Source of the DNA: Escherichia coli | Lineage (GTDB): Bacteria; Pseudomonadota; Gammaproteobacteria; Enterobacterales; Enterobacteriaceae | Length of the DNA stretch: 29,333 nt | NCBI RefSeq assembly: GCF_003334815.1 | Contig: NZ_QOWO01000044.1 | Direction: 5' to 3' (one strand) | Shown here: piece after piece, positions 1 through 29,333 of the stretch | Numbering within the stretch: the first letter of the stretch is position 1 | How the letters are laid out: every line of letters begins with the position of its first letter | Position numbers and translations under genes: made by a program | Notes under the pieces: generated by a model | Told to the model about the DNA's origin: nothing | Database searches by the model: none | The model's input: the letters and a program-made list of their open reading frames with translations, nothing else

Positions 1-77
1 ACCATTTGATCATATGACAAGATGTGTATCTACCTTAACTTAATGATTTTGATAAAAATCATTAGGGGATTCATCAG
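1..77 (-). mobile_element. IS10 outside-end terminal fragment; element body lies left of the window, terminus at about 77
   Basis: Reverse complement of 1..77 reads CTGATGAATCCCCTAATGATTTTTATCAAAATCATTAAGTTAAGGTAGATACACATCTTGTCATATGATCAAATGGT, which I recognise as the IS10 (Tn10) outside end including the terminal inverted repeat. Recalled from memory, not searched. Confidence 0.8.
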
Positions 78-79
78 CA

Positions 80-1402
80 TTATGTGGTCACTGGGGACAA
101 TCGCCGCGTATTTCTGAACTCGCAGAACAAAATAAAATTATTGCTTATAACTACCCACAAGGTGTACTTACACAAACCATACGCGCCGCCGCAGCCCACC
201 AGCCTGGTATTATTAGTGATATTGGCATCGGGACATTTGTCGATCCACGCCAGCAAGGCGGCAAACTGAATGAAGTCACTAAAGAAGACCTGATTAAACT
301 GGTCGAGTTTGATAACAAAGAATATCTCTATTACAAAGCGATTGCGCCAGATATTGCCTTCATTCGCGCTACCACCTGCGACAGTGAAGGCTACGCCACT
401 TTTGAAGATGAGGTGATGTATCTCGACGCATTGGTTATTGCCCAGGCGGTGCACAATAACGGCGGTATTGTGATGATGCAGGTGCAGAAAATGGTTAAGA
501 AAGCCACGCTGCATCCTAAATCTGTCCGTATTCCGGGTTATCTGGTGGATATTGTGGTGGTCGATCCGGATCAAACCCAACTGTATGGCGGTGCACCGGT
601 TAACCGCTTTATTTCTGGTGACTTCACCCTTGATGACAGTACCAAACTTAGCCTGCCCCTAAACCAACGTAAATTAGTTGCGCGGCGCGCATTATTCGAA
701 ATGCGTAAAGGCGCGGTGGGGAATGTCGGCGTCGGTATTGCTGACGGCATTGGCCTGGTCGCCCGAGAAGAAGGTTGTGCTGATGACTTTATTCTGACGG
801 TAGAAACAGGTCCGATTGGCGGAATTACTTCACAGGGGATCGCCTTTGGCGCGAACGTGAATACCCGTGCCATTCTGGATATGACGTCCCAGTTTGATTT
901 TTATCACGGTGGCGGTCTGGATGTTTGTTATTTGAGTTTTGCTGAAGTCGACCAGCACGGTAACGTCGGCGTGCATAAATTCAATGGTAAAATCATGGGC
1001 ACCGGTGGATTTATTGATATCAGTGCCACTTCGAAGAAAATCATTTTCTGCGGCACATTAACTGCGGGCAGTTTAAAAACAGAAATTACCGACGGCAAAT
1101 TAAATATCGTCCAGGAAGGACGGGTGAAGAAATTTATTCGGGAACTACCGGAAATTACTTTCAGCGGAAAAATCGCTCTCGAGCGAGGGCTGGATGTTCG
1201 TTATATCACTGAGCGCTCAGTATTCACGCTGAAAGAAGACGGCCTGCATTTAATCGAAATCGCCCCTGGCGTCGATTTACAAAAAGATATTCTCGACAAA
1301 ATGGATTTCACCCCAGTGATTTCGCCAGAACTCAAACTGATGGACGAAAGATTATTTATCGATGCGGCGATGGGTTTTGTCCTGCCTGAAGCGGCTCATT
1401 AA
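80..1402 (+). CDS. ydiF: Acetate/acyl-CoA:CoA-transferase YdiF, 5'-truncated; the reading frame is open from the IS10 junction and the native N-terminus is missing
   Basis: Frame 2 translates continuously from 80 (LCGHWGQSPRISELAEQNKIIAYNYPQGV...) into the 413..1402 ORF. An in-frame stop at 41..43 and the IS10 sequence lie upstream, so there is no native start. Family I CoA-transferase-like sequence. Confidence 0.85.
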   Translation, partial: LCGHWGQSPRISELAEQNKIIAYNYPQGVLTQTIRAAAAHQPGIISDIGIGTFVDPRQQGGKLNEVTKEDLIKLVEFDNKEYLYYKAIAPDIAFIRATTCDSEGYATFEDEVMYLDALVIAQAVHNNGGIVMMQVQKMVKKATLHPKSVRIPGYLVDIVVVDPDQTQLYGGAPVNRFISGDFTLDDSTKLSLPLNQRKLVARRALFEMRKGAVGNVGVGIADGIGLVAREEGCADDFILTVETGPIGGITSQGIAFGANVNTRAILDMTSQFDFYHGGGLDVCYLSFAEVDQHGNVGVHKFNGKIMGTGGFIDISATSKKIIFCGTLTAGSLKTEITDGKLNIVQEGRVKKFIRELPEITFSGKIALERGLDVRYITERSVFTLKEDGLHLIEIAPGVDLQKDILDKMDFTPVISPELKLMDERLFIDAAMGFVLPEAAH

Positions 1403-1415
1403 CAGGAGTATAATG

Positions 1416-2567
1416 ATGGATTTTTCTTTAACTGAAGAACAAGAACTGCTGCTGGCCAGTATTCGCGAACTGATTACGACTAACTTTCCGGAAGAGTATT
1501 TCCGCACCTGCGATCAAAACGGGACATATCCGCGTGAGTTTATGCGGGCGCTGGCGGATAACGGTATTTCCATGCTTGGCGTGCCGGAAGAATTTGGTGG
1601 TATCCCTGCGGATTACGTCACCCAAATGCTGGCGCTGATGGAAGTGTCAAAATGCGGTGCTCCGGCATTTTTAATTACCAACGGTCAATGTATTCACAGT
1701 ATGCGCCGTTTCGGTTCTGCAGAGCAGCTACGTAAAACGGCAGAGAGCACCCTGGAAACGGGTGATCCCGCCTATGCCCTGGCGTTGACGGAACCAGGTG
1801 CTGGCTCAGATAACAACAGTGCCACTACCACTTACACGCGTAAAAACGGCAAGGTCTACATCAACGGACAAAAAACCTTTATTACCGGTGCGAAAGAGTA
1901 CCCGTATATGCTGGTGCTGGCGCGCGATCCGCAACCGAAAGATCCCAAAAAAGCCTTCACCCTGTGGTGGGTCGACTCCAGTAAGCCCGGCATTAAGATT
2001 AACCCGCTGCATAAAATCGGCTGGCATATGCTCAGCACCTGCGAAGTCTATCTCGACAACGTGGAGGTTGAAGAGAGCGACATGGTGGGCGAAGAAGGAA
2101 TGGGTTTCCTCAATGTGATGTACAACTTTGAGATGGAGCGCCTGATCAACGCCGCGCGCAGCACCGGCTTTGCCGAATGCGCCTTTGAAGATGCCGCCCG
2201 CTATGCCAACCAACGTATCGCTTTTGGTAAGCCCATTGGTCATAACCAGATGATCCAGGAAAAACTGGCGCTGATGGCGATTAAGATCGACAACATGCGC
2301 AACATGGTGCTGAAAGTGGCATGGCAAGCCGATCAGCATCAGTCACTGCGCACCAGCGCGGCGCTGGCAAAACTGTACTGTGCACGTACCGCAATGGAAG
2401 TCATTGATGATGCGATTCAAATCATGGGCGGTCTGGGCTATACCGATGAGGCGCGCGTCTCCCGCTTCTGGCGTGATGTCCGTTGTGAACGTATCGGCGG
2501 CGGTACAGACGAAATTATGATTTACGTAGCAGGTCGGCAGATCCTGAAAGACTATCAGAACAAATAA
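1416..2567 (+). CDS. ydiO: Acyl-CoA dehydrogenase family protein (383 aa)
   Basis: ORF 1362..2567; start chosen at ATG 1416 (MDFSLTEEQ), 7 nt after AGGAG at 1404..1408. Acyl-CoA dehydrogenase-like C-terminal region (QIMGGLGYT...RDVRCERIGGGTDEIM). Confidence 0.9.
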   Translation: MDFSLTEEQELLLASIRELITTNFPEEYFRTCDQNGTYPREFMRALADNGISMLGVPEEFGGIPADYVTQMLALMEVSKCGAPAFLITNGQCIHSMRRFGSAEQLRKTAESTLETGDPAYALALTEPGAGSDNNSATTTYTRKNGKVYINGQKTFITGAKEYPYMLVLARDPQPKDPKKAFTLWWVDSSKPGIKINPLHKIGWHMLSTCEVYLDNVEVEESDMVGEEGMGFLNVMYNFEMERLINAARSTGFAECAFEDAARYANQRIAFGKPIGHNQMIQEKLALMAIKIDNMRNMVLKVAWQADQHQSLRTSAALAKLYCARTAMEVIDDAIQIMGGLGYTDEARVSRFWRDVRCERIGGGTDEIMIYVAGRQILKDYQNK

Positions 2568-2573
2568 TCTGCA

Positions 2574-2606
2574 GGCGGCGCAGCTTCTTAACAAACTGCG
2601 CCGCCA
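2574..2606. terminator. Hairpin between convergent ydiO and ydiP, probably a bidirectional terminator
   Basis: Inverted repeat GGCGGCGCAG (2574..2583) / CTGCGCCGCC (2597..2606) with a 13-nt loop, lying between two convergent stop codons. Confidence 0.5.
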
Positions 2607-2609
2607 GAT

Positions 2610-3521
2610 TTATCCAACAAGACTTACCGGTTGAGGAAATTCAGATAGGATTTCTTGTTCCGCAAAACAGTTTTTAAATTGTCTACGGTAATCGCTGGGC
2701 GAACAACCGACATGGCGCAAAAACAGTTTGGCAAAGTGATCGACATTTTCATAACCCACACGCCAGGAGATCTCTGCCTGTGATAATTCAGTATTAGTGA
2801 GTGACCATTTTGCTTCCGTCATACGCCGTTGAATAACATAGTTAATAGGGGAAATACGATACTCTTTGGTAAATTCATGGCAAATATAACTGACGCTGGC
2901 ACGAAATTTTTTCGATAACTGTTCTAAAGTGATTTTTTCGCGATAATTATTATTCAGATAGAAAAGAATATCTTTTATCAGAACATCTTTTTTAATATAC
3001 CCCTGCTCCGAACGATAAGCATTTTTAAAATTTTCGTAGTAAAGAATGGCTAACGTATAGGCAAATGCATCCCATAACGAAGATGTTTGGCTATTTTTAC
3101 TTTGCGGCAAAATCACACTTAGCTCATTAAATAAGGTTTTTATGACTTCTTTTCCCTGCCCCGCGGCAATTACCGGACAAGAATGCGGTTGCAGTAGCTG
3201 ATTTTCCTCAGCCCCCTGAAACTGAAAGCCGTACAGCGCACAGGTACACGTCGTTGCCGGATCGTTAACGTCAGAGGCCACCGCATGCAGCCTGCCGCGT
3301 TCTATCACCACAATGTCATCCGCATGTGCGACATATAACGAAGAATCGATGGTAAACCTTGCAACCCCTTTCTTGACGTAAATCAACTCGGTTTCATTGT
3401 CATGAACGTGATGTCCGGACTCCCATTTTGGATCATCGCTAAATGCAAAACGTGAAAGCCGTGGCGTTTTACCGGCGACAAACAGCGTTTCACTGGCGTT
3501 ATCAAAACAGCGTTGATACAT
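2610..3521 (-). CDS. ydiP: AraC/XylS-family transcriptional regulator (303 aa)
   Basis: ORF track; C-terminal AraC-type HTH region (ITLEQLSKKFRASVSYICHEF...SPINYVIQRRMTEAKW...). Confidence 0.9.
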   Translation of the reverse strand: MYQRCFDNASETLFVAGKTPRLSRFAFSDDPKWESGHHVHDNETELIYVKKGVARFTIDSSLYVAHADDIVVIERGRLHAVASDVNDPATTCTCALYGFQFQGAEENQLLQPHSCPVIAAGQGKEVIKTLFNELSVILPQSKNSQTSSLWDAFAYTLAILYYENFKNAYRSEQGYIKKDVLIKDILFYLNNNYREKITLEQLSKKFRASVSYICHEFTKEYRISPINYVIQRRMTEAKWSLTNTELSQAEISWRVGYENVDHFAKLFLRHVGCSPSDYRRQFKNCFAEQEILSEFPQPVSLVG

Positions 3522-3618
3522 GACAACCTCCCTATTCCATGAGCAAGCAAAAACAATATATGCCGGATAAAATACGGCGTGTATTGCGGTTATACAACCG
3601 CGTTTAGCGAGAGCTAAA

Positions 3619-3721
3619 CAAGATTATTTACACTGAATGCAAGATTGTACGGTCATGGAATAACTATATTGCCGCAAATTGCACTTTTGTTTTAGCGATC
3701 GCATTTTTTTTGCAAGATTGT
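3619..3721. promoter_or_regulatory. Divergent ydiP / ydiQRST-fadK promoter region with three copies of a CAAGATT(G/A)T motif
   Basis: CAAGATTAT at 3619..3627, CAAGATTGT at 3640..3648 and 3713..3721; the last two sit inside identical 11-mers TGCAAGATTGT (3638..3648, 3711..3721). Confidence 0.3.
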
Positions 3722-3836
3722 TGGCAAGGAAAACAGCTTGCTCCGTCGAAAACCCCGCACCGCTATCGCACACTATTTTCAGGCCATTTTTACCTTCCAT
3801 CGGAGATGGTTCCGTATGCGACTCACAGGAGAAATC

Positions 3837-4601
3837 ATGAAAATAATAACCTGCTTTAAGCTGGTGCCTGAAGAACAGGACATTGTTGTCACTCCAGAAT
3901 ACACCCTGAATTTCGACAATGCCGACGCCAAAATCAGCCAGTTCGATCTCAATGCCATTGAAGCTGCAAGCCAGCTCGCAACAGATGACGATGAGATAGC
4001 CGCGCTGACCGTTGGCGGCTCATTGTTGCAGAACTCGAAAGTGCGCAAAGACGTGCTATCCCGCGGGCCGCACAGCCTGTATTTGGTGCAGGATGCGCAA
4101 CTTGAACATGCACTGCCTCTCGATACCGCAAAAGCGCTGGCGGCAGCAATTGAAAAGATCGGCTTCGATTTACTGATCTTTGGTGAAGGTTCCGGCGACC
4201 TTTATGCCCAGCAGGTTGGCTTGCTGGTCGGAGAAATTCTGCAACTTCCGGTGATTAATGCAGTGAGTGCTATTCAGCGTCAGGGCAATACACTGGTGAT
4301 TGAACGCACGCTTGAAGATGATGTTGAAGTTATTGAACTCTCTGTTCCAGCCGTGCTCTGCGTCACCTCCGATATTAACGTGCCACGCATTCCTTCGATG
4401 AAAGCCATTCTCGGCGCGGGTAAAAAACCGGTAAATCAGTGGCAGGCAAGTGATATTGACTGGAGCCAGAGCGCGCCACTTGCTGAACTGGTCGGCATTC
4501 GCGTACCGCCGCAAACAGAACGTAAGCACATCATTATCGATAACGATTCGCCGGAGGCCATTGCCGAGCTGGCGGAACATCTGAAGAAAGCCCTGAACTG
4601 A
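3837..4601 (+). CDS. ydiQ: Electron-transfer flavoprotein beta-subunit-like protein (EtfB/FixA family, 254 aa)
   Basis: ORF 3738..4601 trimmed to internal ATG 3837 (MKIITCFKLVPEEQD), preceded by AGGAGA at 3827..3832. EtfB-like sequence. Confidence 0.9.
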   Translation: MKIITCFKLVPEEQDIVVTPEYTLNFDNADAKISQFDLNAIEAASQLATDDDEIAALTVGGSLLQNSKVRKDVLSRGPHSLYLVQDAQLEHALPLDTAKALAAAIEKIGFDLLIFGEGSGDLYAQQVGLLVGEILQLPVINAVSAIQRQGNTLVIERTLEDDVEVIELSVPAVLCVTSDINVPRIPSMKAILGAGKKPVNQWQASDIDWSQSAPLAELVGIRVPPQTERKHIIIDNDSPEAIAELAEHLKKALN

Positions 4602-4620
4602 AGCCTACGGAGAAGAAACG

Positions 4621-5559
4621 ATGAGTCAATTAAACAGCGTCTGGGTCTTTAGCGATAATCCTGAACGTTATGCTGAACTGTTTGGCGGCGCTCAGCAATG
4701 GGGCCAACAGGTGTATGCCATTGTACAAAATACCGACCAGGCGCAGGCAGTTATGCCTTATGGTCCAAAATGTCTTTATGTTCTTGCGCAAAACGACGCG
4801 CTGCAACGCACTGAAAATTACGCCGAAAGCATTGCTGCCCTGCTGAAAGATAAACACCCCGCTATGTTGCTGTTGGCCGCGACGAAACGTGGTAAAGCGC
4901 TGGCAGCACGGTTAAGTGTGCAACTGAATGCGGCGCTGGTGAACGATGCCACGGCGGTGGATATTGTCGATGGTCACATTTGCGCCGAACACCGGATGTA
5001 TGGCGGGTTAGCGTTCGCTCAGGAAAAGATCAACAGACCGCTGGCGATCATTACCCTTGCACCCGGTGTTCAGGAACCGTGCACCAGTGATACCTCTCAT
5101 CAGTGCCCGACAGAAACGGTACCTTATGTTGCTCCGCGTCATGAAATTCTCTGTCGCGAACGCCGTGCGAAAGCCGCAAGCAGCGTGGACCTGAGCAAAG
5201 CAAAACGTGTGGTTGGCGTCGGTCGTGGACTGGCGGCGCAGGATGACCTAAAAATGGTCCACGAACTGGCGGCGGTGCTGAATGCTGAAGTCGGCTGTTC
5301 ACGTCCAATTGCCGAAGGCGAGAACTGGATGGAGCGTGAACGTTATATCGGTGTCTCCGGCGTGTTGCTGAAATCCGATCTCTACCTGACGCTGGGGATC
5401 TCCGGGCAGATCCAGCATATGGTTGGCGGCAACGGCGCAAAAGTGATTGTCGCCATCAATAAAGATAAAAATGCGCCAATCTTCAACTATGCCGACTACG
5501 GTCTGGTGGGCGATATCTACAAAGTCGTCCCTGCCCTGATTAGCCAGTTGAGCCGCTAA
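4621..5559 (+). CDS. ydiR: Electron-transfer flavoprotein alpha-subunit-like protein (EtfA/FixB family, 312 aa)
   Basis: ORF track; EtfA-like FAD-binding C-terminal region (VGVGRGL...YIGVSGVLLKSDLYLTLGISGQIQHMVG). Confidence 0.9.
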   Translation: MSQLNSVWVFSDNPERYAELFGGAQQWGQQVYAIVQNTDQAQAVMPYGPKCLYVLAQNDALQRTENYAESIAALLKDKHPAMLLLAATKRGKALAARLSVQLNAALVNDATAVDIVDGHICAEHRMYGGLAFAQEKINRPLAIITLAPGVQEPCTSDTSHQCPTETVPYVAPRHEILCRERRAKAASSVDLSKAKRVVGVGRGLAAQDDLKMVHELAAVLNAEVGCSRPIAEGENWMERERYIGVSGVLLKSDLYLTLGISGQIQHMVGGNGAKVIVAINKDKNAPIFNYADYGLVGDIYKVVPALISQLSR

Positions 5560-5614
5560 TTCCCCTTTCAACCACATCTCCCGCTGTAAACGCAGCGGGA
5601 AGGGAGCATAACGC

Positions 5615-6904
5615 ATGTCGGATGACAAATTTGATGCCATTGTGGTCGGTGCGGGCGTTGCTGGTAGCGTTGCCGCACTGGTCATGGCACGAGCCGGGCT
5701 GGATGTCCTGGTGATAGAACGCGGCGACAGTGCCGGATGTAAAAACATGACCGGCGGGCGTCTTTATGCCCACACACTTGAAGCAATCATTCCAGGCTTT
5801 GCAGTATCAGCGCCGGTAGAACGCAAGGTCACACGCGAGAAAATCTCCTTCTTAACCGAAGAAAGCGCCGTTACCCTCGATTTTCACCGCGAGCAGCCAG
5901 ATGTTCCGCAACACGCATCTTATACCGTATTGCGTAATCGTCTGGACCCGTGGTTGATGGAACAAGCCGAGCAGGCGGGCGCGCAGTTTATCCCAGGCGT
6001 TCGCGTCGACGCGCTGGTTCGTGAAGGAAACAAGGTCACTGGCGTGCAGGCTGGGGATGATATTCTCGAAGCGAATGTGGTGATTCTGGCTGATGGCGTT
6101 AACTCGATGCTTGGCCGCTCGCTGGGAATGGTTCCCGCTTCCGATCCGCATCATTACGCTGTTGGTGTTAAAGAGGTTATTGGCCTCACACCAGAACAGA
6201 TCAACGATCGCTTTAATATTACGGGCGAGGAAGGTGCCGCCTGGCTGTTTGCCGGTTCCCCTTCTGACGGCCTGATGGGCGGGGGATTTCTCTATACCAA
6301 CAAGGATTCCATATCCTTGGGGCTGGTTTGTGGATTGGGTGATATCGCCCATGCGCAAAAAAGCGTGCCGCAAATGCTGGAAGATTTTAAACAACACCCC
6401 GCCATTCGCCCGCTGATTAGCGGCGGCAAACTGCTTGAATATTCCGCGCATATGGTGCCGGAAGGCGGTCTGGCAATGGTGCCGCAACTGGTTAACGAGG
6501 GCGTGATGATCGTTGGTGACGCCGCAGGCTTCTGCCTGAATTTGGGTTTTACGGTCCGCGGCATGGATTTAGCCATTGCATCGGCTCAGGCTGCCGCCAC
6601 AACGGTGATCGCCGCCAAAGAACGCGCGGATTTCTCCGCCAGCAGTCTGGCGCAATACAAACGTGAGCTGGAACAAAGCTGCGTCATGCGTGATATGCAG
6701 CATTTTCGCAAGATCCCGGCGCTGATGGAAAACCCGCGCCTGTTTAGCCAATACCCACGAATGGTAGCCGACATCATGAACGAGATGTTCACCATCGACG
6801 GCAAACCAAACCAGCCGGTACGAAAAATGATCATGGGACATGCGAAGAAAATTGGGCTGATCAACTTGCTGAAAGATGGCATTAAGGGAGCAACCGCGCT
6901 ATGA
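5615..6904 (+). CDS. ydiS: FAD-dependent oxidoreductase, FixC / Etf-quinone oxidoreductase-like (429 aa)
   Basis: ORF track; N-terminal dinucleotide-binding motif DAIVVGAGVAGSVAA; GGAGG ribosome-binding site upstream. Confidence 0.9.
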   Translation: MSDDKFDAIVVGAGVAGSVAALVMARAGLDVLVIERGDSAGCKNMTGGRLYAHTLEAIIPGFAVSAPVERKVTREKISFLTEESAVTLDFHREQPDVPQHASYTVLRNRLDPWLMEQAEQAGAQFIPGVRVDALVREGNKVTGVQAGDDILEANVVILADGVNSMLGRSLGMVPASDPHHYAVGVKEVIGLTPEQINDRFNITGEEGAAWLFAGSPSDGLMGGGFLYTNKDSISLGLVCGLGDIAHAQKSVPQMLEDFKQHPAIRPLISGGKLLEYSAHMVPEGGLAMVPQLVNEGVMIVGDAAGFCLNLGFTVRGMDLAIASAQAAATTVIAAKERADFSASSLAQYKRELEQSCVMRDMQHFRKIPALMENPRLFSQYPRMVADIMNEMFTIDGKPNQPVRKMIMGHAKKIGLINLLKDGIKGATAL

Positions 6905-7194
6905 GCCAGAACGCTACGGTTAACGTCGACATCAAATTAGGCGTCAATAAATTCCATGTTGATGAGGGCCACCCGCATATCATTCTGGCGGAAAATCCCG
7001 ATATCAATGAATTCCATAAATTAATGAAAGCCTGCCCTGCCGGACTTTATAAGCAGGATGACGCAGGAAACATTCATTTTGATTCCGCCGGTTGTCTGGA
7101 GTGCGGCACCTGTCGGGTGCTGTGCGGTAACACTATTCTCGAACAGTGGCAATATCCCGCAGGCACCTTCGGTATTGATTTTCGCTACGGCTAA
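6901..7194 (+). CDS. ydiT: Ferredoxin-like protein, FixX family (97 aa)
   Basis: ORF track; cysteine motifs CPAGLY...CLECGTCRVLC; start overlaps the ydiS stop (ATGA), suggesting translational coupling. Confidence 0.9.
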   Translation: MSQNATVNVDIKLGVNKFHVDEGHPHIILAENPDINEFHKLMKACPAGLYKQDDAGNIHFDSAGCLECGTCRVLCGNTILEQWQYPAGTFGIDFRYG

Positions 7195-7250
7195 TCATGC
7201 ATCCCACAGGCCCGCATCTCGGGCCTGATGTTCTGTTTCGAGAGTCCAAC

Positions 7251-8897
7251 ATGAAAGTGACATTAACGTTTAACGAACAACGTCGTGCGGCGTATCGTCA
7301 GCAAGGGTTATGGGGCGATGCTTCGCTGGCCGATTACTGGCAGCAGACCGCTCGTGCGATGCCAGACAAAATTGCCGTGGTCGATAATCATGGTGCATCG
7401 TACACCTATAGCGCGCTCGATCACGCCGCGAGCTGTCTGGCAAACTGGATGTTAGCGAAGGGTATTGAATCAGGCGATCGCATCGCATTTCAACTGCCTG
7501 GCTGGTGTGAATTTACCGTTATCTATCTTGCCTGCCTGAAAATCGGTGCAGTTTCCGTGCCGCTGTTGCCTTCCTGGCGGGAAGCAGAACTGGTGTGGGT
7601 GCTCAATAAGTGTCAGGCAAAAATGTTCTTTGCACCGACGTTGTTTAAACAAACGCGTCCGGTAGATTTAATCCTGCCGCTGCAAAATCAGCTTCCACAA
7701 CTACAACAAATTGTCGGCGTGGACAAACTGGCTCCCGCCACCTCTTCCCTCTCATTAAGTCAGATTATCGCCGACAATACCTCACTGACCACGGCGATAA
7801 CGACCCACGGCGATGAATTAGCTGCGGTGCTGTTTACCTCCGGAACCGAGGGTCTGCCAAAGGGCGTGATGCTAACGCATAACAATATTCTCGCCAGTGA
7901 GCGGGCTTATTGCGCGCGACTGAATCTGACCTGGCAGGATGTCTTTATGATGCCTGCGCCACTTGGTCACGCAACGGGCTTTCTGCATGGCGTAACGGCA
8001 CCATTCTTAATTGGCGCTCGCAGCGTGTTGTTAGATATTTTCACTCCTGATGCGTGTCTCGCGCTGCTTGAGCAGCAGCGTTGCACCTGTATGCTCGGCG
8101 CAACGCCGTTTGTCTATGATCTTTTGAATGTACTAGAGAAACAACCCGCGGACCTTTCAGCGCTGCGTTTCTTTCTTTGCGGCGGAACCACAATCCCCAA
8201 AAAAGTGGCGCGTGAATGCCAGCAGCGCGGCATTAAATTATTAAGTGTTTATGGTTCCACAGAAAGTTCGCCGCATGCGGTGGTGAATCTCGATGATCCT
8301 TTGTCGCGCTTTATGCACACCGATGGTTACGCTGCCGCAGGTGTAGAGATTAAAGTGGTCGATGACGCACGCAAGACCTTACCGCCAGGTTGCGAAGGTG
8401 AAGAAGCCTCGCGTGGCCCCAATGTGTTTATGGGGTATTTTGATGAACCTGAATTAACCGCCCGTGCCCTGGATGAAGAAGGCTGGTATTACAGCGGCGA
8501 TCTCTGCCGTATGGATGAGGCTGGCTATATAAAAATTACCGGACGCAAAAAAGATATTATTGTCCGCGGCGGCGAAAATATTAGCAGCCGTGAAGTGGAA
8601 GATATTTTATTGCAGCATCCTAAAATTCACGATGCCTGTGTGGTTGCAATGTCCGATGAACGTTTAGGTGAACGATCATGCGCTTATGTCGTGCTGAAAG
8701 CGCCGCATCATTCATTATCGCTGGAAGAGGTAGTGGCTTTTTTTAGCCGTAAACGGGTCGCAAAATATAAATATCCTGAACATATCGTGGTAATCGAAAA
8801 ACTACCGCGAACTACCTCAGGTAAAATACAAAAGTTTTTGTTAAGAAAAGATATTATGCGGCGTTTAACGCAGGATGTCTGTGAAGAGATTGAATAA
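7251..8897 (+). CDS. fadK: Short-chain acyl-CoA synthetase FadK (ydiD), 548 aa from ATG 7251; an alternative upstream ATG at 7197 would give 566 aa
   Basis: ORF 7197..8897; AMP-binding motif FTSGTEGLPKGV and YGSTE. The 7251 start matches the 548-aa length I recall for E. coli FadK. Confidence 0.88.
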   Translation: MKVTLTFNEQRRAAYRQQGLWGDASLADYWQQTARAMPDKIAVVDNHGASYTYSALDHAASCLANWMLAKGIESGDRIAFQLPGWCEFTVIYLACLKIGAVSVPLLPSWREAELVWVLNKCQAKMFFAPTLFKQTRPVDLILPLQNQLPQLQQIVGVDKLAPATSSLSLSQIIADNTSLTTAITTHGDELAAVLFTSGTEGLPKGVMLTHNNILASERAYCARLNLTWQDVFMMPAPLGHATGFLHGVTAPFLIGARSVLLDIFTPDACLALLEQQRCTCMLGATPFVYDLLNVLEKQPADLSALRFFLCGGTTIPKKVARECQQRGIKLLSVYGSTESSPHAVVNLDDPLSRFMHTDGYAAAGVEIKVVDDARKTLPPGCEGEEASRGPNVFMGYFDEPELTARALDEEGWYYSGDLCRMDEAGYIKITGRKKDIIVRGGENISSREVEDILLQHPKIHDACVVAMSDERLGERSCAYVVLKAPHHSLSLEEVVAFFSRKRVAKYKYPEHIVVIEKLPRTTSGKIQKFLLRKDIMRRLTQDVCEEIE

Positions 8898-8921
8898 GTT
8901 TCATCTTCGGGGATCACATAA

Positions 8922-8959
8922 CCCCGGCGACTAAACGCCGCCGGGGATTTATTTTATTT
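8922..8959. terminator. Hairpin plus T-run between convergent fadK and ppsA
   Basis: CCCCGGCG (8922..8929) / CGCCGGGG (8939..8946) followed by ATTTATTTTATTT; it overlaps the ppsA stop region. Confidence 0.5.

Positions 8960-29333: not shown

Follow-up and report, generated by a model that had tools for sequence, protein, structure and literature searches.

A lone IS10 insertion very probably splits ydiF in a K-12-like Escherichia coli

Introduction

The stretch of Escherichia coli DNA analysed here (29,333 nucleotides, contig NZ_QOWO01000044.1 of assembly GCF_003334815.1; hereafter the window) opens on the end of an IS10 element that is joined to a ydiF gene lacking its first codons. Taken as a whole, this arrangement is very probably best explained by a lone IS10 insertion, by which ydiF is split into a null allele and the DNA downstream may come under pOUT-derived transcription. 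The ydiF::IS10 allele represents an ordinary knock-out by insertion, in a gene that is dispensable, and events of this kind are already known. In a first-pass annotation of the same DNA, ydiF had been described as decapitated by IS10. The interruption itself, after about 91 codons, is upheld by the present analysis, but the gene has been split by a simple insertion of 1.3 kb and nothing has been deleted.

YdiF is a fused two-domain family I acyl-CoA:acetate/3-ketoacid CoA-transferase with determined structures (PDB 2AHU/2AHV/2AHW). The gene is followed by ydiO, and both have been treated as one operon, ydiFO (bioRxiv 10.1101/2020.04.27.065417). The sections below describe the IS10 end and the ydiF remnant in the window, the reciprocal junction that carries the 5' half of the gene, a second IS10 and the differences from K-12, and the transcription that may reach ydiO.

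Results

An IS10 outside end at the left edge of the window

Bases 1-77 of the window (minus strand) constitute the outside end of an IS10 of the IS10-Left type, read from IS10 bp 77 down to bp 1, the window position being 78-n for IS10 bp n. The R100 sequence used for comparison holds two reference copies within Tn10, one at 10001-11329, proximal to a gltS-like gene, and one at 2183-3511, proximal to tetD in the tetC/tetD region; these reference copies encode 402-aa ORFs, i.e., a DDE transposase. All 77 window bases are identical to the last 77 bp (11253-11329) of the 1329-bp gltS-proximal copy, whereas the tetD-proximal copy shows four mismatches over the same stretch. The gltS/jemA-proximal copy of Tn10 is taken here to be IS10-Left. 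Two copies in strain ET12567, annotated as "IS4-like element ISVsa5 family", are likewise 100% identical to window 1-77.

The IS10 sequence at the left end of the window runs to ...GGGGATTCATCAG, the reverse complement of the IS10 terminus CTGATGAATCCCC, and this terminal outside-end sequence is directly joined to target DNA. The end that abuts the ydiF remnant is thus the outside, transposase-start-proximal one, and the transposase gene would begin at IS10 bp 108 on the minus strand, to the left of the window edge. Fifteen positions distinguish the reference copies of IS10-Left and IS10-Right, and all of them lie outside bp 108-409.

The ydiF remnant and the truncation point

Following the element, a 3' fragment of ydiF comprising codons 92-531 and the stop codon occupies 80-1402 on the plus strand, as delimited by a phmmer comparison with 2AHU_A, the RefSeq annotation of K-12 and a start-codon scan. 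The 440 residues of this frame, which is free of stop codons, align over their whole length with residues 92-531 of 2AHU_A (phmmer, E 3e-294); both the 2AHU_A chain (531 aa) and K-12 ydiF (531 codons) have the full length. Compared with K-12 MG1655, the window is 99.97% identical over 77-29180, starting from the first base of ydiF codon 91. This codon (GCA) is re-formed at 77-79, and because its first base is the terminal G of IS10, the chromosomal DNA is considered to begin at base 78.

These observations agree with the earlier description of a ydiF frame that is open up to the IS10 junction and that lacks about 90 residues of a 531-aa protein. Aligning 80..1402 with full-length YdiF, which had been suggested as a check on that description, places the truncation after codon 91, and the full-length homologues do not start near the first residue of the frame in the window.

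The remnant differs by five substitutions from the O157 protein of 2AHU and by two (L125I and A471S) from that of K-12. The Glu333 codon (GAA, 803-805; residue 333 by alignment to 2AHU) is retained; this glutamate was reportedly identified as the catalytic residue of YdiF by Rangarajan and co-workers in 2005. The N-terminal CoA_trans domain of Pfam spans residues 16-252 of full YdiF, and the cut therefore falls inside a domain and not in a linker. The frame in the window starts at residue 92, so 76 residues (16-91) of this domain are cut off from it and the complete N-terminal domain is not present on one polypeptide.

Start codons and translation of the remnant

Read in the ydiF frame, the IS10 end contains four stop codons (41-43, 44-46, 50-52 and 53-55), and consequently no IS-encoded protein can fuse into ydiF. 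A start-codon scan of the same frame found no ATG, GTG or TTG between 56 and 412, so that the first 333 nt of the remnant frame hold neither a start codon nor a ribosome-binding site; the first-pass annotation had been right to describe a 440-codon frame without start context. The first in-frame starts are GTG413 and ATG416 (413-418, plus strand), which correspond to Val203 and Met204, and translation in this frame can begin no earlier than residue 203/204.

Shine-Dalgarno pairing, calculated as the duplex energy between the 17 nt upstream of a start codon and the anti-Shine-Dalgarno sequence, is weak at GTG413 and ATG416 (-1.0 and -1.5 kcal/mol, respectively), as compared with -4.3 kcal/mol at the native ydiF start and -6.9 kcal/mol at that of ydiO. 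The best candidates for an internal restart are ATG473/476, in the Met223/224 region, with -6.3 kcal/mol. A protein made by such a restart would be missing 203 or more N-terminal residues of YdiF, and with them the greater part of the N-terminal domain, and would presumably be inactive as a CoA-transferase. A gene call in a public collection gives a 328-aa product from ATG416 (window 413-1402; 473-1459 in the public contig) that has no Pfam hit on record. This automatic call is better treated as a pseudogene fragment, and ydiF is here better regarded as an IS10-split pseudogene than as a CoA-transferase.

The reciprocal junction and the 5' half of ydiF

The hypothesis of a simple insertion was checked by predicting its products and by subsequent exact sequence look-up. 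The 328-aa product led to contig CBDBYT010000055.1 (29,353 bp, assembly GCA_965212685.1) and to a Logan contig of run SRR3823859, with which the window is identical over 4402 and 4355 bases, respectively. The Logan assembly is independent and has the same IS10/ydiF junction, in a contig that is recorded for seven samples. For the other side of the insertion, a 104-aa chimera was predicted, consisting of YdiF residues 1-93 followed by AERSPHNFPKT, 11 residues that are read from the inside end of IS10-Left. Exact look-up found this chimera only at the end of CBDBYT010000004.1, a 181-kb contig of the same assembly (GCA_965212685.1) as the public counterpart of the window, and found no record of the IS10-Right version.

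The end of CBDBYT010000004.1 carries ydiN-ydiB-aroD, the ydiF promoter region and ydiF codons 1-93, followed by the inside end of IS10. Its 3280 chromosomal bases that were compared are identical to K-12, and its IS10 part (548 bp, 3281-3828 of the stretch compared) is the IS10-Left inside end except for two N. The inside end CTGAGAGATCCCC... thus abuts ydiF codon 94, on the other side of the same target. The left junction reads ...GAAATGGG CATTATGTG|CTGAGAGATCCCC or, in longer form, ...GAAATGGGCATTATGTG|CTGAGAGATCCCC..., running on into the 548 bp of inside end, while the one in the window, on the right, reads GGGGATTCATCAG|CATTATGTG GTCACTGG or, in longer form, GGGGATTCATCAG|CATTATGTGGTCAC. 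The 9 bp CATTATGTG, which belong to ydiF codons 91-94, occur at both junctions and as a single copy in K-12; comparison of both junctions with K-12 identifies the copy at window 78-86 as the right-hand copy of a target-site duplication. The two contigs break within the repeat, showing 134 bp of the outside end (120 bp of identity to IS10-Left) and 548 bp of the inside end (546 of 548 bp identical). They are probably adjacent in the genome, as the matching 9-bp duplication suggests.

The N-terminal part of ydiF, its promoter and its ribosome-binding site, which the first-pass annotation took to have been replaced by IS10, are therefore intact at the end of CBDBYT010000004.1 and have been displaced by 1.3 kb. 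An IS10-mediated adjacent deletion or inversion, by which the 5' part and the promoter would have been lost or moved and ydiF truly decapitated, is accordingly very unlikely. Seen within the window alone, such an event would fit the lack of anything upstream of codon 91, and IS10/Tn10 is known to promote both kinds of rearrangement (review PMC9330008), but the same assembly contains the 5' part, attached to the other (inside) end of IS10, aroD-ydiB-ydiN lie upstream of it in the wild-type arrangement, and the same 9 bp flank both junctions where a deletion or inversion would have left non-matching flanks.

The window is bounded on both sides by IS10 fragments, a signature of short-read draft assembly, and it looks "decapitated" because a multi-copy repeat such as IS10 interrupts the contigs of a draft assembly. 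The same circumstances, i.e., a short-read draft contig with repeats at both ends and public contigs with N where IS10 copies differ, might suggest a chimeric contig in which an IS10 end was wrongly joined to a ydiF that is intact in the organism. Such an artefact is, however, extremely improbable, as the separate Logan assembly of SRR3823859 and the seven samples share the junction, a reciprocal junction with an exact 9-bp duplication exists, and the data are explained without any intact ydiF product bearing the private substitutions of the strain.

The proposed insertion event

The preferred reading thus remains that of a simple insertion. As a mechanism, it is proposed that ydiF of a K-12-like E. 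coli received one 1329-bp IS10 of the IS10-Left type by transposition, and that this would have duplicated the 9-bp target CATTATGTG in ydiF codons 91-94. The gene would have been split with the inside end of IS10 toward its 5' part and the outside end toward its 3' part. A single conservative transposition with no deletion is indicated because the 9-bp direct repeat is present only once in K-12. The native promoter and ribosome-binding site would now drive only a 104-residue peptide, and the 3' 440 codons would be blocked upstream by the IS10 stop codons and have no start for 333 nt. On this anatomy, full-length YdiF presumably cannot be made from the split gene, which would make the allele a null. 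The inactivation that had been considered probable on first inspection is supported. Insertion of a whole Tn10 was considered and rejected, as Tn10 would present outside ends on both sides and the junctions here comprise one inside and one outside end.

The target itself is not a preferred one. The IS10 hotspot consensus, which is taken here to be NGCTNAGCN (GCTNAGC) and to be preferred but not obligatory, is matched by CATTATGTG at two of its six specified positions, this count depending on the consensus as assumed.

A second IS10 and differences from K-12

The right edge of the window (29176-29333) lies in a second IS10, of which the inside end CTGAGAGATCCCC is present; its 158 bases are all identical to the R100 IS10-Left copy. 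Oriented like the left copy, it is located in the espL1/arpB pseudogene, which was already frameshifted. An ORF at 27798-29210 runs into this element and ends in ...SPERSPHNFPKT. The 9 bp that precede the second IS10 are GCCAAAGCC, and since these differ from CATTATGTG, the two IS10 ends of the window are attributed to two separate insertions; a common origin in a single target duplication, or in a circular molecule, was rejected for the differing flanks. The IS10 copies of ET12567, PM4 and CUPF09 that lie about 320 bp further on, beside yniD, represent different events.

IS10-Left is classically the poorly active copy of Tn10. Despite this, at least two insertions of the IS10-Left sequence type are seen here. 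In the public contigs, N occurs at positions that distinguish IS10-Left from IS10-Right, and this points to more than one IS10 variant in the genome.

Between the two elements, window 77-29180 is collinear with MG1655 from ydiF to espL1/arpB, with seven substitutions and one single-base indel. The indel lies in a run of T at 24170. The alignment shows another gap at 29176, which stems from the alignment edge at the right IS10 junction. The T-run difference coincides with the annotation of rpmI as "frameshifted" in the MG1655 assembly CP032667, and as ET12567 and NCTC9100 have the same sequence as the window here, CP032667 is most likely the one in error. Two elements found by Rfam, a pheST Phe leader at 23372-23496 (minus strand, 75 bits) and the sRNA STnc540 at 19373-19531 (minus strand, 67 bits) downstream of btuC, are as expected for this chromosomal region.

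NCTC9100, a natural isolate, has three of the seven substitutions as well (17516, 27932 and 28422, i.e., T88M in btuD and two changes in espL1), from which it is concluded that the source is a natural K-12-like relative. A K-12 laboratory derivative with a mutator history, which the seven mostly non-synonymous differences might suggest, was rejected on the same count. The other four (179, 1217, 5037 and 10778) are private, i.e., unseen in the best-matching complete genomes, and all are transversions; they cause L125I and A471S in ydiF and S139R in ydiR, and are synonymous at G185 of ppsA. Two of these four fall in the 1.3-kb ydiF remnant, as against about 0.18 expected under an even distribution (post hoc P ~0.014), and this clustering could reflect relaxed constraint after inactivation or chance.

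Transcription toward ydiO

At 1-32 on the plus strand, the window contains the 3' 32 nt of RNA-OUT, corresponding to positions 39-70 of the RF00240 model, as recognized from the full match in an ET12567 IS10 copy with an identical outside end (97.3 bits, E 2.3e-20), in which RNA-OUT runs from IS10 bp 115 to 46 toward the outside end. A scan of the window at the Rfam gathering threshold did not report RNA-OUT, 32 of whose 70 nt lie inside the window. The outside end faces the gene, with RNA-OUT on the coding strand of ydiF'-ydiO, and given the plus-strand position of the RNA-OUT 3' part at 1-32, pOUT is considered to point into ydiF'-ydiO. The promoter itself is located to the left of the window, and N obscures part of its hexamers in the public contig; over the pOUT region (IS10 bp 116-200), the reference copies of IS10-Left and IS10-Right do not differ.

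The next intact gene, ydiO, encodes an acyl-CoA dehydrogenase and is assigned to 1403-2567 on the plus strand from the K-12 annotation, its Acyl-CoA_dh Pfam domains and its Shine-Dalgarno energy. It is co-directional with pOUT, starts 13 nt past the ydiF stop codon (ATG1416) and has a Shine-Dalgarno sequence of its own (CAGGAG, 1403-1408; -6.9 kcal/mol). A consensus scan of the plus strand at 78-1415 flagged one weak promoter-like site in the ydiF remnant, fewer than expected by chance, and a terminator scan of the same stretch found no convincing intrinsic terminator. As the simple consensus scan also flagged no promoter in the ET12567 IS10 copy, and so missed pOUT, an internal ydiO promoter is neither supported nor excluded by it.

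According to the reviews PMC9330008 and PMC4574204, which cite Simons et al. 1983, some pOUT transcripts extend into adjacent genes (about 10% of lacUV5 strength). For transcripts from the ydiF promoter to reach the remnant and ydiO, they would have to cross IS10, and low constitutive transcription of both would most likely come from pOUT. It is plausible, from this arrangement, that ydiO is expressed mainly by pOUT read-through; a possible dependence of ydiO on transcripts from IS10 had also been raised in the first-pass annotation.

Rho-dependent polarity across the approximately 1.3 kb of untranslated remnant may limit the transcription that reaches ydiO. Outward transcription from Tn10 insertions in the his operon was reportedly found to be Rho-sensitive by Ciampi, Schmid and Roth in 1982. 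The remnant contains C-rich, G-poor stretches at about 121-200 (C/G 2.4) and 601-680 (C/G 1.8), which are compatible with Rho loading sites but carry little weight, the C/G profile being an unvalidated predictor.

Discussion

The ydiF::IS10 allele matters little beyond annotation, except that the expression of ydiO may be altered. It should be considered when the ydiFO-ydiQRST-fadK anaerobic fatty-acid cluster is studied in this strain. It also serves as a reminder that a gene that appears headless at the edge of a draft contig may be interrupted by a repeat and have its other half at the edge of another contig.

The dispensability of ydiF is illustrated by the Keio collection, in which ydiF mutants are viable, and by interruptions of the gene in other strains, i.e., by IS10 in ET12567 and by IS1A in strains EC06 and AR_0114; these independent interruptions are consistent with a dispensable gene. 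They may also be read as signs of a selected regulatory allele, retained for the constitutive ydiO expression that pOUT would give (perhaps together with that of a C-terminal part of YdiF), or for an advantage of losing YdiF. Such retention is very improbable. It would fit the co-directional orientation of pOUT and ydiF'-ydiO, the recurrence of interruptions, with IS10 in the same orientation in ET12567, the better growth of a ydiF null mutant with putrescine and glutamate reported in a preprint (bioRxiv 10.1101/2020.04.27.065417), and the location in the 1.3-kb remnant of two private substitutions out of four. The junction (window 1-160), however, is absent from all 5426 complete E. coli genomes, and three or four ydiF hits among thousands of genomes do not represent an enrichment. 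The ET12567 insertion (within 31020-33953 of the stretch compared) lies at a near-consensus hotspot, its target AACTTAGCC matching five of the six specified positions of the consensus assumed above, in a strain with about 39 IS10 matches, and chance explains it. A selected rewiring, in which pOUT would uncouple ydiO from its native regulation while YdiF is removed, with the IS10 and IS1 hits elsewhere as marks of recurrence, is given very little credence. If true, it would imply recurrent selection against YdiF or for constitutive expression of ydiO, the acyl-CoA dehydrogenase of an anaerobic fatty-acid pathway. No reason is seen to invoke selection for ydiF::IS10, and an ordinary insertion remains the preferred explanation.

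Literature searches returned nothing relevant on IS10 together with ydiF, and nothing for the run and assembly accessions. Several known systems share parts of the arrangement. With IS10-Left of the R100 Tn10 (IS4 family; named ISVsa5 family by NCBI), the elements at the window edges share 100% identity over 77 bp of the outside and 158 bp of the inside end, as well as the 9-bp target duplication and an intact RNA-OUT sequence. Unlike IS10-Left within Tn10, the element in ydiF is solitary, and its target is a poor match to the GCTNAGC hotspot.

Activation of genes by pOUT, as described by Simons et al. (1983) and for acrEF in Salmonella (Olliver et al. 2005, cited by PMC9330008 and PMC4574204), involves the same geometry as found here, namely an outside end next to the gene with RNA-OUT on the same strand. 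The present case differs from these in that 1.3 kb of untranslated remnant precedes the next intact gene. With respect to the YdiF structures 2AHU/2AHV/2AHW, residues 92-531 including Glu333 are kept in the window, and residues 1-91 lie across IS10.

A further parallel is the ydiF::IS10 of ET12567 (CP045457), which resembles that of the window in the gene affected, the element family, the orientation and the 9-bp duplication; here as well, the outside end is directed toward the 3' part of ydiF and ydiO. The two differ in the insertion point, the ET12567 insertion being an independent event 567 bp further downstream, with AACTTAGCC at window 645-653, near codon 280, as its target, and in the element, since the IS10 copy in ydiF of ET12567 has an inside end of the IS10-Right type with six mismatches to the inside end in the window.

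Follow-up and report, generated by a model that had tools for sequence, protein, structure and literature searches.

The window, which is the whole stretch of 29,333 nucleotides of Escherichia coli DNA that was analysed, carries the ydi locus of E. coli K-12, which is already known and whose genes are real. Positions 77–10000 are the sequence of K-12 MG1655 except at three positions (179, 1217 and 5037). Gene coordinates are those of the RefSeq annotation mapped onto the window, and the features are as follows:

1–77, minus strand: outer end of IS10 (IS4 family), an exact terminus match
77–1402, plus strand: 3′ fragment of ydiF (codons 91–531 of 531), a fused family I CoA-transferase
1416–2567, plus strand: ydiO, a CaiA-like acyl-CoA dehydrogenase/enoyl-CoA reductase
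2610–3521, minus strand: ydiP, an AraC-family regulator, divergent from ydiQRST-fadK and convergent with ydiO
3368–3391, plus strand: candidate FNR site CTTTCTTGACGTAAATCAACTCGG, within the 5′ end of ydiP, some 450 bp ahead of ydiQ
3837–4601, plus strand: ydiQ, Etf small subunit (beta, EtfB/FixA type)
4621–5559, plus strand: ydiR, Etf large subunit (alpha, EtfA/FixB type)
5615–6904, plus strand: ydiS, a FixC-like, Etf:quinone-oxidoreductase-like FAD protein
6901–7194, plus strand: ydiT, a FixX-like ferredoxin with ligands for one [4Fe-4S] cluster
7207–7227, plus strand: GC-rich hairpin between ydiT and fadK, with 7 G-C pairs in its 8 bp stem
7251–8897, plus strand: fadK (ydiD), an acyl-CoA synthetase and CaiC paralogue, from the conserved start at 7251

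The gene content given in the initial annotation is confirmed by the identity to MG1655, the RefSeq map and the NCBIfam families. Every protein scores above the curated cut-off of its expected family except the truncated YdiF and YdiT, which reaches 143.9 against the FixX model (cut-off 166). YdiO scores 786.9 bits with NF008997 (452 bits with the CaiA model), YdiS 976.6 bits with NF007450 and FadK 1086.9 bits with NF004758, the next family for FadK being cyclohexanecarboxylate-CoA ligase at 416.8 bits. YdiF matches the Pfam CoA_trans type and the FadX-like and AtoD/ScoA-like NCBIfam families. The truncation of this first gene by IS10 is equally clear. The window starts within the element, whose terminal 23 bp, CTGATGAATCCCCTAATGATTTT, lie at 55–77 as an exact match with zero expected by chance, and the match to MG1655 starts at base 77. 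This IS10/ydiF junction is absent from all 5,426 complete E. coli genomes searched. The ydiF fragment lacks a start codon as well as its own promoter; as IS10 removes codons 1–90, ydiF is inactivated and the pathway is broken in this window.

The 4-nt overlap of ydiS and ydiT (ATGA at 6901–6904) is present as first described. The 2-nt spacing of ydiT and fadK rests on the longest fadK ORF (ATG at 7197). In 33 other species, fadK starts at a conserved M-[KST]-[VIM]-[TS], equivalent to 7251, and in 32 of them this start lies 23–241 nt downstream of ydiT. The 18-codon N-terminal extension of the longest ORF was not found, even in other Escherichia species. The true gap is 56 nt and holds the hairpin at 7207–7227, which falls inside the non-conserved extension; with such a gap and a start at 7251, the proposed translational coupling of ydiT and fadK is unsupported. 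One published transcriptome speaks for joint expression of ydiQ, R, S and T: they are among 50 differentially expressed genes in shikimate-overproducing E. coli, in a study that lacks a non-producing control and leaves the direction of change unclear (PMC4015609). In addition, an FNR site and a ChIP-chip peak at "ydiP/ydiQ" have been reported (PMC1802558). This peak is an anaerobic link, with 3368–3391 as the candidate site.

The ydi cluster is a paralogue of the E. coli cai/fix system of carnitine respiration (caiTABCDE/fixABCX; carnitine to γ-butyrobetaine), a sister system that is its closest relative. Five cai/fix proteins are paralogous to YdiO, Q, R, S and T, with identities of 48% for YdiO-CaiA, 56% for YdiQ-FixA, 45% for YdiR-FixB, 61% for YdiS-FixC and 62% for YdiT-FixX; FadK-CaiC identity is 29%. 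In the logic that the two systems appear to share, priming falls to a ligase and cycling to a CoA-transferase, an enzyme of the acyl-CoA-dehydrogenase type carries out the reduction of an enoyl-CoA, and the electrons come from an Etf with FixCX. Both have non-group-2 Etf features and a one-cluster FixX. They differ in the CoA-transferase (family I YdiF, family III CaiB), the transporter (the MFS protein YdiN, the BCCT antiporter CaiT) and the regulator (AraC-type YdiP, CaiF). Furthermore, ydi has no crotonase-type dehydratase (CaiD) and is linked instead to a free-acid dehydratase, AroD, and a dehydrogenase, YdiB. YdiO has the IVD-type catalytic-base motif (FEMERL), with Gly at the position of MCAD Glu376, and its orthologues are 80–97% identical in 40 or more species. 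The initial annotation had not named cai/fix, the closer analogue.

The functional unit assumed at first was too small, as it extends upstream to ydiN (MFS transporter), ydiB and aroD. These genes, which lie upstream of the IS10 cut, travel with ydiF-ydiO across bacterial classes, and this bears on the substrate, which had been left open. About 40 GTDB species carry ydiN-ydiB-aroD-ydiF-ydiO as one uninterrupted block; among them is Sutterella (Betaproteobacteria), in which ydiQRST has shifted to the other side of the block. Orthologous clusters occur in five gene orders (Enterobacterales, Sutterella and three metagenomic types); a type I dehydroquinase accompanies ydiF-ydiO-etf in all five and a YdiB-type quinate/shikimate dehydrogenase in four. 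In the metagenomic contigs, the dehydroquinase (DHquinase_I) stands alone between etfA and fixC (L056/57), shares this place with a YdiB-type dehydrogenase (L058/59), or follows etfA together with one (L060/61). The YdiB-type dehydrogenase of L058/59 scores 545 bits (cut-off 349). The position of ydiP is conserved in Enterobacterales, and an AraC-type gene also adjoins the cluster in L058 and L060. As aroD is also the biosynthetic dehydroquinase of E. coli, history may account for some of the linkage seen in Enterobacterales.

Co-location with ydiN, ydiB and aroD points to shikimate, a cyclohex-1-ene-1-carboxylate, or 3-dehydroshikimate as the most likely substrate, and quinate would enter through YdiB and AroD. 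We tentatively favour, with slightly less than even confidence, a reduction of shikimate or dehydroshikimate that is CoA-dependent, linked to quinol and free of bifurcation, and in which substrate and direction are both inferred. Here, FadK would prime the pathway with ATP by converting the carboxylic acid to its CoA thioester, after which YdiF would recycle the CoA from product to fresh substrate. The α,β C=C of the thioester would be reduced by YdiO, a CaiA-like flavoenzyme, to which the YdiQR Etf would carry electrons. YdiS/YdiT, a pair that looks like a split Etf:quinone oxidoreductase having one Fe-S cluster, would join YdiQR to the (mena)quinol pool. Quinol-driven reduction is possible, as potentials of about −10 mV for enoyl-CoA and −70 mV for menaquinone have been quoted (PMC5861303). 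Sutterella wadsworthensis, which carries the ydi-type cluster, is reported to reduce the shikimate enoate to hydroshikimate with stimulation of growth, in a study that did not assign the reductase gene (bioRxiv 10.1101/2022.12.26.521950). For E. coli, no experiment on reduction of shikimate or quinate was found in the searchable literature. The nearest other family of FadK, cyclohexanecarboxylate-CoA ligase, is counted in favour of a hydroaromatic substrate, as is the differential expression of ydiQ, R, S and T in the shikimate overproducer. YdiF acts on short-chain acyl-CoAs, which is counted against such a substrate. Also counted against it are the contig type that has MFS-ydiF-ydiO only (L062/63) and the aroD-ydiF spacing in K-12, which is 142 nt with a hairpin between.

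The characterised activity of FadK, which is on C6–C8 fatty acids (2022 review), likewise counts against hydroaromatic reduction and fits anaerobic β-oxidation. The inability of a fadD fadK double mutant to use fatty acids also fits anaerobic β-oxidation. In this alternative, YdiO would oxidise short- and medium-chain acyl-CoAs from FadK and YdiF, and electrons would pass from YdiQR through YdiST to quinone and on to nitrate or other acceptors, an ordinary Etf/Etf-QO chain thus replacing FadE without oxygen. The proposal goes back to Campbell et al. 2003, and Gulevich et al. 2016 place ydiO/ydiQRST in anaerobic fatty-acid β-oxidation in their title. Non-bifurcating Etf type and single-cluster YdiT suit such a chain, and FNR binding at ydiP/ydiQ agrees with it. 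However, we consider it unlikely. The 2022 review describes the role of YdiQR in fatty-acid growth as without experimental support, FadR or CRP regulation of fadK as not seen and anaerobic induction as not reproduced. None of about 45 loci has a hydratase, 3-hydroxyacyl-CoA dehydrogenase or thiolase within the cluster or close to it, a fatty-acid role does not explain linkage to ydiB and aroD over five gene orders, and CaiA/FixABCX, the closest characterised paralogue, acts reductively. Deletion or overexpression of candidate acyl-CoA dehydrogenases, including YdiO, barely altered butyrate formation (PMC13126070).

Sister modules in Desulfovibrio and E. albertii have 62–68% YdiO homologues, CaiB-type transferases and no shikimate genes, so the scaffold has been re-used for several substrates. 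In addition, YdiO scores 234 bits against the acryloyl-CoA reductase AcrC. The ydi cluster could thus be a cai/fix-like CoA-dependent reductive module for another short acid that is unsaturated or substituted, such as a compound of the crotonate or acrylate type or some other cyclic acid, with ydiB and aroD incidental or serving a side reaction. This is distinctly unlikely, as all homologues of at least 77% identity with informative contigs have DHquinase_I, and most a YdiB-type dehydrogenase, despite the shuffled order.

The initial annotation had likened the cluster to an electron-bifurcating enoyl-CoA reductase; the resemblance in gene content to Bcd/Car-Etf and FixABCX stands, but the sequence tests go against bifurcation. 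Like Bcd/EtfAB (5OL2) and CarCDE (6FAH), ydi combines an acyl-CoA-dehydrogenase-family enoyl-CoA reductase with a heterodimeric Etf. The Bcd and Car systems lack the FixC/FixX pair of ydi, and the ferredoxin domain at the N-terminus of CarE is missing from YdiR. YdiQRST has the same four-subunit composition as bifurcating FixABCX/EtfABCX (A. vinelandii; T. maritima, 7KOE) and, unlike these, an acyl-CoA-dehydrogenase partner. When YdiQ and YdiR are compared with the PDB, bifurcating Etfs rank highest (CarD, C. difficile Etf, Lct-Etf and T. maritima EtfABCX; 6FAH, 5OL2, 7QH2 and 7KOE), and those of Bcd and Car are the best for YdiQ. Only 7KOE chains C and D closely match YdiS (239.6 bits to 7KOE_C, 89 bits to pig ETF-QO 2GMH) and YdiT (56 bits to EtfX). 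Against this, the three group-2 (bifurcating) Etf motifs are absent from E. coli YdiQR, from every one of about 40 orthologues and from E. coli FixAB. In YdiQ, the small-subunit RxGV motif is replaced by F-D-[NR]-A and the nucleotide (NADH/FAD) loop G[RK]Q..DGDTAQVG by GEGSGDLYAQQVG, and the C-terminal GSPTxV (SPT) loop is missing with its 5-residue insertion. The large-subunit RPxFGG is HRMYGG in YdiR and HMVYGG in FixB. In T. maritima, Arg140 of this motif is required for ferredoxin reduction; in YdiR, a conserved Arg follows the aligned critical site at the next position, which is a point for bifurcation. YdiT has five Cys and one cluster motif, whereas T. maritima EtfX has nine Cys; where bifurcating EtfX has two [4Fe-4S] clusters, YdiT keeps the ligands of one and lacks three Cys of the second.

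Non-bifurcating Etf/ETF-QO chains (mitochondrial ETF-QO 2GMH; Geobacter Etf 5OW0; group-3 Etfs such as Methylophilus 1O94) are similar to YdiQ/YdiR in the C-terminal arm and loop lengths. The YdiQ arm is best matched by the non-bifurcating Etfs 5OW0 and 1EFP, and the best labelled match of YdiQR is the group-3 PAE3586/7. In the tree, YdiQR and E. coli FixAB form one group (100% support) whose sister is group 3 (69.5%), and YdiQR lies near 5OW0 and outside group 2. In ETF-QO, one Fe-S cluster stands between Etf and the flavin at the quinone site, which matches YdiS/YdiT. The nucleotide-binding loops of YdiQ (ISQFD, GEGSGDLYAQQVG) are unlike both group 1 and group 2, and the electron flow proposed for ydi is the reverse of that in these chains. 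Judged by these features, YdiQR is an Etf outside the bifurcating group; missing group-2 motifs alone do not prove that the second FAD is missing. It is very improbable that YdiQR oxidises NADH at a second FAD and passes one electron each to YdiO/enoyl-CoA (or, through YdiS, to quinone) and to a low-potential ferredoxin or flavodoxin, the latter possibly via YdiT; the Dellomonaco 2011 model is said to invoke bifurcation as well, and no link of ydiQ to bifurcation was found in open-access papers.

The reaction predicted for ydi, reduction of the shikimate enoate to hydroshikimate as respiratory acceptor, is that of the shikimate-induced flavin reductase of Eggerthella lenta (Little et al.), an unrelated fumarate/urocanate-reductase-like enzyme whose substrate is the free acid and which involves no CoA chemistry. 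In the cyclohexanecarboxylate pathway (AliA ligase/cyclohexanecarboxyl-CoA dehydrogenase), an acyl-CoA-dehydrogenase-family enzyme acts on the C1–C2 bond of cyclohexane(ene)carbonyl-CoA. The second-best NCBIfam family of FadK is the AliA-type ligase, and the scores stay far under the equivalog cut-offs of this pathway (417 against 792, 186 against 650). Unlike the ydi proposal, this pathway is oxidative and ends in ring cleavage. Judged by its conserved neighbours, the ydi cluster probably reduces plant-derived shikimate or quinate, not fatty acids; the product would be hydroshikimate (3,4,5-trihydroxycyclohexanecarboxylate), and the process a CoA-dependent "hydroaromatic respiration".

The ydi locus of the window has the gene map below, in which gene positions follow mapped RefSeq annotation.

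Gene map of the ydi locus and ppsA in the window
1-77, outer end of IS10 (terminal 23-mer with an exact match at 55-77)
77-1402, plus strand, ydiF codons 91-531
1416-2567, plus strand, ydiO
2610-3521, minus strand, ydiP
3837-4601, plus strand, ydiQ
4621-5559, plus strand, ydiR
5615-6904, plus strand, ydiS
6901-7194, plus strand, ydiT
7251-8897, plus strand, fadK
8954-11332, minus strand, ppsA

Between 77 and 10000, the sequence matches that of E. coli K-12 MG1655 (record NZ_CP032667) with three single-base differences. Two are in ydiF, at 179 (Leu125 to Ile) and at 1217 (a first codon position), and one is in ydiR, at 5037, where the change in codon 139 is synonymous. The remainder of the window (10001-29333: ppsA, ppsR, aroH ... 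pheST, thrS and neighbours) is a 99.9-100% match to E. coli genomes. Here, alignment to the best records falls into 2-3 pieces with a total span greater than that of the query, pointing to insertions or deletions with respect to those records.

The arrangement reported in the initial annotation is real, with the exception of the fadK start. The family assignments are upheld by NCBIfam and the ydiS/ydiT overlap is present as ATGA. The 2-nt spacing described between ydiT and fadK is an artefact of taking the longest ORF, which opens at an ATG at 7197. A comparison of 33 species gives a conserved start that corresponds to 7251. This start lies 23-241 nt after ydiT in 32 of the 33 and 1490 nt after it at one locus (L037). 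In the window the spacer is 56 nt long and holds a GC-rich hairpin at 7207-7227.

The same annotation likened the locus to an electron-bifurcating enoyl-CoA reductase module, for which YdiQR should carry the signatures of a bifurcating Etf (group 2 of Garcia Costas 2017), a type that has a second FAD in place of AMP and oxidises NADH. In the small subunit these are RxGV (Arg38 in T. maritima), which adjoins the bifurcating FAD, and GxxSPTxV, the C-terminal loop that wraps it; in the large subunit the motif is RPxFGG, the Arg of which is needed for ferredoxin reduction (PMC10734219). Pairwise HMMER alignments to solved Etfs, together with multiple alignments of approximately 40 orthologues, show that all three are missing. 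At the RxGV position, YdiQ reads N-F-D-N-A and FixA reads D-F-S-K-A. Almost all YdiQ orthologues have N-F-D-[NR]-A at this site and, across the 39 orthologues, the Arg is replaced by Phe (38) or Leu (1) and is never present. Elsewhere in the YdiQ alignment, ALPxxTA stands in place of the group-2 segment GADTxATS, and GEGSGDLYAQQVG in place of the nucleotide loop G[RK]Q[AT][IT]DGDTAQVG. The GxxSPTxV loop is absent from YdiQ, where S-A-P-L-A-E-L stands instead and the 5-residue insertion is missing; this C-terminus is a closer match to the non-bifurcating Etfs of Geobacter (5OW0_B) and Paracoccus (1EFP_B) than to 7KOE_A of T. maritima. RPxFGG is likewise absent from the large subunits, being E-H-R-M-Y-G-G in YdiR, T-F-R-T-Y-G-G in S. 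wadsworthensis and K-H-M-V-Y-G-G in FixB. Its Arg aligns with His or Phe, and YdiR has an Arg one position later.

When compared with reference sequences labelled G1-G5 (Table S2 of PMC10734219), YdiQ and YdiR both match the group-3 pair PAE3586/PAE3587 best. The subunits were also concatenated and placed with these references in a neighbour-joining tree with bootstrap values, where YdiQR and E. coli FixAB share one clade with 100% support. This clade is sister to the G3 sequences of Pyrobaculum and Thermoplasma at 69.5%, with only moderate support at deeper nodes. Group 2 forms a separate clade, and YdiQR does not fall inside it. At the level of sequence, the Etf YdiQR is of the non-bifurcating type. 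These results lower the bifurcation reading and do not eliminate it, because the Arg of YdiR one residue past the aligned site may be a functional substitute.

The FixC/FixX pair was considered in the same way. YdiS is clearly a FixC/Etf-QO homologue, as judged by its scores against 7KOE_C (239.6 bits) and NF007450 (976.6 bits), and by the Pfam domains ETFQO_UQ-bd and ETF-QO_FixC_C in its homologues. When aligned to T. maritima EtfX, YdiT has one CxxCxxC and a single upstream Cys-Pro, and not the two-cluster arrangement. It contains 5 Cys, compared to 9 in two motifs in T. maritima EtfX and 4 in E. coli FixX, a number predicted to suffice for one [4Fe-4S] cluster and not two. Thus, relative to bifurcating FixABCX/EtfABCX, the FixC-type FAD protein is present in ydi whereas the two-cluster ferredoxin is not.

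The nearest relative of the ydi system is encoded by the same genome, namely the cai/fix system of carnitine respiration. YdiO is 48% identical to CaiA, YdiQ 56% to FixA, YdiR 45% to FixB, YdiS 61% to FixC, YdiT 62% to FixX and FadK 29% to CaiC. YdiO scores 452 bits against the CaiA model (cut-off 540) and is therefore a paralogue, not CaiA itself. Both proteins carry the helix G catalytic-base motif [DE]xER[LF], with Gly at the position of MCAD Glu376; a PDB search returned neither a CaiA nor a YdiO structure, the nearest solved acyl-CoA dehydrogenases being generic. In the passage of a 2022 review that cites Walt & Kahn 2002, a ligase primes the cai/fix cycle, a CoA-transferase cycles the CoA, and the enoyl-CoA formed by a dehydratase is then reduced by CaiA, whose supply of electrons requires FixAB. 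As in cai/fix, a FixABCX-type set adjoins the reductase, and this adjacency is kept in Enterobacterales, Sutterella and metagenomic clusters. The systems differ in that YdiF is a family I CoA-transferase (PF01144) whereas CaiB belongs to family III, and in that the crotonase (CaiD) and BCCT (CaiT) genes are absent from the ydi cluster. Judged by sequence, the ydi locus is best filed among the Cai/Fix-type, CoA-dependent reductive modules. E. coli has a third Etf/FixCX-like set, ygcNOPQR (locus L004, 2658-6556), with identities of 42% for YgcN-YdiS, 41% for YgcO-YdiT and 31% for YgcQ-YdiR. YgcO also has only 5 Cys, and the Citrobacter orthologue of this Etf is labelled group 3 in PMC10734219.

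Previously, the ydi cluster was proposed to supply the acyl-CoA dehydrogenase and Etf of anaerobic beta-oxidation and also, in work on engineered reverse beta-oxidation, to act as an enoyl-CoA reductase linked to ferredoxin. The bifurcation idea is therefore an already known hypothesis; a literature search linking ydiQ with bifurcation returned nothing relevant. As for a role with fatty acids, the 2022 review describes YdiQR as being of unknown function and evidence for such a role as lacking; it adds that regulation of fadK by FadR or CRP has not been seen and that the induction of this gene under anaerobiosis was not reproduced. Deleting or overexpressing candidate acyl-CoA dehydrogenases, YdiO included, barely affected butyrate formation (PMC13126070). 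Furthermore, genes for enoyl-CoA hydratase, 3-hydroxyacyl-CoA dehydrogenase or thiolase do not occur within 10 kb at approximately 45 loci; one metagenomic contig (L060) carries just a MaoC-type dehydratase.

What does accompany the cluster became visible when YdiO was used to scan one genome per GTDB species, which returned 45 loci. At every locus with enough flank the order ydiN-ydiB-aroD-ydiF-ydiO is kept, in genera that include Escherichia, Citrobacter, Kosakonia, Yersinia, Serratia, Dickeya, Brenneria and Symbiopectobacterium. Two Sutterella species (Betaproteobacteria) have this same order, with ydiQRST on the opposite side in reverse orientation and with ydiP and fadK absent. Metagenomic contigs encoding YdiO homologues of 77-83% identity add three more gene orders.

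Gene orders in metagenomic contigs
L058/59: araC< ydiN-ydiF-ydiO-etfB-etfA-ydiB-aroD-fixC-fixX
L056/57: ydiN-ydiF-ydiO-etfB-etfA-aroD-fixC-fixX-fadK
L060/61: ydiN-ydiN-ydiF-ydiO-etfB-etfA-ydiB-aroD, then ApbA and MaoC genes

The dehydrogenase embedded in these contigs belongs to the YdiB (quinate/shikimate) equivalog type and not to the AroE type, with a score of 545 bits (cut-off 349). One further contig type has MFS-ydiF-ydiO only. Since five gene orders share one gene set, the pattern argues for functional coupling of the ydi and quinate/shikimate genes rather than for inherited synteny. The functional unit extends beyond the stretch from ydiF to fadK that the initial annotation had delimited. 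A decaying or cryptic cluster is rejected, since the identity of YdiO between genera is 80-97% and the 10-kb region is present to 80% or more, in one place, in 5,349 of 5,426 complete E. coli genomes.

Several neighbourhoods depart from these patterns. P0027, a 74% YdiO homologue, has an unrelated context and is uninformative. Sister modules with YdiO homologues of 62-68% occur in Desulfovibrio desulfuricans (loci L053/L054, 5134-17537) and E. albertii (L055, 4504-12872). They carry a family III (CaiB-type) CoA-transferase, an MFS transporter, a second acyl-CoA dehydrogenase and EtfBA, with no shikimate genes; those of Desulfovibrio additionally have FixC, FixX, a metallo-beta-lactamase-fold protein and a ligase. 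The CaiA/FixABCX scaffold thus seems to be re-used for several acids. Yersinia, Dickeya and Serratia have the gene of a LysR-family regulator in the ydiM-ydiN interval, transcribed divergently from ydiN-ydiB-aroD-ydiF-ydiO (L024, 3763-4665; L026, 3281-4282; L032, 3706-4605), and E. coli has no gene there. In E. coli E69 (L049, 1434-2851), ydiO is cut after approximately residue 71 with ppsA directly next to it, a deletion of ydiO'-ydiP-ydiQRST-fadK. The cluster of Enterobacter sp. EA-1 (L048) looks degraded: YdiF, YdiO (70% over residues 3-370), YdiQ and YdiT are matched only in part or at low identity, and there is no clean YdiR, YdiS or FadK.

Some information on expression is available. The genes ydiQ, ydiR, ydiS and ydiT were among the 50 most-changed when two stationary phases of shikimate-overproducing E. 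coli were compared, and this transcriptome, which had no non-producing control, shows that the four are co-expressed (PMC4015609). FNR binds in vivo at ydiP/ydiQ (PMC1802558), and a predicted FNR site is located at window 3368-3391. Consensus scans for promoters and terminators gave counts no higher than those of shuffled controls and did not settle the operon limits. In the aroD-ydiF spacer, which lies outside the window (L050, 13456-13482), an 11-bp GC-rich hairpin directly follows the aroD stop; with an A-run and no T-run on the plus strand, it resembles a REP element or a weak terminator.

Two results bear on how the cluster should be approached and together suggest concrete substrates to test: its Etf is not of the bifurcating type, and it accompanies quinate/shikimate genes in different bacterial classes. 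Shikimate and 3-dehydroshikimate are cyclohex-1-ene-1-carboxylates, the CoA esters of which would be 2-enoyl-CoAs. In the proposed mechanism, YdiN would import quinate or shikimate, and YdiB and AroD would interconvert quinate, 3-dehydroquinate, 3-dehydroshikimate and shikimate. The roles of the missing CaiD and CaiT would thereby fall to AroD/YdiB and to the MFS transporter YdiN. FadK, whose nearest NCBIfam family besides its own is cyclohexanecarboxylate-CoA ligase, would prime the CoA ester and YdiF would cycle the CoA. YdiO would then reduce the ring C1=C2 bond of shikimoyl-CoA or 3-dehydroshikimoyl-CoA, with electrons passing from quinol to YdiS (FAD), YdiT ([4Fe-4S]), YdiQR (FAD) and finally YdiO. 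This path would be thermodynamically feasible because the potential of menaquinone is approximately -70 mV and that of enoyl-CoA approximately -10 mV (values quoted in PMC5861303).

S. wadsworthensis, which carries a ydi-like cluster (L040, 183-11146), is reported to reduce "an enoate group in shikimate", with hydroshikimate as the product and with stimulated growth on formate; the gene responsible was not assigned in this species, and the flavin reductase that E. lenta employs is unrelated (bioRxiv 10.1101/2022.12.26.521950). The proposal starts from observed features, namely the gene identities, the paralogy to cai/fix, the lack of group-2 Etf and two-cluster FixX features and the co-location with ydiN, ydiB and aroD. 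For net enoyl-CoA reduction in vivo, the support is indirect, namely the shikimate reduction of S. wadsworthensis. The full mechanism, CoA-dependent and quinol-linked reduction of shikimate or dehydroshikimate, is put forward tentatively, at slightly under an even chance. Somewhat more doubtful is the wider claim that ydiN-ydiB-aroD-ydiFO-ydiP-ydiQRST-fadK may form a single CoA-dependent pathway of quinate/shikimate respiration in Enterobacterales and Sutterella. Literature searches linking ydiF with shikimate, or quinate/shikimate with ACAD/Etf, found nothing relevant, and matches to "dihydroshikimate" were mostly a misnomer for dehydroshikimate. As a candidate substrate class for the ydi cluster, shikimate/quinate is specific, testable and apparently unpublished.

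The truncation of ydiF by IS10 reported earlier is borne out. The element has removed the first 90 codons, so the pathway should be defective in this strain. The IS10/ydiF junction of the window occurs in none of the 5,426 complete E. coli genomes. Insertions of IS10 (ISVsa5-type) have struck ydiF independently (window 1-77; L001, 3577-4905). In the window, the insertion point is after ydiF nt 270, whereas in ET12567 it is elsewhere, after nt 846. This second site is apparently also occupied in strain C9, and MSB1_1D has two copies in the region. The gene may be a recurrent target of IS10, or the insertion a lineage marker of a laboratory strain.

The genes ydiO, ydiQRST, ydiF and ydiP are conserved in E. 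coli and are still without proven function. Metabolic engineers have employed them for reverse beta-oxidation, assuming that they encode a ferredoxin-coupled enoyl-CoA reductase. The tendency of extraintestinal Salmonella serovars to lose ydiFO, ydiQRST and ydiP may be explained by a role in shikimate/quinate reduction. If true, this role would explain the YdiB paradox, that is, a quinate dehydrogenase in an organism unable to grow on quinate. It would also provide a genetic basis for the long-known gut-microbial reduction of dietary quinate and shikimate towards cyclohexanecarboxylate and hippurate, and would add a previously unrecognised anaerobic electron acceptor to the gut physiology of E. 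coli and Salmonella.

Follow-up and report, generated by a model that had tools for sequence, protein, structure and literature searches.

Introduction

Operators for dimers of the AraC/XylS family typically carry two or more asymmetric half-sites of about 15-17 bp, arranged head to tail with a 21-bp period (two helical turns). Each half-site has two boxes, one per helix-turn-helix of a monomer, and the half-site nearest the regulated promoter abuts or overlaps its -35 region. In the araC-araBAD control region, araO1 lies at the araC promoter and araI1-I2 at PBAD, and the AraC half-sites are spaced 21 bp apart. At the melAB promoter, the MelR sites 2 and 2' are positioned at -62.5 and -42.5. 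The half-sites of AraC have been formulated as TAGC-N7-TCCATA as well as TAGC-N7-ACCTGA (PMC4514859), the operator of MekR as CACC-N5-CTTCAA-N6-repeat (PMC4514859), and that of XylS as TGCA-N6-GGNTA-N6-TGCA-N6-GGNTA, with the proximal site overlapping the -35 (PMC4514859, PMC4225500).

The genes ydiP, ydiQRST, ydiF and ydiO lie within the poorly characterised portion of the E. coli genome. The ydiQRST-fadK cluster has been implicated in anaerobic β-oxidation of short-chain fatty acids (butyrate) in Salmonella, where its counterpart has been connected with the use of butyrate in the gut (PMC13170390), and a review reports no evidence that FadR or CRP regulates fadK (PMC9329746). YdiP, encoded divergently from this cluster, has received the new name CsiP and has been presented as a cold-shock regulator. 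In Salmonella, ydiP (STM1355) is listed among genes induced by indole, at 7.5- to 11-fold (PMC3405474).

By default, one would expect a local regulator to bind the divergent spacer next to its gene. We find that three repeats in the spacer between ydiP and ydiQ are, as judged from sequence comparison across genera, very probably a real and conserved operator with the usual AraC/XylS layout. We found no account of these repeats, no EMSA and no footprint in the literature searched, and the motif strings matched unrelated primers only; the operator is apparently undescribed. Clear half-sites would provide a precise handle on a poorly characterised regulator and operon, including the inducer and the control of the cluster by YdiP. 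The motif also conflicts with the published list of YdiP targets, and such a handle would serve to check the quite different cold-shock role, which was assigned from ChIP data without a ydiP/ydiQ site.

Three repeats in the ydiP/ydiQ spacer of E. coli

The window, by which we mean the whole stretch of 29,333 nucleotides that was analysed, is E. coli K-12-type sequence, with position x corresponding to NC_000913.3 1775780 + x. The gene ydiP (b1696) occupies 2610-3521 on the minus strand, with its ATG at 3521. By annotation and Pfam it encodes an AraC-family regulator (AraC_binding/cupin at 28-144, E 2.4e-10; HTH_18 at 202-281, E 1.6e-20; a Cupin_2 match as well), which is the presumed binder. 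The gene ydiQ, at 3837-4601 on the plus strand with its ATG at 3837, heads ydiQRST-fadK, which extends to 8897 and is the presumed regulated operon. The divergent intergenic region between the two ATGs, 3522-3836, has the length of 315 bp that the first-pass annotation gave it. The 551 bases around the repeats are 100% identical to those of laboratory E. coli strains, and at least 80% of this stretch was found in 5,357 out of 5,426 complete genomes of the species; in 4,886 of these the identity reaches 99% or above. An IS1A element splits the 551-bp query into two pieces in E. coli EC7518 (NZ_CP085183.1 2293202-2294529).

Sequence reading and pattern searches reproduced the three annotated 9-mers, all on the plus strand: CAAGATTAT at 3619, and CAAGATTGT at 3640 and 3713. 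The last two are embedded, as had been noted, in identical 11-mers (TGCAAGATTGT, 3638-3648 and 3711-3721). In their extended forms, site 1 (AAACAAGATTATTTACA, 3616-3632, core 3619-3627) has the cross-genus consensus AAAACAAGATTRTTTGY and scores 16.7 bits on a weight matrix (PWM), and site 2 (ATGCAAGATTGTACG, 3637-3651, core 3640-3648; consensus TGCAAGATWRTAYG, 20.2 bits) forms a tandem direct repeat with it. Site 3, together with a conserved run of eight T, covers 3704-3727 on the same strand (TTTTTTTTGCAAGATTGTTGGCAA, core 3713-3721; consensus TTTTTTTGCAAGATWGTTGGYAA, 21.8 bits). Written as a 14-mer, the half-site is TGCAAGATWGTTGG. The best score elsewhere in the window is 10.9 bits.

Taken by itself, the E. 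coli sequence is suggestive. The pattern CAAGATTRT matches the 29-kb window three times, exactly at sites 1-3 (0.63 expected; three matches reached in 6 of 100 shuffles). When the 315-bp region was put through 2000 dinucleotide shuffles, 35 of them gave an exact direct repeat of 11 nt or longer, 35 gave a triple 9-mer with one free position, and 3 gave both. The repeats are therefore only modestly unusual (~2% of shuffles) and not decisive, and since such repeats would be met fairly often by chance over ~25 spacers, E. coli alone cannot settle the matter. It is from these figures that the idea of a chance repeat without function draws its support: each feature turns up in some 1.75% of shuffles, and comparable repeats of one kind or the other are found in several further 315-bp tiles of the window. 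The comparison with other genera, described below, leaves that idea a negligible probability.

A 7-bp inverted repeat, GTTTAGC-GAGA-GCTAAAC, adjoins site 1 at 3602-3619 and is present only in Escherichia. We rejected it as a terminator-like hairpin: matches of this kind are about as frequent as chance predicts (1 found against 0.5 expected), and outside Escherichia the stem is not kept.

The repeats are conserved across genera

A scan with the YdiP protein, taking one genome per species, yielded 40 loci from five Escherichia lineages, many Citrobacter, Kosakonia, Serratia, Symbiopectobacterium, Brenneria, Dickeya, Prodigiosinella, six Yersinia and some metagenome bins. In all loci complete enough to show it, ydiQ is divergent from ydiP and ydiO-ydiF lies downstream of ydiP, with the order ydiF-ydiO-ydiP/ydiQ-ydiR kept throughout; in Salmonella, too, ydiP adjoins ydiQ and is divergent from it. 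From these loci 36 spacers (314-911 bp) were extracted and set to the orientation of the window, whose own spacer brought the number to 37. The Salmonella locus was obtained separately and left out of weight-matrix training.

All 37 spacers contain CAA[GA]AT[TC][AG]T-N12-CAA[GT]AT, that is, sites 1 and 2 on the same strand exactly 21 bp apart, and the 21-bp period was likewise found in 17 of 17 representatives. The most divergent locus, whose YdiP is 58% identical, retains the pair as TGCAAGATCAT...TGCAATATAAC. Site 3 with its extended context TTTTTTTGCAAGATWGTTGGYAA is present in 36 of the 37 spacers and in Salmonella, where the three sites lie at 85, 106 and 347 of a 462-bp spacer and no further match of at least 12 bits occurs in 6.9 kb.

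An alignment-free profile gives the same picture: when 8-mers of the E. coli spacer were sought in ten other genera, 8-9 of the ten shared them exactly on the three copies and at most 5 elsewhere. At a threshold of 13 bits the matrix finds 97 matches in the 17,952 bp of spacers and 8 in the 190,845 bp of flanking DNA; some of the counted spacers had served to train the matrix, so that only the flank rate is an independent figure. Adjacent spacer DNA diverges beyond alignment while the sites stay put. The comparison of orthologous regions named in the first-pass annotation thus came out in favour of the motif, the three copies keeping place and orientation across at least nine genera while the spacer diverges. 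Position, orientation and the 21-bp spacing are kept in 38 loci from at least ten genera, which excludes a chance repeat.

In the E. coli DNA scanned, the motif occurs only in the ydiP/ydiQ spacer. A matrix scan of MG1655 1770000-1790000 showed no motif upstream of ydiF-ydiO, and none was found at two loci (L053, L054) that encode 50%-identical YdiP paralogues in another gene context. These two loci, and a third that carries a paralogue of the ydiQ operon (L055, discussed below), also without the motif, agree with what a locus-specific operator would predict.

Five loci from Serratia, Symbiopectobacterium and Yersinia (L021, L022, L028, L031 and L040) have a matrix match of 13.7-14.4 bits (TGCAACATAATTGG / AGCAACATAATTTG) in the orientation of the operator sites at position 2682, ~180 nt into ydiP, and E. 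coli has no equivalent. These ydiP-internal matches may reflect coding-sequence conservation or a remote half-site.

The sites form two modules, each next to a predicted promoter

On the alignments, the three copies are two modules and not one array: sites 1 and 2 go with the ydiP side of the spacer, site 3 with the ydiQ side. The spacings of 21 and 73 bp reported in the first-pass annotation are both correct in E. coli; the first is invariant, whereas the second holds only in Kosakonia, Escherichia and the C. amalonaticus group. The distance from site 2 to site 3 is 250-251 bp in the C. freundii group and 327-354 bp in Serratia, Yersinia and Pectobacteriaceae. We considered phased DNA looping and rejected it: 73 bp corresponds to 6.95 helical turns and 250-251 bp to 23.9, but 327-354 bp corresponds to 31.1-33.7, which is non-integral, so the phase is inconsistent. 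Relative to Escherichia, the C. freundii group (L007-L020, L029) carries an AT-rich insertion of ~178 bp between sites 2 and 3, at ~140-320 of the spacer, and Serratia, Yersinia and Pectobacteriaceae carry ~255-280 extra bp between the same sites.

On the ydiP side, the alignment of block A contains a predicted -10 hexamer (TATAAC, 3589-3594, minus strand) within the conserved GGTTATACAAC (3588-3598). Read on the ydiP strand, this element is GTTGTATAAC in E. coli, GTGGTATATC in Yersinia and GTGATATACA in Serratia, and the gap from it to the core of site 1 is 22-24 nt in all genera. It is likely a -10 hexamer, in part of the extended type. Relative to the predicted ydiP promoter, PydiP, the core of site 1 would then be centred near -41 (about -45 to -37) and site 2 near -62, with the predicted start at about 3582 on the minus strand.

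On the ydiQ side, site 3 is followed by a conserved block at 3730-3752 on the plus strand (AAAACAGCTTGCTCCGTCGAAAA, consensus AAAACAnnTTnnCnnGTCG-W4), with no indels relative to site 3 in any genus from Escherichia to Yersinia. This block could be a degenerate promoter-proximal half-site, or a contact for another factor or RNA polymerase. Some 14 variable bases separate it from the conserved CGCACACTATTTT (3767-3779), with which TATCAATATAT is aligned in Yersinia and in Brenneria / Pectobacteriaceae, and this whole order, from site 3 to CGCACACTATTTT, is indel-free in all genera. The conserved spacing points to TATTTT (3774-3779, plus strand), within CGCACACTATTTT, as the predicted ydiQ -10, which would put the core of site 3 near -69 and the block at about -56 to -34 of the predicted PydiQ, whose start is predicted at about 3786 on the plus strand. 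A scan with the strict sigma-70 consensus returned no promoter, and neither PydiP nor PydiQ has a recognisable -35, as would fit activator-dependent promoters.

Other assignments within the spacer were tried and rejected. A fourth copy, 21 bp past site 3 or inverted, was PWM-negative in 17 of 17 representatives (mean -11.7 on the plus strand at +21); a weak inverted GCAAGCTGTT occurs in E. coli only, and the block at 3730-3752 is accordingly taken as a conserved element of another kind. Site 3 could be read as a sigma-70 -35 (TTGCAA) with a T-rich UP element, except that the place of the -10 is then taken by ACAGCT/CAGCTT in E. coli, and that site 1 lacks the TTG.

All three copies lie in ydiQ orientation, on the sense strand of ydiQ, in every genus. 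This would also be expected of an RNA-level motif repeated in a long ydiQ leader and bound by an RNA-binding protein or an sRNA. We regard that explanation as very improbable: the RNAalifold values for the two conserved blocks were 0.0 and -0.81 kcal/mol, indicating no conserved fold, Rfam gave no match, and sites 1 and 2 keep a fixed distance from the ydiP-side element and not from ydiQ. Moreover, the exact 21-nt period equals two turns of B-DNA and has no obvious meaning in RNA.

YdiP is the probable binder of the sites

The sites exist, keep their sequence, orientation and spacing, and are accompanied by a conserved gene of the AraC type. We consider it probable that sites 1-3 are half-sites of an operator for that adjacent AraC/XylS-family regulator, YdiP. 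Each half-site appears to comprise two boxes, an invariant CAAGAT and, about one helical turn on, T(T/G)G(Y)A, whose start lies 9-10 nt past the C; the second box is kept in sites 1 and 3 and is weaker in site 2 (TAYG). The half-sites are asymmetric and arranged head-to-tail, sites 1 and 2 being direct repeats in 37 of 37 regions and in Salmonella, with site 3 on the same strand. The first helix-turn-helix of YdiP (SVSYICHEFTKEY.ISPINYVI.RR) is nearly invariant across genera in which the protein as a whole is 58-70% identical, as conserved DNA specificity would require. The first-pass annotation had proposed an AraC-type operator for YdiP or another regulator, a proposal strengthened by the cross-genus conservation and by a 21-bp period like that of XylS and MekR. 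Within this reading, we infer the binding of YdiP, the promoter positions and the direction of regulation.

Conservation by itself does not name the protein, and the conserved operator could belong to a different transcription factor, such as a regulator encoded elsewhere. This we think unlikely. The motif is confined to the spacer within 49 kb of E. coli DNA and is rare in the flanks counted above (8 matches in ~190 kb), making a global regulator unlikely; ydiP adjoins the motif in every motif-bearing locus; and asymmetric half-sites in a 21-bp tandem are typical of AraC/XylS dimers. Nor does the spacer contain a good match to the consensus strings of CRP, FNR, FadR, ArcA, CytR or sigma-54. 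CytR operators consist of paired GTTGCATT/AATGCAAC octamers between tandem CRP sites. The best AATGCAAC-N2-GTTGCATT match in the spacer has 5-6 mismatches in 16 positions and the best CRP match 3 in 10; site 1 lacks TGCA, and a CytR reading leaves the invariant G-A-T unexplained, so that CytR was rejected.

A point in favour of another factor comes from the published ChIP data, in which the reported YdiP peaks lack the motif and neither dataset has a peak at ydiP/ydiQ. ChIP-exo of YdiP-8myc in glucose M9 gave five sites (sdhC, uxaB, secG, cspA and yihQ), with signal-to-noise ratios of 1.7-5.5 and none at ydiP/ydiQ (PMC8464067), and ChIP-seq of YdiP-FLAG3 at 15 °C gave 52 sites, in a table without ydiQ, ydiR or fadK (PMC9283627). 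The coordinates of the former study follow NC_000913.2 numbering, with an offset of +777 or about +1977 from NC_000913.3. After correction for the offset, the five peaks ±250 bp contained nothing like the motif, the best score being 6.5 bits; peaks and motif thus cannot both be the specific YdiP site. The peaks of both studies are weak and located at highly expressed genes, and both studies used a C-terminal tag, beside the DNA-binding domain, and no candidate inducer (PMC8464067, PMC9283627). The tag and the lack of an inducer may explain the missing ydiP/ydiQ peak, and we judge these datasets to be less diagnostic than the conserved footprint.

Comparison with described operators

The layout of the ydiP/ydiQ spacer appears to resemble the araC-araBAD control region most closely. 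Both consist of a divergent regulator/operon pair, in which the regulator combines a cupin (AraC_binding) with two helix-turn-helix motifs, and both have asymmetric direct-repeat half-sites with a tandem pair at the promoter of the regulator (a predicted one for ydiP), sites 1-2 taking the place of araO1. Site 3 would correspond to araI1-I2 at PBAD, where a strong half-site lies distally and an element of poor match comes after it and extends to the -35. The motif itself, however, is unrelated (CAAGAT...TKG versus TAGC-N7-TCCATA), and neither an araO2-like remote half-site nor a CRP site was found in the ydiP/ydiQ spacer. The distance between the modules is variable (73-354 bp), which leaves a phased repression loop unsupported.

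The published formulas for XylS and MekR both amount to a 21-bp period, equal to that of sites 1-2. The likeness to XylS at Pm of the TOL plasmid goes beyond these 21-bp direct repeats, because sites 2 and 3 start in TGCA and their second box contains GG (TGCAAGATTGTTGGCAA). The spacing of the boxes nevertheless differs, TGCA-N8-GGYAA at ydiP/ydiQ compared to TGCA-N6-GGNTA at Pm, and site 1 begins with AACA. The invariant positions at ydiP/ydiQ are CAAGAT, and YdiP is not an orthologue of XylS.

The geometry of MelR sites 2 and 2' is matched by sites 2 and 1 (about -62 and -41, reckoned from a predicted -10 only), and melAB likewise has no recognisable -35. The orientation and number of the sites differ between the two systems, and no CRP involvement was seen at ydiP/ydiQ. 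In sequence, the motif is unrelated to the ara, Pm and mel sites alike.

A search with the YdiQ protein for ydiQ genes without ydiP gave, among its best 120 matches, sequences whose identity was never below 72% and which came from the same genera; the sole informative extra locus was a cai/fix paralogue (L055), whose electron-transfer flavoprotein (ETF) product is ~78% identical to YdiQ. Like ydiP/ydiQ, this CaiF-dependent type of system has a paralogous ETF operon (fixABCX) divergent from a partner operon, and repeats in the spacer. The repeats differ, TTTCAATATTGGTGA in three copies and AACAATATTGAAA in two, with no CAAGAT and no adjacent AraC-type gene. They lie at 3029-3500, between a BCCT transporter gene and a fixA-like gene, and are probably the operator of the cai/fix-type system's own regulator.

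A model for control by YdiP

If confirmed, the mechanism would be the standard AraC/XylS arrangement. A YdiP dimer would occupy the tandem of sites 1 and 2 with its 21-bp period, just upstream of the predicted ydiP promoter. As these sites would overlap the -35 position of PydiP, they would mediate autoregulation. Site 3 would be the strong promoter-distal half-site from which ligand-bound YdiP activates ydiQRST-fadK, with the block at 3730-3752 extending to where the -35 of the predicted ydiQ promoter would be. In orientation, the repeats point away from the predicted PydiP and towards PydiQ, and the two modules could therefore not work identically.

A more elaborate scheme is possible, though we hold it to be rather doubtful. 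The primary regulon of YdiP might consist of ydiP and ydiQRST-fadK, governed by a three-half-site switch in which the lone site 3 is partnered by the non-cognate block: a dimer at site 3 would either contact this weak element (on) or loop to the ydiP-side tandem (off), as AraC does in its light switch. On this scheme, the targets published from ChIP would be secondary or artefactual.

Further features of the cluster

Several other sequence features were noted in and around the locus. A near-consensus FNR box, TTGACGTAAATCAA, lies at 3373-3386, within the ydiP coding sequence, and is the predicted site for the ydiP/ydiQ target in an FNR ChIP-chip study (PMC1802558). Synonymous changes remove this box in all other genera and even in E. 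whittamii, making it E. coli-specific. The 5' part of the ydiP coding sequence also contains a direct repeat, two copies of AAACAGCGTT 25 bp apart at 3480-3514, and a genomic SELEX study of FlhDC prints this stretch as the sequence of its class C peak 'ydiO > ydiP > ydiQ' (PMC9962212).

The proteins of the cluster differ in their conservation. Between E. coli and genera as far as Yersinia and Dickeya (L004-L040), YdiO is 92-96% and YdiF 88-93% identical, and the values in the same loci are 65-84% for YdiP, 74-85% for YdiQ and 63-76% for YdiR. The ydiFO half of the cluster would thus seem to be either under unusually strong constraint or recently transferred.

One contig, titled Martelella alba, an alphaproteobacterium (L036), carries a complete cluster of the enterobacterial type (ydiF-ydiO-ydiP/ydiQ-ydiR) with the same operator sites. 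Its YdiO shares 91% identity with that of E. coli and its ydiP is truncated at 240 codons, and the cluster suggests contamination or recent transfer.

Finally, the spacers of Brenneria, Prodigiosinella and Dickeya contain a small upstream ORF of 45-48 codons on the ydiQ strand, which is absent from E. coli. In spacer coordinates it spans 612-752 in L023, 764-901 in L027 and 747-893 in L024; the three begin MRQQKSSPFCLLPAIGICLN..., MNQQKVSPFPLLPAIGISLN... and MSQQPISPHYLLPASGIRLN..., and stop 8-18 nt before the ydiQ ATG.
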